Assembly: GCF_003018255.1 (NCBI RefSeq) | Contig: NZ_CP027440.1 | Strand: one strand, 5' to 3' | Origin: Escherichia coli | GTDB lineage: Bacteria; Pseudomonadota; Gammaproteobacteria; Enterobacterales; Enterobacteriaceae | DNA length: 64,000 bases | Shown: in pieces, positions 1-64,000 of the stretch | How positions within the stretch are numbered: position 1 is the stretch's first letter | How the letters are laid out: every line of letters starts with the position of its first letter | Notes under the pieces: model-generated | The model's database searches: none | The model's input: only the letters and a program-made list of their open reading frames with translations | Told to the model about the DNA's origin: nothing | Program-made: the position numbers and the translations under genes

Positions 1-241
1 GATCGTGGTTTATTTGTGTGCGCCAGTATCAGTCCTGGTTAACCGGCTGCAAGCTGCTCCGGAAGAAGATTTACGGCCAACCTTAACGGGGAAACCGCTG
101 AGCGAAGAAGTTCAGGAAGTGCTGGAAGAACGCGATGCGCTTTATCGCGAAGTTGCGCATATTATCATCGACGCAACAAACGAACCCAGCCAGGTGATTT
201 CTGAAATTCGCAGTGCCCTGGCACAGACGATCAATTGTTGA
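1..241 (+). CDS. aroL: Shikimate kinase II, C-terminal part (gene starts upstream of window)
   Basis: Open frame runs off the 5' edge; translated tail ...[30 protein letters not shown] matches the AroL C-terminus; stop at 239-241. Confidence 0.85.
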
Positions 242-281
242 TTTTCGAGCGCCTATACTTAACGTTCATCCCGTGAAATAA

Positions 282-482
<201 letters not shown>

Positions 483-739
483 CCGCATCAGACTGCTCGG
501 AAGGGATTCTGAGTGCCACCACAAGGGATCTGCGTCACATTTTTCACAATTCATGTTTTTCAAATAATTAGAATATTAAACAATAACAATCCATTACTGG
601 AATCATTTGGAATCTTTACATTATGCCGTGCAGGTCTGCTGCTACGCTTTTTGTCATTTGTAGCACAGGTAAGTGTCAGCAGTGGTGCTTAGCGCTTGCC
701 CGGTAATTAACGACGAAATAAAAGTAAGGTGGAAGAACA

Positions 740-1417
740 ATGAGTGCGTCGTTGGCGATCCTGACCATCGGCATTGTACCTATGCAGGAAGTTTTGCCGC
801 TCCTGACAGAATACATTGACGAAGATAATATTTCCCATCATAGCCTGCTGGGGAAGTTAAGCCGCGAAGAAGTGATGGCGGAGTACGCGCCAGAAGCAGG
901 CGAAGACACAATTCTCACATTATTAAATGACAACCAGCTGGCCCATGTTTCGCGTCGTAAAGTGGAACGAGACCTGCAAGGTGTGGTTGAAGTGCTCGAT
1001 AATCAGGGTTACGACGTCATTATATTAATGAGTACAGCAAACATTAGTAGTATGACCGCGCGTAATACGATCTTTCTTGAGCCGTCGCGGATATTGCCAC
1101 CGCTGGTTTCCTCTATTGTTGAAGATCATCAGGTGGGGGTTATCGTTCCGGTTGAGGAGATGCTGCCCGTTCAGACGCAAAAATGGCAAATTTTGCAGAA
1201 ATCGCCGGTATTTTCATTGGGTAACCCCATTCATGATTCAGAACAAAAAATCATTGATGCCGGGAAGGAATTACTGGCAAAAGGGGCTGATGTCATCATG
1301 CTGGATTGTTTAGGATTTCACCAACGTCATCGCGATTTACTGCAAAAACAGCTCGATGTTCCTGTCTTGCTCTCTAACGTATTGATTGCACGGCTGGCTG
1401 CGGAATTACTGGTGTAA
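740..1417 (+). CDS. aroM: AroM family protein (225 aa)
   Basis: 225-aa [25 protein letters not shown]...; matches AroM in sequence, length and position. Confidence 0.9.
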
Positions 1418-1488
1418 TTTTGCGTGACAGCCAGCGCCTCTGGCCCCTATAGTGAAGTAGATGTTCAACTACCAGACAGGGCCAGTTT

Positions 1489-1773
1489 ATGCTTCAAAGT
1501 AATGAGTACTTTTCAGGCAAAGTGAAATCGATCGGCTTTTCCAGCAGCAGCACTGGTCGCGCCAGCGTGGGTGTTATGGTTGAAGGTGAATACACCTTCA
1601 GCACCGCTGAGCCTGAAGAGATGACGGTAATCAGTGGCGCGCTGAATGTGTTACTGCCTGACGCGACCGACTGGCAAGTGTATGAAGCCGGTTCGGTGTT
1701 TAATGTTCCCGGTCACAGCGAGTTTCATCTGCAAGTTGCCGAACCCACCTCTTATCTGTGCCGCTATCTGTAA
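1489..1773 (+). CDS. ppnP: Pyrimidine/purine nucleoside phosphorylase PpnP (YaiE), 94 aa
   Basis: 94-aa [33 protein letters not shown]...; matches YaiE/PpnP (cupin-like). Confidence 0.9.
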
Positions 1774-1777
1774 TTCC

Positions 1778-1810
1778 TCGCCTTCCCCTTGAACGGGAGG
1801 GCATTTTTCT
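1778..1810 (+). terminator. Candidate rho-independent terminator after ppnP
   Basis: GC-rich imperfect hairpin (ccttcccctt gaac gggagggc) followed by ATTTTTCT directly after the ppnP stop. Confidence 0.4.
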
Positions 1811-1980
1811 GAAATGTCCTCTCTTTAACCCATAATAATATTTCCTTTGCTGGGATTTTTTCGATTTCCGATATATTCATAATTCATCAAGGTTGATATA
1901 AATATCAGCGAAGATCTCCAGATATTGTTGCGGAACTGGCGACGATAAAAGATAAATCAGATGATGAATGGTGGCGTGCA

Positions 1981-2259
1981 TTGCTGCAAAGTCGCAATGA
2001 TCATTTGCGCCAAACGGCATTGCACAACGCACATACCCCGGTGTTGTTAACGACATTGACTGAGTCTCAGGATCGGTCGCTGGCTATTAATAATCCACAG
2101 CTGGCTGCCGATGTGAAAACGGTGTGGCTAAAAGAGGAGCCATCATTACTTTTATTTGTCGATCAACCCGCTCTTTCGCAGTTACGGGATTTAGTGAAAA
2201 CCGGGGCAACGCGGAAAATTCGCAGTGAAGCGCGTCACCGGCTTGAGGAAAAACAATGA
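1981..2259 (+). CDS. Hypothetical small protein at the position of the K-12 ykiA locus; no ATG start, first canonical start is TTG
   Basis: Frame is open from the stop at 1894-1896 to the stop at 2257-2259 with no in-frame ATG or GTG; first TTG at 1981; no obvious Shine-Dalgarno. The ykiA assignment is from memory of the K-12 gene order. Confidence 0.3.
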   Translation: MLQSRNDHLRQTALHNAHTPVLLTTLTESQDRSLAINNPQLAADVKTVWLKEEPSLLLFVDQPALSQLRDLVKTGATRKIRSEARHRLEEKQ

Positions 2260-2364
2260 CACAACGCCCCTGGAGCAAGTTACAGCGTAAAACGCATAAT
2301 ATTGCTGCGCTAAAAATTATTGCCCGCCGTAGCGAATAATTATATGCCTGGTGTAGCTTCGTAC

Positions 2365-2397
2365 GCCGGATAAGACGCGGCAGGCGTCGCATCCGGC
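2365..2397. repeat. REP (repetitive extragenic palindrome) downstream of rdgC
   Basis: gccggataagacgcggcaggcgtcgcatccggc: imperfect palindrome with the canonical GCCGGATAAG...CATCCGGC REP signature. Confidence 0.75.
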
Positions 2398-2416
2398 ATT
2401 AAAGGTAAATCAGCAA

Positions 2417-3328
2417 TTAACGTTGTGCTTCGCCACCTAATCCTTCAATCAGGTTTTGAATTAACGCTGCCAGTTCACCAGTCATCAGGATGAAATCGGC
2501 ATCAAAACGCTGGGCGAAATCTTCACGGTCGATATCTTCGTTTTGATCGCGCAGCTCGTCGCAGAACTTCAGACGCTTGAGCGAACCATCGTCGCACATC
2601 ACAAACTGAATGCGCTGCTGCCAGTCGAGCGCCAGTTTAGTCACCACTTTTCCGGCTTCGATGTGATTGGTGATCTCTTCGCTGGTCAGATCTTGTTTCT
2701 TCGCGCGGATCACTCCACCATCTTCCAGCAGCGATTTCAGCTCGGCTTCATCAAGCAGCTGGAAGCCCTGTGCCGCGCTGCCGGAGCGAACCCATTCGGT
2801 CAGCGTCAGTTCAATCGGGTTTTCCATGCTCAATGGTACAACCGGTAACGACCCCAGGCTTTTACGCAGCAGTGCCAGCGTATCTTCCGCTTTTTTGGCA
2901 CTGGCGCAGTCCACCATAATCAAACCGTTAACCGTGTCGATCCACATCATTGTCTGGCTAAAACGGCTGAAAGCACGCGGTAGCAGAGAGTGCAGCACTT
3001 CGTCTTTCAGCGAATCTTTTTCGGTTTTCTTCAGCTTACGCGCCTGTTCCGCTTCCAGTTTGGCGATTTTCGCTTCCAGCGCCTGTTTAATCACCGGAGA
3101 CGGGAGGATTTTTTCTTCTTTGCGCGCGCAGATAACAATTTGACCATTGGCAACGTGCGTTAACGCATCGCTGTGCGATCCCATCGGAGGAACCCAGCCC
3201 ATCTTCGCCATGTCCTGGCTGCCGCATGGGGTAAATGCCATCGAGGCTAGCTGTTTTTCCATCTCTTCTGCACGCAACGAAATCTCGCGGCTAAGACGGT
3301 AAACCATTAAATTTTTGAACCACAGCAT
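2417..3328 (-). CDS. rdgC: Recombination-associated protein RdgC (303 aa)
   Basis: Track ORF 2417..3400 trimmed to the internal ATG (plus-strand CAT at 3326-3328), giving [28 protein letters not shown]..., the RdgC N-terminus. Confidence 0.93.
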
Positions 3329-3452
3329 GATAATTTCCACGGCCTTGTCGTTAAATTTAGCGGGCATGATAACGAATTGTCGGCGGCCTTGCATTGCCAA
3401 TCCGGTTGTCCGTCTCTACGCTATTGATATTGAAAAAAATAAGGAGAGTACC

Positions 3453-4361
3453 GTGCGTATAGGTATCGATTTAGGCGGCACCAAAACTGAAGTGATTGCA
3501 CTGGGCGATGCAGGGGAGCAGTTGTACCGCCATCGTCTGCCCACGCCGCGTGATGATTACCGGCAGACTATTGAAACGATCGCCACGTTGGTTGATATGG
3601 CGGAGCAGGCGACAGGGCAGCGCGGAACGGTAGGTATGGGCATTCCTGGCTCAATTTCGCCTTACACCGGCGTGGTGAAGAATGCCAATTCAACCTGGCT
3701 CAACGGTCAGCCATTCGATAAAGACTTAAGCGCGAGGTTGCAGCGGGAAGTGCGGCTGGCAAATGACGCCAACTGTCTGGCGGTTTCAGAAGCAGTAGAT
3801 GGCGCGGCAGCGGGAGCGCAGACGGTATTTGCCGTGATTATCGGCACGGGATGCGGCGCGGGCGTGGCATTCAATGGGCGGGCGCATATCGGCGGCAATG
3901 GCACGGCAGGTGAGTGGGGACACAATCCGCTACCGTGGATGGACGAAGACGAACTGCGTTATCGCGAGGAAGTCCCTTGTTATTGCGGTAAACAAGGTTG
4001 TATTGAAACCTTTATTTCGGGCACGGGATTCGCGACGGATTATCATCGTTTGAGCGGACATGCGCTGAAAGGCAGTGAAATTATCCGCCTGGTTGAAGAA
4101 AGCGATCCGGTAGCGGAACTGGCATTGCGTCGCTACGAGCTGCGGCTGGCAAAATCGCTGGCACATGTCGTGAATATTCTCGATCCGGATGTGATTGTCC
4201 TGGGGGGCGGGATGAGCAATGTAGACCGTTTATATCAAACGGTTCCGCAGTTGATTAAACAATTTGTCTTCGGCGGCGAATGTGAAACGCCGGTACGTAA
4301 GGCGAAGCACGGTGATTCCAGCGGCGTACGCGGCGCTGCGTGGTTATGGCCACAAGAGTAA
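3453..4361 (+). CDS. mak: Fructokinase / manno(fructo)kinase Mak, ROK family (302 aa)
   Basis: GTG start at 3453 preceded by AAGGAGAG; product [17 protein letters not shown]... carries the ROK-family sugar kinase motif; track ORF was N-terminally over-extended. Confidence 0.92.
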
Positions 4362-4386
4362 AAAAACCAGGCAATTGGTGCATCAT

Positions 4387-4472
4387 GCCTGATGCGACGC
4401 TTGCCGCGTCTTATCAGGCCTACAAAATGAGCAACCCGTAGGCCGGATAAGGTGTTCACGCCGCATCCGGCA
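4387..4472. repeat. BIME: two REP palindromes between the convergent mak and araJ
   Basis: gcctgatgcgacgcttgccgcgtcttatcaggcctac and gtaggccggataaggtgttcacgccgcatccggca; both are canonical REP forms in opposite orientation. Confidence 0.8.
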
Positions 4473-4499
4473 ATAAGCAACGTGCACCGTGACAGTAAT

Positions 4500-5684
4500 C
4501 TACCCCAGTGGTTTCGCCAGCACCGGACTATCCGCCGCTTGCTGGCGCTTATAGCGACCATACAGCAGCAACGACGACATCGCAGCAAACGAAAGCAGGG
4601 CGGCAGGTAGCGCCACGTAATTATATGCCAGCCCCAGCGTCAGCATCATACCACCGCAATATGCGCCGACGGCGCTACCGAGGTTAAACGCTATTTGCCC
4701 ACCTGCGGCACCTAATAACTCTCCGCCTTTGGCATTTTGCAGTAACAATATTTGCAGTGGTGCTGAAAGGGCAAATAATCCCGCGCAACAAATAAATGCA
4801 AAAATAAGCGACGTTGTTTTCATGCCGCCGAAGAAAAAGAGCATCAGCAGTGCCAGCACAATAATAAAGTCAGTTACTGCCGCAATGCGCAGTGGTGAAT
4901 AACGTCCTGAAATCCGGCCACTTAGCACATTCCCCAGCACCATCCCTAGCCCCACTAACATCATAATAAAGGTCATTGCCGTTTCCGAAAAACCGGAAAT
5001 AAACATCATGTATGGCTTTACGTAGCTGAACCAGGCAAATACACCTGCGTTGCCAAACATGGTGGCGGCGAAAATTAACCACGGGGCCGGGCTGCGCAAA
5101 AAGTGAAATTGTTCGCGCAGCTTTCCTTTCGCTTCGTCGCGAATATCCGGCACCCAAAAATAGACCGATGCCATCACCGCAATATTAAAAACAGCGATCA
5201 ATAAAAAGGTGTAACGCCAGCTAAATTCCTGACTTAAATACGTTCCCAGCGGAATGCCCAGCAAATTGGCGACTGTCATCCCGGAAACCATCCCCGCCAC
5301 GGCGGCGGTGACTTTTCCGGGTTTGATAATTTTTGATAACACGATCGCGCCGACGCCAAAAAATGCGCCATGCGGAAAGCCGGATACCAGCCGACCAATG
5401 GCGAGCATCAGGTAAGACGAAGAGAGCGTGAACATGGCGTTGCCAATGACGCACAACGCCACCAGAAACAATAAGATATGTTTGAGTGAGTAGCGGCTGG
5501 AAAAGAGTGCGATGATTGGCGCACCGACCACCACCCCCAGCGCATAATACGAGATCATATGCCCGGCAGCAGGAATCGAAATTCCTACGTTATGCGCCAG
5601 CTCCGTAAGCACGCCCATAATGCCAAATTCGGCCATCCCCAAACCAAACGTGCCCAGAGCCAAAGATAAAATGACTTTTTTCAT
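4500..5684 (-). CDS. araJ: MFS transporter AraJ (394 aa)
   Basis: Trimmed to the internal ATG (CAT at 5682-5684); MKKVILSLALGTFGLGMAEFGIMGV... matches AraJ; multiple hydrophobic spans. Confidence 0.92.
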   Translation of the reverse strand: MKKVILSLALGTFGLGMAEFGIMGVLTELAHNVGISIPAAGHMISYYALGVVVGAPIIALFSSRYSLKHILLFLVALCVIGNAMFTLSSSYLMLAIGRLVSGFPHGAFFGVGAIVLSKIIKPGKVTAAVAGMVSGMTVANLLGIPLGTYLSQEFSWRYTFLLIAVFNIAVMASVYFWVPDIRDEAKGKLREQFHFLRSPAPWLIFAATMFGNAGVFAWFSYVKPYMMFISGFSETAMTFIMMLVGLGMVLGNVLSGRISGRYSPLRIAAVTDFIIVLALLMLFFFGGMKTTSLIFAFICCAGLFALSAPLQILLLQNAKGGELLGAAGGQIAFNLGSAVGAYCGGMMLTLGLAYNYVALPAALLSFAAMSSLLLYGRYKRQQAADSPVLAKPLG

Positions 5685-5809
5685 ACCACCATCACAACCA
5701 CCAGAACGGCTACCAATCACCGTAGCCAATAAAGTGATAGCTTGCAGGATAACGACCAGCAAGGCCAAGAGATAATTCGCCCCTCTGTATTCATTATCCT
5801 GCTGAATAG

Positions 5810-8800
5810 TTATTTCACTGCAAACATACTTTCCAGTTTGCTGTAGCCCAGGCCGTTGATCTTTTTCACTTTGATCTGCACCGGAATACGCTCTTTCATC
5901 GCTTCTACGTGGCTAATCACACCGATGGTTTTGCCGCTGGCGTTCAGGGCATCCAGCGCATCAAGGGCGGTATCCAGCGTTTCGCTATCCAGCGTGCCAA
6001 AACCTTCATCAAGGAACAGCGAGTCAATACGCGTTTTATGGCTGACCAGATCCGAAAGCGCCAGCGCCAGCGCCAGACTGACGAGGAAACTTTCGCCGCC
6101 GGAAAGGGTACGGGTATCGCGTACCGCATCTGCCTGCCAGGTATCAACAACCTCGACTTCCAGCGCCTCGCTGGCTTTGCGCTGTAACAGATAGCGCCCG
6201 TGCAGCCGGGTAAGTTGCTGATTAGCGAGATGGACTAAATTATCCAGCGTCAGCCCCTGGGCAAACTTGCGGAATTTATCGCCCTCTTTGGAACCTATTA
6301 GCGAATTCAGATATCCCCAGTCCTCAACCTGCTGCGTCATTTGGGCAATTTGCTGCATTAAGGTTTGTTGTTGCTGACGGTTATCTGCATCCTGCTTCAG
6401 CTGCTGGCGAATCTCGCCTTGACTCGTGGTGTTTTCACGCAACTTTTGGTGAGTTTGCGCTAGCTCTTGCTGAATCTGCTCCATCGTCACAGTGAGAGAC
6501 AACCCGCCAGGTCGGTGTTGCTGATGCTGTGTCAGCGTTTCTGCTGTCTGAGTGACCAGCGTTTGCGCCTGACGGCGCTGGTTTTCCAGATTCTGCTTGA
6601 GCTGTTCCAGCTGCGTTAGTGTTTGTTCATCCATTAGCGCCGCAAGGAACGCCTGCTGATCGTCAAAGACGCTCGCCTGTAGCGCGGTGTCAAACTGCGC
6701 CTGGGCTTTTTGCAGACTTTGCGCCGCCAGAACATCCTGTTGCTGTAACGTCTGCTGCTGGCTGTGTAATGCGAGACATTGTTCATGAACCTGCCGCCAG
6801 TTTTCCAGCGCCACAGTTTCTTCGCTGTGCGGGAGCTCATCACTTTGCGGCAACGTTTCCAGAATCGGCGTCAGCTGCTGAATACGGTTTTGCAGCGCGG
6901 TTAATTCGTTCTGGCGTTGCTGCCAGCTCTGCGCTTCTTGCTGACGTGTCGCCAACCAGCTCTCTTCTTCATCTTCCTGTGGCAATGTCAGTGCATAACC
7001 CGCCAATGCCGTTAAGAGTTGCTGCTGGCGTTGTTCAATTTGCTGTTGATACTGGATAATTTGCTGATTATGTGCGGCAATCTGCCCTTGTAATTCATGT
7101 CGTTGGCTGAGTAACCGCAGCTGGCGTTCGTGCTCATCTTGTGCATCCAGCCACGGTTGAATATCGTCCTGTGGCTGCAAGGTGATATTGAGGCTGGCCG
7201 TGACGGCTTGCCATTGTTGAGTAAGTGCTTGCTCATCTTGTCGGAGGCTTTGCGCTTCGTTTTCATCGCGCTGAAGCTGCTTCGTTAATGCATCCAGTTG
7301 CCCGCGCAGCGCCGCACCTTCTTCGCCGAGCTTTTTCACTTCTTTTTCCAGCGTTAATAGCCGGGCCTGATTAACACCCGGTTCCAGCGCCTGATACGCC
7401 TCGACCGCTGGATGGCTGGTGGAACCACAAAGTGGACAAGGCTGACCCGCCTGTAACTGCGCGCGCTGGGCTTCCAGCGTTTTGATGCGCGCTTCCTGCT
7501 CGCAAATGGTTTTCACATCGGCAAGTTGCTGCGTCTTTTCTTTATAACGCTGGCGCATTTCGTTAAGTGCGGCATTACGTTGCGTCTGTTCCAGAGTGAC
7601 ATTCTGGATAGTGACCATTAACTGCGCCAGACGTTTTTGTTGGGGAACAATCTGCCCATGCAGCGCGACCAGGCGCTGACGCAGTGGGCGTTGCTCGGCA
7701 TGTTGCGCCAGGGCGCTAGCAACTTCATCGGCGGTTAACGTCAACGTGATCGCCGCAAGCGTATTAAGTTTTTGCTCAGCATGGGTTAACTGTTGCTGCC
7801 ATTGCCGCAGATGCTCGCGATCGCTGGTTTGTTGGGAGAACTGCGCACGCCAACCCGCCAGTTCGTTGTTCCACTGACGGAAGCGGTCGTGTTCCTGTAA
7901 CCAGGTATTCAGGCTTTGTTGCTGCTGCTGTAATTCTGCTGACTGCTTCGCCGCGTGGTGGCGAATGCTCGCGCGAAGCGCCATTGTGCTCTGTAAGCGA
8001 GTATTTACTTCTTCAATCTGCTGGCGAGTATGCGCCAGCGCCGCGCTGTGTTCTGCGATGCGTTCCCAGTGCGGACGAAGATTTCGTGCCGGTTGTGCCA
8101 GACTGAGCGCCGCCAGTTGAGGTTGCGCTTTTTCTTCTTCGGCTAACGCCTGTTGCAAGGCCTGCTGACGGCGGCTGGCTTCTTGCTGCAATTCGTCCAG
8201 ACGCGTTAACCAGTTTAGTGATTGTTGTTCTTGCTGCTGCGCGGTAATTAACTGTTTTTCTTCGTCAGTAAGTACCTGCAAACTCGCTGTCAGCGATTGC
8301 ACTTGTTCCGGCGTGAGCAACGCGACGCCGCTGGCCTGCGCTTGCAGCTTCTCCAGCTCTGTGCGGGCCGATTTGTGCTGCTCAAACACCATCGACGAGA
8401 TTTGTCCGTAGATTTCAGTGCCGGTTAACTCCTCGAGCAATTCCGCGCGTTCTTTGGGTTTGGCATTCAGGAAGGCAGCAAATTGCCCCTGCGAAAGCAG
8501 CATCGAACGGGTGAAGCGCCCGTAATCCAGTCCGGTTAACGTCGCCGTCAGTTCCAGCTTATCTTTCACTTTGTCGGCGAGAATTTTGCCATCGGCGCAG
8601 CGCGCCAGCTCTACGCGTGGCACCTGCAAATTACCGTCGGGCTGGTTACGCGCCCGATTCTGGCTCCAGAACGCACGGTACGCTTCACCTTTGACTTCAA
8701 ACTCCACTTCCGCCAGACATTCGGCGGTATCGCGGGTCATGAGATCATTTTGCGATTGTGAAACGTTAGAAAGGCGCGGAGTTTCGTGATACAGCGCCAG

Positions 8801-8953
8801 ACAAATGGCATCCAGCAGGGTCGTTTTTCCCGCGCCGGTTGGACCGGTAATGGCAAACAGCCCGTTGCTGGCGAACGGCTCGCGGGTGAAATCAATCTTC
8901 CATTCGCCTTTTAATGAGTTCAGGTTTTTCAGGCGCAGGCTGAGAATTTTCAT
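5810..8953 (-). CDS. sbcC: SbcCD nuclease, ATPase subunit SbcC (SMC-like)
   Basis: [22 protein letters not shown]...GPTGAGKTT (Walker A), very long Q/E-rich coiled coil with central CPLCGS zinc hook, C-terminal LSGGE...[11 protein letters not shown] (signature/Walker B). Confidence 0.95.
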
Positions 8954-10152
8954 GCTTCGTGTTCTCCTGCGAGGGTATGCAACGTTGTGGCGAAAAGATG
9001 CTGCAGACGTTGCTGCTGCGATTCATCCAGTTCTTCCAGTGCCAGACGGCGATTGAACACCTCTTCGACGCTGAGTTCGCTGAGGGTTTCACGCTGTTGG
9101 CTGGCTAACACACGCTCGCGCTGTTCACGACTCCGGCGTACCAGCAATACTTCGACAGGCAATGATTCGGTTAATGCCTGGATTTTGCGCTGAATATCAT
9201 GCAGATACTCATCAGTAGTGATTTCGATATCCAGCCAGACAGGTGGCTCCTGTGATACATCGCGCCACTGTTCCAGCTGTTCGGTAATCGACGCCAGATC
9301 GCCTTTCAGCACCGCCATGGGTTGCGTTACCGGTACGTTCAGGTTTTCCACGCTCTCTAATTTGCCGTTTGAAAATGTCACCAGATGGACATATTTACTC
9401 TTACCGCATTCATCAAAACTCAGTGGAATGGGGGAACCGCAATATCGAACATGTTCCATGCCGCCAATAATCTGTGCACGGTGAATATGCCCGAGCGCGA
9501 TGTAGTCGGCTGGTGGAAAGTTTTGTGCCGGAAACGCGTCCAGCGTGCCAATATAGATGTCACGCACGGCATCACTTTTACTGGCACCCACAGTTGTTAA
9601 ATGTCCCGTGGCGATGATGGGCAGAGGCTGATCGCCGCGCAGTTTGCAGGCATCGGCATAGTGTTGTTGATAATAATCAGTAATAGCCGCCAGCAAATGC
9701 TGCTGTTTTTCAATACCGTTAAGCCCCGCCTGGCTGGTAATAATGTCACGTGGGCGTAAAAACGGAATGGGGCACAGTACTGCGCCTGGTGTCCCGTCGC
9801 GACGAGGCAAGATTTGCGGCGCATGTCCGGCGCTGGCGACCACGGTTGTATTGAGGAACGCCATGATATCGCGCGATTCATTCAGCGTGGCGACCGAGTC
9901 ATGGTTTCCTGCCAGTACCACCAGATGACAGCCAGTTTGCTGTAAATTGACAACAAAACGGTTGTATAACGTGCGGGCGTAACTGGGCGGCGAGCCGGTA
10001 TCGAAAACATCACCGGCAACAATAATCGCATCCACCTGATGGGCTTGTGCTGTCTCCAGCAGCCAGTCAAGAAAAGCCTGATGTTCGGTTTCGCGGCTTT
10101 TACTGTAGAAGTTCTGGCCGAGATGCCAGTCTGAGGTGTGAAGGATGCGCAT
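8950..10152 (-). CDS. sbcD: SbcCD nuclease, Mre11-like phosphoesterase subunit SbcD (400 aa)
   Basis: Trimmed to [16 protein letters not shown]... (calcineurin-like phosphoesterase motifs DWHLG, GNHD); stop overlaps the sbcC start (ATGA). Confidence 0.95.
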
Positions 10153-10261
10153 AACGGTTCCCTGGCGAAAAAGCATGGGCGCGATTATACCCAAACAGAT
10201 GTGCCATTTGCTTTTTTCTGCGCCACGGAAATCAATAACCTGAAGATATGTGCGACGAGCT

Positions 10262-10300
10262 TTTCATAAATCTGTCATAAATCTGACGCATAATGACGTC
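10262..10300 (+). promoter_or_regulatory. Pho box (PhoB binding sites) in the phoB promoter
   Basis: TTTTCATAAATCTGTCATAAATCTGACGCATAATGACGTC: tandem 7-bp CTGTCAT-like repeats at 11-bp periodicity about 40-80 bp upstream of the phoB ATG. Confidence 0.7.
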
Positions 10301-10341
10301 GCATTAATGATCGCAACCTATTTATTACAACAGGGCAAATC

Positions 10342-11031
10342 ATGGCGAGACGTATTCTGGTCGTAGAAGATGAAGCTCCAATTCGCGAAATGGTCTGCTT
10401 CGTGCTCGAACAAAATGGCTTTCAGCCGGTCGAAGCGGAAGATTATGACAGTGCTGTGAATCAACTGAATGAACCCTGGCCGGATTTAATTCTCCTTGAC
10501 TGGATGTTACCTGGCGGCTCCGGTATCCAGTTCATCAAACACCTCAAGCGCGAGTCGATGACCCGGGATATTCCAGTGGTGATGTTGACCGCCAGAGGGG
10601 AAGAAGAAGATCGCGTGCGCGGCCTTGAAACCGGTGCGGATGACTATATCACCAAGCCGTTTTCTCCGAAGGAGCTGGTGGCGCGAATCAAAGCGGTAAT
10701 GCGCCGTATTTCGCCAATGGCGGTGGAAGAGGTGATCGAGATGCAGGGGCTAAGCCTCGACCCGACATCTCACCGGGTGATGGCGGGCGAAGAGCCACTG
10801 GAGATGGGGCCGACAGAATTTAAACTGCTGCACTTTTTTATGACACATCCTGAGCGCGTGTACAGCCGCGAGCAGCTGTTAAACCACGTCTGGGGAACTA
10901 ACGTGTATGTGGAAGATCGTACGGTCGATGTCCACATTCGTCGCCTGCGTAAAGCACTGGAGCCCGGCGGGCATGACCGCATGGTGCAGACCGTGCGCGG
11001 TACAGGGTATCGTTTTTCAACCCGCTTTTAA
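10342..11031 (+). CDS. phoB: Phosphate regulon response regulator PhoB (229 aa)
   Basis: [27 protein letters not shown]... receiver domain plus winged-helix OmpR-type C-terminus; exact PhoB length. Confidence 0.96.
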
Positions 11032-11088
11032 GGCCTTGCTCATCGGACGTAGAGCAGGGCTTATGATTTCTTAACTGGAGTATCTTAC

Positions 11089-12384
11089 GTGCTGGAACGG
11101 CTGTCGTGGAAAAGGCTGGTGCTGGAGCTGCTACTTTGCTGCCTCCCGGCTTTCATCCTGGGTGCATTTTTTGGTTACCTGCCCTGGTTTTTGCTGGCAT
11201 CGGTAACAGGACTGCTTATCTGGCATTTCTGGAATTTATTGCGCCTTTCATGGTGGCTGTGGGTGGATCGTAGTATGACCCCGCCACCGGGGCGTGGTAG
11301 CTGGGAACCGCTACTATACGGCTTACACCAGATGCAGCTGCGAAATAAAAAACGCCGCCGTGAACTGGGCAATCTGATTAAACGCTTTCGTAGCGGCGCG
11401 GAGTCGCTGCCCGACGCGGTGGTGCTGACCACGGAAGAGGGCGGTATTTTCTGGTGTAACGGTCTGGCGCAACAAATTCTTGGTTTGCGCTGGCCGGAAG
11501 ATAACGGGCAGAACATCCTTAACCTGCTGCGTTACCCGGAGTTTACGCAATATCTGAAAACGCGTGATTTTTCTCGCCCGCTTAATCTGGTGCTCAACAC
11601 CGGGCGGCATCTGGAAATTCGCGTTATGCCTTATACCCACAAACAGTTGCTGATGGTGGCGCGTGATGTCACGCAAATGCATCAACTGGAAGGGGCGCGT
11701 CGCAACTTTTTTGCCAACGTGAGCCATGAGTTACGTACGCCATTGACCGTGTTACAGGGTTACCTGGAGATGATGGATGAGCAGCCGCTGGAAGGCGCGG
11801 TACGCGAAAAAGCGTTGCACACCATGCGCGAGCAGACCCAGCGGATGGAAGGGCTGGTGAAGCAATTGCTGACGCTGTCGAAAATAGAAGCCGCACCGAC
11901 GCAGTTGCTCAATGAAAAGGTTGATGTGCCGATGATGCTGCGCGTTGTTGAGCGCGAGGCTCAGACTCTGAGTCAGAAAAAACAGACATTTACCTTTGAG
12001 ATAGATAACGGCCTCAAGGTGTCTGGCAACGAAGATCAGCTACGCAGTGCGATTTCGAACCTGGTCTATAACGCCGTAAATCATACGCCGGAAGGCACGC
12101 ATATCACCGTACGCTGGCAGCGAGTGCCGCACGGTGCCGAATTTAGCGTTGAAGATAATGGACCGGGCATCGCACCGGAGCATATTCCGCGCCTGACCGA
12201 GCGTTTTTATCGCGTTGATAAAGCGCGTTCCCGGCAAACCGGCGGTAGCGGATTAGGGTTAGCGATCGTGAAACATGCGGTGAATCATCACGAAAGTCGC
12301 CTGCATATTGAGAGTACAGTAGGAAAAGGAACACGTTTCAGTTTTGTTATCCCGGAACGTTTAATTGCCAAAAACAGCGATTAA
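11089..12384 (+). CDS. phoR: Phosphate regulon sensor histidine kinase PhoR (431 aa)
   Basis: N-terminal membrane segment, H-box [14 protein letters not shown], ATPase G-boxes DNGPGI / [10 protein letters not shown]. Confidence 0.96.
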
Positions 12385-12409
12385 TCCGCCTTTGTCATCT
12401 TTTATTGCC

Positions 12410-12440
12410 ATAAGCCAGCCGATGCTGGCTTATTTTCTTT
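12410..12440 (+). terminator. Rho-independent terminator after phoR
   Basis: Hairpin aagccagc-cgat-gctggctt followed by ATTTTCTTT. Confidence 0.6.
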
Positions 12441-12790
12441 GCAGTCAAAATACGGGCGTTAGATTTTACAACGGTTGGTGATTTTTTGTTCGCATGATTA
12501 GCCATGTCTTTTTCACGGAAATAGTGTTTTATACTGGTTGGTGATTTCTTATCGCTATATACCTCTGGTTTTTAGATCCCTCCTTGCTTTAAAACGTTAT
12601 AAGCGTTTAAATTGCGCTTCAGGTGCTGTCATACTGACTGCATTAACGCGGTAAATCGAAAAACTATTCTTCGCCGCGCCTGGTTGGGAGTATTTCCCGC
12701 TAAAATTGTTTAAATATACCGCTGTATCATCCCCAGGGATTGGCACAAAAATTTAACGTTACAACACCACATCCACAGGCAGTATGATTT

Positions 12791-14110
12791 ATGACCCATC
12801 AATTAAGATCGCGCGATATCATCGCTCTGGGCTTTATGACATTTGCGTTGTTCGTCGGCGCAGGTAACATTATTTTCCCTCCAATGGTCGGCTTGCAGGC
12901 AGGCGAACACGTCTGGACTGCGGCATTCGGCTTCCTCATTACTGCCGTTGGCCTGCCGGTATTAACGGTGGTGGCGCTGGCAAAAGTTGGCGGCGGTGTT
13001 GACAGCCTCAGCACGCCAATCGGTAAAGTTGCTGGCGTACTGCTGGCAACGGTGTGTTACCTGGCGGTGGGGCCGCTGTTCGCTACGCCGCGTACAGCTA
13101 CCGTTTCTTTTGAAGTGGGGATTGCGCCGCTGACGGGTGATTCCGCACTGCCGCTGTTTATCTACAGCCTGGTCTATTTCGCTATCGTTATTCTGGTTTC
13201 GCTCTATCCGGGCAAGCTGCTGGATACCGTGGGCAACTTCCTTGCGCCGCTGAAAATTATCGCGCTGGTCATCCTGTCTGTTGCCGCAATTGTCTGGCCG
13301 GCGGGTTCTATCAGCACGGCGACTGAGGCTTATCAAAACGCTGCGTTTTCTAACGGCTTCGTCAACGGCTATCTGACCATGGATACGCTGGGCGCGATGG
13401 TGTTTGGTATCGTTATTGTTAACGCGGCGCGTTCTCGTGGCGTTACTGAAGCGCGTCTGCTGACCCGTTATACCGTCTGGGCTGGCCTGATGGCGGGTGT
13501 TGGTCTGACTCTGCTGTACCTGGCGCTGTTCCGTCTGGGTTCAGACAGCGCGTCGCTGGTCGATCAGTCTGCAAACGGTGCGGCGATCCTGCATGCTTAC
13601 GTTCAGCATACCTTTGGCGGCGGCGGTAGCTTCCTGCTGGCGGCGTTAATCTTCATCGCCTGCCTGGTCACGGCGGTTGGCCTGACCTGTGCTTGTGCAG
13701 AATTCTTCGCCCAGTACGTACCGCTCTCTTATCGTACGCTGGTGTTTATCCTCGGCGGCTTCTCGATGGTGGTGTCTAACCTCGGCTTGAGTCAGCTGAT
13801 TCAGATCTCTGTACCGGTGCTGACCGCCATTTATCCGCCGTGTATCGCACTGGTTGTATTAAGTTTTACCCGCTCATGGTGGCATAATTCGTCCCGCGTG
13901 ATTGCTCCGCCGATGTTTATCAGCCTGCTTTTTGGTATTCTCGACGGGATCAAAGCATCTGCATTCAGCGATATCTTACCGTCCTGGGCGCAGCGTTTAC
14001 CGCTGGCCGAACAAGGTCTGGCGTGGTTAATGCCAACAGTGGTGATGGTGGTTCTGGCCATTATCTGGGATCGCGCGGCAGGTCGTCAGGTGACCTCCAG
14101 CGCTCACTAA
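12791..14110 (+). CDS. brnQ: Branched-chain amino acid transporter BrnQ, LIVCS family (439 aa)
   Basis: [38 protein letters not shown]...; polytopic membrane protein; exact BrnQ length. Confidence 0.95.
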
Positions 14111-14129
14111 ATCACTGAACATTTGTTTT

Positions 14130-14162
14130 AACCACGGGGCTGCGATGCCCCGTGGTTTTTTA
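14130..14162 (+). terminator. Rho-independent terminator after brnQ
   Basis: Perfect hairpin accacggggc-tgcgat-gccccgtggt followed by TTTTTT. Confidence 0.75.
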
Positions 14163-14185
14163 TTGTGTTGATGGGTTAGGAATTG

Positions 14186-15559
14186 ATGGAAAGTAAGAAC
14201 AAGCTAAAGCGTGGGCTAAGTACCCGCCACATACGCTTTATGGCACTGGGTTCAGCAATTGGCACCGGGTTGTTTTACGGTTCGGCAGACGCCATCAAAA
14301 TGGCCGGTCCGAGCGTGTTGTTGGCCTATATTATCGGTGGTGTCGCGGCGTATATCATTATGCGCGCGCTGGGGGAAATGTCGGTACATAACCCGGCCGC
14401 CAGCTCTTTCTCGCGTTATGCGCAGGAAAACCTCGGCCCGCTGGCTGGTTACATTACCGGCTGGACCTACTGCTTTGAAATCCTTATTGTCGCCATCGCC
14501 GATGTGACCGCTTTTGGTATCTATATGGGTGTCTGGTTCCCGACGGTGCCGCACTGGATTTGGGTACTGAGCGTGGTGCTGATCATTTGCGCCGTAAACC
14601 TGATGAGCGTGAAGGTATTCGGTGAGCTGGAGTTCTGGTTCTCGTTCTTTAAAGTCGCCACCATCATCATCATGATTGTCGCCGGTTTCGGCATCATCAT
14701 CTGGGGGATTGGCAACGGCGGGCAACCGACCGGTATTCATAACCTGTGGAGCAACGGCGGCTTCTTCAGTAACGGCTGGCTTGGGATGGTGATGTCGTTG
14801 CAAATGGTGATGTTTGCTTACGGTGGGATCGAAATTATCGGGATTACCGCCGGTGAAGCGAAAGATCCTGAGAAATCGATTCCGCGTGCGATTAACTCCG
14901 TGCCGATGCGTATTCTGGTGTTCTACGTCGGTACGCTGTTCGTCATTATGTCTATCTACCCGTGGAATCAGGTTGGCACTGCCGGTAGCCCGTTCGTACT
15001 GACGTTCCAGCATATGGGCATTACCTTTGCCGCCAGCATTCTTAACTTTGTTGTGCTGACCGCTTCGCTGTCGGCAATTAACAGTGACGTATTTGGCGTA
15101 GGCCGTATGCTCCACGGTATGGCAGAGCAGGGCAGCGCACCAAAAATTTTCAGCAAAACCTCGCGTCGCGGTATTCCGTGGGTTACGGTGCTGGTGATGA
15201 CTACCGCGCTGCTGTTTGCTGTGTATCTGAACTACATCATGCCGGAAAACGTCTTCCTGGTGATCGCTTCGCTGGCAACCTTCGCCACGGTGTGGGTGTG
15301 GATTATGATCCTGCTGTCGCAAATCGCCTTCCGTCGCCGTTTACCGCCAGAAGAAGTTAAGTCGCTGAAATTTAAAGTACCGGGTGGGGTAGCAACCACC
15401 ATCGGCGGTTTGATTTTCCTGCTCTTTATTATCGGGTTGATTGGTTATCACCCGGATACTCGTATCTCGCTGTATGTCGGTTTCGCGTGGATTGTTGTGC
15501 TGTTGATTGGCTGGATGTTTAAGCGCCGCCACGATCGTCAGCTGGCTGAAAACCACTAA
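14186..15559 (+). CDS. proY: Proline-specific permease ProY, APC family (457 aa)
   Basis: ATG at 14186 (track began at an upstream TTG); [34 protein letters not shown]... amino acid permease signature. Confidence 0.94.
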
Positions 15560-15619
15560 TCCTTGCGTTCTGTAAGCCGGTTCAGGAGGAAATCCTGATC
15601 CGGCTATTCCGAAAGTTAT

Positions 15620-15640
15620 CCGCCCCCGTCCTCCTCCCCC
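15620..15640 (-). promoter_or_regulatory. Candidate MalT-box region in the malZ promoter
   Basis: Bottom strand reads GGGGGAGGAGGACGGGGG, containing GGAGGA repeats resembling the MalT box GGA(T/G)GA; malZ is MalT-dependent in E. coli. Weak, motif-only call. Confidence 0.3.
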
Positions 15641-15714
15641 AAATATCCTTCAGATGATGAGTGATCCTGCATTAGGCTATGGCAAGGTGATCAGATTTTC
15701 ATCACAGGGGAATT

Positions 15715-17532
15715 ATGATGTTAAATGCATGGCACCTGCCGGTGCCCCCATTTGTTAAACAAAGCAAAGATCAACTGCTCATTACACTGTGGCTGACGGG
15801 CGAAGACCCACCGCAGCGCATTATGCTGCGTACAGAACACGACAACGAAGAAACGTCAGTACCGATGCATAAGCAGCGCAGTCAGCCGCAGCCTGGTGTT
15901 ACCGCATGGCGGGCGGCGATCGATCTCTCCGGCGGACTACCTCGGCGGCGTTATAGTTTCAAATTACTGTGGCACGATCGCCAGCGTTGGTTTACACCGC
16001 AGGGCTTCAGCCGAATGCCGCCGGCACGACTGGAGCAGTTTGCCGTCGATGTACCGGATATCGGCCCACAATGGGCTGCGGATCAGATTTTTTATCAGAT
16101 CTTCCCTGATCGTTTCGCCCGTAGTCTTCCTCGTGAAGCTGAACAGGATCATGTCTATTACCATCACGCAGCTGGACAAGAGATCATCTTGCGTGACTGG
16201 GATGAACCGGTCACGGCGCAGGCGGGCGGATCAACGTTCTATGGCGGCGATCTAGACGGGATAAGCGAAAAACTGCCGTATCTGAAAAAACTTGGCGTGA
16301 CGGCGCTGTATCTCAATCCGGTGTTTAAAGCTCCCAGCGTACATAAATACGATACCGAGGATTATCGCCATGTCGATCCGCAGTTTGGCGGTGATGGGGC
16401 GTTGTTGCGTTTGCGACACAATACGCAGCAGCTGGGAATGCGGCTGGTGCTGGACGGCGTGTTTAACCACAGTGGCGATTCCCATGCCTGGTTTGACAGA
16501 CACAATCGCGGGACGGGTGGTGCTTGTCACAACCCCGAATCGCCCTGGCGCGACTGGTACTCGTTTAGTGACGATGGCACGGCGCTCGACTGGCTGGGCT
16601 ATGCCAGCTTGCCGAAACTGGATTATCAGTCGGAAAGTCTGGTGAATGAAATTTATCGTGGGGAAGACAGTATCGTCCGCCACTGGCTGAAAGCGCCGTG
16701 GAATATGGACGGCTGGCGGCTGGATGTGGTGCATATGCTGGGGGAAGCGGGTGGGGCGCGCAATAATTTGCAGCACGTAGCCGGGATCACCGAAGCGGCG
16801 AAAGAAACCCAGCCGGAAGCGTATATCGTTGGAGAGCATTTTGGCGATGCACGGCAATGGTTACAGGCCGATGTGGAAGATGCCGCCATGAACTATCGCG
16901 GCTTCACATTCCCGTTGTGGGGATTTCTTGCCAATACCGACATCTCTTACGATCCGCAGCAAATTGACGCCCAAACCTGTATGGCCTGGATGGATAATTA
17001 CCGCGCCGGACTTTCTCATCAACAGCAACTGCGTATGTTTAATCAGCTCGATAGCCACGATACTGCGCGATTTAAAACGCTGCTCGGTCGGGATATTGCG
17101 CGCCTGCCGCTGGCGGTGGTCTGGTTGTTCACCTGGCCTGGTGTACCGTGCATTTATTACGGTGATGAAGTGGGACTGGATGGTAAAAACGATCCGTTTT
17201 GCCGTAAACCGTTCCCCTGGCAGGTGGAAAAGCAGGATACGGCGTTATTCGCGCTGTACCAGCGAATGATTGCGCTGCGTAAGAAAAGTCAGGCGCTGCG
17301 TCGTGGCGGCTGTCAGGTACTGTATGCGGAAGATAACGTGGTGGTATTTGTCCGCGTGCTGTATCAGCAGCGTGTACTGGTGGCAATCAACCGTGGCGAA
17401 GCCTGTGAAGTGGTGCTACCCGCGTCGCCGTTGCTTAATGTCGCGCAATGGCAACGCAAAGAAGGTCACGGGCAACTGACAGACGGGATTCTGGCTTTGC
17501 CTGCCATTTCGGCTACGGTGTGGATGAATTAA
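15715..17532 (+). CDS. malZ: Maltodextrin glucosidase MalZ (GH13)
   Basis: [26 protein letters not shown]...; GH13 alpha-amylase motifs ([24 protein letters not shown]); start may be the second ATG at 15718. Confidence 0.93.
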
Positions 17533-17536
17533 CGTC

Positions 17537-18118
17537 TTATAACGCCTTGCGTGACGCCTGCTCCATCATCCGCGGATAAAACTGCCAGAAGCGGGTTTCG
17601 AGAGCATCGTAATGGGCGTCTAAATCGTACCAGGAGTTACGCAGGGCATCCAGACGTGGGCGACGGCTTGCCATGCCGTTTAACACGCTCTGGATGAAAT
17701 CCATATCGCGATAGCGCACCAACCACTGCTCTGACCATAAGTAGTTGTTCAGATTGATAAAGCGTGGCGGTGAGTCTGGAAGAATAGTCATCACTTGCTC
17801 CCGGGCATAACAGGTAAATTCCTGTAGCGGAAAATCGGGCGACAGCTGCGACCAGTGGCGGGACAGAAAGTGATCCCACATCACATCCAGCGTAATAGGC
17901 GCGACACGGCGCGTTTCATTACGAAACCACTCCCGCGCTTCGCGGACTTCTGGCAGATTGTCGGTTAATACGTCGATTCGCCGATGCATATGAATGCCAG
18001 CCACGACGTCGGGCGGAAAACTTTCTTCAGGATTTCCGCGTACGAAATCAGCCAGTAAATTGCCGGAAAGCGAGCTTTCCGCGAGATGGGCTAAATGCAG
18101 GTGAGCTAAAAAATTCAT
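17537..18118 (-). CDS. acpH: Acyl carrier protein phosphodiesterase AcpH (193 aa)
   Basis: [32 protein letters not shown]...; exact AcpH (YajB) length. Confidence 0.93.
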
Positions 18119-18210
18119 CGATTATATTCTATCCAAAGGGGGGTAAAGGTTGCAGGGAGAGCGCCCCGGCACTAGACTACCCGCCTCTTATTTTAGTCTG
18201 AGTCAGTGTC

Positions 18211-19281
18211 ATGCGCGTTACCGATTTCTCTTTTGAATTGCCCGAATCCCTGATTGCCCACTATCCCATGCCTGAACGCAGTAGCTGTCGTTTACTGTCG
18301 CTGGACGGGCCGACGGGCGCGCTGACGCACGGTACTTTCACCGATTTACTCGATAAGCTCAACCCCGGCGATCTTCTGGTTTTTAATAATACCCGCGTGA
18401 TCCCGGCGCGTCTGTTTGGGCGTAAAGCCAGCGGCGGCAAGATTGAAGTGCTGGTTGAGCGGATGCTCGACGACAAACGCATTCTTGCGCATATTCGCGC
18501 CTCGAAAGCGCCAAAACCTGGCGCAGAACTGCTGCTGGGCGATGACGAACGTATTAACGCAACAATGACCGCGCGCCACGGCGCACTGTTTGAAGTCGAA
18601 TTTAATGATCAACGTTCGGTGCTGGATATTCTCAACAGCATCGGCCATATGCCGCTGCCGCCGTACATCGACCGTCCGGACGAAGATGCAGACCGCGAAC
18701 TTTATCAAACGGTTTATAGCGAAAAACCCGGCGCGGTAGCAGCACCGACCGCCGGACTGCACTTTGACGAACCTTTGCTGGAAAAATTACGCGCCAAAGG
18801 CGTGGAGATGGCGTTTGTGACGTTGCACGTTGGTGCGGGCACCTTCCAGCCGGTGCGCGTCGACACCATTGAAGATCACATCATGCACTCGGAATACGCT
18901 GAAGTGCCGCAGGATGTGGTAGACGCGGTACTGGCGGCGAAAGCGCGCGGTAACCGGGTGATTGCGGTTGGTACCACCTCAGTACGTTCGCTGGAAAGTG
19001 CGGCTCAGGCAGCGAAAAACGATCTCATTGAACCGTTCTTTGACGATACCCAAATCTTTATCTATCCGGGTTTCCAGTACAAAGTGGTCGATGCGCTGGT
19101 GACGAACTTCCACCTTCCGGAATCGACGCTGATTATGCTGGTTTCGGCATTTGCTGGTTATCAACACACCATGAATGCCTATAAAGCGGCGGTAGAAGAG
19201 AAATATCGCTTTTTTAGTTACGGTGATGCGATGTTTATCACGTACAATCCGCAGGCAATTAATGAGCGCGTTGGGGAGTAA
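18211..19281 (+). CDS. queA: S-adenosylmethionine:tRNA ribosyltransferase-isomerase QueA (356 aa)
   Basis: [29 protein letters not shown]...; classic QueA N-terminus. Confidence 0.96.
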
Positions 19282-19320
19282 TTCCGCGGCGCTGGTTTAA
19301 ACGTTGGACTGTTTTTCTGA

Positions 19321-20463
<1,143 letters not shown>

Positions 20464-20485
20464 TATTAATAATGAGGGAAATTTA

Positions 20486-20818
20486 ATGAGCTTTTTTATT
20501 TCTGATGCGGTAGCGGCAACGGGTGCACCGGCGCAAGGTAGCCCGATGTCTTTGATTTTGATGCTGGTGGTATTCGGTCTGATTTTCTATTTCATGATCC
20601 TGCGTCCACAGCAGAAGCGCACCAAAGAACACAAAAAGCTGATGGACTCCATCGCTAAAGGTGATGAAGTGCTGACGAACGGTGGCCTGGTCGGTCGCGT
20701 AACCAAAGTAGCGGAAAACGGCTACATTGCTATCGCGCTGAATGACACCACTGAAGTAGTTATTAAACGTGACTTCGTAGCTGCCGTTCTGCCGAAAGGC
20801 ACCATGAAGGCGCTGTAA
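20486..20818 (+). CDS. yajC: Sec translocon accessory protein YajC (110 aa)
   Basis: Internal ATG at 20486; MSFFISDAVAATGAPAQGSPMSLILMLVVFGLIFYFMILRPQQKR... single TM plus C-terminal domain. Confidence 0.94.
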   Translation: MSFFISDAVAATGAPAQGSPMSLILMLVVFGLIFYFMILRPQQKRTKEHKKLMDSIAKGDEVLTNGGLVGRVTKVAENGYIAIALNDTTEVVIKRDFVAAVLPKGTMKAL

Positions 20819-20845
20819 TTAAAATTTTTCCCTAAGGGAATTGCC

Positions 20846-22693
20846 GTGTTAAACCGTTATCCTTTGTGGAAGTACGTCATGCTGATCGTGGTGATTGTCA
20901 TCGGTCTGCTGTATGCGCTTCCCAACCTGTTTGGTGAGGATCCGGCTGTTCAGATCACTGGTGCGCGCGGAGTCGCCGCCAGTGAGCAAACGCTGATCCA
21001 GGTCCAGAAAACGTTACAAGAAGAAAAAATAACTGCTAAGTCTGTGGCACTGGAAGAGGGCGCTATTCTTGCGCGCTTCGACTCCACTGACACCCAGCTG
21101 CGCGCTCGTGAAGCATTAATGGGCGTTATGGGTGACAAATACGTCGTGGCGCTTAACCTTGCCCCGGCAACGCCGCGCTGGCTGGCAGCTATTCACGCTG
21201 AGCCGATGAAGCTCGGCCTTGACCTGCGTGGCGGCGTTCACTTCCTGATGGAAGTGGATATGGACACCGCGCTTGGCAAACTCCAGGAACAAAACATCGA
21301 TAGCCTGCGCAGCGACCTGCGCGAAAAGGGCATCCCGTATACCACCGTTCGTAAAGAAAACAACTACGGCCTGAGCATCACTTTCCGCGATGCTAAAGCT
21401 CGTGATGAAGCCATTGCGTATCTGAGCAAGCGCCATCCGGACCTGGTGATTAGCAGCCAGGGCAGCAACCAGCTGCGTGCGGTAATGAGCGATGCTCGCC
21501 TGAGTGAAGCGCGTGAATATGCGGTGCAGCAGAACATTAATATCCTGCGTAACCGTGTAAACCAACTTGGCGTGGCGGAGCCGGTGGTTCAGCGTCAGGG
21601 TGCTGACCGTATCGTTGTTGAACTGCCAGGTATTCAGGACACAGCGCGTGCGAAAGAGATTCTGGGTGCGACGGCAACGCTGGAATTCCGTCTGGTAAAC
21701 ACCAACGTTGATCAGGCCGCTGCGGCATCCGGTCGCGTACCGGGCGACTCTGAAGTGAAACAGACCCGCGAAGGTCAGCCGGTTGTGCTGTACAAACGCG
21801 TAATTCTGACCGGTGACCATATCACCGACTCCACTTCCAGCCAGGACGAATACAACCAGCCGCAGGTTAACATCTCGCTCGATAGCGCGGGTGGTAACAT
21901 CATGTCTAACTTCACCAAGGACAACATCGGCAAACCGATGGCAACTCTGTTTGTGGAGTACAAAGACAGCGGTAAGAAAGATGCAAACGGTCGTGCGGTT
22001 CTGGTGAAACAGGAAGAGGTGATTAACATCGCCAACATCCAGTCTCGTCTGGGTAACAGCTTCCGTATTACTGGCATCAATAACCCAAGCGAAGCGCGTC
22101 AGCTTTCACTGCTGCTGCGTGCCGGTGCGTTGATCGCGCCGATTCAGATTGTTGAAGAACGTACCATTGGCCCAACCCTGGGTATGCAGAACATTGAGCA
22201 GGGGCTGGAGGCTTGCCTTGCCGGTCTGCTGGTTTCTATTCTGTTCATGATCATCTTCTATAAGAAGTTTGGTCTGATTGCGACCAGTGCTCTGATTGCC
22301 AACTTGATCTTGATTGTCGGTATTATGTCGCTGTTGCCAGGCGCAACGCTGAGTATGCCAGGTATCGCGGGTATCGTCTTAACCCTTGCGGTAGCGGTCG
22401 ATGCGAACGTACTGATCAACGAACGTATTAAAGAAGAGTTGAGCAACGGACGTACTGTTCAACAGGCAATTGATGAAGGTTATCGTGGCGCATTCAGTTC
22501 CATCTTCGATGCGAACATCACCACGCTGATTAAAGTCATCATCCTGTATGCAGTGGGTACCGGGGCAATTAAAGGGTTCGCGATTACTACCGGTATCGGT
22601 GTGGCGACGTCGATGTTTACCGCGATTGTCGGTACGCGTGCCATCGTAAACCTGCTATATGGCGGCAAGCGCGTCAAGAAGCTGTCAATCTGA
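20846..22693 (+). CDS. secD: Protein translocase subunit SecD (615 aa)
   Basis: GTG start; [34 protein letters not shown]...; large periplasmic domain then six TM helices. Confidence 0.96.
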
Positions 22694-22703
22694 GGAGTGC
22701 GAT

Positions 22704-23675
22704 GTGGCACAGGAATATACTGTTGAACAACTAAACCACGGCCGTAAAGTCTATGACTTTATGCGCTGGGACTACTGGGCTTTCGGCATCTCTGGTCTGC
22801 TGTTAATCGCCGCTATCGTTATTATGGGCGTGCGCGGCTTTAACTGGGGGCTGGATTTTACCGGTGGTACGGTTATTGAAATTACGCTCGAAAAACCGGC
22901 TGAAATTGACGTAATGCGTGATGCATTGCAAAAAGCCGGTTTTGAAGAGCCGATGCTGCAAAACTTTGGTAGCAGCCACGACATCATGGTCCGTATGCCG
23001 CCTGCTGAAGGCGAAACCGGCGGTCAGGTGCTGGGCAGCCAGGTCCTGAAGGTGATTAACGAATCCACCAATCAGAATGCGGCAGTGAAGCGTATTGAGT
23101 TCGTCGGTCCGAGCGTGGGGGCAGACCTTGCGCAAACCGGTGCGATGGCGTTGATGGCGGCGCTGCTGTCTATCCTCGTGTACGTAGGTTTCCGCTTTGA
23201 GTGGCGACTGGCGGCAGGGGTTGTTATTGCGCTGGCGCACGACGTTATCATTACGCTGGGTATTTTGTCGTTATTCCATATCGAGATTGACCTGACCATT
23301 GTGGCATCGTTGATGTCAGTTATCGGTTACTCGCTTAACGACAGTATCGTGGTATCGGACCGTATTCGTGAAAACTTCCGCAAGATCCGTCGCGGTACGC
23401 CTTACGAAATCTTTAACGTGTCCTTGACCCAGACGCTGCACCGTACCTTGATCACATCCGGTACTACCTTGATGGTTATCCTGATGCTGTACCTCTTCGG
23501 TGGTCCGGTACTGGAAGGCTTCTCGCTGACCATGCTTATCGGTGTTTCCATCGGTACTGCATCTTCCATCTATGTGGCATCTGCGCTGGCTCTGAAACTG
23601 GGTATGAAGCGCGAACACATGTTGCAGCAGAAAGTGGAAAAAGAAGGGGCGGATCAGCCGTCAATTCTGCCTTAA
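22704..23675 (+). CDS. secF: Protein translocase subunit SecF (323 aa)
   Basis: GTG at 22704 gives (M)[30 protein letters not shown]...; track ORF began earlier inside the secD 3' end. Confidence 0.94.
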
Positions 23676-23696
23676 TCAAGTTTCAGCTGATGTTGA

Positions 23697-23728
23697 AAAT
23701 CCCGGTCAGAAGATCGGGATTTTTTTTG
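23697..23728 (+). terminator. Rho-independent terminator after secF (end of the queA-tgt-yajC-secDF cluster)
   Basis: Hairpin atcccggtc-agaa-gatcgggat followed by TTTTTTTT. Confidence 0.8.
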
Positions 23729-23804
23729 ATGTAAGGTGATTGCGAAAATCCCCGCATCTTGGGAAACTGCGCGTAACCCTACATTTCATCCAGGTAACTT
23801 TTTC

Positions 23805-24152
23805 ATGGCTATCATCCCAAAAAACTATGCGCGGTTAGAAAGCGGCTATCGCGAAAAAGCATTAAAAATCTATCCGTGGGTCTGCGGTCGCTGTTCCCGC
23901 GAGTTTGTTTATTCCAACCTGCGTGAACTTACCGTTCACCACATTGATCACGACCATACTAATAACCCGGAAGATGGCAGTAACTGGGAATTACTTTGTC
24001 TCTATTGCCACGATCATGAGCATTCGAAATACACCGAAGCGGATCAGTATGGTACGACCGTTATCGCAGGGGAAGATGCGCAGAAAGATGTCGGTGAAGC
24101 GAAGTACAACCCATTCGCTGATTTGAAAGCGATGATGAACAAGAAGAAGTGA
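23805..24152 (+). CDS. yajD: HNH-endonuclease-family protein YajD (115 aa)
   Basis: Internal ATG at 23805; MAIIPKNYARLESGYREKALKIYPWVCGRCSREF...HHIDHDHTNN...LLCLYCHDHEH: CxxC ... HH ... N ... CxxH HNH zinc-finger nuclease motif. Confidence 0.92.
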   Translation: MAIIPKNYARLESGYREKALKIYPWVCGRCSREFVYSNLRELTVHHIDHDHTNNPEDGSNWELLCLYCHDHEHSKYTEADQYGTTVIAGEDAQKDVGEAKYNPFADLKAMMNKKK

Positions 24153-24181
24153 TAAAAAATGCCGGATATGAAATCCGGCAT
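24153..24181 (-). terminator. Terminator hairpin between convergent yajD and tsx (best fit for tsx on the minus strand)
   Basis: gccggat-atgaa-atccggc palindrome; on the bottom strand it is followed by a U-run (plus-strand AAAAAA at 24154-24159). Confidence 0.65.
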
Positions 24182-24189
24182 TCTCACAA

Positions 24190-25074
24190 TTAGAAGTTGT
24201 AACCTACTACCAGATAACCACCCCAGCCGGTAGAGCGAACGTTGAAGTTGCCGTTGCCGAAGTTCAGTTCTGCATCGTCATTCCACTGACCACCGTTATG
24301 CCAGTAACGGGCAACGACAGAGTAGTGCCAGTGATCGTAATTCAGCGCCAGAATATGGCTGGACGCAATAGAGTTATTGGTACGTGTTTTAATACCGTTG
24401 TTCGCATAACCGCTGTCATCGCCCAGGTCGGAACCCCAGTCGAAGTTGGTGAAGCCGATGTAGCTCAGCTGGCCGCCCCACAGATCGGTAATCGGCACAA
24501 AGTACTTCACTTTGAAACGGTAACCGTCCCACTCGTTTTCGTTCGCTGCGCCGTAGTTCTGCCACTGGTATTTCGCATAGACGTTCATGGACAGGCTCAT
24601 CGGCAGACCAGTATCGATGTCGGTACCCAGACCCATGTACCAGGTGCTCTGGCGGCCATCTTTATTACGACCCATGTCGTAAATGTAGTTGTTCGCGAAG
24701 TACCACTCTTTGAACGGACCAAAGCTAAGGTCAGTATTGGTCAGCTTGTCGATGGAGAAACGCGGTTCGATTTCCATAAACAGCGGAGAACCGTGGTTCC
24801 AGATACCTTTTGCATCGGAGTTACCGCCGAAGAATACCGGCGCATCCGCATAACCATAGAAGTCGAACCAGTCTTTTTTAGCGAATGCTTCGTACTCAAG
24901 GTAGGTATCGTTGCGGAGCTGCGGTCCGAAACGGGTGTGATAGCTTCCGACAACGTTAACGCTCTGGTGCCACCAGTCGGAAAGATACTGCGGTTTGTCG
25001 TTTTCAGCTGCGTTGACAGTAAAAGACGAAGAGAGCGCCAGTACCGCACCGGCTGCCAGTAATGTTTTTTTCAT
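24190..25074 (-). CDS. tsx: Nucleoside-specific outer-membrane channel Tsx (294 aa)
   Basis: Trimmed to [38 protein letters not shown]... (signal peptide); C-terminal ...GYLVVGYNF beta-barrel ending in F. Confidence 0.95.
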
Positions 25075-25185
25075 ATGTATGCCACTGTTTGAAAATCCCT
25101 TGCGGGAGTGAAAAAGGCGCAAATTGCGTTTCTAAATATTTCGTATACAGAGGAGCCTATTATAAAAATCATTGCTCACAAAAAT

Positions 25186-25245
25186 ATGTTTCGTTTCACA
25201 GTTCTATCATTTACGTAATCGATTGCGTTCACGTTTACACACATT
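25186..25245 (-). promoter_or_regulatory. Candidate CRP/CytR half-sites in the tsx promoter region
   Basis: TGTTTCGTTTCACA and GTTCACGTTTACACA lie 110-170 bp upstream of the tsx start; both carry TCACA-type half-sites. Motif-level call only. Confidence 0.25.
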
Positions 25246-25372
25246 CGGGCGGGGATTGTACTGACTTTCACCCTTGTTGCAAACTTTTACTATCAATCCA
25301 GGTGATGTAAGCGGAGTAACAAAATGACGGAGAAAGATGTTGCGGGACGCACAATATCGCCCCGCAATACGT

Positions 25373-25912
25373 TTACTGCATAACAGGTTGAATGTCGTGG
25401 ATACGTACAAAGCCTAACTGATCCACAGACATACCCTTTAACTGTAACGGAATATCAACATCGCTGGGGGCGAGGACGCTGGCAGGTGCGTTAATCAATT
25501 GATTCTGCACATTGATTTCCTGAAAGTTGTCTATTGTTCCCTGAATTTGCCCATATTCAACGGTTCCGCTGAATGCGGGTAAAGGGTCATTGGATTCGCC
25601 CTGAATACGTAGCGTCAGGGTAGTGCCATCTGTGTCAGGCGTAATATTCACCAGCGACATACGTAAAGTACCGATCTGGCTTTCCAGTCTTGCTGGTGTT
25701 TTTGCTCCAGGCAGAAGGTAAACCCCACTGCTGGATTTTGCATTCAGCTTGTTTTGCTGAGTGATTTTGACCGTTTCTTTATTGAGTTGCGTCATCTCCT
25801 GGTTCAGCGTGCTGACGCTGTGTTTCATCTGTCGCACTTCACTTTGCTGCACACAGGCGCTAAGGCTGAACAGGCTTCCCAGCAGGAGCAGTCGAAAAAC
25901 GTTAGTATTCAT
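25373..25912 (-). CDS. yajI: Lipoprotein YajI (179 aa)
   Basis: Trimmed to MNTNVFRLLLLGSLFSLSACVQQSEV...: signal peptide with lipobox LSAC. Confidence 0.88.
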   Translation of the reverse strand: MNTNVFRLLLLGSLFSLSACVQQSEVRQMKHSVSTLNQEMTQLNKETVKITQQNKLNAKSSSGVYLLPGAKTPARLESQIGTLRMSLVNITPDTDGTTLTLRIQGESNDPLPAFSGTVEYGQIQGTIDNFQEINVQNQLINAPASVLAPSDVDIPLQLKGMSVDQLGFVRIHDIQPVMQ

Positions 25913-26026
25913 AGGTCGTCCCTTTCTCGTCGCAATTAGCCTAATGGTAGAGGGTAAAAGCAGTGAAAGCATCGATCCTTTATCTCAAAAGCGTTGCGCC
26001 TTTGTTGTATCGTCAGTTCAGGGTAA

Positions 26027-26512
<486 letters not shown>

Positions 26513-26515
26513 GCC

Positions 26516-27619
26516 GTGCAGGACGAGTATTACATGGCGCGGGCGCTAAAGCTGGCGCAACGAGGACGTTTTACCACGCATCCCAACCCGAATGTCGGGT
26601 GCGTCATTGTCAAAGATGGCGAAATTGTCGGTGAAGGTTACCATCAACGCGCGGGTGAACCGCATGCCGAGGTACACGCGTTGCGCATGGCCGGCGAAAA
26701 AGCCAAAGGCGCAACGGCGTATGTCACACTCGAACCCTGTAGCCATCATGGTCGTACGCCACCGTGTTGTGATGCATTAATTGCTGCGGGCGTGGCGCGC
26801 GTGGTTGCTGCAATGCAAGACCCCAATCCGCAGGTCGCTGGACGTGGACTTTACCGTCTGCAACAGGCTGGCATTGACGTCAGCCACGGGCTGATGATGA
26901 GTGAAGCTGAGCAATTGAATAAAGGCTTTCTCAAACGGATGCGCACCGGCTTTCCTTATATTCAGTTAAAACTTGGCGCATCGCTTGATGGTCGCACGGC
27001 GATGGCGAGTGGCGAAAGCCAGTGGATCACTTCACCTCAGGCGAGGCGCGACGTACAACGACTGCGCGCGCAAAGTCATGCCATTTTAACCAGCAGCGCC
27101 ACGGTGCTGGCGGATGATCCAGCCTTAACAGTGCGTTGGTCTGAACTGGATGAACAAACTCAGGGACTCTACCCGCAACAAAATCTCCGCCAGCCGGTAC
27201 GTATTGTGATTGATAGCCAAAATCGCGTGACGCCGGAACATCGCATTGTGCAGCAGCCCGGCGAAACCTGGTTCGCGCGTACGCAGGAAGATTCTCGTGA
27301 GTGGCCGGAAACGGTGCGTACCTTGCTGATTCCAGAGCATAAAGGTCACCTGGATCTGGTTGTACTAATGATGCAACTGGGTAAACAGCAGATTAACAGC
27401 ATCTGGGTGGAAGCGGGGCCAACGCTCGCTGGCGCATTGCTACAGGCGGGTTTAGTCGATGAGCTGATTGTCTATATCGCACCTAAACTATTAGGCAACG
27501 ACGCCCGTGGATTATGCACGCTGCCAGGGCTTGAGAAATTAGCCGACGCTCCCCAATTTAAATTCAAAGAGATACGTCATGTAGGCCCGGATGTTTGCCT
27601 GCATTTAGTGGGTGCATGA
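26516..27619 (+). CDS. ribD: Bifunctional riboflavin biosynthesis deaminase/reductase RibD (367 aa)
   Basis: [17 protein letters not shown]...; deaminase zinc motifs HAEVHAL and [11 protein letters not shown]; C-terminal reductase domain. Confidence 0.96.
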
Positions 27620-27707
27620 TCTCCCGGCTCGAAAGGGAAGCAGCGCACGAAATATTATGCTAAAATCCGCCCCCCTGCGGGGCCATACTCGAACCCGAAG
27701 GAAGAAA

Positions 27708-28178
27708 ATGAACATTATTGAAGCTAACGTTGCTACCCCGGACGCTCGCGTCGCCATCACCATCGCGCGTTTCAACAACTTTATCAATGACAGCCTGCTG
27801 GAAGGTGCAATTGACGCACTGAAACGTATCGGTCAGGTAAAAGATGAAAACATTACCGTTGTTTGGGTGCCAGGTGCCTATGAGCTGCCGCTGGCGGCGG
27901 GTGCACTGGCTAAAACCGGTAAATACGACGCGGTGATTGCGCTGGGTACGGTTATTCGTGGTGGCACTGCCCACTTTGAATATGTCGCTGGTGGTGCAAG
28001 CAACGGCCTGGCGCATGTTGCCCAGGACAGCGAAATTCCGGTTGCTTTTGGGGTTCTGACCACTGAAAGCATTGAACAAGCGATCGAACGTGCTGGCACC
28101 AAAGCTGGCAACAAAGGTGCAGAAGCTGCACTGACCGCGCTTGAAATGATTAATGTATTGAAAGCCATCAAGGCCTGA
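27708..28178 (+). CDS. ribE: 6,7-dimethyl-8-ribityllumazine synthase RibE/RibH (156 aa)
   Basis: Internal ATG at 27708 preceded by GAAGGAAG; [38 protein letters not shown]... Confidence 0.95.
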
Positions 28179-28197
28179 AATTAGTAAGGGGAAATCC

Positions 28198-28617
28198 GTG
28201 AAACCTGCTGCTCGTCGCCGCGCTCGTGAGTGTGCCGTCCAGGCGCTCTACTCCTGGCAGTTGTCCCAGAACGACATCGCTGATGTTGAATACCAGTTCC
28301 TGGCTGAACAGGATGTAAAAGACGTTGACGTCCTGTACTTCCGTGAGCTGCTGGCCGGGGTGGCGACTAACACCGCATACCTCGACGGACTGATGAAGCC
28401 GTACCTGTCCCGTCTGCTGGAAGAACTGGGCCAGGTAGAAAAAGCAGTACTGCGCATTGCGCTGTACGAGCTGTCTAAACGTAGCGATGTGCCATACAAA
28501 GTGGCCATTAACGAAGCGATCGAACTGGCGAAATCGTTCGGCGCAGAAGACAGCCATAAGTTCGTCAACGGCGTACTCGATAAAGCAGCACCTGTGATTC
28601 GCCCTAACAAAAAGTAA
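28198..28617 (+). CDS. nusB: Transcription antitermination factor NusB (139 aa)
   Basis: GTG start; (M)[33 protein letters not shown]... Confidence 0.95.
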
Positions 28618-28622
28618 TATCC

Positions 28623-28676
28623 AGGCCGGTAGATTCACGGAAGACCGTTCCATGATCGCCGGCCTTTTCTTTTTTA
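28623..28676 (+). terminator. Hairpin plus T-run between nusB and thiL (candidate partial terminator)
   Basis: ggccgg...cgccggcc inverted repeat followed by TTTTCTTTTTT, about 20 bp before the thiL start. Confidence 0.5.
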
Positions 28677-28694
28677 CCTGCTGAGGCATAACGT

Positions 28695-29672
28695 ATGGCA
28701 TGTGGCGAGTTCTCCCTGATTGCCCGTTATTTTGACCGTGTAAGAAGTTCTCGTCTTGATGTCGAACTGGGCATCGGCGACGATTGCGCTCTTCTCAATA
28801 TCCCCGAGAAACAGACCCTGGCGATCAGCACTGATACGCTGGTGGCGGGCAACCACTTCCTCCCTGATATCGATCCTGCTGATCTGGCTTATAAAGCACT
28901 GGCGGTGAACCTAAGCGATCTGGCAGCGATGGGGGCCGATCCGGCCTGGCTGACGCTGGCATTAACCTTACCGGACGTAGACGAAGCGTGGCTTGAGTCC
29001 TTCAGCGACAGCTTGTTTGATCTTCTCAATTATTACGATATGCAACTCATTGGCGGCGATACCACGCGTGGGCCATTATCAATGACGTTGGGTATCCACG
29101 GCTTTGTTCCGATGGGACGAGCCTTAACGCGCTCTGGGGCGAAACCGGGTGACTGGATCTATGTGACCGGTACACCGGGCGATAGCGCTGCCGGGCTGGC
29201 GATTTTGCAAAACCGTTTGCAGGTTGCCGATGCTAAAGATGCGGACTACTTGATCAAACGTCATCTCCGTCCGTCGCCGCGTATTTTACAGGGGCAGGCA
29301 CTGCGCGATCTGGCAAATTCAGCTATCGATCTCTCTGACGGTCTGATTTCCGATCTCGGGCATATCGTGAAAGCCAGCGACTGCGGCGCACGTATTGACC
29401 TGGCATTGCTGCCGTTTTCTGATGCGCTTTCTCGCCATGTTGAACCGGAACAGGCGCTGCGTTGGGCGCTCTCTGGTGGTGAAGATTACGAGTTGTGTTT
29501 CACGGTGCCGGAACTGAACCGTGGCGCGCTGGATGTGGCTCTCGGACACCTGGGCGTACCGTTTACCTGTATCGGGCAAATGACCGCCGATATCGAAGGG
29601 CTTTGTTTTATTCGTGACGGCGAACCTGTCACGTTAGACTGGAAAGGATATGACCATTTTGCCACGCCATAA
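28695..29672 (+). CDS. thiL: Thiamine-monophosphate kinase ThiL (325 aa)
   Basis: [34 protein letters not shown]...: AIR-synthase-related fold. Confidence 0.95.
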
Positions 29673-30168
29673 AGATGTCGCGAAAAGTCGCCTGAAAATG
29701 AGTAATCCGTGGCATCTGCTTGCTGTCGGATTCGGAAGTGGATTAAGCCCGATCGTTCCTGGCACGATGGGGTCGCTGGCGGCGATTCCCTTCTGGTATC
29801 TGATGACTTTTTTGCCCTGGCAGCTCTATTCGCTGGTGGTAATGCTGGGGATCTGTATCGGCGTCTATCTTTGTCATCAAACGGCGAAAGACATGGGCGT
29901 GCACGATCACGGCAGTATTGTCTGGGACGAATTTATTGGTATGTGGATTACGCTCATGGCGCTGCCGACCAATGACTGGCAGTGGGTTACCGCCGGATTT
30001 GTGATTTTCCGTATTCTGGATATGTGGAAGCCGTGGCCGATCCGCTGGTTTGATCACAATGTACATGGCGGCATGGGGATCATGATTGACGATATTGTCG
30101 CCGGGGTGATCTCCGCTGGCATCCTGTATTTTATCGGTCATCACTGGCCGCTGGGTATTCTGTCGTAG
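29650..30168 (+). CDS. pgpA: Phosphatidylglycerophosphatase A PgpA (172 aa)
   Basis: [43 protein letters not shown]...; overlaps the thiL 3' end by 23 nt. Confidence 0.94.
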
Positions 30169-30177
30169 TTGTGCACC

Positions 30178-30216
30178 GATGCCTGATGTGACGCTTGTCA
30201 CGTCTCATCAGGCCTG
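30178..30216. repeat. REP palindrome between convergent pgpA and yajO
   Basis: gcctgatgtgacgcttgtcacgtctcatcaggc: canonical REP (GCCTGATG...CATCAGGC). Confidence 0.75.
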
Positions 30217-30221
30217 CATAC

Positions 30222-31196
30222 CTATTTAAATCCTACGACCGGATGCGGTTTATACGGCGTTTCCAGCTCGGCGATCTGTTCCGGCTTCAAGGTGATATCC
30301 ACCGCGTTTAGCAGTTCATCAAGCTGTTCCTCCCGAGAAGTTCCGATAATCGGTGCGGCAATGCCCGGTTTACTCAACAACCAGGCCAGCGCAACTTGTG
30401 CTCGCGTTGCACCAAGTTCTTCACTGACGCCCGTTAAGCGTTCTGCAATTTGTGCGTCATTTTCATTGCTTTCTTGGTAGAGATTTTTCCCCACTTCATC
30501 CGACACCAGCCGTGCGGTGGTTTCTCCCCAAGGACGCGTCAGACGGCCCCGCGCCAGCGGACTCCATGGAATCACCGCCACGCCTTCCTGATAACACAGC
30601 GGCAGCATCTCGCGCTCTTCTTCACGATAAATCAGATTGTAGTGATCCTGCATACTGACAAACTGCGCCCAGCCGTGCTGTTTTTGTAGTTCCAGTGCCT
30701 GAGCAAACTGCGAAGCGTGCATGGATGACGCGCCGATATAACGTGCTTTCCCGGCTTTTACCACGTCGTTCAGGGCTTCCAGCGTCTCTTCGATCGGCGT
30801 GTTGTAATCCCAGCGATGAATTTGCAGGATATCGACATAATCCATGCCGAGACGGAGCAGGCTGTCGTCGATAGAGCGCAAAATTTGTGCACGGGATAAT
30901 CCTTCCGGTAAATCACCAACGCGATGGAACACTTTGGTCGCAACGACCACGTCTTCACGACGGGCGAAATCCCGCAGTGCGCGACCGACGATCTCTTCGC
31001 TGCTGCCATCGGAATAGCTATTGGCGGTATCAAAGAAATTTATGCCGCCTTCCAGTGCGCGTTTAATGATGGGACGGCTGCTCTCTTCCGGCAGTGTCCA
31101 TGCGTGATTACCGCGATCTGGCTCGCCAAAGGTCATACAGCCGAGGCAAAGTCGGGAAACACGAAGGTCGGTTTTTCCTAAGGGGTTGTATTGCAT
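30222..31196 (-). CDS. yajO: Aldo-keto reductase YajO (324 aa)
   Basis: MQYNPLGKTDLRVSRLCLGCMTFGEPDRGNHAWTLPEE...: AKR family N-terminus. Confidence 0.93.
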   Translation of the reverse strand: MQYNPLGKTDLRVSRLCLGCMTFGEPDRGNHAWTLPEESSRPIIKRALEGGINFFDTANSYSDGSSEEIVGRALRDFARREDVVVATKVFHRVGDLPEGLSRAQILRSIDDSLLRLGMDYVDILQIHRWDYNTPIEETLEALNDVVKAGKARYIGASSMHASQFAQALELQKQHGWAQFVSMQDHYNLIYREEEREMLPLCYQEGVAVIPWSPLARGRLTRPWGETTARLVSDEVGKNLYQESNENDAQIAERLTGVSEELGATRAQVALAWLLSKPGIAAPIIGTSREEQLDELLNAVDITLKPEQIAELETPYKPHPVVGFK

Positions 31197-31250
31197 GCTG
31201 CCACTCCTGCCATGAATAATTTCTTAAGCATAGCAGGAGTAGAGTAGGGA

Positions 31251-33113
31251 TTATGCCAGCCAGGCTTTGATTTTGGCTTCCATACCGGTGGCATCGAGGC
31301 CGAGTTCGGCGCGCATTTCTTCCTGAGTTCCTTGTGGAATAAAGAAGTCCGGCAGACCAATGTTCAGCACGGGTACTGGTTTACGATGGGCCATCAGCAC
31401 TTCGTTCACGCCGCTGCCTGCACCACCCATAATGGCGTTTTCTTCTACGGTAACCAGCGCTTCATGGCTGGCGGCCATTTCCAGAATTAACGCTTCATCA
31501 AGCGGTTTCACGAAACGCATATCGACCAGCGTAGCGTTCAGCGATTCAGCGACTTTCGCCGCTTCTGGCATCAGCGTACCAAAGTTAAGGATCGCCAGTT
31601 TCTCACCACGACGCTTCACAATGCCTTTGCCAATTGGCAGTTTTTCCAGTGGCGTCAGTTCCACGCCAACTGCGTTGCCGCGCGGGTAGCGCACCGCGGA
31701 CGGGCCATCGTTATAGTGATAGCCGGTATAGAGCATCTGGCGACATTCGTTTTCATCGCTCGGGGTCATAATGACCATTTCCGGTATGCAGCGCAGGTAA
31801 GAGAGATCAAAAGCGCCCTGGTGGGTTTGACCGTCAGCACCAACAATGCCCGCACGGTCGATGGCGAACAGGACCGGAAGCTTTTGAATCGCCACGTCAT
31901 GCAGCACCTGATCATAGGCGCGTTGCAGGAAGGTGGAGTAGATCGCAACAATGGGTTTGTAGCCTCCAATCGCCAGACCCGCAGCAAAGGTCACTGCGTG
32001 TTGCTCGGCAATTGCCACGTCGAAGTAGCGATCCGGGAATTTACGTGAAAACTCGACCATGCCGGAACCTTCACGCATCGCCGGAGTAATCGCCATCAGC
32101 TTGTTATCTTTCGCTGCGGTTTCGCACAACCAGTCGCCAAAGATTTTTGAATAGCTTGGCAAACCGCCGCTACTTTTCGGCAGACAACCGCTGGAGGGAT
32201 CAAATTTAGGCACGGCGTGGAAGGTGATTGGGTCTTTTTCTGCCGGTTCATAACCACGACCTTTTTTGGTCATGATATGCAGGAACTGCGGGCCTTTCAG
32301 GTCGCGCATGTTCTTAAGCGTGGTGATAAGCCCCAGCACATCGTGACCGTCCACCGGGCCGATGTAGTTAAAGCCCAGCTCTTCAAACAACGTGCCAGGC
32401 ACTACCATGCCTTTAATATGTTCTTCGGTACGTTTGAGCAGCTCTTTAATGGGTGGCACGCCAGAGAAAACTTTTTTTCCGCCTTCGCGCAGTGAAGAGT
32501 AAAGCTTACCGGAAAGCAGCTGCGCCAGATGGTTGTTGAGCGCGCCAACATTTTCGGAAATCGACATTTCATTGTCGTTGAGAACCACCAGCATATCAGG
32601 ACGGATATCGCCCGCGTGATTCATCGCTTCAAACGCCATGCCAGCAGTAATCGCGCCATCGCCAATGACACAGACGGTGCGGCGATTTTTGCCTTCTTTC
32701 TCGGCAGCAACTGCGATCCCAATTCCGGCACTGATGGAGGTTGATGAATGCCCGACGCTTAATACGTCATATTCGCTTTCGCCGCGCCACGGGAACGGGT
32801 GCAGGCCACCTTTCTGACGGATGGTGCCGATTTTGTCGCGGCGCCCGGTCAAAATTTTATGCGGATAAGCCTGATGCCCCACATCCCAGATTAACTGGTC
32901 AAACGGGGTATTGTAGACATAGTGCAGCGCCACGGTCAGTTCGACCGTGCCCAGCCCGGAGGCGAAGTGCCCGCTGGAACGGCTCACGCTGTCGAGTAAA
33001 TAGCGGCGCAGTTCGTCGCAGAGTTTCGGTAAACTCTCTTTCGGCAACAGTCGTAACTCCTGGGTGGAGTCGACCAGTGCCAGGGTCGGGTATTTGGCAA
33101 TATCAAAACTCAT
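31251..33113 (-). CDS. dxs: 1-deoxy-D-xylulose-5-phosphate synthase Dxs (620 aa)
   Basis: [31 protein letters not shown]...; TPP-binding [19 protein letters not shown]. Confidence 0.96.
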
Positions 33114-33137
33114 CAGGGGCCTATTAATACTTATTGT

Positions 33138-34037
33138 TTATTTATTACGCTGGATGATGTAGTCCGCTAGCGCTTCCAGTGCCGAGGTATCGAGTGACTG
33201 TTCAGTCAGTTGTTTCAGCGACTGACGGGCATCGTCGATCAGATCCCGGGCTTTCTTCCGGGCTTGCTCAAGACCCAGAAGTGCAGGGTAGGTACTTTTA
33301 CCAAGTTGCTGGTCGGCACCCTGGCGTTTTCCCAACGTTGCAGTATCTCCCACCACATCCAGGATGTCATCCTGAACCTGGAAGGCAAGGCCGATGCTCT
33401 CTGCGTACTTGTCGAGTACTGGCAGAGCACGACGTCCTTTATCTCCGGCGCTTAATGCACCAAGGCGAACGGCGGCGCGAATCAATGCGCCGGTTTTATG
33501 ACGATGAATACGCTCAAGCGCGTCCAGAGGTACGTGTTTGCCTTCAGCGTCTAAATCTAATGCCTGACCACCGCACATTCCGGCAATACCGCTGGCGCTC
33601 GCCAGCTCAGAAATCATCGAAATTCTGTCGCGATCTGACACTTCCGGCATATCGGCATCGCTTAGAATCGAGAACGCCAGCGTTTGTAAAGCGTCACCAG
33701 CGAGAATCGCGTTTGCTTCGCCAAACTTCACATGGCAGGTCGGCAAACCGCGACGCAGATCGTCATCATCCATCGCCGGTAAATCATCATGAATTAATGA
33801 GTAAGCGTGGATACACTCTACGGCGGCAGCGGGTGCGTCCAGTGTGTTTGTGCTAACGCCGAACATATGACCAGTGGCATAAACCAGGAAAGGTCGCAGG
33901 CGCTTACCACCTAATAATGCGCCATACTGCATGGTTTCGACCACGGGAGTGTTCTGAAAGGGCAGTGGGGCGATAAAACGGCTCAGCGCCTGGTTGGCCT
34001 GCTTAACGCAGGCTTCGAGTTGCTGCGGAAAGTCCAT
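33138..34037 (-). CDS. ispA: Farnesyl diphosphate synthase IspA (299 aa)
   Basis: [31 protein letters not shown]...; Asp-rich motifs LIHDDLPAMDDDDLRRG and QVQDDILD. Confidence 0.96.
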   Translation of the reverse strand: MDFPQQLEACVKQANQALSRFIAPLPFQNTPVVETMQYGALLGGKRLRPFLVYATGHMFGVSTNTLDAPAAAVECIHAYSLIHDDLPAMDDDDLRRGLPTCHVKFGEANAILAGDALQTLAFSILSDADMPEVSDRDRISMISELASASGIAGMCGGQALDLDAEGKHVPLDALERIHRHKTGALIRAAVRLGALSAGDKGRRALPVLDKYAESIGLAFQVQDDILDVVGDTATLGKRQGADQQLGKSTYPALLGLEQARKKARDLIDDARQSLKQLTEQSLDTSALEALADYIIQRNK

Positions 34038-34279
34038 TACTCATTGTCCGGTGTAAAAGGGGTTAGAGAGGCGTCTTCATTGTCAGACAGCAGAATTTGT
34101 ACGCGCTGTTCGGCTTGTTGTAATTTGGCCTGCCCCTGACGTGCCAGCTGCACGCCGCGTTCGAACTCGTTCAGCGCCTCTTCCAGCGGCAGGTCGCCAC
34201 TTTCCAGACGGGTTACAATCTGTTCCAGCTCGCTCAGCGCCTTTTCAAAGCTGGCGGGAGCCTCATTTTTCTTCGGCAT
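34037..34279 (-). CDS. xseB: Exodeoxyribonuclease VII small subunit XseB (80 aa)
   Basis: [50 protein letters not shown]...; 1-nt overlap with the ispA start. Confidence 0.95.
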
Positions 34280-34484
34280 AATGAATGTCTGACTCTCAAT
34301 ATTTTTCGCCCCGTCATGGTAACGGACTCAGGGCAAATAGCAAATAACGCGCAATGGTAAGGTGATGTGCGCAGCAAAGCGATGTTAGTGGTATACTTCC
34401 GCGCCTGGATGCAGCCGCAGGTGTGGGCTGCTGTATTTTTCCCTATACAAGTCGCTTAAGGCTTGCCAACGAACCATTGCCGCC

Positions 34485-35933
34485 ATGAAGTTTATCATTA
34501 AATTGTTCCCGGAAATCACCATCAAAAGCCAATCTGTGCGCTTGCGCTTTATAAAAATCCTTACCGGGAACATTCGTAACGTTTTAAAGCACTATGATGA
34601 GACGCTCGCTGTCGTCCGTCACTGGGATAACATCGAAGTTCGCGCAAAAGATGAAAACCAGCGTCTGGCTATTCGCGACGCCCTGACCCGTATTCCGGGT
34701 ATCCACCATATTCTCGAAGTCGAAGACGTGCCGTTTACCGACATGCACGATATTTTCGAGAAAGCGTTGGTTCAATATCGCGATCAGCTGGAAGGCAAAA
34801 CCTTCTGCGTACGCGTGAAGCGCCGCGGCAAACATGATTTTAGCTCGATTGATGTGGAACGTTACGTCGGCGGCGGTTTAAATCAGCATATTGAATCCGC
34901 GCGCGTGAAGCTGACCAATCCGGAAGTGACTGTCCATCTGGAAGTGGAAGACGATCGTCTGCTGCTGATTAAAGGCCGCTACGAAGGTATTGGCGGTTTC
35001 CCGATCGGCACCCAGGAAGATGTGTTGTCGCTCATTTCAGGTGGTTTCGACTCCGGCGTTTCCAGTTATATGTTGATGCGTCGCGGCTGCCGCGTGCATT
35101 ACTGCTTCTTTAACCTCGGCGGCGCGGCGCATGAAATTGGCGTGCGTCAGGTGGCGCATTATCTGTGGAACCGCTTTGGCAGCTCCCACCGCGTACGTTT
35201 TGTCGCTATTAATTTCGAACCGGTCGTCGGGGAAATTCTCGAGAAAATCGACGACGGTCAGATGGGCGTTATCCTCAAACGTATGATGGTGCGTGCCGCG
35301 TCCAAAGTGGCAGAACGTTACGGCGTACAGGCGCTGGTTACCGGTGAAGCGCTCGGCCAGGTGTCCAGCCAGACGCTGACCAACCTACGCCTGATTGATA
35401 ACGTCTCCGATACGCTGATCCTGCGTCCGCTGATCTCTTACGACAAAGAGCACATCATCAACCTGGCTCGCCAGATTGGCACCGAAGACTTTGCCCGCAC
35501 GATGCCGGAATATTGCGGCGTGATTTCCAAAAGCCCGACGGTGAAAGCGGTTAAATCGAAGATTGAAGCGGAAGAAGAGAAGTTCGACTTCAGCATTCTC
35601 GATAAAGTGGTGGAGGAAGCGAATAACGTTGATATCCGCGAAATCGCCCAGCAGACCGAGCAGGAAGTGGTGGAAGTGGAAACCGTCAATGGCTTCGGCC
35701 CGAACGACGTGATCCTCGATATCCGTTCTATCGATGAACAGGAAGATAAGCCACTGAAAGTCGAAGGGATTGATGTGGTTTCTCTGCCGTTCTATAAACT
35801 GAGCACCAAATTTGGCGATCTCGACCAGAGCAAAACCTGGCTGTTGTGGTGTGAGCGCGGGGTGATGAGCCGCCTGCAGGCGCTCTATCTGCGCGAGCAG
35901 GGCTTTAACAATGTGAAGGTGTATCGCCCGTAA
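34485..35933 (+). CDS. thiI: tRNA 4-thiouridine synthase / sulfur carrier ThiI (482 aa)
   Basis: [34 protein letters not shown]...; THUMP domain, PP-loop [10 protein letters not shown]-terminal rhodanese domain with the WCERGVMS cysteine. Confidence 0.96.
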
Positions 35934-35940
35934 TTTGTGG

Positions 35941-35985
35941 TTTTTACGTCGCATCTGGTCAGATGCGACGCTTACCGCATCCGAC
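35941..35985. repeat. REP-like hairpin between convergent thiI and yajL
   Basis: cgtcgcatctggtcagatgcgacg perfect hairpin with a GATGCGACGCT REP-type core; flanking runs do not fit a classical terminator on either strand. Confidence 0.45.
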
Positions 35986-35986
35986 A

Positions 35987-37451
<1,465 letters not shown>

Positions 37452-37618
37452 TGTTCCTCCTCACCCGCAACCACTCCGGGTGTTCAATAAGGCTATCCCT
37501 TAATTGTGCATGCTGTTGCGACTATGCACAATTAAGGGATACGTCCTGGTGCGGGACTGTCGGTTATTTAACTTTGCGGGTATTATGCTTCGCATCAAAA
37601 ATGAAGGGAGAGGAAAAG

Positions 37619-38110
37619 ATGCCATCTTTCGATATTGTCTCTGAAGTTGATCTTCAGGAAGCACGTAACGCGGTCGATAACGCGAGCCGCGAAGTGGAGT
37701 CCCGTTTTGACTTCCGTAATGTTGAAGCCTCATTTGAGCTGAATGACGCCAGCAAAACCATCAAAGTGTTGAGCGAGTCCGACTTCCAGGTCAATCAGTT
37801 GCTGGATATTCTGCGTGCCAAGCTGCTGAAGCGCGGCATTGAAGGCAGTTCACTGGATGTACCGGAAAATATCGTTCATAGCGGTAAAACCTGGTTTGTG
37901 GAAGCGAAACTGAAACAGGGCATTGAGAGCGCGACTCAGAAGAAAATCGTCAAAATGATCAAAGACAGCAAACTGAAAGTGCAGGCGCAAATTCAGGGCG
38001 ATGAGATCCGCGTAACGGGTAAATCTCGTGATGATTTGCAGGCTGTCATGGCGATGGTACGTGGTGGCGATCTCGGTCAGCCGTTCCAGTTCAAAAACTT
38101 CCGCGATTAA
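37619..38110 (+). CDS. yajQ: Nucleotide-binding protein YajQ (163 aa)
   Basis: Internal ATG at 37619 preceded by GAAGGGAGAGG; [41 protein letters not shown]...; track ORF was over-extended by 56 codons. Confidence 0.93.
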
Positions 38111-38193
38111 TCGCGACAACCTGCGCTTTGTTCATGTCAGATGCGGCATGAACGCCTGATTTGGCTTACAAAGGTTTGTAACTCAGGAACTTA

Positions 38194-38222
38194 GTAGGCC
38201 TGATAAGCGTAGCGCAGCAGGC
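38194..38222. repeat. REP palindrome between convergent yajQ and yajR
   Basis: gtaggcctgataagcgtagcgcagcaggc: REP signature (GTAGGCCTGATAAG...CAGGC). Confidence 0.6.
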
Positions 38223-38237
38223 AATTTCGCCTCGCTT

Positions 38238-39602
38238 TTATGCCTGGCGAATTGCCTGTTCAACCTCAAAGCGATTCGTCACTTTGCTGTCGATTTTCAC
38301 ATACACTGAATGTTCTTCTTCTGCAATCAACACTTCTTTGACGCCTTCAGTTTCCAGCAAACGTACTTCTAACGCTTCGTTTGCGGCAGTGTCCGCCGGG
38401 ATTTCAATGCGCAAGCTGCTGACATACGGCGGTTCTTTCATGGTACTGGCGACTGCCAGCCACACTGCGGCCAGCATTGCGCCAGCGAGAAATACTCCCT
38501 GACCGTCAAACATGCCGTCAATCCAGCCGCCCAGCGAACCGCCAATCGCCACGCCAAGAAACTGGCTGGTGGAGTAAACACCCATCGCCGTACCTTTGTA
38601 ACCTGCTGGCGATTCTTTACTGATAAGTGAAGGCAGAAGGGCTTCCATCAAATTAAACGCCACAAAGAAAAGCTGCACGCCGACCACCAGTTGCCAGAAC
38701 TGCGTTTGTGCGTTCCACAACACAATTTCCGCAACCACGATCAGCCCGACGCAAAAGACAAAGACTTGCTTCATTTTGCGCTTAACTTCAGCGTAGATAA
38801 TGAAAGGCACGACCGAGCCAAAGGCGATTAACATCGTTGCCAGGTAGACCTTCCAGTGTTCAGCCGCCGGGAACCCCGCATCAGCCATCTGTCCGGGCAG
38901 GGCAACAAAGGTCGACATCAGCAAAATATGCAGACACATAATGCCAAAGTTGAGTTTCAGCAGCCGCGGTTCCGCCAGCACTTTACTGAAACTTCCTTTC
39001 ACCATTCCGGACTCACGATTAAGTACGTGAGTGCTACTGTTGGGCACAACCCAAATGGTCAACGCAATGCCGGTTGCTGCCAGAATAGCGATCATCCAGA
39101 ACAGCGCGTGCAGCCCAAGTTTGTGAGTGATGATCGGGCCAAGCACCATCGCAATGGCAAAGGTAATGCCAAAGCTCACGCCGATAAACGCCATCGCTTT
39201 GGTGCGGTTTTGTTCGCGCGTGAGATCGGAAAGCAGCGCCATAACGGCAGCGGCAATCGCACCGGAGCCTTGTAGCGCCCGGCCCAGAATAATTCCCCAG
39301 ATGGAGTCAGAGAGCGCAGCGATAACGCTACCGGCGGCAAACACTGCCAGCCCACCGACAATTAATGGTTTGCGACCAATGCGGTCGGAAAGCAGGCCAA
39401 ACGGAATCTGAAAAACGGCCTGAGTCAGACCATAAATACCAATGGCAATACCGATTAATGCTTCGCTGGCACCTTGCAGAGCCATGCCGTACGTGGTCAG
39501 AACCGGCAGAACCATGAACATGCCCAGCATGCGCAACGAGAATACGGTCCCTAAACCCCAGGTCGCGCGTCGCTCACCTGGCGTCATTTTATAATCGTTC
39601 AT
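38238..39602 (-). CDS. yajR: MFS transporter YajR (454 aa)
   Basis: Trimmed to the internal ATG (CAT at 39600-39602): MNDYKMTPGERRATWGLGTVFSLRMLGMFMVLPVL...; 12-TM MFS core plus soluble C-terminal domain. Confidence 0.92.
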   Translation of the reverse strand: MNDYKMTPGERRATWGLGTVFSLRMLGMFMVLPVLTTYGMALQGASEALIGIAIGIYGLTQAVFQIPFGLLSDRIGRKPLIVGGLAVFAAGSVIAALSDSIWGIILGRALQGSGAIAAAVMALLSDLTREQNRTKAMAFIGVSFGITFAIAMVLGPIITHKLGLHALFWMIAILAATGIALTIWVVPNSSTHVLNRESGMVKGSFSKVLAEPRLLKLNFGIMCLHILLMSTFVALPGQMADAGFPAAEHWKVYLATMLIAFGSVVPFIIYAEVKRKMKQVFVFCVGLIVVAEIVLWNAQTQFWQLVVGVQLFFVAFNLMEALLPSLISKESPAGYKGTAMGVYSTSQFLGVAIGGSLGGWIDGMFDGQGVFLAGAMLAAVWLAVASTMKEPPYVSSLRIEIPADTAANEALEVRLLETEGVKEVLIAEEEHSVYVKIDSKVTNRFEVEQAIRQA

Positions 39603-39710
39603 TACCACCTCTGTTTTAAATTCGCGACTAGTGTAAAGCGGCAAACGAATGGGGTAAACATGCGGATTTTTTAGTAAATATTTCGAGAGGGATATGATTC
39701 TAATGCTAAG

Positions 39711-39736
39711 AAAAAAGGTGCCGTAGCACCTTTTTA
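39711..39736 (-). terminator. Rho-independent terminator after cyoE (end of the cyoABCDE operon)
   Basis: aaaaaggtgc-cgta-gcaccttttt: self-complementary hairpin flanked by A/T runs, so the bottom-strand RNA has the stem followed by UUUUU. Confidence 0.65.
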
Positions 39737-39750
39737 ACTGAGAGGTTGTG

Positions 39751-40641
39751 TTACCACACAGCAGCCAGCAGCGTATGCGAGTCCGGCACCATAAAATCAA
39801 CGGACATCATCACCGAGAGGGCAGTGATGGCGATGATAGAGAAGCCGAACAGCTTGCGCGCCCAGATTCTGTCATCAGCAACTTTATAACCGCGCAGAGC
39901 CATGCCTAACCACCAGACGCTCACCGCCGCGGCGACTACCAGATATTTATACCCAGCGTAACCGCCAAGAGAGAGCATCAGCGTGGCAACGGCAAAGGCG
40001 ATGATATACAGCGTGATGTGATTCTTCGCCACCGAAATGCCTTTTACCACTGGCAATACCGGAATGTTTGCCGCCTGGTAATCCTTAAAGCGGAAAATGG
40101 CGATGGCATAGGAGTGAGGCATCTGCCACAGACTGAAGATAGCAAGCAGGATCGCTGCGCCACTATCGAACTCGCCGGTTACTGCACAGTAGCCGATCAC
40201 CGGCGGCGCAGCGCCGGAGAGCGAACCAATCAATGTGCCGTAGACTGAGTGGCGTTTCATGTACAGGCTATAAACGCCGACATAAACCACAAAGCCCATC
40301 ACCCCCAGCCAGCAGGCCAGCGGATTCGCGCCAAACCACAGCAGCATAAAGCCAGCAATACCCAGCAAGGTGGCGTACACCAGCGAGACAGCAGGTGAGA
40401 TCAGGCCTTTAACCAGCACCCGATTCTTCGTCCTTTCCATCTTTCTGTCGATATCCCTGTCGATGTAGTTGTTAAACACACAACCCGACGCCACAACCAG
40501 TGACACCCCAACCAGCGTGTAGATAAACAGGGGATAATCAATGCTGCCCTTTGAGGCCAACAGGAATCCCCCAATCACCGAGATCAGGTTGCCAAAGATG
40601 ATGCCTGGTTTCGTTACTTGCAGGTATTGCTTAAACATCAT
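39751..40641 (-). CDS. cyoE: Heme O synthase (protoheme IX farnesyltransferase) CyoE, 296 aa
   Basis: Trimmed to [32 protein letters not shown]...: UbiA-family prenyltransferase. Confidence 0.95.
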
Positions 40642-40652
40642 AACCGCCGCTC

Positions 40653-43589
<2,937 letters not shown>

Positions 43590-43598
43590 TCAACCCCT

Positions 43599-44546
<948 letters not shown>

Positions 44547-44785
44547 TTAACGACCTCAATTCCACGGGATCTGGTGGCGTTTAAAGTGTGTGGGCATTTT
44601 ACGGGAAGGTTACATTACTGTAAACATGATTAAATTCCTGTTACTTGGATTTGGCTTACAGGTCACATATGTTGCAAAACATATCAGGTTGATTTTAAGA
44701 AGCTGTTGCAAAAGGGCGTTATAACAAAAGGGGAGTGCAGAAGGAGTCTGGGCGGGCAATTGGTATAACCAATGCGAAATAAAAC

Positions 44786-44804
44786 AATTATTTAACAAAT
44801 AATT
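44786..44804. promoter_or_regulatory. AT-rich palindrome in the cyoA upstream region (candidate regulator binding site)
   Basis: aattattt-aac-aaataatt: 8-bp inverted arms around a 3-bp spacer, about 240 bp upstream of cyoA; the adjacent AATAATTATCATTA resembles a Fur-box-like AT hexamer array. Confidence 0.3.
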
Positions 44805-45005
44805 ATCATTAAGGTGACAACTGGGTAGTGGGAAAATAAAGACTCATTAGCTGAATCGTGTAAGAAAAATAGAATTCATAAATGGCGTCAATAATTTCCA
44901 GACGCTAAGCCGCACAAAAGAACAAATATTAATAAGCGATGCTGATGTTTATTTAGCCGTAATAATTACGGCGAGTGATTACTACGGCTAAATAATATTT
45001 ACAGA

Positions 45006-46481
45006 TTACGTCAGATGCGTTTTTCGTAGCGCCAGATAATCCAGTAAACCACCAAGCACGACGCCAGAAAGGGCGACTAAAACCCCGACTTCCAGCAGAG
45101 CAGGCAGGAAAGAGAAGTGCGTCAAATCCAGCGCGTCCATCGTCAACAGCAGTAACCACACGGCCAACAGGCTGACGCCCGCCGCCAGTGTCCACATGGC
45201 AAAGGCATAACCTGCCGGATATTCGGTACGGGAGATAAAGTTATCATTTACTCGTGTATATTCAAGCGTCTGGCGACAAACCAGCAGCAAGATAAGCCCT
45301 GGTACGGCAGCGGCGACGGAGAATAGATAGAATGTCGACCAGCCGTGTGCTTCAACAAACCAACCCGCCACGGGGCCGACATAAACTCGCCCTACAGCAG
45401 AAAGCGCTGAGAGCAGGGCAAATTGAGTAGCGGAAAATGACTTATTACACAGCGTCATTAACAGCGCGACAAAGGCTGATGTACCCATCCCGCCACAGAG
45501 GTTTTCGAAAAAGACGGCTGCGCCCATGCTGTAGAGATGCTTATCAGTAATCGACAGCAGCCAGTAACCGGCGTTAGATGCACCTTGTAAAATGCCGAAA
45601 ATCAGCAGTGCACGGAACAGCGACAGGCGCTGCATCAAAATCCCACCGTACAATGCGCCAACAATGGTCGCCAGTAAGCCAAGCGTTTTGTTAACCACGC
45701 CTACTTCACCCGCATCAAACCCGACGCCGCGAATCAAAAACGTGGTTGTCAGGCTCATAGCGAATGCGTCGCCCAGCTTATACAGCACGATAAGAAGCAA
45801 AATAAGCCAGGCATTATTGCGACCAAAGAAATCTCGCAGAGGTGCAACAACCGCTTGTTCCAGCGTTTTGGGCACAGGAATGGTGTCGGTGGGTTCTGGT
45901 GCAAGCAACGTCGCGATAATACAGGGGATCAACAGCGCCGCCATCAACCAGTACATGCCCTGCCAGCCCAGCCATTTATCTGCCAGCCACAGGGCTAAGC
46001 CGCCGGAAACCAGCATCCCTAAACGGTAACCCAGCACGCTGATTGCCGCGCCCGCACCACGTTCTTCTGCCGGGAGCACATCGGTTTTCCACGCATCGAA
46101 GACAATATCCTGGGAGGCAGAGCAAAAAGCGATCACCACCGCCAGTGCCGCCATCCAGCGGAGCTGGGTGCCTGGTTCGAGAAAACCCATCGCCGCAATG
46201 GCGACTAATAACAGAATTTGCGTGGCGAGCAGCCAACCGCGCCGCCGCCCGAAAAATGGGGGCGTGTAGCGGTCCATCAGTGGTGACCAGAGGAATTTAA
46301 AAACGTAAGCCTGGCCTACCAGAGAGAAGAAACCAATGGTTTTGAGATCGATATTCTCGACCGTCATCCAGGCCTGTAAGGTGCCGGACGTCAGGGCGAG
46401 CGGTAGCCCGGAAGCAAAACCCAGGATCAGCAATATGGCTGAACGCGGCTGTTGAAAAATACGTAAATATTGACTGGACAT
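45006..46481 (-). CDS. ampG: Muropeptide (anhydromuropeptide) permease AmpG (491 aa)
   Basis: MSSQYLRIFQQPRSAILLILGFASGLPLALTSGTLQAWMTVENIDLKTIGFF... Confidence 0.96.
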   Translation of the reverse strand: MSSQYLRIFQQPRSAILLILGFASGLPLALTSGTLQAWMTVENIDLKTIGFFSLVGQAYVFKFLWSPLMDRYTPPFFGRRRGWLLATQILLLVAIAAMGFLEPGTQLRWMAALAVVIAFCSASQDIVFDAWKTDVLPAEERGAGAAISVLGYRLGMLVSGGLALWLADKWLGWQGMYWLMAALLIPCIIATLLAPEPTDTIPVPKTLEQAVVAPLRDFFGRNNAWLILLLIVLYKLGDAFAMSLTTTFLIRGVGFDAGEVGVVNKTLGLLATIVGALYGGILMQRLSLFRALLIFGILQGASNAGYWLLSITDKHLYSMGAAVFFENLCGGMGTSAFVALLMTLCNKSFSATQFALLSALSAVGRVYVGPVAGWFVEAHGWSTFYLFSVAAAVPGLILLLVCRQTLEYTRVNDNFISRTEYPAGYAFAMWTLAAGVSLLAVWLLLLTMDALDLTHFSFLPALLEVGVLVALSGVVLGGLLDYLALRKTHLT

Positions 46482-46524
46482 GGGCGTCTACAGGCCCGGC
46501 TTGCACCGGGCCAGAGGGCAGAAA

Positions 46525-47103
46525 TTAACGCGCGTTCTGCTTGATGAATTCGTGGATGCTGGTGTCCTGAGACATATCAGCGATGGTATCGGTCAGCACA
46601 CTGTTAACCGCATCGGCGATATTTTTGTTGGAGGCCTGGAACGCACCTTCAACGTTGTAGCTGGCACGATAGTTTTTGGTCATTTTGTTGCCATTCTGCG
46701 CGGTAGCGATGATGGCGATATCCGCTTTGGTCGCGATGTTGTAGCGCACGTTGCCCTGGGACACGTCAGCATACAGTTGGCTAACGATGATTTGCAGATT
46801 AACCGGGCCATTCGGACCAACCATGTATCCACGGGCGGTCATTTGTTTTTCCAGCACTTCTTGCAGCAGGAAACGCAGATCGCGGGAGGCGGTCAGGGTA
46901 ACGATTTGATTATCGCGGGTGACTTTTGCCAGCGCCTGATCGGTACGCTGATCGGCACCATTAATGCTTACGGTGACGCCCATCAGGCTTGGATCCTGCT
47001 GTGGCAGTGTAATCGTCGGGGAAACTTCAATAGTTGTTGGCGGTTTTGCGCATCCTGCAAGCATAAACAGAGCAACTAACGGGAAGAGGATTTTTTTGAA
47101 CAT
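46525..47103 (-). CDS. yajG: Lipoprotein YajG (192 aa)
   Basis: Trimmed to MFKKILFPLVALFMLAGCAKPPTTIEVSPTI... (lipobox LAGC); upstream of ampG in the same orientation. Confidence 0.92.
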   Translation of the reverse strand: MFKKILFPLVALFMLAGCAKPPTTIEVSPTITLPQQDPSLMGVTVSINGADQRTDQALAKVTRDNQIVTLTASRDLRFLLQEVLEKQMTARGYMVGPNGPVNLQIIVSQLYADVSQGNVRYNIATKADIAIIATAQNGNKMTKNYRASYNVEGAFQASNKNIADAVNSVLTDTIADMSQDTSIHEFIKQNAR

Positions 47104-47352
47104 GTTCGGGCTCTCAGAGACTCTTAAGCGTGTTTGGTAAAAATTCCCGCCATCATAACATTGCCAACGGCGAGGGGAAGTGGGTAAGGCATGTAAATTC
47201 ATCATGTTGACGAAATAATCGCCCCTGGTAAAAGAAACGCTGATGCGAGGCCTGTGTTTCAATCTTTAAATCAGTAAACTTCATACGCTTGACAGAAAAA
47301 CCAGGACGAAACCTAAATATTTGTTGTTAAGCTGCAATGGAAACGGTAAAAG

Positions 47353-47360
47353 CGGCTAGT
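47353..47360 (+). promoter_or_regulatory. Candidate gearbox-type -10 element of the bolA promoter
   Basis: CGGCTAGT about 50 bp upstream of the bolA ATG, 7/8 match to the gearbox -10 CGGCAAGT known for bolA P1. Confidence 0.3.
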
Positions 47361-47407
47361 ATTTAAAGGGATGGATGACATCTCAGCGTTGTCGGAGGAG
47401 ATATTTC

Positions 47408-47725
47408 ATGATGATACGTGAGCGGATAGAAGAAAAATTAAGGGCGGCGTTCCAACCCGTATTCCTCGAAGTAGTGGATGAAAGCTATCGTCACAATGTC
47501 CCAGCCGGCTCTGAAAGCCATTTTAAAGTTGTGCTGGTCAGCGATCGTTTTACGGGTGAACGTTTTCTGAATCGTCATCGAATGATTTACAGTACTTTAG
47601 CGGAGGAACTCTCTACTACCGTTCATGCGCTGGCTCTGCATACTTACACTATTAAGGAGTGGGAAGGGTTGCAGGACACCGTCTTTGCCTCTCCTCCCTG
47701 TCGTGGAGCAGGAAGCATCGCGTAA
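47408..47725 (+). CDS. bolA: Stress/morphogene regulator BolA (105 aa)
   Basis: Internal ATG at 47408: [48 protein letters not shown]... Confidence 0.95.
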
Positions 47726-47779
47726 AAACGCATTTGCAACTGTCGGCGCTTTTCCAGTATGTTGCTAAAGATTTTATGA

Positions 47780-47808
47780 AAAACGGCCTGCGGGCCGTTT
47801 TGTTTTGT
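47780..47808 (+). terminator. Rho-independent terminator after bolA
   Basis: aacggcc-tgc-gggccgtt hairpin followed by TTGTTTTG. Confidence 0.65.
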
Positions 47809-47917
47809 CTGGATTTTGCGCTTTTTGCCCAGCATTCAGACGAAAATTGCCCGGGAATTGTGAAAAAATACGCGACAGCGCGCAATAACCGTTCTCGACT
47901 CATAAAAGTGATGCCGC

Positions 47918-47923
47918 TATAAT
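47918..47923 (+). promoter_or_regulatory. Candidate -10 hexamer of a tig promoter
   Basis: Perfect TATAAT (gccgcTATAATgccg) about 145 bp upstream of the tig start; no strong -35 seen. Confidence 0.3.
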
Positions 47924-48059
47924 GCCGCGTCCTATTTGAATGCTTTCGGGATGATTCTGGTAACAGGGAATGTGATTGATTATAAGAACATCCCGGTTCC
48001 GCGAAGCCAACAACCTGTGCTTGCGGGGTAAGAGTTGACCGAGCACTGTGATTTTTTGA

Positions 48060-49367
<1,308 letters not shown>

Positions 49368-49401
49368 TTTACGCAGCATAACGCGCTAAATTCGCACAAA
49401 G

Positions 49402-49434
49402 GCCCGTCACCGCCAGGTGGTGGGCTTTTTTTTG
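49402..49434 (+). terminator. Rho-independent terminator after tig
   Basis: gcccgtcacc-gcca-ggtggtgggc (10-bp stem with two G-U pairs) followed by TTTTTTTTT. Confidence 0.7.
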
Positions 49435-49504
49435 TCATGAATTTTGCATGGAACCGTGCGAAAAGCCTCTTTCGGTGTTAGCGTAACAACAAAAGATTGT
49501 TATG

Positions 49505-49534
49505 CTTGAAATATGGTGATGCCGTACCCATAAC
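49505..49534 (+). promoter_or_regulatory. sigma32-type heat-shock promoter of clpP
   Basis: -35 CTTGAAA (49505-49511), 15-bp spacer, -10 CCCATAAC (49527-49534); close to the sigma32 consensus CTTGAAA-N13-15-CCCCATNT. Confidence 0.55.
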
Positions 49535-49612
49535 ACAGGGACTAGCTGATAATCCGTCCATAAGGTTACAATCGGTACAGCAGGTTTTTTCAATTTTATC
49601 CAGGAGACGGAA

Positions 49613-50236
49613 ATGTCATACAGCGGCGAACGAGATAACTTTGCACCCCATATGGCGCTGGTGCCGATGGTCATTGAACAGACCTCACGTGGTGAGCGCT
49701 CTTTTGATATCTATTCTCGTCTACTTAAGGAACGCGTCATTTTTCTGACTGGCCAGGTTGAAGACCACATGGCTAACCTGATTGTGGCGCAGATGCTGTT
49801 CCTGGAAGCAGAAAACCCAGAAAAAGATATCTATCTGTACATTAACTCCCCAGGCGGGGTGATCACTGCCGGGATGTCTATCTATGACACCATGCAGTTT
49901 ATCAAGCCTGATGTCAGCACCATCTGTATGGGCCAGGCGGCTTCGATGGGCGCTTTCTTGCTGACTGCAGGGGCAAAAGGTAAACGTTTCTGCCTGCCGA
50001 ATTCGCGCGTGATGATTCACCAGCCGTTGGGCGGCTACCAGGGCCAGGCGACCGATATCGAAATTCATGCCCGTGAAATTCTGAAAGTTAAAGGGCGCAT
50101 GAATGAACTTATGGCGCTTCATACGGGTCAATCATTAGAACAGATTGAACGTGATACCGAGCGCGATCGCTTCCTTTCCGCCCCTGAAGCGGTGGAATAC
50201 GGTCTGGTCGATTCGATTCTGACCCATCGTAATTGA
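49613..50236 (+). CDS. clpP: ATP-dependent Clp protease proteolytic subunit ClpP (207 aa)
   Basis: [47 protein letters not shown]...; active-site GQAASMGA (Ser) and His/Asp downstream. Confidence 0.97.
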
Positions 50237-50361
50237 TGCCAGAGGCGCAACTGTGCCGCTATACTTATCCAGGGCGGCACAACGCTGTAAGCGGCTTGCG
50301 CCTGAGAATGGCATTTGCGTCGTCGTGTGCGGCACAAAGAACAAAGAAGAGGTTTTGACCC

Positions 50362-51636
50362 ATGACAGATAAACGCAAAGATGGCTCAGGCAAATTGCTG
50401 TATTGCTCTTTTTGCGGCAAAAGCCAGCATGAAGTGCGCAAGCTGATTGCCGGTCCATCCGTGTATATCTGCGACGAATGTGTTGATTTATGTAACGACA
50501 TCATTCGCGAAGAGATTAAAGAAGTTGCACCGCATCGTGAACGCAGTGCGCTACCGACGCCGCATGAAATTCGCAACCACCTGGACGATTACGTTATCGG
50601 CCAGGAACAGGCGAAAAAAGTGCTGGCGGTCGCGGTATACAACCACTACAAACGTCTGCGCAACGGCGATACCAGCAATGGTGTCGAGTTGGGCAAAAGT
50701 AACATTCTGCTGATCGGTCCGACCGGTTCCGGTAAAACGCTGCTGGCTGAAACGCTGGCGCGCCTGCTGGACGTCCCGTTCACCATGGCCGACGCAACCA
50801 CGCTGACCGAAGCCGGTTATGTGGGCGAAGACGTTGAAAACATCATTCAGAAGCTGTTGCAGAAGTGCGATTACGACGTACAGAAAGCGCAGCGCGGGAT
50901 TGTCTACATCGATGAAATCGACAAGATTTCTCGTAAGTCAGACAACCCGTCCATTACCCGAGACGTTTCCGGTGAAGGCGTACAGCAGGCACTGTTGAAA
51001 CTGATCGAAGGTACGGTAGCTGCTGTTCCACCGCAAGGTGGGCGTAAACATCCGCAGCAGGAATTCTTGCAGGTTGATACCTCTAAGATCCTGTTTATTT
51101 GTGGCGGTGCGTTTGCCGGTCTGGATAAAGTGATTTCCCATCGTGTAGAAACCGGCTCCGGCATTGGTTTTGGCGCGACGGTAAAAGCGAAGTCCGACAA
51201 AGCAAGCGAAGGCGAGCTGCTGGCGCAGGTTGAACCGGAAGATCTGATCAAGTTTGGTCTTATCCCTGAGTTTATTGGTCGTCTGCCGGTTGTCGCAACG
51301 TTGAATGAACTGAGCGAAGAAGCTCTGATTCAGATCCTCAAAGAGCCGAAAAACGCCCTGACCAAGCAGTATCAGGCGCTGTTTAATCTGGAAGGCGTGG
51401 ATCTGGAATTCCGTGACGAGGCGCTGGATGCTATCGCTAAGAAAGCGATGGCGCGTAAAACCGGTGCCCGTGGCCTGCGTTCCATCGTAGAAGCCGCACT
51501 GCTCGATACCATGTACGATCTGCCGTCCATGGAAGACGTCGAAAAAGTGGTTATCGACGAATCGGTAATTGATGGTCAAAGCAAGCCGTTGCTGATTTAT
51601 GGCAAGCCGGAAGCGCAACAGGCATCTGGTGAATAA
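50362..51636 (+). CDS. clpX: Clp protease ATP-binding unfoldase ClpX (424 aa)
   Basis: N-terminal zinc finger [27 protein letters not shown]; Walker A GPTGSGKT; Walker B YIDEIDK. Confidence 0.97.
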
Positions 51637-51663
51637 TTAACCATTCCCATACAATTAGTTAAC

Positions 51664-51720
51664 CAAAAAGGGGGGATTTTATCTCCCCTTTAATTTTTCC
51701 TCTATTCTCGGCGTTGAATG
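51664..51720 (-). ncRNA. sraA: Candidate small RNA SraA (psrA3) in the clpX-lon intergenic region
   Basis: From memory, a small RNA is annotated between clpX and lon on the opposite strand in K-12; what the sequence shows is a bidirectional terminator at the expected 3' end. Coordinates are approximate. Confidence 0.35.
51666..51698. terminator. Bidirectional hairpin terminator in the clpX-lon spacer
   Basis: aaaagggggga-tttt-atctcccctttt: G-rich stem flanked by A-run upstream and T-run downstream, so it can terminate transcripts from either strand. Confidence 0.7.
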
Positions 51721-51740
51721 TGGGGGAAACATCCCCATAT
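51714..51740 (+). promoter_or_regulatory. sigma32 heat-shock promoter of lon
   Basis: -35 TTGAAT (51714-51719), 13-bp spacer, -10 CCCCATAT (51733-51740): near-perfect match to the sigma32 consensus, about 85 bp upstream of the lon ATG. Confidence 0.75.
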
Positions 51741-51823
51741 ACTGACGTACATGTTAATAGATGGCGTGAAGCACAGTCGTGTCATCTGATTACCTGGCGG
51801 AAATTAAACTAAGAGAGAGCTCT

Positions 51824-54178
51824 ATGAATCCTGAGCGTTCTGAACGCATTGAAATCCCCGTATTGCCGCTGCGCGATGTGGTGGTTTATCCGCACATGGT
51901 CATCCCCTTATTTGTCGGGCGGGAAAAATCTATCCGTTGTCTGGAAGCGGCGATGGACCATGATAAAAAAATTATGCTGGTCGCGCAGAAAGAAGCTTCA
52001 ACGGATGAGCCGGGTGTAAACGATCTTTTCACCGTCGGGACCGTGGCCTCTATATTGCAGATGCTGAAACTGCCTGACGGCACCGTCAAAGTGCTGGTCG
52101 AGGGGTTACAGCGCGCGCGTATTTCTGCGCTCTCTGACAATGGCGAACACTTTTCTGCGAAGGCGGAGTATCTGGAGTCGCCGACCATTGATGAGCGGGA
52201 ACAGGAAGTGCTGGTGCGTACTGCAATCAGCCAGTTCGAAGGCTACATCAAGCTGAACAAAAAAATCCCACCAGAAGTGCTGACGTCGCTGAATAGCATC
52301 GACGACCCGGCGCGTCTGGCGGATACCATTGCTGCACATATGCCGCTGAAACTGGCTGACAAACAGTCCGTTCTGGAGATGTCCGACGTTAACGAACGTC
52401 TGGAATATCTGATGGCAATGATGGAATCGGAAATCGATCTGCTGCAGGTTGAGAAACGCATTCGCAACCGCGTTAAAAAGCAGATGGAGAAATCCCAGCG
52501 TGAGTACTATCTGAACGAGCAAATGAAAGCTATTCAGAAAGAACTCGGTGAAATGGACGACGCGCCGGACGAAAACGAAGCCCTGAAGCGCAAAATTGAC
52601 GCGGCGAAAATGCCGAAAGAGGCAAAAGAGAAAGCGGAAGCAGAGTTGCAGAAGCTGAAAATGATGTCTCCGATGTCGGCAGAAGCGACCGTAGTGCGTG
52701 GTTATATCGACTGGATGGTACAGGTGCCGTGGAATGCGCGCAGCAAGGTCAAAAAAGACCTGCGTCAGGCGCAGGAAATCCTTGATACCGACCATTATGG
52801 TCTGGAGCGCGTGAAAGATCGCATCCTTGAGTATCTTGCGGTTCAAAGCCGTGTCAACAAAATCAAGGGACCGATCCTCTGCCTGGTAGGGCCGCCGGGG
52901 GTAGGTAAAACCTCTCTTGGTCAGTCCATTGCCAAAGCCACCGGGCGTAAATATGTCCGTATGGCGCTGGGCGGCGTGCGTGATGAAGCGGAAATCCGTG
53001 GTCACCGCCGTACTTACATCGGTTCTATGCCGGGTAAACTGATCCAGAAAATGGCGAAAGTGGGCGTGAAAAACCCGCTGTTCCTGCTCGATGAGATCGA
53101 CAAAATGTCTTCTGACATGCGTGGCGATCCGGCCTCCGCACTGCTTGAAGTGCTGGATCCAGAGCAGAACGTAGCGTTCAGCGACCACTACCTGGAAGTG
53201 GATTACGACCTTAGCGACGTGATGTTTGTCGCGACGTCGAACTCCATGAACATTCCGGCACCGCTGCTGGATCGTATGGAAGTGATTCGCCTCTCCGGTT
53301 ATACCGAAGATGAAAAACTGAACATCGCCAAACGTCACCTGCTGCCGAAGCAGATTGAACGTAATGCACTGAAAAAAGGTGAGCTGACCGTCGACGATAG
53401 CGCCATTATCGGCATTATTCGTTACTACACCCGTGAGGCGGGCGTGCGTGGTCTGGAGCGTGAAATCTCCAAACTGTGTCGCAAAGCGGTTAAGCAGTTA
53501 CTGCTCGATAAGTCATTAAAACATATCGAAATTAACGGCGATAACCTGCATGACTATCTCGGTGTTCAGCGCTTCGACTATGGTCGCGCGGATAACGAAA
53601 ACCGTGTCGGTCAGGTAACTGGTCTGGCGTGGACGGAAGTGGGCGGTGACTTGCTGACCATTGAAACCGCGTGCGTTCCGGGTAAAGGCAAACTGACCTA
53701 TACCGGATCGCTTGGCGAAGTGATGCAGGAGTCCATTCAGGCGGCGTTAACGGTGGTTCGTGCGCGTGCGGAAAAACTGGGGATCAACCCTGATTTTTAT
53801 GAAAAACGCGACATCCACGTCCACGTACCGGAAGGTGCGACGCCGAAAGATGGTCCGAGTGCCGGTATTGCTATGTGCACCGCGCTGGTTTCTTGCCTGA
53901 CCGGTAACCCGGTTCGTGCTGATGTGGCAATGACCGGTGAGATCACTCTGCGTGGTCAGGTACTGCCTATCGGTGGTTTGAAAGAAAAACTACTGGCAGC
54001 GCATCGCGGCGGGATCAAAACAGTGTTAATTCCGTTCGAAAATAAACGCGATCTGGAAGAGATTCCTGACAACGTAATTGCCGATCTGGATATTCATCCT
54101 GTGAAACGCATTGAGGAAGTTCTGACTCTGGCGCTGCAAAATGAACCGTCTGGCATGCAGGTTGTGACTGCAAAATAG
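51824..54178 (+). CDS. lon: ATP-dependent protease Lon (784 aa)
   Basis: Internal ATG at 51824: [44 protein letters not shown]...; Walker [10 protein letters not shown]; protease Ser in PKDGPSAG. Confidence 0.97.
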
Positions 54179-54210
54179 TGACCTCGCGCAAAATGCACTA
54201 ATAAAAACAG

Positions 54211-54248
54211 GGCTGGCAGGCTAATTCGGACTTGCCAGCCTTTTTTTG
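54211..54248 (+). terminator. Rho-independent terminator after lon
   Basis: ggctggcagg-ctaattcgga-cttgccagcc hairpin followed by TTTTTTTG. Confidence 0.75.
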
Positions 54249-54386
54249 TCTCGCTAAGTTAGATGGCGGATTGGGCTTGCCCTTATTAAGGGGTGTTGTA
54301 AGGGGATGGCTGGCCTGATATAACTGCTGCGCGTTCGTACCTTGAAGGATTCAAGTGCGATATAAATTATAAAGAGGAAGAGAAGA

Positions 54387-54659
54387 GTGAATAAATCTCA
54401 ATTGATCGACAAGATTGCTGCAGGGGCTGATATCTCTAAAGCTGCGGCTGGCCGTGCGTTAGATGCTATTATTGCTTCCGTAACTGAATCTCTGAAAGAA
54501 GGGGATGATGTAGCACTGGTAGGTTTTGGTACTTTTGCCGTTAAAGAGCGTGCTGCCCGTACTGGCCGCAATCCGCAGACCGGTAAAGAGATCACCATCG
54601 CTGCTGCTAAAGTACCGAGCTTCCGTGCAGGTAAAGCACTGAAAGACGCGGTAAACTAA
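54387..54659 (+). CDS. hupB: DNA-binding protein HU-beta HupB (90 aa)
   Basis: GTG start preceded by AGAGGAAGAGAAG; (M)[49 protein letters not shown]... Confidence 0.96.
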
Positions 54660-54693
54660 GCGTTGTCCCCAGTGGGGATGTGACGAAGTTCAA

Positions 54694-54722
54694 GGGCGCA
54701 TCTACTGATGTGCCTTTTTTAT
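54694..54722 (+). terminator. Rho-independent terminator after hupB
   Basis: ggcgcatc-tact-gatgtgcc hairpin followed by TTTTTTA. Confidence 0.6.
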
Positions 54723-54850
54723 TTGTATTCGGTGACTTTCTGCGTCTTGTGGGCTGACAATTGCCCCCGTTTCTTGTCACAATATGCCTTTGCGCGCATC
54801 GATACGTTGCGTGAGGTACACAGTCATCTACAGCGGAGTGTTGTTACACC

Positions 54851-57296
<2,446 letters not shown>

Positions 57297-57337
57297 TGAC
57301 CTCTGTACTTATAACAACAACGTAAGGTTCTCGCGCT

Positions 57338-57736
57338 ATGCAAACACAAATCAAAGTTCGTGGATATCATCTCGATGTTTACCAGCACGTTAATAACGCC
57401 CGCTATCTGGAGTTTCTCGAAGAAGCCCGCTGGGATGGGTTGGAAAATAGCGACAGTTTTCAGTGGATGACGGCCCATAACATCGCTTTCGTGGTGGTGA
57501 ATATCAATATTAACTATCGTCGCCCGGCGGTATTAAGCGACTTGTTAACCATTACGAGCCAGTTACAGCAATTAAACGGTAAAAGCGGCATCTTAAGCCA
57601 GGTCATTACACTGGAGCCGGAAGGGCAGGTGGTAGCGGATGCGCTTATTACGTTTGTTTGTATTGATCTTAAAACGCAGAAAGCATTAGCTCTGGAAGGG
57701 GAATTGCGCGAAAAGCTCGAGCAGATGGTTAAGTAA
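57338..57736 (+). CDS. fadM: Long-chain acyl-CoA thioesterase III FadM (YbaW), 132 aa
   Basis: MQTQIKVRGYHLDVYQHVNNARYLEFLEEARWDGLENSD...: hot-dog fold thioesterase. Confidence 0.94.
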   Translation: MQTQIKVRGYHLDVYQHVNNARYLEFLEEARWDGLENSDSFQWMTAHNIAFVVVNININYRRPAVLSDLLTITSQLQQLNGKSGILSQVITLEPEGQVVADALITFVCIDLKTQKALALEGELREKLEQMVK

Positions 57737-57748
57737 ACGTTTTGTGGT

Positions 57749-57773
57749 GCCGGATGCTCAAGCCGCATCCGGC
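57749..57773. repeat. REP palindrome between convergent fadM and queC
   Basis: gccggatgctcaagccgcatccggc: canonical REP (GCCGGATG...CATCCGGC). Confidence 0.7.
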
Positions 57774-57787
57774 GACACCCGGAATAA

Positions 57788-58483
57788 TTACTTCAACCCG
57801 GTTTTCTGCTTCATCGCTGCCATCACCGTCGGTTTATCGGCCAGATAATGATGCAAACCGTTGGCACGTAAATTACACGCCGCACAATGACCGCAACCGT
57901 CGCCTTTAATGCCGTTATAACAGGTCAGCGTTTCGTTACGGACTAAATCCAGCTTGCCGTAATAATCTGCCAGCGCCCAGGTTTCCGCTTTATCAATCCA
58001 CATCAGCGGCGTTTCAAAACGAATGTCTTTCGCCATACCCAGACTGACGGCATGGTTCAGTGCTTTCACAAACTCATCGCGGCAATCCGGGTAGCCGGAG
58101 AAATCCGTTTCGCAGACGCCGGTAATCACCGCTTCTGCTTTTACCTGATACGCATATATTGCCGCCAGTGTCAGGAACAAAATATTACGCCCAGGGACAA
58201 ACGTATTCGGGATGCCATCGGCTTCAGGTTCATAATCTGGCACTGGAATGCTGTCACGTGTCAGGCTGCTGACCGCCAGCTCGTTGAGCAGCGTTACATC
58301 AAGAACCTTATGCGCGCGTGCCCCCAGTTTCAGCGCCAGTTCGCGTGCCACGTCGATTTCCGCGCGATGTCGCTGACCGTAATCGAACGTCACGCAATGG
58401 ACTTCATCATATTGTTGTAATGCCTGCACCAGACAGGTGGTAGAATCCTGGCCTCCACTGAACACAACGACAGCACGTTTCAT
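57788..58483 (-). CDS. queC: 7-cyano-7-deazaguanine synthase QueC (231 aa)
   Basis: [39 protein letters not shown]... (PP-loop SGGQDS); C-terminal zinc cluster CGHCAAC. Confidence 0.96.
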
Positions 58484-58547
58484 AGATAATCCTGCTTGAA
58501 CAATAAAAGCGTTATGGTAACGCCTGCGATGAACCCGGACCAGCTAT

Positions 58548-60248
58548 TCATTGCGACGGCGCGGGAAGCCAGGCTTCGGTAAATTCAAACCAGCCTCGCG
58601 GTGTCAGTCGCACACCGTTCACGCCGGGAGGGGCGCTAATGCGATAGTGATAGTTGAACAGCGGCGTCAGCGTCGCATCTGCCATTAACTGGCTAAAAAC
58701 CGCTTTCAGGGCATTAAATCGGTTTTCCTCATCAGGCATTACTTGCACCGCGTCCAGTGTCGATTGCAAATGTGCATATGCTGGAGCGTCGAAAACATGT
58801 GGCCATAGTGGATCGCAACGCAGCCATTGCTCCAGGGTATATTCCGGTGCTTCGCCAATTAATCTGTCGCCCATCATGAGGTCTGCGTGTGCCAGTAGGG
58901 TCGTGTCGTCCCAGTTTTTTGCGTTATGAAAAATAATTGTGAGTTCACAGCCTTCCGCTGCCAGTGTCGCCTGTAGACGTTCTGCCATGGTATGAAGTTC
59001 TATCGGTAGGTGATAAACCAGCGTCAAGGTTTTCGGTAGTTTGACCTCATCCGGTACTTGCCATTGCGGAATAGTCCAGCCTGGCAGTAATGCATGACTG
59101 GCGGTGATCAGGTTTTCTCCGACTTCTAACGTTTGTAATAAACCGGATTGATGAATAATGGAAATCACTTTTCGCGCCTGCCAGAGGGACAGTCGGGGAC
59201 TTTTGCGCAACGTTAAATAGCAAAAACCTAAACTGATGCCACTACTGACCTGGCTGACCCGTTGCAGCTCCTCCGGTTTGCCGATGGTGATTTGCACGGG
59301 ATGCCGACAACTGGTTCCCAAATCTTTTTCGAAAAGCGGCGGAGTTATCCAGTACTCAACCGCTTTAAGCAGCGGATGACGTAAATGGTAATAATCATGG
59401 CTTTCCAGGCGCACCAGCTCCGCTGTGAATTGTGTTAAGCGAAAAGGACCCGTGCCGATCAGTGGGAATTGCGGATGCGCCAGATGGCTGCAATAGCTCG
59501 CCAGTCGGTGCGCAAGCCAGTAATCGGGGCGATGTAAAAAGAAGGTCAGACACTGCGGATGGGTGACTTCAATACGCTTCACGCTAATAAATAATTGATC
59601 CAGTGCTGGCAGTTGTAACAGCAGCAATAATCGCTGGTGTAAGTGTGAGGCTTTTACTGCATCGCCGTTATGCCAGTGTAGGGTTGAACGAAGATAAAAG
59701 TCCCAGCGTAACCCGTCAGTAGAGGTTTCCCAGTGATGTGCTAAATCGCCAATCGGGCGCTGAGTATTATTATCGAAGCGGGTCAGGCCGGAAAATATCT
59801 GCCCGGCCAGATGCTGCTCGGCACGGCCGGGCAAAAAGCCCGGTTGTAGCGGTTCGAGCGGGCGATAGTAGGGAATACGCAACGTGGGCGTATCGTTTTG
59901 CCATTGTCCGCCCATAAACGGCTGTAACAGAGTGCGCAGCTCACCTGGGGCCAGTTGCGCCAGCTCCAGCACATCTTGCTGCTTTCCGGTTTCCAGCGCC
60001 TGTTCCATCATCGCATTGCGTAGCGATTCTGGCGTGACCAGAAAGCGTAGTTGCCCGCGTTTTCCGCGTCCTGACTGCGCCTGCCACTCCAGCCATCCCG
60101 CCTCCTGTGCCTGGCGTAACAGCGTACGAACATGGCGTTCGCTGCAAAAACAGCGTTCGGCCAGTTCGCTGACGGTGACGGTTTGCGGCTTTCCGGCGGA
60201 AGGTTGCCACAGACGTTGATACTGGTTAAGACGGTTGAGCAGTCGCAT
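58548..60248 (-). CDS. ybaE: SgrR-like transcriptional regulator YbaE: N-terminal wHTH plus family-5 solute-binding domain (566 aa)
   Basis: Trimmed to MRLLNRLNQYQRLWQPSAGKPQTVTVSELAERCFCSERHVRTLLRQAQEAGWLEWQAQSGRGKRGQLRFL, which aligns by eye with the SgrR N-terminal DNA-binding domain. Confidence 0.9.
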   Translation of the reverse strand: MRLLNRLNQYQRLWQPSAGKPQTVTVSELAERCFCSERHVRTLLRQAQEAGWLEWQAQSGRGKRGQLRFLVTPESLRNAMMEQALETGKQQDVLELAQLAPGELRTLLQPFMGGQWQNDTPTLRIPYYRPLEPLQPGFLPGRAEQHLAGQIFSGLTRFDNNTQRPIGDLAHHWETSTDGLRWDFYLRSTLHWHNGDAVKASHLHQRLLLLLQLPALDQLFISVKRIEVTHPQCLTFFLHRPDYWLAHRLASYCSHLAHPQFPLIGTGPFRLTQFTAELVRLESHDYYHLRHPLLKAVEYWITPPLFEKDLGTSCRHPVQITIGKPEELQRVSQVSSGISLGFCYLTLRKSPRLSLWQARKVISIIHQSGLLQTLEVGENLITASHALLPGWTIPQWQVPDEVKLPKTLTLVYHLPIELHTMAERLQATLAAEGCELTIIFHNAKNWDDTTLLAHADLMMGDRLIGEAPEYTLEQWLRCDPLWPHVFDAPAYAHLQSTLDAVQVMPDEENRFNALKAVFSQLMADATLTPLFNYHYRISAPPGVNGVRLTPRGWFEFTEAWLPAPSQ

Positions 60249-60347
60249 ATAAACCCGGAACAATATTATTTAACTATTCACTATTACTTCCGTATATATC
60301 AGGTGATACTCAATCACCATTAACCGTGTCACAGAGTGGAGAAAGAA

Positions 60348-61166
60348 ATGGCTCGTCTGGCAGCATTTGATATGGATGGCACTTTATTGATGCCTGACCA
60401 TCATTTAGGTGAGAAAACCCTCTCTACTTTGGCGCGACTGCGTGAACGCGACATTACCCTCACTTTTGCCACTGGGCGTCATGCGCTGGAGATGCAGCAT
60501 ATTCTCGGGGCGCTATCGCTGGATGCATATTTGATTACCGGCAACGGAACGCGCGTGCATTCTCTGGAAGGTGAACTTTTACATCGTGATGATTTACCTG
60601 CGGATGTCGCGGAGCTGGTGCTGTATCAGCAGTGGGATACCCGAGCCAGCATGCATATCTTCAATGACGACGGTTGGTTTACCGGGAAAGAGATCCCTGC
60701 GTTGTTGCAGGCATTTGTCTATAGTGGTTTTCGTTATCAGATAATCGATGTCAAAAAAATGCCACTCGGCAGCGTCACCAAGATCTGCTTCTGTGGCGAT
60801 CACGACGATCTTACACGCTTGCAGATCCAGCTATACGAAGCATTAGGCGAGCGTGCACATTTGTGTTTTTCCGCCACGGATTGCCTCGAAGTGCTGCCGG
60901 TGGGCTGCAATAAAGGCGCTGCATTGACGGTGCTGACCCAACATTTAGGTTTATCGTTGCGCGATTGCATGGCCTTTGGTGATGCGATGAACGATCGCGA
61001 AATGTTAGGCAACGTCGGTAGCGGATTTATTATGGGCAATGCGATGCCGCAATTGCGCGCGGAGCTCCCGCATTTACCGGTGATTGGACATTGCCGAAAT
61101 CAGGCTGTCTCTCACTATTTGACGCACTGGCTGGACTATCCACATCTACCTTATTCCCCCGAATAA
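60348..61166 (+). CDS. cof: HMP-PP phosphatase Cof, HAD superfamily (272 aa)
   Basis: Internal ATG at 60348: [23 protein letters not shown]...: HAD motif I DMDGTLL; C-terminal GDAMND. Confidence 0.94.
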
Positions 61167-61182
61167 CGAGATCCCTTCCAGC

Positions 61183-61208
61183 ACCGGGCAATTGCCCGGT
61201 TTTTTTTG
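61183..61208 (+). terminator. Rho-independent terminator after cof
   Basis: ccgggcaattgcccgg perfect palindrome followed by TTTTTTTT. Confidence 0.8.
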
Positions 61209-61318
61209 CGTTGAATTTGTCATTTTGTGCCGTGGTGTTTAAACCGCACAGAATAAATTGTCGCGATTTCACCTTTAAAATAGAATTAAAAGAGAAAAAA
61301 ATTCTCTGTGGAAGGGCT

Positions 61319-61777
61319 ATGTTAGATAAAATTGACCGTAAGCTGCTGGCCTTACTACAGCAGGATTGTACCCTCTCTTTGCAGGCACTGGCTGAAGCCG
61401 TTAATCTGACAACCACCCCGTGCTGGAAGCGTCTGAAACGGCTGGAGGACGACGGTATTCTTATCGGCAAAGTCGCCCTGCTGGATCCGGAAAAAATAGG
61501 CCTCGGCCTGACCGCCTTTGTGCTGATAAAAACGCAACATCACAGCAGCGAATGGTATTGCCGCTTTGTCACGGTGGTTACCGAAATGCCAGAAGTGCTG
61601 GGGTTCTGGCGCATGGCCGGTGAATACGATTATCTGATGCGCGTCCAGGTTGCCGACATGAAACGCTACGACGAGTTTTATAAGCGTTTGGTAAACAGCG
61701 TGCCGGGGCTGTCGGACGTCACTTCCAGCTTCGCGATGGAACAGATTAAATACACCACTTCTTTACCCATCGAATAA
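61319..61777 (+). CDS. ybaO: Lrp/AsnC-family transcriptional regulator YbaO (DecR), 152 aa
   Basis: Internal ATG at 61319: [59 protein letters not shown]...: HTH plus RAM domain; track ORF was over-extended by 76 codons. Confidence 0.93.
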
Positions 61778-61806
61778 ATATCCAGAATCAGGTCAGGACA
61801 CAACGC

Positions 61807-64000
<2,194 letters not shown>

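Follow-up and report, generated by a model that had tools for sequence, protein, structure and literature searches.

Between ppnP and rdgC, the Escherichia coli DNA analysed here (64,000 nucleotides of contig NZ_CP027440.1, referred to as the window) carries an open reading frame that lacks an ATG. This raises the question of whether the frame is a gene with a rare start codon, a pseudogene or a chance opening in a non-coding spacer. The first-pass annotation had placed the frame at the ykiA locus and left these three options side by side. The locus name and both neighbours agree with annotation, and among the options the pseudogene proved right, ykiA being marked as a pseudogene in RefSeq and the frame being homologous to an intact gene. 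We are highly confident that window positions 1921-2259 are a non-functional 3' remnant (pseudogene ykiA) of an accessory gene, truncated by a deletion of ~1.94 kb. That the ORF is a pseudogene is already known from RefSeq and EcoCyc-derived annotation. The interval is composed of the following features.

1489-1773, plus strand: ppnP, the intact upstream neighbour (ORF and annotation at the equivalent place)
1780-1810, plus strand: intrinsic terminator of ppnP, an 8-bp GC-rich stem (hairpin 1780-1802) and a T-run
1809-1836, plus strand: CTGAAA-16-CATAAT, a match to the sigma-70 promoter type within upstream sequence kept from the ancestral gene (consensus scan)
1897-1920, plus strand: initial 8 codons of the open frame, former 5'-UTR and putative junction filler, never coding (collinearity)
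1906-1920, unstranded: deletion-1 junction, the left 10-nt repeat copy and then CTCCA (flank comparison)
1921-2259, plus strand: ykiA' remnant, codons 647-759 of a 759-aa DUF2773-family gene with the original stop (blastn, protein alignment, Pfam, annotation)
2245-2249, plus strand: GAGGA, the Shine-Dalgarno of ykiD (-6.2 kcal/mol)
2256-2339, plus strand: ykiD, 27 aa, its ATG overlapping the ykiA' stop as ATGA (annotated YkiD)
2278-2287, unstranded: deletion-2 junction, microhomology AGTTAC(A/G)GCG (overlapping blastn HSPs)
2365-2397, unstranded: single REP hairpin between ykiD and rdgC (hairpin search)
2417-3328, minus strand: rdgC, the convergent downstream neighbour

The frame is delimited by an upstream TGA at 1894-1896 and a TGA at 2257-2259 and holds 120 sense codons plus the stop, as had been described. 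It was also confirmed that the frame has no ATG, that the only near-cognate codons upstream are ATT 1924, CTG 1936 and ATA 1945, and that the earliest canonical initiator is TTG 1981, which would open a 92-aa ORF. The statements that GTG is absent and that TTG 1981 is the sole standard initiator were mistaken, since GTG occurs in frame at 2041, 2113, 2122 and 2194, and TTG also at 2005, 2020, 2044 and 2056. The reported lack of a visible Shine-Dalgarno at TTG 1981 agrees with its weak anti-Shine-Dalgarno match (-4.9 kcal/mol versus -6.2 for ykiD), and none of the candidate starts examined in the remnant frame (near-cognate, TTG or GTG) has a convincing Shine-Dalgarno. TTG 1981 is the codon of Leu-667 in an intact 759-aa protein, a residue that is invariant in the close family alignment. 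The elements said to bracket the frame are real, as both the ppnP terminator hairpin and the REP hairpin were found; known RNA families gave only sub-threshold REP-like matches (REP-derived naRNA4) in 1600-2600. An antisense ATG ORF of 101 codons (2087-2392, minus strand), which starts within the REP element and runs across ykiA' and ykiD, is probably open by chance. The window had been taken implicitly as K-12, which is incorrect: positions 1400-2500 are 96.9% identical to MG1655 and 99.9% identical to E. coli strain 2014C-3338.

The identity of the remnant was established by homology. The frame matches Pfam DUF2773 (PF10971) over the whole 81-position model, with E = 8e-38 and 128.9 bits against a gathering cut-off of 25. 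By blastn its DNA aligns with 97% identity to the 3' terminal part of an intact gene, and its translation matches residues 647-759, the C-terminus of the intact 759-aa protein, at 88% identity. The ORF is composed of 8 codons of former 5'-UTR and junction, followed by 112 codons and the stop of the ancestral C-terminus. Relative to the O157 allele, the window remnant carries a 1-codon deletion and 7 amino-acid changes; the count of nucleotide changes gave 8 nonsynonymous and 1 synonymous. With homology to an intact gene elsewhere and the loss of essential parts (~1.94 kb, including the ATG and codons 1-646), the frame belongs with truncated gene remnants; it is not a full-length DUF2773-type protein of ~760 aa, of which it retains residues 647-759 only. 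In near-identical genomes, RefSeq/PGAP labels the equivalent of window 1921-2259 as a 'DUF2773 domain-containing protein', incomplete and missing its N-terminus (pseudo), and the same 'incomplete; missing N-terminus' label was found in every remnant-type genome fetched. The 120-codon frame is open because it is genuine former coding sequence, short and only a few percent diverged, and because the 8 leading UTR/junction codons happen to contain no stop.

To define the first deletion, the intact O157-type allele (L004) was used as the blastn reference, against which the window splits into three collinear blocks. Block 1 (window 1400-1915) corresponds to L004 3463-3978 and stops 2 nt short of the start codon of the intact gene, which spans L004 3980-6259. 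Block 2 (window 1921-2287) corresponds to L004 5918-6287, and block 3 (window 2278-2500) to L004 6650-6872. Deletion 1, of ~1.94 kb, lies between imperfect 10-nt direct repeats, CAGTGA[A/G]GAT. The left copy is retained, as CAGCGAAGAT in the window and CAGTGAAGAT in most alleles. Its ancestral flank, just upstream of the ATG, reads CAGTGAAGAT/TATG, and the right flank, at codons ~641-644 of the intact LHM10-1 allele, reads CAGTGAGGAT/AGCGATATTG. In all remnant alleles the junction is GAAGAT-CTCCA-GATATTG. The 5-nt CTCCA (window 1916-1920) matches neither ancestral flank, and a simple repeat-to-repeat deletion would leave AGC; CTCCA may be filler DNA or a later change. The window, K-12, ST131, S3, YJ1 and Escherichia sp. 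MOD1-EC7003 all have an identical CTCCA junction, which suggests that deletion 1 happened once. In the proposed sequence of events, this ~1.94-kb deletion in the ancestor of most E. coli would have joined the 5'-UTR of the gene to codon 647, stripping the start codon, signal peptide, beta-helix and most of the solenoid and keeping the ancestral promoter region and 5'-UTR.

This anatomy also settles what kind of lesion removed the start codon. The first-pass annotation had proposed that a conserved upstream ATG in relatives would argue for a start-codon lesion in K-12. The comparison favours a lesion, but the ATG stands 1.94 kb upstream in the intact allele. A start-codon point mutation is ruled out, the intervening sequence having been deleted together with the ATG, the signal peptide and 646 of the 759 codons.

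The downstream ykiD has a parallel history. It was found that ykiD (2256-2339) descends by an in-frame deletion from a gene for a 151-aa SF0329-family protein and encodes the N-terminal 11 aa of that protein joined to its C-terminal 16 aa. Deletion 2 is exactly 372 bp (456 - 84; 124 codons, in frame) and is bounded in the SF0329 gene by AGTTACAGCG at codons 8-11 and by AGTTACGGCG at codons 132-135, giving as product YkiD, MTQRPWSKLQR/KTHNIAALKIIARRSE. The parental Shine-Dalgarno, ATG and stop are kept, and over the 20 nt upstream the window does not differ from O157. A second, independent 372-bp deletion at the AGTTAC(A/G)GCG repeats would have cut the SF0329-family gene, which lay downstream and was translationally coupled, down to the 27 codons of ykiD, and both deletions may have arisen by microhomology-mediated slippage or illegitimate recombination. 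With 27 of 151 residues kept, YkiD is without the conserved SF0329 core (H26, C27, D56, D122-R124 and others), and the 27-aa product gave no match to the SF0329 HMMs PF25753 and NF049912, its descent being shown by DNA alignment only. Among alleles, YkiD drifts through R11H, K19R, R25C and a shifted stop in B2-type alleles. SF0329 genes in general may occur in arrays of orphan immunity-type genes.

The ancestral cassette was then characterized from its intact copies. The N-terminus of the 759-aa protein is signal-peptide-like, MNRINILVICMVLFFMTGNACA/TEW, with an A-x-A site conserved in orthologues, and is read as a predicted export signal. It is followed by a small beta-helix (about residues 65-176) and a long LRV/HEAT alpha-solenoid (model pLDDT 91.5). 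An exhaustive HMMER search returned 169 representatives at E < 1e-3, of which ~40 are full-length (735-820 aa, 20-35% identity); family members match LRV_2, LRV and HEAT, and an N-terminal module is found by itself as well. The two ancestral genes are AT-rich (42.4% and 44.7% GC versus 51.8% for the window), consistent with acquired accessory DNA. PADLOC gave no defence-system match for the ancestral gene pair. Our best guess, held with low confidence, is that the intact 759-aa protein is an exported binding or scaffold protein.

The state of the locus was surveyed in complete E. coli genomes, 5,426 in all. Of these, 4,543 were counted as remnant type, with at least 80% of a 647-bp segment of the window, 444 (mostly O157:H7) carry the intact cassette and up to 474 show an S3-type state; the 80% thresholds overlap, so that these three counts slightly exceed the total. 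S3-type genomes keep the deletion-1 junction, have lost the other remnant sequence and carry a full-length (sometimes frameshifted) SF0329 gene. In at least one genome the whole ppnP-rdgC interval is replaced by IS1; strain VL7S7 has an IS1A element there (L011 1748-2445) and neither remnant. About 9% of E. coli genomes are without the remnant segment entirely. At the O157-type site, where the two genes are I6H03_RS17215 and I6H03_RS17220, a 2,280-bp gene (759 aa, DUF2773) overlaps by ATGA a 456-bp gene (151 aa, SF0329), and strain LHM10-1 carries an intact cassette at the same ppnP-rdgC site. Escherichia sp. MOD1-EC7003 (L017 2883-4006) combines deletion 1, with the identical CTCCA junction, and a full-length SF0329 gene, and represents the predicted intermediate.

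Only 2 differences separate the K-12 remnant from the 3' end of the LHM10-1 intact allele, and the window remnant is closest to the O157 allele. That the two remnants are nearest to different intact alleles and yet share one junction implies that recombination within the locus followed the deletion.

Species-representative genomes were scanned with a close alignment of the family. Escherichia sp. E4930, E. whittamii and Escherichia sp. E1V33 have the intact 759-codon gene at the same site, with 72-73% identity, and a 49%-identical homologue lies at an unrelated locus (sprT/galP) in another enterobacterial assembly. In these three Escherichia genomes SF0329 was lost by an independent deletion that left a 21-codon stub, MRLRRKTHNIAALKIIIRRSE (L006 7270-7345; L015 and L016 at ~5280). 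The right end of that deletion is only a few bases away from where deletion 2 ends in E. coli (L004 ~6650), and this shared region may be a deletion hotspot. An obligatory, toxin/antitoxin-like pairing of the two ancestral genes was considered and rejected: the large gene persists in E. whittamii-like species that have lost SF0329, S3-type E. coli have SF0329 but not the large gene, and no neighbouring genes are conserved around distant homologues.

Selective constraint was compared between intact and remnant copies. For the intact gene in E. coli versus E4930, dN/dS is 0.11-0.12 over codons 1-646 and 0.24-0.26 over codons 647-759, and intact copies are under purifying selection. Across 14 remnant alleles, 31 nonsynonymous and 16 synonymous variant codons were counted (pN/pS about 0.6-0.7), and about 25:11 (N:S) of these variants are absent from intact alleles. 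Replacements strike the family-invariant residues W716, P706 and I703. The lineage of the window has lost 3 bp, and strain YJ1 has a +1 frameshift close to the junction; 13 of the 14 alleles retain an open frame. Fisher's test on the remnant N:S ratio, with 113 codons only, gave p = 0.17 in comparison with the corresponding segment of intact genes and p = 0.009 in comparison with the whole intact gene. The 47 variant codons include no stop, where a rough estimate expects ~2, which makes this count uninformative. Taken as a sequence comparison, the variation points to relaxed constraint, which for 113 codons is not significant alone.

Two published studies of K-12 bear on expression. The ykiA promoter is active by lacZ fusions and has a start site mapped by 5'-RACE; it is activated by BglJ-RcsB, with a binding site centred 79 bp upstream (PMC3950696). 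The sigma-70-like match at 1809-1836 is a candidate for this promoter. YkiD was found by immunoblot as a chromosomally tagged 27-aa protein in K-12 grown in rich medium (PMC6001520, Table 1). As the promoter is active and YkiD is made, the remnant is transcribed as a ykiD leader; we infer that the remnant itself is untranslated and functionless. Several observations sit awkwardly with the pseudogene reading: nearly all sampled remnant alleles (13 of 14) have kept an open frame, the nonsynonymous excess in this segment taken alone lacks significance, RNA exists with ribosomes near it, given an active promoter and a translated, overlapping ykiD, and CTCCA is not explained by a simple repeat-to-repeat deletion.

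On a speculative view, which we consider improbable, the scar is not inert, and either YkiD or an ATT/TTG-initiated or leaderless-like solenoid fragment has been co-opted as a micro-protein after decay of the cassette. If true, this would be an observable birth of a small protein out of a decayed gene, for which Escherichia still harbours every intermediate allele.

A related proposal is that the remnant is still a gene, in which a weak or rare start (ATT 1924 or TTG 1981) yields a ~92-111-aa LRV/HEAT fragment with some function. The largely preserved frame described above, the inducible upstream promoter and a pN/pS below 1 could be read in this way, as could the position of ATT 1924, 9 nt past the ancestral GAAGA, and an older K-12 annotation that contained a 113-aa YkiA (PMC3950696, Table 1). 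However, every candidate start is an internal codon of the intact protein and has no Shine-Dalgarno, leaving the rare-start option raised at the outset without positive support. The product would also have no signal peptide, no beta-helix and none of 85% of the solenoid, its family-invariant residues are substituted, the segment is missing from about 9% of genomes, and EcoCyc/RefSeq and PGAP both call it a pseudogene. On this balance a surviving gene is very unlikely.

We judge it just as unlikely that the remnant is kept in cis as the 5' leader of ykiD, supplying promoter distance, the GAGGA and perhaps RNA structure, with YkiD as the selected product. The ykiD Shine-Dalgarno does lie inside the last codons of the remnant, the ATGA overlap has been maintained, each of the 13 remnant-type alleles containing the segment has ykiD, and the protein is detected in K-12 (PMC6001520). 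But YkiD is itself a deletion scar that has lost the conserved core of SF0329, its sequence drifts between alleles, the Shine-Dalgarno needs only about 15 nt of the remnant, and S3-type genomes do without both the remnant and ykiD. The last option, a non-coding spacer with a chance ORF, would account for the missing ATG and Shine-Dalgarno between a terminator and a REP, but it is refuted by the homology to the intact gene end (DUF2773 E = 8e-38; 97% DNA and 88% protein identity) and retains practically no probability.

The pseudogene reading gives the missing start codon a trivial cause, and an unusual initiation mechanism is not needed. It also means that, YkiD being a deletion scar, detection of a small protein by immunoblot need not imply function. 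The ppnP-rdgC site presents a complete decay series (intact, deletion 1, deletions 1 and 2, deletion 1 with loss of the remnant, and IS1 replacement), which could be of use in teaching or in benchmarking pseudogene callers. In the literature searched, nothing relevant was found on DUF2773 or SF0329, nor was there an account of the anatomy of the two deletions, of every intermediate allele, of YkiD as an in-frame SF0329 scar or of DUF2773 as no more than the C-terminal end of ~760-aa proteins. Such results matter at the level of curation and are no new kind of biology. For curation, DUF2773 is only the tail of a family of ~760-aa beta-helix/LRV proteins with predicted export.

Compared with known systems, the window is closest to K-12 ykiA (b0392), an annotated pseudogene with the same locus, deletion junction and reading frame. 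The K-12 feature (408609-408950) starts at the exact equivalent of window 1921, the position at which homology to the intact gene sets in. The window represents another strain, 96.9% identical here, and differs from K-12 by a 3-bp in-frame deletion (HTPV-LL vs HTPALLL) and several amino-acid differences. With the intact WP_120795310.1 (759 aa, O157:H7-type) and its Escherichia orthologues, the remnant shares the site, the stop and the ATGA overlap and corresponds to residues 647-759; unlike them, it has neither start nor signal peptide, has no beta-helix (about residues 65-176) and is missing most of the alpha-solenoid. The Pfam model PF10971 (DUF2773) likewise covers only the last 81 residues of the ~760-residue family, and its boundary seems to have been set by pseudogene fragments, with no structural domain behind it. 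Downstream, ykiD derives from the SF0329 family (PF25753 / NF049912) minus 124 internal codons, and its product in the window is identical to K-12 YkiD (b4732).

What the first reader, a model, noticed from the sequence alone, without database searches (positions are those of the whole stretch)
23805..24152. Stand-alone HNH nuclease-motif protein YajD directly downstream of the secDF terminator
The 115-aa product has a complete HNH/zinc-finger signature (CGRC ... HHIDHDH ... N ... CLYCHDHEH) but no fused targeting, immunity or mobility domain. It sits as a monocistronic unit between the secF terminator and the tsx terminator. Small solitary HNH proteins are usually phage- or toxin-associated, so a conserved core-genome copy with unknown substrate is a reasonable target even though the gene itself is long annotated.
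Basis: partly seen in the sequence, partly recalled or inferred. Interest (0 to 1): 0.3.

Follow-up and report, generated by a model that had tools for sequence, protein, structure and literature searches.

The report
Conserved solitary HNH nuclease gene yajD
This is yajD, a long-annotated core gene of E. coli that encodes a small zinc-finger HNH nuclease with an intact active site under very strong selection; its target is still unknown, and the one new lead found here is that in several other bacteria it sits next to the ribosome-rescue gene arfB.

Summary
Window 23805-24152 (+) is E. coli yajD: 115 aa, Pfam HNH, NCBIfam 'YajD family HNH nuclease'. It lies between the secF terminator and a hairpin shared with convergent tsx. 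The gene is already catalogued, and no function or solved structure was found.

New here:
- The zinc cysteines and HNH residues (H45, H46, N60, H69, H73) are kept in 96-98% of 344 relatives. dN/dS is about 0.02. The gene is present in 5424 of 5426 complete E. coli genomes.
- It is not phage-borne.
- Its location is not conserved. 80 gammaproteobacterial species give at least 44 different neighbourhoods, so the secDF position means nothing functionally.
- The only specific neighbour that recurs is arfB (ribosome rescue). It is adjacent and co-oriented in five lineages of uncultured Gammaproteobacteria, but never in enterics.

Best reading (about 0.4): an active, partner-recruited, metal-dependent nicking endonuclease acting on DNA. 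Main rival (about 0.2): a nuclease acting on stalled ribosomes together with ArfB. Both are inferences; no activity has been measured.

The parts
23695..23732 (+). Intrinsic terminator of secDF: a hairpin at 23695-23724 followed by a run of T.
   Evidence: Terminator scan found 13 pairs and a 4-nt loop. The RNA fold is -23.7 kcal/mol, z -4.85.
23733..23804 (+). yajD upstream region. It has a weak Shine-Dalgarno (AGGT, 9 nt before the ATG) and no recognisable sigma-70 or sigma-32 promoter.
   Evidence: The promoter scan found 0 sites. The sigma-32 consensus search did not hit here with up to 3 mismatches. DNA homology to other genera starts only at about 23762-23805.
23805..24152 (+). yajD coding sequence, 115 codons plus stop.
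   Evidence: Translation. Pfam HNH. NCBIfam YajD equivalog. Annotated yajD in RefSeq E. coli genomes.
23826..23870 (+). Codons 8-22: the N-terminal helix carrying the conserved Y15-R16-x-x-A19-L20-K21 motif, which precedes the zinc knuckle.
   Evidence: AlphaFold2 model places a helix at 8-22. Y15, R16 and L20 are at least 92% conserved.
23883..24023 (+). Codons 27-73: the C4 zinc site (C27, C30, C65, C68) and the beta-beta-alpha-Me catalytic core (H45, H46, N60, H69, H73), plus the family-specific loop D48-x-x-H51-x-N-N-P-x-D-G-S-N-W-E.
24099..24143 (+). Codons 99-113: the conserved C-terminal motif A-[TK]-x-N-P-F-A-D-L-K-x-M-M-x-K-K. The family consensus is T-H-x-P-F-A-x-L-x-x-L-L-K-K. It is predicted to be a short amphipathic helix that follows a variable, low-confidence linker.
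   Evidence: A99, N102, P103, F104, A105 and L107 are invariant in 18 gammaproteobacterial sequences. The motif is kept in relatives of 40-60% identity. P103, F104 and L107 are present in 78-82% of 344 relatives, with gaps counted as absent. The model has a helix at 107-113 with pLDDT about 74-80.
24158..24182 (.). Bidirectional terminator hairpin shared by yajD (+) and convergent tsx (-).
   Evidence: 10-bp perfect inverted repeat with a 5-nt loop. It folds on both strands. The yajD terminator was confirmed in vitro (PMC12207403).

Best explanation
yajD encodes a catalytically intact, zinc-stabilised HNH (beta-beta-alpha-Me) endonuclease. It is a vertically inherited housekeeping protein, not a phage, toxin or defence gene.

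Most likely mechanism (inferred):
- It is a one-metal-ion nicking enzyme that acts on DNA.
- H46, at the end of strand 1, is the general base.
- H45 and H69 (perhaps with H73) hold the catalytic metal.
- N60 braces the loop.
- C27, C30, C65 and C68 bind a structural zinc.

The protein is only 13 kDa and mildly acidic, and it has no DNA-binding domain. It therefore probably has little affinity for substrate on its own. The conserved C-terminal P-F-A-x-L peptide would bring it to its site of action by docking on a partner protein or assembly. This would also explain how a free nuclease is tolerated in the cytoplasm without an immunity protein.

The expected substrate is damaged or irregular DNA, as for the small Geobacter enzyme Gmet_0936.

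What is shown: the fold prediction, motif conservation, selection, distribution and contexts. What is inferred: catalysis, the substrate and recruitment by the tail.
For: - Active-site geometry. The residue spacing C-x2-C ... HH ... 14 ... N ... 5 ... C-x2-C-H equals that of Gmet_0936 (C38, C41, D53-H54, N68, C73, C76-N77). Gmet_0936 nicks DNA weakly with Mn2+ and prefers depurinated DNA (PMC3765158).
- Conservation. Catalytic and zinc residues are kept in 96.5-98.3% of 344 relatives.
- Selection. dN/dS is about 0.02. The gene is in 5424 of 5426 E. coli genomes.
- Expression. RNET-seq reads and a pause site lie within yajD (PMC10268239), and a 3' end maps at its terminator (PMC12207403).
- Recruitment. 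The C-terminal motif is conserved across the family. The core has pI 5.9 and the whole protein 6.1.
- Hints of a DNA role. Salmonella ychN/yajD and cbpA/yajD double mutants are H2O2-sensitive, although the single mutant has no phenotype (PMC3878590). In Metallibacterium the gene is divergent from recQ and 2 kb from ligA. One 761-bp contig carries an AlkZ-like fragment fused to YajD.
Against: - No nuclease activity has been measured for any YajD. This is based on the open-access literature, where only three relevant papers mention the gene.
- The single deletion has no phenotype for growth, stress or virulence in Salmonella.
- The DNA-repair hints are single instances.
- The only specific neighbour that recurs across lineages is arfB, a ribosome-rescue gene, not a DNA-repair gene.
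- The partner of the C-terminal motif is unknown. The motif could instead pack on the core or bind membrane.
- Some beta-beta-alpha-Me nucleases, such as Serratia nuclease and EndoG (established knowledge), also cut RNA, so the fold does not fix the substrate.
Confidence: 0.4

Rival explanations
1. YajD works in translation quality control together with ArfB. It would be recruited to stalled ribosomes and cut the mRNA (or another ribosome-bound RNA). That produces the truncated, channel-empty complexes that ArfB can release.
For: yajD and arfB are adjacent and co-oriented in five lineages of uncultured Gammaproteobacteria, each with different outer flanks:
- L082: PLD | yajD-arfB with an ATGA overlap | NYN.
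- L145: PMT_2(-) | yajD, 22 nt, arfB | MscK-like.
- L148: phaC-like | yajD, 235 nt, arfB.
- L176 and L158: trxC, arfB, 84 nt, yajD | hemH(-).
- L169: arfB, 60 nt, yajD.

Other points:
- All four neighbours scanned (L082, L145, L148, L176) pass the NCBIfam ArfB equivalog at 179-184 bits against a cut-off of 100. The L169 neighbour was identified only by tblastn.
- Both gene orders occur, and the loci fall in three separate parts of a YajD tree.
- In six-frame clustering of 167 loci, ArfB is the only non-promiscuous family that recurs across different contexts.
- An NYN RNase-like gene is adjacent in L206 and lies just beyond arfB in L082. RNase HI is adjacent in L218 and L192.
- The physiological role of E. 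coli ArfB is described as unclear (PMC8012679).
- The enzyme that cleaves A-site mRNA was unknown as of 2013 (PMC3834316 abstract).
Against: - The adjacency was seen in only 4 of 80 metagenome loci (3 distinct arrangements) plus 2 lineages from look-ups, and in none of 80 species of Enterobacterales, Vibrionales and Alteromonadales.
- Within the clade of L082, L145 and L148 it is patchy; L094, L151 and L162 lack it.
- With about 3 independent events the enrichment is suggestive but does not clearly survive correction for all possible neighbour families.
- Every solved structural neighbour is a DNase or a non-nuclease.
- The YajD tail is amphipathic, unlike the long basic tails of ArfB and SmpB.
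Confidence: 0.2
2. yajD is, or descends from, a self-mobile free-standing HNH gene of the homing-endonuclease type. It keeps relocating in the chromosome by cutting and repair, and its nuclease serves its own spread.
For: - 80 species give at least 44 neighbourhood groups, 28 of them singletons.
- Examples: ydjL-chitinase | yajD | yeaC-msrB in Citrobacter; fadE | yajD | mtnK in Pectobacterium; phoU | yajD in Shewanella; on large plasmids in Pantoea.
- DNA homology between genera is confined to the ORF plus, in most loci, at most 14 upstream nt (up to about 43 nt in a few).
- The gene is compact and carries its own terminator.
Against: - It is single copy: a median of 1 place per E. coli genome.
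- dN/dS of about 0.02 over the whole length, including the tail, is not the pattern of decaying selfish endonucleases.
- Identity falls with taxonomic distance (96% Enterobacter, 84% Yersinia, about 75% Vibrio, about 70% Shewanella), as expected for vertical descent.
- There are no flanking repeats or target duplications.
- It is absent from phages.
Confidence: 0.07
3. YajD is not a nuclease in vivo. It would be a Zn/His-rich adaptor or metal-handling protein built on an HNH-like scaffold, as DotN/IcmJ is.
For: - The protein has 7 His and 4 Cys in 115 residues.
- It is acidic, the deletion has no phenotype, and it needs no immunity gene.
Against: The complete catalytic set H45-H46, N60, H69 and H73 is kept in 96.5-98.3% of relatives. 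Such conservation would not be needed for a purely structural scaffold. Scaffold-only HNH relatives typically lose these residues (established knowledge of degenerate HNH domains).
Confidence: 0.08

Closest known systems
Gmet_0936 (Gme HNHE) of Geobacter metallireducens, PDB 4H9D
   Different: There is no detectable sequence relationship; it is not found by phmmer or a profile search of the PDB. Its last metal ligand is Asn (N77), whereas YajD has His (H69). It lacks the YajD N-terminal Y-R-E-x-A-L-K helix motif and the C-terminal P-F-A-x-L motif.
Phage T4 endonuclease VII (PDB 1E7D, 1EN7)
   Same: It is the best sequence match among solved nucleases (E 0.008), sharing H-x-D-H-D-H and L-L-C-x-x-C. 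It has a C4 zinc site and a beta-beta-alpha-Me core.
HNH domain of human ZRANB3 (PDB 5MKW)
   Different: It is a domain of a large eukaryotic helicase-like protein, with only 20% identity. No hub-binding motif of a known bacterial type could be recognised in YajD.
Phage terminase-associated HNH endonucleases (GVE2 HNHE, PDB 5H0O; zinc-ribbon HNHEs)
   Different: Those genes sit next to cos sites and terminase genes in phages (PMC3592412, PMC5304195). Full-length YajD is absent from 50,697 phage genomes and present in 1 of 2.9 million viral contigs.
DotN/IcmJ of Legionella (PDB 5X1H)
   Different: It is an adaptor of the type IV secretion coupling complex, not a nuclease. YajD keeps the full catalytic HNH set.

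Membership tests
HNH / beta-beta-alpha-Me nuclease superfamily (Pfam PF01844) | The sequence matches the family HMM above the curated threshold. | tested here: met
   48.4 bits against a cut-off of 21.4, E 1.1e-12, residues 27-75 covering profile positions 1-47 of 47.
HNH / beta-beta-alpha-Me nuclease superfamily (Pfam PF01844) | A general-base His at the end of strand 1, a bracing Asn about 14 residues later, and a metal-ligand His or Asn about 9 residues after that at the start of the helix. | tested here: met
   H46, N60 and H69 have exactly 14 and 9 residue spacing. They are conserved in 98.3%, 98.3% and 96.8% of 344 relatives.
HNH / beta-beta-alpha-Me nuclease superfamily (Pfam PF01844) | A two-strand hairpin plus helix fold held by a C4 zinc site. 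| tested here: met
HNH / beta-beta-alpha-Me nuclease superfamily (Pfam PF01844) | Divalent-metal-dependent cleavage of nucleic acid. | not testable with these tools
   No biochemical report on YajD was found. This needs purified protein.
YajD family (NCBIfam NF008448, equivalog) | A full-length match above the equivalog cut-off. | tested here: met
   210.3 bits against a cut-off of 87, residues 2-113 on profile positions 2-113 of 113.
T4 endonuclease VII family (junction-resolving HNH) | Significant similarity over the whole protein, including the C-terminal dimerisation and junction-binding domain. | tested here: not met
Colicin / contact-dependent toxin HNH DNases | The nuclease is fused to translocation or receptor domains and is followed by a cognate immunity gene. 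| tested here: not met
   The protein has a single domain. The downstream neighbour is a terminator and convergent tsx. Neighbours differ in nearly every genus.
Anti-phage defence HNH effectors (ZorE, Cap5, retron or Septu HNH) | A match to a defence-protein model over its length, with the other genes of the system alongside. | tested here: not met
   PADLOC hits cover only the HNH part of ZorE (profile positions 213-269 of 282, E 4e-7). No Zorya, CBASS or retron genes are nearby.
Phage terminase-associated HNH endonucleases | Encoded in a phage or prophage next to terminase or cos. | tested here: not met
   None of 50,697 phage genomes has a match covering at least 80% of YajD. 1 of 2.9 million viral contigs has a full-length relative, at 48% identity.
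Free-standing homing endonuclease genes | Sporadic distribution, several copies or presence/absence polymorphism, signs of horizontal spread, and relaxed selection. | tested here: not met
   Near-universal and single copy in E. coli. dN/dS is about 0.02. Identity tracks taxonomy. The variable chromosomal position is the only trait that fits.

The most novel reading that the evidence does not exclude
YajD is the missing nuclease partner of the ArfB ribosome-rescue route. It would be recruited through its conserved C-terminal peptide to stalled ribosomes and would cut the mRNA at or near the A site or entry channel. That creates the truncated complexes ArfB can resolve. This would give a function both to a 'y-gene' under extreme purifying selection and to E. 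coli ArfB, and it would be the first HNH nuclease shown to act in translation quality control.
Probability: 0.15. Interest if true: 0.8.

Novelty: already known. Interest (0 to 1): 0.38.

Why it matters
yajD is one of the E. coli genes with a clear enzyme signature but no known job. Its sequence is held almost constant (dN/dS about 0.02; 83-96% protein identity across Enterobacterales), yet deleting it gives no phenotype. That means an important condition or redundancy is being missed.

A free HNH nuclease kept in the cytoplasm without an inhibitor also raises the question of how it is restrained and targeted. The conserved C-terminal peptide found here is a concrete handle for pull-downs.

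The recurrent pairing with arfB, if it reflects function, would tie the protein to ribosome rescue. Two gaps remain in that field: the physiological role of E. coli ArfB and the identity of the A-site mRNA nuclease.

If the pairing is coincidental, YajD is most likely a minor DNA-repair nickase and of modest interest.

Tried and rejected
- Functional link to secDF or tsx: rejected. Only 4 of 80 species loci (5 counting the downstream-only E. albertii locus L002), plus Salmonella, share this position.
- Sigma-32 promoter upstream of yajD (seen by eye as CTTGGGA-N12-CCCTACATTT): rejected. The consensus search with up to 3 mismatches and 13- or 14-nt spacers does not hit there. No sigma-70 site was found either.
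- Phage, plasmid or defence origin: rejected. The plasmid hits are Pantoea megaplasmids and mislabelled chromosomes.
- C2H2 zinc-finger resemblance of residues 24-51 (PDB hits at E 0.003-0.01): rejected. The Cys/His spacing does not fit, and the region is the HNH zinc knuckle plus strand 1.
- T4 endo VII register (D48 and H49 as active site): rejected, because H49 is only 62% conserved.
- AlkZ-YajD fusion P0128: a single 761-bp contig, probably a gene remnant or a gene-calling artefact. The other long database entries show only HNH.
- NYN and RNase HI as recurrent neighbours: too few independent cases, and part of the NYN cluster was spurious antisense translation of high-GC DNA.
- The first AlphaFold2 run, on 18 sequences, failed (pLDDT 41). 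It was repeated with 140 sequences.
- My first greedy ORF-based neighbour clustering missed genes in high-GC loci. It was replaced by six-frame clustering.
- Three context look-ups landed on contigs under 1 kb.
- The literature search on 'b0410' returned only unrelated reference numbers.
- The afdb50 fold library was unavailable.
- Rfam found nothing above gathering score around the gene.
- No flanking repeats suggest a mobile element.

Full report
**What is there.** The window is the E. coli queA-tgt-yajC-secD-secF-yajD-tsx-yajI-nrdR-ribD-ribE-nusB-thiL region. A 701-nt stretch around the finding is 100% identical to several E. coli chromosomes. It is present in 5424 of 5426 complete genomes, annotated 'yajD: HNH nuclease YajD'.

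Pfam finds one domain, HNH (residues 27-75, 48.4 bits against a cut-off of 21.4). The NCBIfam equivalog 'YajD family HNH nuclease' matches end to end (210 bits against 87).

A longer 138-aa reading from GTG 23736 exists and explains some 138-139-aa database entries. Homology between genera starts at or within about 40 nt upstream of the ATG and never reaches GTG 23736, so 115 aa is the real product.

**Transcription signals.**
- The secF terminator is a 13-bp hairpin followed by a run of T at 23695-23732.
- The hairpin at 24158-24182 folds well on both strands and serves convergent yajD and tsx.
- The yajD side was validated by in vitro termination in PMC12207403.
- RNET-seq shows a NusG-suppressed pause inside yajD, so the gene is transcribed (PMC10268239).
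- No sigma-70 or sigma-32 consensus promoter is found in the 72-nt leader.

'Monocistronic' is therefore likely but not shown. Rfam finds nothing above threshold, and no repeats suggest a mobile element.

**Is the nuclease signature maintained?** Yes.
- In 344 relatives that cover the core, taken without any motif filter, C27, C30, C65 and C68 are kept in 97-98%.
- In the same set, H45 and H46 are kept in 98.3%, N60 in 98.3%, H69 in 96.8% and H73 in 96.5%.
- The spacing H46-14-N60-9-H69, with C-x2-C pairs on both sides, equals that of the crystallised Geobacter enzyme Gmet_0936 (D53-H54, N68, N77; C38, C41, C73, C76; PMC3765158).
- An AlphaFold2 model built on 140 diverse family members (mean pLDDT 83) puts H46 at the end of strand 42-46, N60 just before strand 61-65, and H69 at the start of helix 66-82.
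- No solved structure belongs to the family itself.
- The weak sequence match to T4 endonuclease VII is probably out of register, because H49, its supposed catalytic counterpart, is only 62% conserved.

**Selection and distribution.**
- Protein identity to E. coli is 83-96% across Enterobacterales, while DNA identity is 75-83%.
- dN is 0.03-0.11 with synonymous sites saturated, so dN/dS is about 0.02.
- The family is compact: only 640 clusters at 50% identity among 1.84 billion representatives reach E<=1e-3.
- Where organisms are named, members are almost all Gammaproteobacteria, plus a Myxococcota MAG.
- It is not phage-borne. There is no full-length match in 50,697 phage genomes and one in 2.9 million viral contigs.
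- PADLOC gives only a generic HNH hit.

First, after a variable, low-confidence linker there is a conserved C-terminal motif. In E. coli it reads A99-K-Y-N-P-F-A-D-L-K-A-M-M-N-K-K; the family consensus is T-H-x-P-F-A-x-L-x-x-L-L-K-K. It is invariant at six positions in 18 gammaproteobacterial sequences and is kept in relatives of 40-60% identity. The model predicts a short helix there. With an acidic core (pI 5.9) and no DNA-binding domain, this peptide is the best candidate for a targeting or partner-binding element. I could not match it to a known bacterial hub-binding motif; that judgement rests on my own knowledge, not on a test.

Second, the chromosomal position is not conserved.
- Among 80 species of Enterobacterales, Vibrionales and Alteromonadales, only Escherichia, Kluyvera and Pseudocitrobacter have secF-yajD-tsx. 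Salmonella has it too.
- The 80 loci fall into at least 44 neighbourhood groups.
- Citrobacter has ydjJKL-chitinase | yajD | yeaC-msrB-gapA. Pectobacterium has gmhA-fadE | yajD | mtnK. Yersinia has yajD | CYTH cyclase-dld. Shewanella has pstB-phoU | yajD. In Pantoea the gene lies on large non-mobilizable plasmids.
- Homology between genera stops at the ORF borders.
- The gene is usually separated from its neighbours by at least 60 nt.

**Search for a partner gene.** Distant homologues show equally varied surroundings:
- recQ (divergent) and ligA in Metallibacterium;
- usp | histidine kinase;
- peptidase C92 | glmS-glmU;
- a PG-binding protein | GDSL lipase.

One neighbour does recur: arfB, the release-factor-like peptidyl-tRNA hydrolase that rescues stalled ribosomes. 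It is adjacent and co-oriented in five contexts:
- L082-L086: yajD stop and arfB start overlap in ATGA.
- L145-L147: 22-nt gap, with quite different outer flanks.
- L148: 235-nt gap.
- L158 and L176: order reversed, 84-nt gap.
- L169: order reversed, 60-nt gap.

All four neighbours scanned (L082, L145, L148, L176) pass the NCBIfam ArfB equivalog at 179-184 bits against a cut-off of 100. The L169 neighbour was identified by tblastn only. In a YajD tree the arfB-linked loci sit in three separate places. In six-frame clustering of the flanks of 167 loci, ArfB is the only family recurring across different contexts that is not a large paralogous family such as LysR, ABC ATPase or GGDEF-EAL.

Against this:
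- The adjacency was seen in 4 of 80 metagenome loci (3 distinct arrangements) and in 0 of 80 enteric, vibrio and alteromonad species.
- It is patchy even within its clade.
- With about three independent events it does not clearly survive correction for all possible neighbours.
- NYN-domain and RNase HI neighbours were seen too, but in too few independent cases.

**Literature.** In the open-access library only three relevant papers mention yajD.
- The Salmonella deletion has no growth, stress or virulence phenotype. The ychN/yajD and cbpA/yajD double mutants are H2O2-sensitive (PMC3878590).
- No paper links HNH and ArfB.
- A 2021 review states that the physiological role of E. coli ArfB is unclear (PMC8012679).

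**Interpretation.** With high confidence, yajD is a real, expressed, vertically inherited housekeeping gene for a catalytically competent zinc-finger HNH endonuclease.

How it works is inferred. My best reading (about 0.4) is a low-affinity, one-metal nicking enzyme for DNA that depends on its C-terminal peptide to be delivered to its substrate, by analogy with Gmet_0936 and ZRANB3. This would also explain why it needs no immunity protein.

The main rival (about 0.2) is a role with ArfB on stalled ribosomes, which is the only hypothesis backed by recurrent gene neighbourhood. A selfish homing origin (about 0.07) fits the wandering position but not the single copy, the strict purifying selection or the taxonomy-congruent divergence. 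A non-catalytic adaptor like DotN (about 0.08) is hard to square with the conserved catalytic set. The remaining probability is for something not considered.

**Novelty and score.** The gene, its family and its HNH nature are already catalogued, so the finding itself is 'already known'. What is new is the set of comparative observations: the C-terminal motif, the nomadic locus, the very low dN/dS and the arfB pairing. Together they turn an unannotated function into testable hypotheses. Interest is moderate (0.38). It would rise sharply if the ArfB link were confirmed.

Noticed in passing
window 23736-24152: An alternative in-frame GTG start gives a 138-aa ORF. It begins right after the run of T that ends the secF terminator. 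Several database proteins of 138-139 aa (P0004, P0006, P0022) appear to use it, but conservation between genera begins at or just upstream of ATG 23805 and does not reach the GTG.
   Followed up: partly
window 23685-23703 and 23734-23752: A 19-nt imperfect direct repeat (79% identity). The 5' arm of the secF terminator (AGCTGATGTTGAAAATCCC) recurs just downstream of the terminator (AGGTGATTGCGAAAATCCC). Its meaning is unknown.
   Followed up: no
window 49505-49533 and 51713-51740: Two matches to the sigma-32 promoter consensus, each with 2 mismatches. One lies about 80 nt upstream of the ClpP-like ORF (49613) and the other about 40 nt upstream of the Lon-like ORF (51779). Both are consistent with known heat-shock promoters. 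The total number of matches in the window is not above chance.
   Followed up: partly
L004 4561-5961 and L006 (Pseudocitrobacter): A 466-aa ORF is inserted between secF and yajD in Pseudocitrobacter. This shows that even the 'E. coli-type' junction is a site of gene gain.
   Followed up: no
L229 5786-5893 (Salmonella record CP082688.1): A record labelled as a plasmid is a linear chromosomal fragment with queA-tgt-yajC-secDF-yajD-tsx. An Ldr-family type I toxin gene is annotated between yajD and tsx.
   Followed up: no
L228 (Pantoea vagans pVag2) and 60 other Pantoea plasmid records: In Pantoea, yajD (about 94% identical) lies on large non-mobilizable plasmids. Its neighbours are an RND efflux gene and an HTH regulator on one side and a 2-phosphosulfolactate phosphatase gene on the other.
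   Followed up: partly
L082 6930-7787; L206 3466-3954: NYN-domain (predicted RNase) genes lie next to the yajD-arfB pair (L082) or directly after yajD (L206). A related NYN gene in L219 carries a C-terminal region that looks like a LOTUS/OST-HTH domain (judged by eye, not tested) and lies 1.4 kb from yajD. There are too few cases to judge.
   Followed up: partly
L144 111-683 (761-bp metagenome contig): One predicted protein (P0128, 190 aa) joins an 86-residue fragment of an AlkZ-like DNA glycosylase to a full YajD. It may be a gene remnant, an assembly chimera or a true fusion.
   Followed up: partly
window 23874-23957 (YajD residues 24-51): The zinc knuckle plus strand 1 gives weak matches to eukaryotic C2H2 zinc fingers (SALL4, ZBTB17; E 0.003-0.01). 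The spacing does not fit a C2H2 finger. The match probably reflects the shared beta-beta-alpha topology.
   Followed up: yes

Follow-up and report, generated by a model that had tools for sequence, protein, structure and literature searches.

The ampG-cyoA spacer of Escherichia coli: a multi-regulator cyoABCDE promoter and a probable ampG-sense RNA hairpin

The spacer and the closest described systems

Direct-repeat operators of ArcA-P, known among others from icdA, sdhC and cydA (Park et al. 2013), are AT-rich, carry two or more 10-bp elements of the TGTTA type (four at cyo) whose centres lie 11 bp apart, are occupied in vivo under anaerobic conditions, and lie upstream of carbon-oxidation or respiration operons strongly repressed by ArcA. 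The cyoABCDE operon belongs to this group. It was up 64.9-fold upon arcA deletion, and three ArcA ChIP-seq peaks were reported upstream of it, corresponding to about positions 44567, 44712 and 44791 of the window, the 64,000-nt stretch of E. coli DNA analyzed here (Park et al. 2013, PMC3798270). The strongest cyo peak, 'cyoA3' (enrichment about 18-20), was predicted to contain a site with four direct repeats, TTGTCACTCTAATGATAATTATTTGTTAAATAATTGTTTTATT, at U00096.2 451066-451108, the repeats scoring 0.6, 7.2, 12.7 and 6.1 bits (Park et al. 2013, PMC3798270).

At the 3' ends of genes, stable stem-loops without U tract mark the steady-state 3' ends of Rho-terminated mRNAs and shield these against PNPase and RNase II; rut sites lie just downstream (Dar and Sorek 2018, NAR). 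Other hairpin-forming elements found in such positions are the intrinsic terminators, which close an operon right after its last gene, and the REP/BIME elements, extragenic palindromes in 3' UTRs that could block 3' exonucleases.

We have investigated the 459-bp spacer between ampG and cyoA (positions 44547-45005), whose flanking genes are both on the minus strand:

43599-44546, minus strand: cyoA
45006-46481, minus strand: ampG, stop codon at 45006-45008

An initial annotation had assigned both genes correctly and was right in placing a redox- and iron-controlled cyo promoter between them. It also pointed to an AT-rich palindrome and to a nested inverted repeat close to ampG as candidate operators, the latter alternatively as the ampG terminator. 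All palindrome sequences that it quoted were confirmed at their coordinates. In our analysis, the spacer likely combines two unrelated things, the multi-regulator promoter of cyoABCDE and a hairpin in the ampG-sense RNA.

All 459 bases were 100% identical with those of strain 2014C-3338, and the spacer was found once per genome in 5424 of the 5426 complete E. coli genomes. RefSeq annotation, including that of K-12, had zero features in it. For comparison, ampG-cyoA spacers were collected from 80 Enterobacterales genomes, and those of 25 Enterobacteriaceae were aligned; across taxa the spacer was collinear throughout. Published coordinates were converted by subtracting 407064 from NC_000913.3 positions and 406288 from U00096.2 positions, the latter verified by placing published site sequences on the window.

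The cyoABCDE promoter and its ArcA operator

The cyoA-proximal 270 bp of the spacer are the known multi-regulator cyoABCDE promoter. The following features were recognized in this part:

44589-44624, minus strand: cyoA sigma-70 promoter, TTTACA, 17-nt spacer, TAAAAT (hexamers 44624-44596), the sole promoter-like site in a consensus scan
44596-44627, plus strand: proximal ArcA site 'cyoA1', -38 to -7, overlapping the core promoter (Park et al. 2013, PMC3798270)
44758-44774, unstranded: PdhR box AATTGGTataACCAATg, 13/14 match, unique in the window
44778-44820, minus strand: distal ArcA-P operator 'cyoA3', four direct repeats with 11-bp spacing, -231 to -189 from the TSS
44786-44804, unstranded: AT-rich palindrome AATTATTT-AAC-AAATAATT, with perfect 8-nt arms (44786-44793 and 44797-44804) and AAC as spacer
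44795-44813, minus strand: Fur-box-like sequence CTTAATGATAATTATTTGT, overlapping the ArcA site
44850-44863, plus strand: Cra-like site GCTGAATCGTGTAA

The cyoA TSS, calculated from the site coordinates of Park et al. 2013 and their stated distances to the TSS, was placed at 44589, leaving a 43-nt leader, and agreed with the sigma-70-like promoter found by scanning. The published 'cyoA3' coordinates map to window positions 44820-44778 on the minus strand. Only two places in the 64 kb agreed with the two-repeat ArcA consensus TGTTAATTAAATGTTA at 13 or more of its 16 positions, 44793-44808 and 44782-44797, both on the minus strand and 11 bp apart. The repeat cores in the window were TTGTC, ATGAT, TTGTT and TTGTT, at 44820, 44809, 44798 and 44787. 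Across the 25 Enterobacteriaceae, four cores (TTGTC, TTGAT, TTGTT and TTGT(A/T)) were near-invariant at their 11-bp spacing, while the bases between them varied. The 'cyoA1' block was nearly invariant in the same 25 taxa.

The AT-rich palindrome, which adjoins AATAATTATCATTA, lies at -197 to -215 from the cyoA start and spans the ArcA repeats DR2 to DR4. It is thus part of the already published distal ArcA-P operator, whose occupancy is based on ChIP-seq and motif prediction. With respect to the ArcA-P operators of icdA, sdhC and cydA there is no difference to report, the site being 'cyoA3' of Park et al. 2013 itself. Under low oxygen, ArcA-P would bind the distal site, the proximal site over the -35/-10 hexamers and the middle region, and the cyo operon would be repressed.

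The palindromic appearance is another matter. Perfect 8/8 inverted repeats with arms no more than 6 nt apart were found in 6.9% of the dinucleotide shuffles of the 459-bp spacer, so that the palindrome alone is unremarkable; two such repeats were found in 1.8%. In the 24 other taxa, the corresponding positions were complementary at a mean of 5.1 out of 8 pairs, and 8/8 was reached in none of them. Among E. coli strains, the arms carried uncompensated polymorphisms. Because the TGT cores are kept and the symmetry is lost across taxa, the palindrome is a by-product of AT-rich direct repeats, its look explained by repeats such as AATTnTTTGTTAAATAATT being partly self-complementary. Judged from these alignments, the palindromic symmetry is incidental. 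The candidate operator of the initial annotation therefore stands with respect to its place, inside an ArcA-P site that is already published and marked by a ChIP-seq peak, and overlapped by a weak Fur-like box, but what matters there are the direct repeats spaced by 11 bp and not the symmetry.

Alternatively, the AT-rich element could primarily be a Fur box, or a site shared by ArcA and Fur, at which Fe2+-Fur would repress cyoABCDE. The element resembles the 19-bp Fur box GATAATGATAATCATTATC in being AT-rich and in its hexamer-like GATAAT/ATTATC content, and it matches the consensus at 13 of 19 positions, with 0.19 such sites expected in the spacer. In the 7-1-7 inverted-repeat form the match was 10/14, with 0.59 expected. 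The cyoA promoter fragment was positive for Fur binding in a 1994 Fur titration assay, and in a Salmonella fur mutant cyo was derepressed, a putative Fur motif being present there. However, the match is modest, a recent ChIP-exo study detected no Fur peak at cyoA, and the conservation tracks the 11-bp ArcA repeats. The far-upstream location, at about -200, is also unusual for direct Fur repression. We consider a primary role of Fur possible but doubtful; the Fur-like box may add iron control to the distal ArcA site that it overlaps.

The best palindrome in the spacer is the PdhR box, which was missed in the initial annotation. It is the cyoA PdhR site listed in Table 1 of PMC7660256, and its core was invariant across the aligned taxa. 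The Cra-like site differs from RSTGAAWCSNTHHW at one position, a similarity at chance level for the window as a whole, and sits on a 10-nt block invariant in 25 taxa; Cra regulates cyoABCDE according to the literature. Scans with the FNR consensus (TTGAT-N4-ATCAA) and the CRP consensus (TGTGA-N6-TCACA) gave 7/10 at best, which is chance level, and no match on the core of the ampG-proximal repeat. The CRP match (44652-44667) is centred near -70.5, on a conserved TGTGAC. For the HprR/YedW box CATTAC-N6-GTAATG there was no match within three mismatches in the spacer; the literature places a YedW site 'within the cyoABCDE operon'. Matching to ArcA, Fnr, Fur and CRP, the check that the initial annotation had proposed and that was done here by consensus scans, thus recovered ArcA at the AT-rich element and a modest Fur match, left FNR and CRP at chance level, and brought nothing at the ampG-proximal repeat.

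The hairpin downstream of ampG

At the other end of the spacer, two nested features were compared:

44949-44995, minus strand: RNA stem-loop in the ampG 3' UTR, 18+2 bp with a 5-nt loop, beginning 10 nt past the ampG TAA
44956-44972, unstranded: inner palindrome GCCGTAAT-A-ATTACGGC, incidental

The outer inverted repeat has 21-nt arms (44949-44969 and 44975-44995) that are 90% complementary, and within them ATTTAGCCGTA (44951-44961) pairs with TACGGCTAAAT (44981-44991). The outer arms are real and longer than the initial annotation had described. The inner palindrome is confined to E. coli. It was absent from the aligned hairpins of the 19 other taxa, and as RNA it folded with -7.6 kcal/mol, compared with -22.0 for the long hairpin. 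As an alternative RNA fold it was rejected, being weak and not conserved, and it simply reflects the loop sequence that E. coli happens to have.

Folded as ampG-sense RNA, the long hairpin had a dG of -22.7 kcal/mol and a z-score of -8.25, and none of 200 shuffles folded as well, which places it far beyond chance. Its stem is mostly A-U, with a core of about 4-5 G-C pairs in 20. A reading of both palindromes as products of chance in an AT-rich spacer, without a function of their own, is consistent with the 8/8 repeat occurring in 7% of the shuffles and with the poor conservation of the AT-rich symmetry and of the inner GCCGTAAT palindrome. As an explanation of the whole it is extremely improbable, being refuted for the long hairpin by the z-score of -8.25 together with covariation, and for the ArcA repeats under the AT-rich palindrome by the published site and its conservation. 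It holds for the symmetry of the AT-rich element and for the inner palindrome only.

Homologous hairpins followed the ampG stop in 20 taxa, from the genera Escherichia, Citrobacter, Salmonella, Klebsiella, Enterobacter, Leclercia, Trabulsiella, Superficieibacter, Pluralibacter, Pseudocitrobacter, Atlantibacter and Kluyvera, with the consensus GCCGTTGTAATCAC-N5-GTAATTATAACGGC. In the alignment of these taxa, 12 of the 20 pairs changed on both sides, for example from U-A to A-U in E. coli and from C-G to A-U in Klebsiella. None of 500 shuffles reached any of five covariation measures; because the taxa compared for covariation and energy are relatives of one another, the shuffle counts and p-values should not be read as true probabilities. 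Paired cells made up 81% of the hairpin alignment, compared with 28-55% when the 3' partner was slid. The upper stem, UGUAAUCAC-N5-GUAAUUAUA, was invariant in sequence across about 20 taxa, and it was the lower stem that covaried.

The wobble pairs pointed to one strand. G·U pairs on the ampG-sense strand were counted in 40 cells, versus 10 cells (A·C) giving G·U on the other strand, and one G·U pair was kept in 18 of the 20 taxa. The sense RNA was more stable than the antisense RNA in 14 of the 20 taxa, with a median difference of -3.1 kcal/mol. Within E. coli, position 44986 is a C in the strain of the window and in about 125 of the 5424 genomes (hairpin 100% identical), and a T in K-12 and five other sampled strains. 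As the C is rare among E. coli, the perfect outer repeat is an allele of the window strain. With T, the sense RNA forms a U·G wobble, whereas the antisense RNA or a cruciform has an A·C mismatch. By these counts and energies, an RNA from the antisense strand and a cruciform are both disfavoured.

These results bear on the proposal that the nested repeat is a protein operator, that is, a double-stranded DNA site for a dimeric regulator of cyoABCDE, or else a cruciform-forming site, about 360-400 bp upstream of the promoter. A long inverted repeat within a heavily regulated spacer would suit such a role, as would the conserved sequence of the upper stem and the fairly constant distance to the cyoA ATG among taxa. 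The whole spacer being collinear, the distances of the hairpin to the ampG stop and to the cyoA start cannot separate the models. Against an operator, no ArcA ChIP peak was present at the nested repeat (Park et al. 2013), and matches to the ArcA, Fur, CRP, FNR, PdhR or HprR consensus did not go beyond chance. Moreover, the base changes were compensatory and did not preserve a recognition sequence, and the conserved G·U position, as well as the U·G of most E. coli, are mismatches in the symmetry of a duplex and on the other strand. We consider an operator or cruciform very unlikely, and the operator option of the initial annotation is not supported. The covariation and the G·U pattern point to RNA, and the ampG-proximal repeat likely acts as ampG-sense RNA and not as a DNA operator. 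Because the hairpin starts 10 nt past the stop codon, an RNA carrying it must stem from yajG-ampG transcription.

A dispersed repeat of the REP type was also considered and rejected. Each E. coli genome has the hairpin at a single locus, the window holds no further copy of it, and it contains no REP sequence; a second genomic 'place' reported for it was the palindrome matching itself on the opposite strand. Like the REP/BIME elements it is extragenic, palindromic, placed in a 3' UTR and potentially a block to 3' exonucleases, but it differs from them in being single-copy and in its sequence. The Rfam covariance models gave no match at E <= 1 in 44000-45500 on either strand. In a limited literature search we found no paper discussing the ampG hairpin and no annotation of it.

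Potential roles of the hairpin

A 3' structure seems to be needed at the position after ampG as such. In the first 80 nt after the ampG stop of 75 Enterobacterales loci, the median z-score was -2.6, with 60% of the loci below -2. The control region, 150-230 nt into the same spacers, had a median of -0.3, with 7% below -2. A hairpin of -12 kcal/mol or better was found within 100 nt of the ampG stop in 61 of the 75 loci. Several of these hairpins were unrelated in sequence; some were canonical terminators with a hairpin and a U tract (loci L015, L030, L031 and L058), and many had no U tract, for example in Serratia.

For E. coli, we weighed whether the hairpin alone stops or pauses RNA polymerase, possibly aided by NusA/NusG, and as a terminator or insulator of yajG-ampG shields the cyo region from read-through. 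It is very stable, lies on the sense strand 10 nt past the stop and, as intrinsic terminators do, directly downstream of the last gene of the operon; the canonical terminators at the same position in some other genera argue in the same direction. It differs from intrinsic terminators in having an AU-rich stem and no U tract, its 3' flank being ACAUCAGC, with one U in eight. The homologous hairpins of Citrobacter and Salmonella likewise had no U tract, and a terminator consensus scan gave 0 sites on both strands.

Mapping of ampG 3' ends had been proposed along with the initial annotation, and we checked the Term-seq tables of Adams et al. 2021. Among the thresholded peaks from three conditions there was no minus-strand 3' end in K-12 451530-452393, which covers the spacer and includes 452000-452059, the position of the hairpin. 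As the tables are restricted to peaks above a threshold, this speaks only weakly against a 3' end there. No Rho termination region was listed in the spacer either, but the 800-nt windows of the Rho score take in the strong cyoA promoter and are uninformative. The TERMITe and SMRT-Cappable-seq supplements had no ampG entry. Of the terminator suggested initially, the ampG-sense RNA hairpin is retained, without the U tract of an intrinsic terminator and without a reported Term-seq end at its place. Termination by the hairpin alone is, in our view, unlikely.

Beyond the hairpin, the composition of the ampG-sense strand changes:

44745-44885, minus strand: C-rich, G-poor untranslated ampG-sense RNA, a possible Rho loading region by its composition

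In 78-nt windows, the C/G ratio was 2.0-3.5 at 44885-44745 and 0.65-0.95 inside ampG. The C-rich region starts about 60 nt past the hairpin. The ampG hairpin shares with the protective stem-loops of Rho-terminated mRNAs (Dar and Sorek 2018) its stability, its nearness to the stop codon and the missing U tract, and by composition the C-rich, G-poor sequence downstream may correspond to their rut sites. In that class, the steady-state transcripts end precisely at the stem foot, read through upon bicyclomycin treatment and are shortened when the stem is absent; for ampG no such end is listed (Adams et al. 2021), and the upper stem of the ampG hairpin is unusually conserved in sequence. By its structural and compositional features, the hairpin is a candidate and not a proven member of the class.

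Since this anatomy matches the class of Dar and Sorek, we take a protective 3' stem-loop as the likeliest mechanism. RNA polymerase would continue from ampG into the untranslated C-rich, G-poor spacer, where Rho would terminate transcription. The 3'-to-5' exonucleases would then trim the transcript back to the foot of the hairpin. On the yajG-ampG transcript, the stem-loop would most likely define and protect the mRNA 3' end, and in this way may stabilise the ampG mRNA. By analogy, the hairpin most likely protects or terminates the ampG mRNA at its 3' end.

The sequence conservation of the upper stem exceeds what a passive barrier to exonucleases needs, leaving room for a specific recognition element for a protein or RNase. 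The upper stem may be recognized by a 3'-UTR-binding protein such as ProQ, or by an RNase, which would set the levels of AmpG, the muropeptide permease. Or the hairpin may be a dedicated insulator, sparing the ArcA, PdhR and Cra sites of cyo from ampG read-through. Such specialized roles are speculative and, at present, rather improbable.

For the published ArcA map, our results add that the palindromic look of the distal operator is incidental in E. coli and that its repeats are kept across 25 Enterobacteriaceae. The lesson from this element is that palindromes spotted by eye in AT-rich operators may be by-products of direct repeats. The locus as a whole consists of a well-studied promoter region plus one unannotated, conserved and ordinary-looking 3'-UTR hairpin. 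The latter is a clean but small case of a covarying, strand-specific 3'-UTR stem-loop in a gene of beta-lactamase induction. Should it control the stability of the ampG mRNA or serve as an insulator of the cyo promoter, the annotation of this much-studied locus would be modestly extended.

Conserved blocks around the ArcA and PdhR sites

The alignment of 25 Enterobacteriaceae spacers between ampG and cyoA contained the following conserved blocks (window positions):

44718-44729, minus-strand sense: near-invariant block TTTTGTTATAACG
44850-44863: fully conserved 10-nt block, ACGATTCAGC in the sense orientation and GCTGAATCGTGTAA on the plus strand
44885-44898: conserved block GGAAATTATTGACG
44909-44925: conserved block TTTGTTCTTTTGTGCGG

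The block at 44718-44729 was positioned under the middle ArcA ChIP-seq peak, ‘cyoA2’ (~44712), a peak without a predicted ArcA site in Park et al. (2013). It had a single TGTTA core and was similar to half of the nearby PdhR box (44758-44774; GTTATAAC vs GGTATAACC). The plus strand of the fully conserved block, GCTGAATCGTGTAA, differed from the Cra/FruR consensus by one mismatch, a similarity which at this stringency is at chance level within the window. Regulation of cyoABCDE by Cra is stated in PMC5888115. The remaining two blocks were found between the ampG 3' UTR hairpin (44949-44995) and the ArcA site, the four direct repeats at 44778-44820.

Hairpin alleles and RNA from inside ampG

The 5' arm of the hairpin had a C/T polymorphism at 44986. 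The window strain carried the C, which forms a perfect G-C pair and is the rare allele (~125 of 5424 genomes). The T, forming a U·G wobble, was found in K-12, Nissle and four other strains. In Enterobacter sp. 10-1, the conserved hairpin was separated from the ampG stop by the insertion of an additional, very G + C-rich hairpin (L018, its ampG-cyoA locus, 1981-2030).

Within ampG itself, Adams et al. (2021) detected a very strong Term-seq 3' end on the minus strand, at K-12 position 452393 (window 45329). Their northern blots confirmed ‘ampG int’, an abundant RNA of <100 nt from within the ORF, for which they favoured an origin by RNase processing. This internal 3' end, or the ‘ampG int’ RNA, may be the reason for the few reads in the ampG 3' UTR.

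Spacer variants in other genomes

For strain EC529 (NZ_AP039439.1), the match to the spacer was split over two separate places, the best one having 54% coverage, which suggests an insertion inside its ampG-cyoA spacer. One spacer copy was carried by a plasmid record. The spacers of Photorhabdus and one MAG (L068-L074 and L079 among the loci compared) were ~1350-1425 nt long and presumably contain extra genes.

In the interval from GTAAC to the -35 hexamer (~44640), most Enterobacteriaceae (L006, L008, L009 and others) had 11 additional bases, a ACACnnnnnCTG-like stretch missing from E. coli, Citrobacter and Salmonella. Eleven bases correspond to one helical turn, so that the whole set of upstream sites is moved a full turn with respect to the promoter.

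Follow-up and report, generated by a model that had tools for sequence, protein, structure and literature searches.

The clpX-lon spacer of Escherichia coli: a top-strand terminator, a heat-shock promoter and the antisense RNA annotated as SraA

The spacer between clpX and lon in Escherichia coli carries, on the strand opposite to both genes, the annotation of a small RNA, SraA (psrA3/t15; G0-8861; RF02029), which raises the question of whether this annotation marks an RNA gene in its own right or reflects the elements that end one top-strand transcript and begin the next. The stretch of E. coli DNA analyzed here (the window) comprises 64,000 nucleotides, and its clpX-lon spacer extends from 51637 to 51823, between the clpX TAA and the lon ATG, which confirms the length of 187 bp given in an original prediction made from the sequence alone; the sequence features named there are likewise all present at the places assigned to them (Table 1). 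Positions in NC_000913.3 were obtained as window position + 407064. A 401-bp query round the spacer is 100% identical with many E. coli chromosomes and finds a match in 5424 of 5426 complete genomes, and a 184-bp spacer query has at least 99% identity in 5412 of the 5425 matching records. No feature is annotated in the spacer in the current RefSeq record of MG1655 (NC_000913.3 455000-461500), nor in any of the PGAP-annotated E. coli genomes sampled; EcoCyc and Rfam do list sraA. Every element named for the spacer is already known: the terminator of clpX, the heat-shock promoter of lon and SraA have all been in databases for decades. Our comparative set consists of 80 clpX-lon loci from Enterobacterales, Vibrionales, Aeromonadales and Alteromonadales, across which the synteny, a spacer of ~115 to 220 bp, the terminator hairpin and the sigma32 promoter recur almost without exception. 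The spacer is a compact junction of two top-strand transcription units that have already been characterized. As a minor observation from its first part (51637-51665), TTAACCA directly 3' of the clpX stop is kept in most Enterobacterales, with variants TTAGCCA, TTCACCA and TTAATCA, and it recurs as GTTAACC just 5' of the A-run.

Table 1. Features in and beside the clpX-lon spacer, in window coordinates (strand "." where neither strand is assigned)
Feature	Position	Strand	Description
clpX stop codon TAA	51634..51636	+	ORF 50362..51636, 424 aa; named clpX in all E. coli matches
Rfam RF02029 (sraA), full-length match	51657..51752	-	106.7 bits, gathering score 56, E = 1.4e-18, model 1-95/95
SraA, older K-12 annotation, 57 nt	51664..51720	-	EcoCyc G0-8861; = NC_000913.3 458728-458784
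A-run AAAAA 5' of stem	51665..51669	.	bottom-strand U-tract; just 5' of G-C core
clpPX intrinsic terminator stem-loop	51667..51691	+	AAAGGGGGGAT-TTT-ATCTCCCCTTT, 11 pairs, -15.5 kcal/mol; pairing and covariation in Enterobacterales
T-rich tail TTTAATTTTT	51689..51698	+	3' of G-C core; contains mapped clpPX 3' end 51694/51695
lon sigma32 promoter TTGAAT-N13-CCCCATAT	51714..51740	+	-35 51714-19, 13-nt spacer, -10 51733-40
Inverted repeat GGGGGAAACATCCCC	51722..51736	.	within lon promoter; 5' hairpin of the Rfam model; IS186 insertion site
Weak candidate SraA promoter TTAACA-N18-GATGTT	51728..51757	-	-35 51757-52, -10 51733-28, start 51721/20; read by eye
Sigma70-like -10 TATACT	51738..51743	+	same TTGAAT, 18-nt spacing; overlaps sigma32 elements; promoter scan 9/12
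lon transcription start	51748..51751	+	Cappable-seq, SMRT-Cappable-seq
Hairpin in lon 5' UTR	51759..51787	+	compensatory changes at 6/7 consensus pairs, 11 Enterobacteriaceae
lon leader/ribosome-binding block ACCTGGCGGA...AAACTAAGAGAGAGCTCT then ATG	51792..51826	+	near-invariant, alignment of 32 Enterobacterales
lon ATG start codon	51824-51826	+

With respect to the top strand, the claim that the hairpin terminates clpX is borne out by two independent data sets. Term-seq (Adams et al. 2021) places a plus-strand 3' end at NC_000913.3 458758 (window 51694), found under two of the three growth conditions, given an intrinsic-terminator score of 6.2 and labelled "antisense sraA (G0-8861)," and full-length clpP-clpX transcripts in SMRT-Cappable-seq (Yan et al. 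2018) stop at 458758/9, putting the published ends at 51694/51695, inside the U-tract that follows the G-C-rich stem-loop. In an alignment of 32 Enterobacterales, 88.8% of the cells of the terminator helix are paired, and compensatory change is seen in 10 of the 11 pairs. In a consensus terminator scan the hairpin comes out as terminator-like on either strand, and the 800-bp region round it holds six such sites against 0.8 expected from shuffles. The hairpin is thereby shown to be the intrinsic terminator of the clpP-clpX mRNA. The clpX 3' end is also flagged as lying within a Rho termination region (Adams et al. 2021).

Heat-shock promoters read by sigma32 (RpoH) follow a consensus close to CTTGAA-N13-15-CCCCATNT. 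The lon promoter resembles them, with a TTGAA -35, a CCCCATNT-type -10, a spacing within 13 to 15 nt and a position 5' of the gene for a heat-induced protease; transcription by sigma32 holoenzyme from this site is reported in the older literature. TTGAAT-N13-CCCCATAT matches only once in the 64 kb, against 0.02 matches expected by chance, a sigma32-type promoter stands 5' of lon in 67 of the 80 gammaproteobacterial loci, and lon is published as heat-induced and as part of the RpoH regulon, all of which upholds the near-consensus sigma32 promoter of the original prediction. For the start sites we examined the plus strand of the Cappable-seq data (Ettwiller et al. 2016), in which the dominant lon start lies at U00096.2 458039 (window 51751, score 189), and in SMRT-Cappable-seq the lon transcripts begin at 458812 (window 51748; Yan et al. 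2018). These starts, from unstressed cells, lie 8 to 11 nt beyond CCCCATAT, and the range fits the overlapping sigma70-like TTGAAT-N18-TATACT as well as it does CCCCATAT, or better, as judged from the spacing of the motifs. TTGAAT-N13-CCCCATAT is the promoter of lon, with sigma32 as its likely sigma factor, and it overlaps a putative sigma70-like promoter with which it shares its -35 element.

Downstream of these starts, the covariation listed in Table 1 shows that the lon mRNA opens with a leader that is both structured and conserved. A consensus structure was obtained within the Enterobacteriaceae; a single one for all Enterobacterales failed, with the hairpins varying in sequence and position between families, and a search of Rfam found no family covering the leader hairpin region. 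In other Enterobacterales different hairpins occupy about the same place: Pantoea has ACTGCA/TGCAGT, and both Yersinia and Pectobacterium have GTGAAAC/GTTTCAC. In Yersinia, Photorhabdus, Rahnella, Brenneria and Pectobacterium (loci L022, L023, L026, L024, L027, L013, L015 and L017, at about locus positions 830-870) we observe two overlapping and mutually exclusive palindromes, GTGAAAC...GTTTCAC and CTCGTG...CACGAG, which could possibly form a structural switch. The block ACCTGGCGGA-N-AAACTAAGAGAGAGCTCT (51792-51823) is far more conserved than the remaining spacer, and the near-invariant ACCTGGCGGA...AAGAGAGAGCTCT lies 3' of the leader hairpin; in addition, CAUGU (51750-54) is able to pair with ACCUG (51792-96). 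A Rho-termination region peaks at plus-strand position 458831 (window 51767; Rho score 1.78, p = 8e-8; Adams et al. 2021), inside the lon 5' UTR, and may reflect premature termination in the leader.

On the bottom strand, the position and orientation that the original prediction gave for SraA/psrA3 are correct: the spacer matches RF02029 over its full length, the match lies between clpX and lon and antisense to both, the EcoCyc label G0-8861 appears in published tables, and reviews place SraA (psrA/t15) between clpX and lon. In locus, strand and sequence the spacer is the type locus of SraA, and nothing differs. The descriptions of the RNA itself disagree, with the 57-nt form running from 51720 to 51664, just short of the -35 element, and the 96-nt Rfam form running from 51752 to 51657, antisense over the entire lon promoter and ending beside the lon start. 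The coordinates of the shorter form (51664-51720) are those that we take to be the older K-12 annotation. They fit the "antisense sraA" labels which Adams et al. 2021 attach to plus-strand positions 458758 and 458831.

The RF02029 model consists of two hairpins, the 3' one being the clpX terminator read backwards and the 5' one the spacer and -10 element of the lon promoter read backwards. Across 32 Enterobacterales the 5' hairpin, which is the inverted repeat of the promoter, is only 39.4% paired and shows no compensatory change, and the GGGGG partner in this repeat is essentially confined to Escherichia; we accordingly rejected it as a conserved RNA structure. Covariation thus lends the model no support as a bottom-strand RNA, with the G.U pairs of the terminator hairpin readable on the top strand only and the 5' hairpin unconserved. 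Among the Enterobacterales spacers searched, nearly all give a match to the model, with 28 of 35 exceeding its gathering score, and matches just below threshold occur in Photobacterium and Grimontia, as would be expected of a model that encodes no more than a terminator and a promoter. Since these top-strand elements explain both the Rfam match and the cross-species conservation, neither supports an independent RNA gene, and we rejected the match as evidence for one, the model being the reverse complement of terminator plus promoter. What is added here is that the top-strand terminator and promoter account for the conservation of the RF02029 family, and, as a caution, RF02029 will "find SraA" wherever lon follows clpX. 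Weak matches to other families (DapZ, L20 leader, OxyS and others) were rejected as terminator-driven and far below threshold.

A further claim was that the hairpin works as a terminator in both directions. Bidirectional intrinsic terminators, with a symmetric hairpin between an A-tract and a U-tract, were reportedly described genome-wide by SEnd-seq (Ju et al. 2019). The spacer hairpin resembles them in its G-C-rich stem, in its flanks of AAAAA (51665-69) on the 5' side and the T-run TTTAATTTTT (51689-98) on the 3' side, and in being called by the scan on both strands. It differs from them in that they typically lie between convergent genes and clpX and lon are codirectional, and in that its documented 3' end is on the top strand only and its bottom-strand form contains an A.C mismatch. 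In the curated Term-seq tables (Adams et al. 2021; three conditions, low sensitivity), the interval 458690-458749 has no entry on either strand and hence no bottom-strand 3' end. When these tables are calibrated on other small RNAs, SraB, ArcZ, GlmZ and CsrC have 3' ends on their own strand and SraG and RyjA do not; since the latter two are also absent, the absence of SraA is weak evidence only, of low abundance. The bidirectional claim thus stands for the top strand, where ends are mapped, and for the bottom strand it meets a table that lists no end, itself a weak argument.

The two strands can also be compared through G.U pairs, since each of these turns into an A.C mismatch when the opposite strand is read. 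The E. coli hairpin core, with G74.T84, has -11.1 kcal/mol on the top strand and -8.3 on the bottom, where this pair becomes the A.C mismatch; in E. albertii the pair is G-C. Across 78 spacers, 10 distinct hairpins have a G.U in the G-C core that is readable on the top strand and 0 have one readable on the bottom strand (binomial p = 0.002, the 10 hairpins representing only ~6-7, at least 6, independent lineages), and the mirror control gave the reverse pattern, as expected. The flanks differ as well: all 78 of the 78 loci have a T-run (5 or more T within 9 nt), 68 of the 78 have an A-run (5 or more A within the 9 nt upstream), and Yersinia, Providencia and Arsenophonus have lost the A-run and kept the T-run. 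Such symmetry is not the default, because a comparable A-run is present at only 3 of the window's 14 other top-strand terminator-like sites. The A-run may serve forward termination through an A:U extension of the stem, or reverse termination, and its presence in 68 of 78 loci against 3 of 14 other sites could reflect selection for the latter. Elsewhere in the window, at 39717-39730 and 47784-47797, there are short G-C hairpins with A-run and T-run flanks that the terminator search calls on both strands.

If SraA is a separate transcript, it should have a start. The promoter scan of the region calls no bottom-strand promoter. The candidate read by eye, TTAACA-N18-GATGTT, matches the consensus at 8 of 12 positions, below the scan criteria, and at only 3 of 6 in its -10 element; its predicted start coincides with the annotated 5' end of SraA (51721/20). 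With equally good motifs found in the window at a rate of 0.41 per kb per strand, its position is suggestive, although the agreement with the annotated end may be circular, if the annotation was itself derived from a promoter prediction. Across related loci no bottom-strand promoter is conserved in position, and the candidate motif is absent outside the Enterobacteriaceae. Within that family its hexamers lie in conserved blocks, which the lon promoter and the pairing in the lon leader explain equally well; the -10 hexamer falls in the sigma32 spacer apart from the first C of CCCC. Another candidate, ATGACA-N18-TCTATT (start near 51752), was rejected for a C at position 2 of the -10 and for its absence in Citrobacter, and also because the arm of the lon leader hairpin in which it lies covaries freely.

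Overlapping (back-to-back) divergent promoters and pervasive divergent transcription do occur in bacteria. The spacer would be comparable to such cases in that the candidate SraA start of the 57-nt form and the lon start lie 27 to 31 bp apart on opposite strands, with fully overlapping promoters whose elements are interdigitated, but differs in that the bottom-strand promoter is here a weak sequence candidate only. The two units had been described as divergent and tightly spaced, which holds for the 57-nt annotation, at 27 to 31 bp, and fails for the Rfam span, which runs antisense across the lon promoter.

The original screen of 2001 is said to have found SraA expressed, with northern-blot verification reportedly included. 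A 2025 RNA-seq study lists SraA among 91 annotated small RNAs and detects it in all conditions tested, without regulation, and a Salmonella Tn-seq analysis picked it out as a fitness candidate. At least one recent report of "SraA expression", in Yersinia ruckeri, is a count of the reads that fall on a 97-nt RF02029 annotation. Cells over-expressing SraA showed no change in biofilm, motility or fimbriae, and a mouse phenotype of the Salmonella deletion was not reproduced. The literature found assigns SraA no function, in agreement with the original prediction. The RNA, taken as 57 to 61 nt, is no more stably folded than shuffled sequence (z = -1.4), and its U-tail has only 5 U.

Weighing these results, we consider it probable that SraA is a low-abundance divergent transcript that is stopped by the clpX terminator acting in reverse, with its conservation a passenger of the top-strand elements. 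Such an RNA would start at 51721/20 from the weak sigma70-type TTAACA-N18-GATGTT inside the lon promoter and would be released where the terminator, read in reverse, forms a weakened hairpin, GGGGAGAUAAAAUCCCCCC, followed by UUUUU; the conservation of the SraA/Rfam family would then be owed to the terminator and promoter of the top strand and not to selection on the RNA. We favor the passenger status because the RF02029 model spans exactly terminator plus promoter, because 10 distinct hairpins have G.U pairs in the G-C core on the top strand and 0 have them on the bottom, because the Rfam 5' hairpin is 39% paired without compensatory change, because Yersinia, Providencia and Arsenophonus keep the T-run without the A-run, and because no bottom-strand promoter is conserved in position; the comparison of 78 gammaproteobacterial spacers gave no sign of selection on the SraA RNA itself. 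Low abundance is suggested by the lack of a bottom-strand 3' end in Term-seq under three conditions. Over-expression without effect, the Salmonella mutant phenotype that was not reproduced, and a candidate promoter that predicts the annotated 5' end also speak for this reading. Against this reading stand the reported detection in the 2001 screen and in RNA-seq in 2025, and the A-run in 68 of 78 loci, which could reflect selection for reverse termination; moreover, its own supports are limited, with the Term-seq absence weak, the G.U asymmetry resting on ~6-7 lineages, and the candidate promoter weak and maybe circular.

The same evidence bears on the view of the original prediction, that SraA is a genuine trans-acting regulatory RNA with its own promoter and terminator, which we find unlikely. 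It has on its side an annotation and an Rfam family, the reported detection by RNA-seq, the fitness score in Salmonella and the wide conservation of the A-run that gives the bottom strand its U-tract, but the hairpin shows selection for its top-strand form alone, the 5' hairpin is unconserved, no bottom-strand promoter keeps its position, the U-tail has only 5 U, and the folding does not exceed that of shuffled sequence (z = -1.4). Over-expression had no phenotype, the mouse phenotype was not confirmed, at least one report of expression is a mere read count over the Rfam interval, and effects of transposons or deletions at this site are inseparable from effects on the lon promoter. At the other extreme, there would be no discrete bottom-strand RNA at all and SraA would be an annotation artefact of a promoter-plus-terminator prediction; this we hold to be very improbable. 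The missing bottom-strand 3' end in Term-seq, the empty spacer in RefSeq MG1655 and in thousands of PGAP-annotated genomes, and an Rfam model that is the reverse complement of top-strand elements would all fit it, but the Term-seq tables miss SraG and RyjA too, and SraA is still counted and reported as detected among the 91 annotated small RNAs. The original report, moreover, reportedly included northern-blot verification.

It is also conceivable, though quite unlikely, that the bottom-strand promoter acts in cis and the RNA is irrelevant, with a bound sigma70 polymerase occluding the lon promoter in unstressed cells until sigma32 holoenzyme displaces it on heat shock. The placement of the candidate hexamers inside the lon promoter and initial transcribed region, the 27 to 31 bp between the starts, and the conservation within the Enterobacteriaceae of GAAACATC in the sigma32 spacer and of the block ACATGTTAA speak for it; however, the candidate promoter is weak, with a -10 that matches at 3 of 6 positions, short divergence times and the lon leader pairing explain the same conserved blocks, and the motif is absent outside the Enterobacteriaceae although the lon promoter is universal. 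With similar reserve we mention a fuller version, in which SraA would be no small-RNA gene of its own but the mark of a weak sigma70 promoter set back-to-back with the lon promoter and competing with it until sigma32 takes over, the A-run would stop the antisense run into clpX, and RF02029 would be the reverse complement of terminator plus promoter. Competition of this kind, if true, would form a small added layer in the control of a major protease.

The inverted repeat within the lon promoter, which supplies the 5' hairpin of the Rfam model, is also a target of IS186. We take it to be the known IS186 hot spot of the E. coli B lon::IS186 type. A split clpX-lon spacer is seen in ~55 of the 5424 complete E. 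coli genomes, and in NZ_CP137696.1 an IS421/IS186 element is inserted in the repeat at ...AACATCCC|CATAAGCGC. In the same genome (L082 2575-2620), the element is joined at ...AACATCCC|CATAAGCGCTAACTTAAGGG, with lon deleted through to entD. The same kind of insertion was described in phage-resistant MG1655 in a 2026 paper.

What the first reader, a model, noticed from the sequence alone, without database searches (positions are those of the whole stretch)
58548..61166. SgrR-paralog regulator YbaE is divergent from the HMP-PP phosphatase gene cof
The YbaE N-terminus aligns by eye with the SgrR DNA-binding domain (LWQ..., S.RHVRTLL, GWL.W.A..GRGKR..L.FL) and is followed by a family-5 solute-binding-protein-like domain. 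This is the same architecture by which SgrR senses a sugar phosphate and activates its divergent neighbour. Here the divergent neighbour, across a 99-bp spacer, is cof. The inference is that YbaE is a small-molecule-responsive regulator of cof, possibly sensing a thiamin-pathway or phosphosugar ligand.
Basis: inference. Interest (0 to 1): 0.35.

Follow-up and report, generated by a model that had tools for sequence, protein, structure and literature searches.

The report
YbaE regulator with cof operator-promoter
An uncharacterised E. coli protein related to the sugar-stress regulator SgrR sits back-to-back with the phosphatase gene cof, and the 99 bases between them hold a conserved control element built like the one SgrR uses, so YbaE very probably switches cof on or off.

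Summary
ybaE (58548-60248, minus strand) encodes an SgrR_N winged-helix domain followed by a complete family-5 solute-binding fold. It is 28% identical to SgrR over its full length. It is divergent from cof (60348-61166) across a 99-bp spacer.

New evidence supports the inferred regulatory link:
- In 80 ybaE-cof spacers (the window plus 79 loci from Enterobacteriaceae, Erwinia and one more distant genome), a 60-bp module (60251-60310) is almost invariant, while neutral sites are scrambled.
- The module holds an inverted repeat, CGGAAC...(C/G)TTCCG, at a rigid distance from a -10-like GATACT. There is no -35 element.
- The module stays fixed relative to cof. Its distance from ybaE varies from 4 to 286 bp.
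- The sgrS promoter has the same layout: a box next to the regulator's start codon, and 49 nt from the GGAA core to the -10.
- A 39%-identical relative carries the same module in front of different genes.

Most likely YbaE binds this module, activates the single-gene cof unit and represses itself.

The ligand is unknown. That SgrR senses a sugar phosphate is itself unproven; the only in-vitro ligand I found is glutamate. A 2009 paper already proposed that genes divergent from SgrR homologs are their targets. This is a new member of a known kind, of moderate interest and readily testable.

The parts
58548..60248 (-). ybaE coding sequence (566 aa), an SgrR-family regulator and paralog of SgrR
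   Evidence: RefSeq annotation; Pfam SgrR_N plus SBP_bac_5; 28% identity to SgrR over the full length; the SgrR equivalog model scores 230 bits against a 476 cut-off, so this is a paralog and not SgrR
59892..60230 (-). N-terminal winged-helix DNA-binding domain (residues 7-119)
   Evidence: Pfam PF12793, 134 bits. R38, W52, G60 and R61 are invariant, and C35, R41 and W55 nearly so, across 39 family members. The model shows helix/strand elements of a winged helix.
58551..59891 (-). C-terminal family-5 solute-binding-protein fold, the presumed ligand sensor; no signal peptide
   Evidence: Pfam PF00496; AlphaFold model with pLDDT 88; Foldseek matches to NikA, DppA, CntA and MppA with E down to 5e-28 and TM (target) 0.66-0.72. 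The N-terminus has no hydrophobic leader (read directly from the sequence).
60249..60347 (.). 99-bp divergent spacer between ybaE and cof
   Evidence: Length is 93-104 bp in 64 of 80 spacers compared; the longer ones carry extra DNA only on the ybaE side.
60251..60264 (+). Distal box AAACCCGGAACAAT (GGAA core at 60257-60260), predicted at about -67 to -54 of the cof promoter and 2 nt from the ybaE start codon
   Evidence: At least 97% invariant across 77 distinct spacers. It matches the family box AAA-N2-4-GAA(C/A/T), which is found within 35 nt of the regulator's start codon in 8 of 13 SgrR-family loci, against 0.30 expected. K-12 SgrR has AAAAGGGGAAC in the same place, and the SgrR target alaC carries AAAAGGGGA.
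60275..60299 (+). Proximal block TATTCACTATTACTTCCGTATATAT, with the inverted half-site CTTCCG at 60287-60292 (TTCC predicted at about -30 to -27)
   Evidence: Near-invariant. The distance from the left box to TTCCG is 33 nt in 77 spacers and 34 nt in 3. TTCCnTATAT is shared with the sgrS promoter.
60305..60310 (+). Predicted cof -10 element GATACT with no recognisable -35; predicted transcription start near 60318
   Evidence: ATA[CA]T lies exactly 18 nt after the start of TTCCG in 80 of 80 spacers. Conservation decays just downstream of it. The consensus sigma-70 scan finds no full promoter in the spacer. The start position is inferred from the sgrS promoter, where ATAAT lies 12 nt upstream of the annotated SgrS 5' end.
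60348..61166 (+). cof coding sequence (272 aa), a Cof-type HAD-IIB phosphatase
   Evidence: NF011705 HMP-PP phosphatase, 555 bits (cut-off 336). The second-best family is YigL at 221 bits.
61183..61209 (+). Terminator-like hairpin plus T-run just after cof, so cof looks like a single-gene transcription unit
   Evidence: decR has its own promoter-like site at 61258-61286. In Enterobacter the next gene is convergent with cof.

Best explanation
YbaE is a cytoplasmic one-component regulator made of a winged-helix domain and a family-5 binding-protein sensor. It binds as a dimer or higher oligomer to an inverted repeat in the ybaE-cof spacer. The distal box is AAACCCGGAACA (60251-60262) and the proximal half-site is CTTCCG (60287-60292), with centres 31 bp apart, about three helical turns.

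The distal box sits at about -60 and the proximal half-site at about -29 of a cof promoter that has a -10 (GATACT, 60305-60310) but no -35. YbaE therefore most likely acts as a ligand-dependent activator of the monocistronic cof gene, as SgrR does at sgrS. The distal box lies between any spacer promoter for ybaE and the ybaE start codon, so the same binding event would repress ybaE itself.

Shown here: the domain architecture, the conserved module, its rigid coupling to the cof promoter, and its equivalence to the sgrS promoter layout. Inferred: that YbaE is the protein that binds, the sign of regulation, the transcription start, and the existence and identity of a ligand.
For: - Architecture and homology to SgrR are confirmed.
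- ybaE is divergent from a cof ortholog in all 79 loci that hold enough upstream DNA to tell: 78 from Enterobacteriaceae and Erwinia, plus a 46%-identical ortholog.
- The window stretch 60251-60310 is mostly at least 97% invariant in 77 distinct spacers. At 4-fold degenerate sites in cof the mean major-base frequency is 0.59, and only 6% of sites reach 0.97.
- Spacings are rigid: box to TTCCG is 33-34 nt, and TTCCG to ATA[CA]T is 18 nt in 80 of 80 spacers. The distance from the box to the ybaE ATG varies from 4 to 286 nt, so the module belongs to the cof promoter.
- The consensus scan finds no sigma-70 promoter in the spacer.
- The layout matches sgrS: the box immediately follows the regulator's start codon, GGAA to TTCC is 31-33 nt, and the core lies 49 nt from the -10 in cof, in the 46% ortholog, and in three SgrR-clade promoters. 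The K-12 -10 is anchored by the annotated SgrS 5' end.
- A 39%-identical relative (P0123) carries the same module (box, TTCCG, ATACT; core to -10 is 50 nt) in front of two Gfo/Idh/MocA sugar dehydrogenase-like genes instead of cof. The module therefore travels with the regulator, not with cof.
- The family box is enriched: 8 of 13 loci against 0.30 expected. The composite inverted repeat is found in 6 of 13 against 0.18 expected.
- In Vibrio cholerae the SgrR-like DsvR has an 11-bp box right upstream of its own start codon. The same box occurs in the zapC promoter, where deleting it abolished promoter activity and dsvR overexpression no longer restored it (bioRxiv 10.64898/2026.04.01.715812).
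- cof is flanked by a terminator-like hairpin and so looks like a single-gene unit.
Against: - There is no experimental evidence of binding or regulation. No paper in the searched library addresses YbaE function.
- The conserved synteny covers a whole vertically inherited block (hupB-ppiD-ybaV-queC-ybaE-cof), so adjacency alone is weak evidence.
- The cof -10 and transcription start are predictions.
- Five of 13 family loci showed no box within 35 nt of the start codon (one of them, P0124, has a palindromic version further upstream), and the alaC promoter has only one half-site at a different distance.
- An operator spanning -30 could equally serve repression.
- The published SgrR footprint (Vanderpool & Gottesman 2007) could not be read, so equating the box with the SgrR site rests on conservation and on my memory of that paper.
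- ybaE is disrupted in some E. coli lineages, so its function is dispensable there.
Confidence: 0.62

Rival explanations
1. YbaE binds the same module but acts as a repressor of cof. It occludes the -35/spacer region, is released by its ligand, and also represses ybaE.
For: The proximal half-site lies at about -30 to -27, overlapping the region RNA polymerase must contact. SgrR is reported to autoregulate negatively (stated). The module also overlaps the ybaE 5' region.
Against: The promoter lacks any -35 match and the consensus scan finds no promoter, which is typical of activator-dependent promoters. The distance from the distal box to the -10 is the same as at sgrS, where SgrR is an activator. 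In the DsvR system the equivalent box is needed for activation.
Confidence: 0.2
2. The conserved spacer module is the core divergent promoters, or the site of a different factor. YbaE's real targets lie elsewhere, in a dispersed regulon like that of DsvR, and the adjacency to cof reflects inherited gene order.
For: The whole block is syntenic by descent. DsvR controls many unlinked genes. ybaE and cof were not reported as co-regulated in the few expression papers that mention ybaE.
Against: The module matches the SgrR-family box and geometry. It accompanies the regulator when the target gene differs (P0123). Its distal box copies the position of the SgrR and DsvR boxes next to the regulator's own start codon. 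Each E. coli genome has only one copy of the module detectable by blastn, although that search cannot see short weak sites.
Confidence: 0.12
3. YbaE is a periplasmic substrate-binding protein of an ABC transporter. This is the older annotation, repeated in some papers.
For: The family-5 binding-protein fold. [quoted passage not shown]
Against: The N-terminus is a winged-helix SgrR_N domain and not a signal peptide. No permease or ATPase genes are adjacent. It is collinear over its full length with the transcription factor SgrR.
Confidence: 0.01

Closest known systems
SgrR with its divergent sgrS/sgrT-setA promoter (E. coli glucose-phosphate stress response)
   Same: - The two-domain architecture is the same, with 28% identity over the full length.
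- The regulator is divergent from its target.
- The box sits immediately next to the regulator's start codon (AAAAGGGGAAC versus AAACCCGGAACA).
- An inverted TTCCnTATAT half-site lies 31-32 nt downstream.
- The GGAA core is 49 nt from the -10, and the -35 is weak or absent.
   Different: - The target is a protein-coding phosphatase gene with a 5' UTR of about 30 nt, not a small RNA.
- There is no efflux pump gene in the unit, because a terminator follows cof.
- The flanks of the box core differ (CCC versus GGG).
- YbaE fails the SgrR equivalog threshold (230 versus 476 bits).
- The inducing condition is unknown.
SgrS-mediated activation of yigL (a Cof-type HAD phosphatase) within the SgrR regulon
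   Same: A regulator of the SgrR family ends up raising the level of a Cof-subfamily HAD-IIB phosphatase. YigL is the second-best family match for Cof, and the yigL link is described in PMC4021124.
   Different: In the SgrR system the link is indirect and post-transcriptional: the sRNA stabilises yigL mRNA. Here the link would be direct and transcriptional. The physiological substrate of Cof in this context is unknown. HMP-PP phosphatase is the NCBIfam name. Broader in-vitro activity on phosphosugars and PLP is my recollection of the HAD phosphatase surveys and was not checked here.
DsvR (Vca0578) of Vibrio cholerae, an SgrR-like activator of zapC
   Same: It has an HTH plus SBP_bac_5 architecture. 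An 11-bp box lies immediately upstream of its own start codon and is repeated in a target promoter, where it is required for promoter activity.
   Different: DsvR controls a dispersed regulon that includes cell-division and catabolic genes, and it has no divergent phosphatase. Its box sequence is given only in a figure, so it could not be compared.
Other SgrR-family clades seen here (P0123, P0124, P0155)
   Same: - P0123 (39% identity) has the same box, TTCCG and ATACT module.
- P0124 has a perfect palindrome, AAACAGGAACA-N21-TGTTCCTGTTT.
- P0155 has the box and is divergent from a HAD-IA sugar-phosphatase-like gene.
   Different: The neighbouring genes differ: Gfo/Idh/MocA dehydrogenases, a PTS EIICB, and a HAD-IA phosphatase. 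None has cof.

Membership tests
SgrR family of transcription regulators (Pfam SgrR_N + SBP_bac_5) | N-terminal SgrR_N winged-helix domain | tested here: met
   PF12793 at residues 7-119, 134 bits against a cut-off of 24. The CS.RH.RTLL and GRGKR motifs align with SgrR.
SgrR family of transcription regulators (Pfam SgrR_N + SBP_bac_5) | C-terminal family-5 solute-binding fold, cytoplasmic (no signal peptide) | tested here: met
   PF00496, 62 bits. The model has pLDDT 88 and matches NikA/DppA-type proteins at E 5e-28. The N-terminus is the HTH domain.
SgrR family of transcription regulators (Pfam SgrR_N + SBP_bac_5) | Sequence-specific DNA binding and transcriptional control of a target | not testable with these tools
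   Only indirect evidence: a conserved operator-like module with family-typical sequence and position.
SgrR family of transcription regulators (Pfam SgrR_N + SBP_bac_5) | Family box next to the regulator's own start codon in a divergent promoter region | tested here: met
   AAACCCGGAACA lies 2 nt from the ybaE ATG. The same placement is seen in SgrR, P0248, P0144, P0155, P0122 and P0123.
SgrR proper (NCBIfam equivalog NF010149) | Score at or above the equivalog cut-off | tested here: not met
   230 bits against a cut-off of 476, with 28% identity to K-12 SgrR.
SgrR proper (NCBIfam equivalog NF010149) | Divergent sgrS/sgrT small-RNA gene | tested here: not met
   The divergent gene is cof, and the predicted 5' UTR of about 30 nt leaves no room for an sRNA. 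There is no Rfam hit in the spacer.
Cof / HMP-PP phosphatase (NCBIfam NF011705; Cof-type HAD-IIB) | Score above the equivalog cut-off, with the Hydrolase_3 fold family | tested here: met
   555 bits against a cut-off of 336; PF08282 at E 1.5e-51. Enzyme activity itself was not tested here.
Periplasmic ABC-transporter substrate-binding protein, family 5 | Signal peptide and adjacent permease and ATPase genes | tested here: not met
   The N-terminus is a DNA-binding domain. The neighbours are queC and cof.

The most novel reading that the evidence does not exclude
YbaE-Cof is a second, sRNA-free 'phospho-metabolite stress' circuit paralogous to SgrR-SgrS-YigL. An SgrR-type sensor directly switches on a Cof-type phosphatase when a still unknown phosphorylated metabolite, or a proxy ligand, builds up. 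More broadly, SgrR-family regulators share one portable promoter cassette: a box abutting the regulator's start codon, an inverted half-site three helical turns away, and a -10 element 49-50 nt from the box core. During evolution this cassette has been placed in front of different sugar-metabolism genes, including a small RNA, phosphatases and dehydrogenases.
Probability: 0.3. Interest if true: 0.55.

Novelty: new member of a known kind. Interest (0 to 1): 0.4.

Why it matters
ybaE is one of the remaining uncharacterised putative transcription factors of E. coli, and I found no description of how cof is regulated.

This analysis turns a guess from gene order into a precise, cheap experiment. 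It names the operator bases (GGAA at 60257-60260 and TTCC at 60288-60291), a predicted transcription start (about 60318), a predicted sign (activation plus self-repression), and natural split-ybaE strains to compare.

If confirmed, it would assign a regulator to a y-gene and give the SgrR family a consensus operator and promoter geometry usable for regulon prediction in other species. It would also suggest that Cof's physiological role is inducible detoxification of a specific metabolite rather than constitutive thiamin housekeeping.

Tried and rejected
- **Upstream TTG start (60263).** The ORF tool lists this start. I rejected it because the frame between it and the ATG is not conserved in other species (the distance from the box to the ATG varies by non-multiples of three) and RefSeq uses the ATG.
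- **Riboswitch or sRNA in the spacer.** There is no Rfam match even at E up to 1, and the 5' UTR is only about 30 nt.
- **A cof-decR-mdlAB operon under YbaE control.** This is unlikely. A terminator-like hairpin follows cof, decR has its own promoter-like site, and in other genera a convergent cysteine desulfhydrase-like gene follows cof.
- **Synteny as independent evidence.** I discounted it, because the whole block is inherited vertically.
- **A second module copy in E. coli.** blastn finds one place per genome, but that search cannot detect 11-bp sites. The one-mismatch box at window 5313-5324 is inside a gene and is within chance expectation.
- **A CRP-like half-site (TCACA) downstream of the -10.** I noticed it by eye. 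It is weakly conserved and badly placed, and I did not pursue it.
- **The published SgrR footprint.** Vanderpool & Gottesman 2007 (PMC1899371) is not held, and the supplementary intergenic alignments of Horler & Vanderpool are not held either.
- **Family members without the box.** P0125, P0130, P0213 and P0147 show no box in the 150 nt scanned, so the box is not universal in the family.
- **Metagenome scan for more family loci.** I did not run it. Results would be ranked by similarity to E. coli and would add little diversity for the cost.
Full report
**What is there**

The window region matches Escherichia coli. A 2.9-kb query is 100% identical to strain JNE23-011, and 5424 of 5426 complete E. 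coli genomes carry the region. RefSeq annotation of that strain gives, in window terms:
- queC (57788-58483, minus strand)
- ybaE (58548-60248, minus strand; 'SgrR family transcriptional regulator', 566 aa)
- cof (60348-61166, plus strand; 'HMP-PP phosphatase')
- decR, then mdlA

The spacer is 60249-60347, exactly 99 bp.

**The proteins**

YbaE carries Pfam SgrR_N (residues 7-119, E 3e-39) and SBP_bac_5 (E 6e-17). On NCBI's SgrR equivalog model it scores 230 bits against a cut-off of 476, so it is a paralog and not SgrR.

An AlphaFold2 model built on 39 family sequences has mean pLDDT 88. Beyond the winged helix it matches complete NikA/DppA/CntA-type family-5 binding proteins (Foldseek E down to 5e-28, about 510 aligned columns). 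Sequence search of the PDB returned only binding-protein chains matching the sensor domain, with no SgrR-type regulator among them.

Cof scores 555 bits on the HMP-PP phosphatase equivalog. Its next-best family is YigL, the phosphatase whose mRNA is stabilised by SgrS in the SgrR regulon (PMC4021124).

**What was already known**

Horler & Vanderpool 2009 (PMC2760817) placed YbaE in 'Clade 2' of the SgrR homologs and called it a protein of unknown function. They hypothesised in general that genes divergent from SgrR homologs are their regulatory targets. In the full-text library I searched, no paper tests YbaE function. The mentions are screen or expression lists, some of which call it periplasmic.

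The only in-vitro ligand I found is glutamate (Lempp et al. 2019, PMC6775132).

**Comparative evidence on the spacer**

A scan of one genome per species returned 80 YbaE-clade loci from Enterobacteriaceae and Erwinia, with 55-94% protein identity. In all 78 loci that hold enough upstream DNA, and in a 46%-identical ortholog from another genome, ybaE is divergent from a cof ortholog. This alone is weak evidence, because the whole hupB-ppiD-ybaV-queC-ybaE-cof block is inherited together.

The spacer itself is much more telling. Across 77 distinct spacers, window positions 60251-60310 are mostly at least 97% invariant, and conservation collapses just after position 60310. At 4-fold degenerate sites of cof in the same genomes, the mean major-base frequency is 0.59 and only 6% of sites reach 0.97.

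The conserved part has three elements:
- a distal box, AAACCCGGAACAAT (60251-60264)
- a proximal block, TATTCACTATTACTTCCGTATAT (60275-60297), whose CTTCCG (GTTCCG in many genera) is the inverted copy of CGGAAC
- a -10-like GATACT (60305-60310)

The spacings are rigid. Box to TTCCG is 33 nt in 77 spacers and 34 nt in 3. TTCCG to ATA[CA]T is exactly 18 nt in 80 of 80 spacers. TTCCG to the cof ATG is 53-63 nt, with one exception at 73. In contrast, the distance from the box to the ybaE ATG ranges from 4 to 286 nt, because every longer spacer carries its extra DNA on the ybaE side. The module is therefore part of the cof promoter.

The consensus scan finds no sigma-70 promoter in the spacer, because there is no -35 match 16-18 nt upstream of GATACT. 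That is the usual look of an activator-dependent promoter.

cof is followed by a terminator-like hairpin (61183-61200 plus a T-run), and decR has its own promoter-like site. In Enterobacter the next gene is convergent with cof. cof therefore looks like a single-gene unit.

**Link to the SgrR family**

I read each regulatory region outward from the regulator's start codon.

In K-12 the sgrR-sgrS spacer reads CAT-AAAAGGGGAAC-N-TTTTCCCTATATT-N-CAATAAT, followed by the annotated SgrS 5' end. The ybaE-cof spacer reads CAT-AT-AAACCCGGAAC-N-CTTCCGTATAT-N-GATACT.

The distance from the GGAA core to TTCC is:
- 31 nt in cof and in its 46% ortholog
- 32-33 nt in K-12 SgrR, a Photorhabdus-like SgrR (P0248) and an SgrR with a divergent SgrT ORF (P0144)

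The core-to--10 distance is 49 nt in all five. Transferring the SgrS 5' end puts the cof start near 60318, the distal core at -61 to -58 and TTCC at -30 to -27.

A 39%-identical relative (P0123) carries the same cassette (AAAACCTGAACA ... ATTCCG ... GATACT, core to -10 of 50 nt). There it sits in front of two Gfo/Idh/MocA sugar dehydrogenase-like genes, not cof. The cassette therefore follows the regulator, which is hard to explain unless it is that regulator's own operator.

Other family members show related arrangements:
- P0124, at 37% identity, has a perfect palindrome, AAACAGGAACA-N21-TGTTCCTGTTT.
- P0155 has the box and is divergent from a HAD-IA sugar-phosphatase-like gene.
- The promoter of alaC, a known SgrR target, contains AAAAGGGGA.

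Over 13 family loci, the box occurs within 35 nt of the start codon in 8 (0.30 expected from shuffles). The composite inverted repeat occurs in 6 (0.18 expected). Five loci lack the box within 35 nt of the start codon, so it is not universal.

Independent experimental support comes from Vibrio cholerae. The SgrR-like DsvR has an 11-bp box immediately upstream of its own start codon. The same box occurs in the zapC promoter, where deleting it abolished promoter activity and dsvR overexpression no longer restored it.

The putative recognition-helix residues (C35, R38, R41) are invariant or nearly so across the family. That fits a shared GGAA core.

**Mechanism I commit to**

I put this at about 0.6. 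YbaE binds the inverted repeat and activates the -35-less cof promoter from a position equivalent to SgrR's at sgrS. Because the distal box lies next to its own start codon, it also represses ybaE. A ligand bound by the family-5 sensor domain modulates this.

A repressor reading of the same binding event is the main rival (about 0.2). That the module serves another factor is less likely (about 0.1). The old 'periplasmic binding protein' label is wrong, given the domain order and the neighbours.

The ligand cannot be inferred from these data. The neighbours of related clades are sugar enzymes and phosphatases, and Cof is close to YigL. This makes a phosphosugar-type stress at least as plausible as a thiamin signal. 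The glutamate result for SgrR warns against assuming that the ligand is the phosphatase's substrate.

**Verdict**

No binding or expression data exist, and the ligand remains open. It is a new member of a known kind, with a sharply defined set of experiments. Interest is moderate.

Noticed in passing
L099-L101 (E. coli contigs); corresponds to window about 59880-60248: In some E. coli lineages ybaE is split into a 115-154 aa SgrR_N-only ORF and a 444-aa binding-protein-only ORF (P0023; 305 member sequences, at least 24 contigs). In L101 the cause is a 1-nt deletion near codon 101. The different N-terminal ORF lengths suggest more than one independent lesion. cof is intact in all three loci, and the spacer was confirmed identical in L101. 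These are natural test strains.
   Followed up: partly
L023 1993-3039 (Enterobacter hormaechei), and most non-Escherichia loci L008-L086: Other Enterobacteriaceae carry a 348-aa L-cysteine desulfhydrase-like gene (NF052478, 569 bits, just under the 600 cut-off). It is convergent with cof and lies between cof and decR. E. coli and E. albertii lack it, so decR directly follows cof there.
   Followed up: partly
Spacers of L009, L010, L012, L013, L015, L018, L037, L038, L045, L047, L053, L085: In several Citrobacter, Klebsiella and Raoultella species the ybaE-cof spacer is enlarged to 123-382 bp. The insertions are always between the ybaE start codon and the distal box, and some share sequence (…CATCCTTCA.GC…CACCCCAGTCAC…), which hints at a small repeat element.
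   Followed up: no
L090 3001-6795 / L093: Two SgrR-family genes sit in tandem (P0125 and P0130) between fimbrial usher/adhesin genes and a GerE/LuxR regulator. No family box was seen upstream of either.
   Followed up: no
L089 2040-2961: An SgrR-like regulator (P0155, 42% identical to SgrR) is divergent from an 81-aa ORF of no known family and then a HAD-IA sugar-phosphatase-like gene (NF008610, 158 bits, below cut-off). This is a second pairing of this regulator family with a HAD phosphatase.
   Followed up: partly
window 58484-58547 (minus strand): queC follows ybaE by 64 nt on the same strand in nearly all loci. The only terminator-like feature between them is weak (58525-58507; 8 pairs, 3 of them G-C). 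Read-through from ybaE into queC cannot be excluded.
   Followed up: no
L002 (K-12 72000-80000): sgrR lies directly upstream of sroA-thiBPQ (thiamine uptake) on the same strand, while its paralog ybaE lies next to the thiamin-related phosphatase cof. This may be coincidence. One paper reports that thiQ is not co-induced with sgrR (PMC8743547).
   Followed up: no
window 58400-61300 versus 60249-60312: The window strain belongs to a minority lineage: only 109 of 5424 E. coli genomes are at least 99% identical over the 2.9-kb region. Yet the 64-bp module is at least 99% identical in 5214 genomes.
   Followed up: no
window 5313-5324 (minus strand): AAACCCGGAAAA, one mismatch from the distal box, lies inside a 422-aa ORF. 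This is within chance expectation (0.27 per window).
   Followed up: yes
P0002: A single 818-aa gene call fuses the YbaE and QueC domains. It has one member on one contig and is probably an indel or assembly artefact.
   Followed up: no
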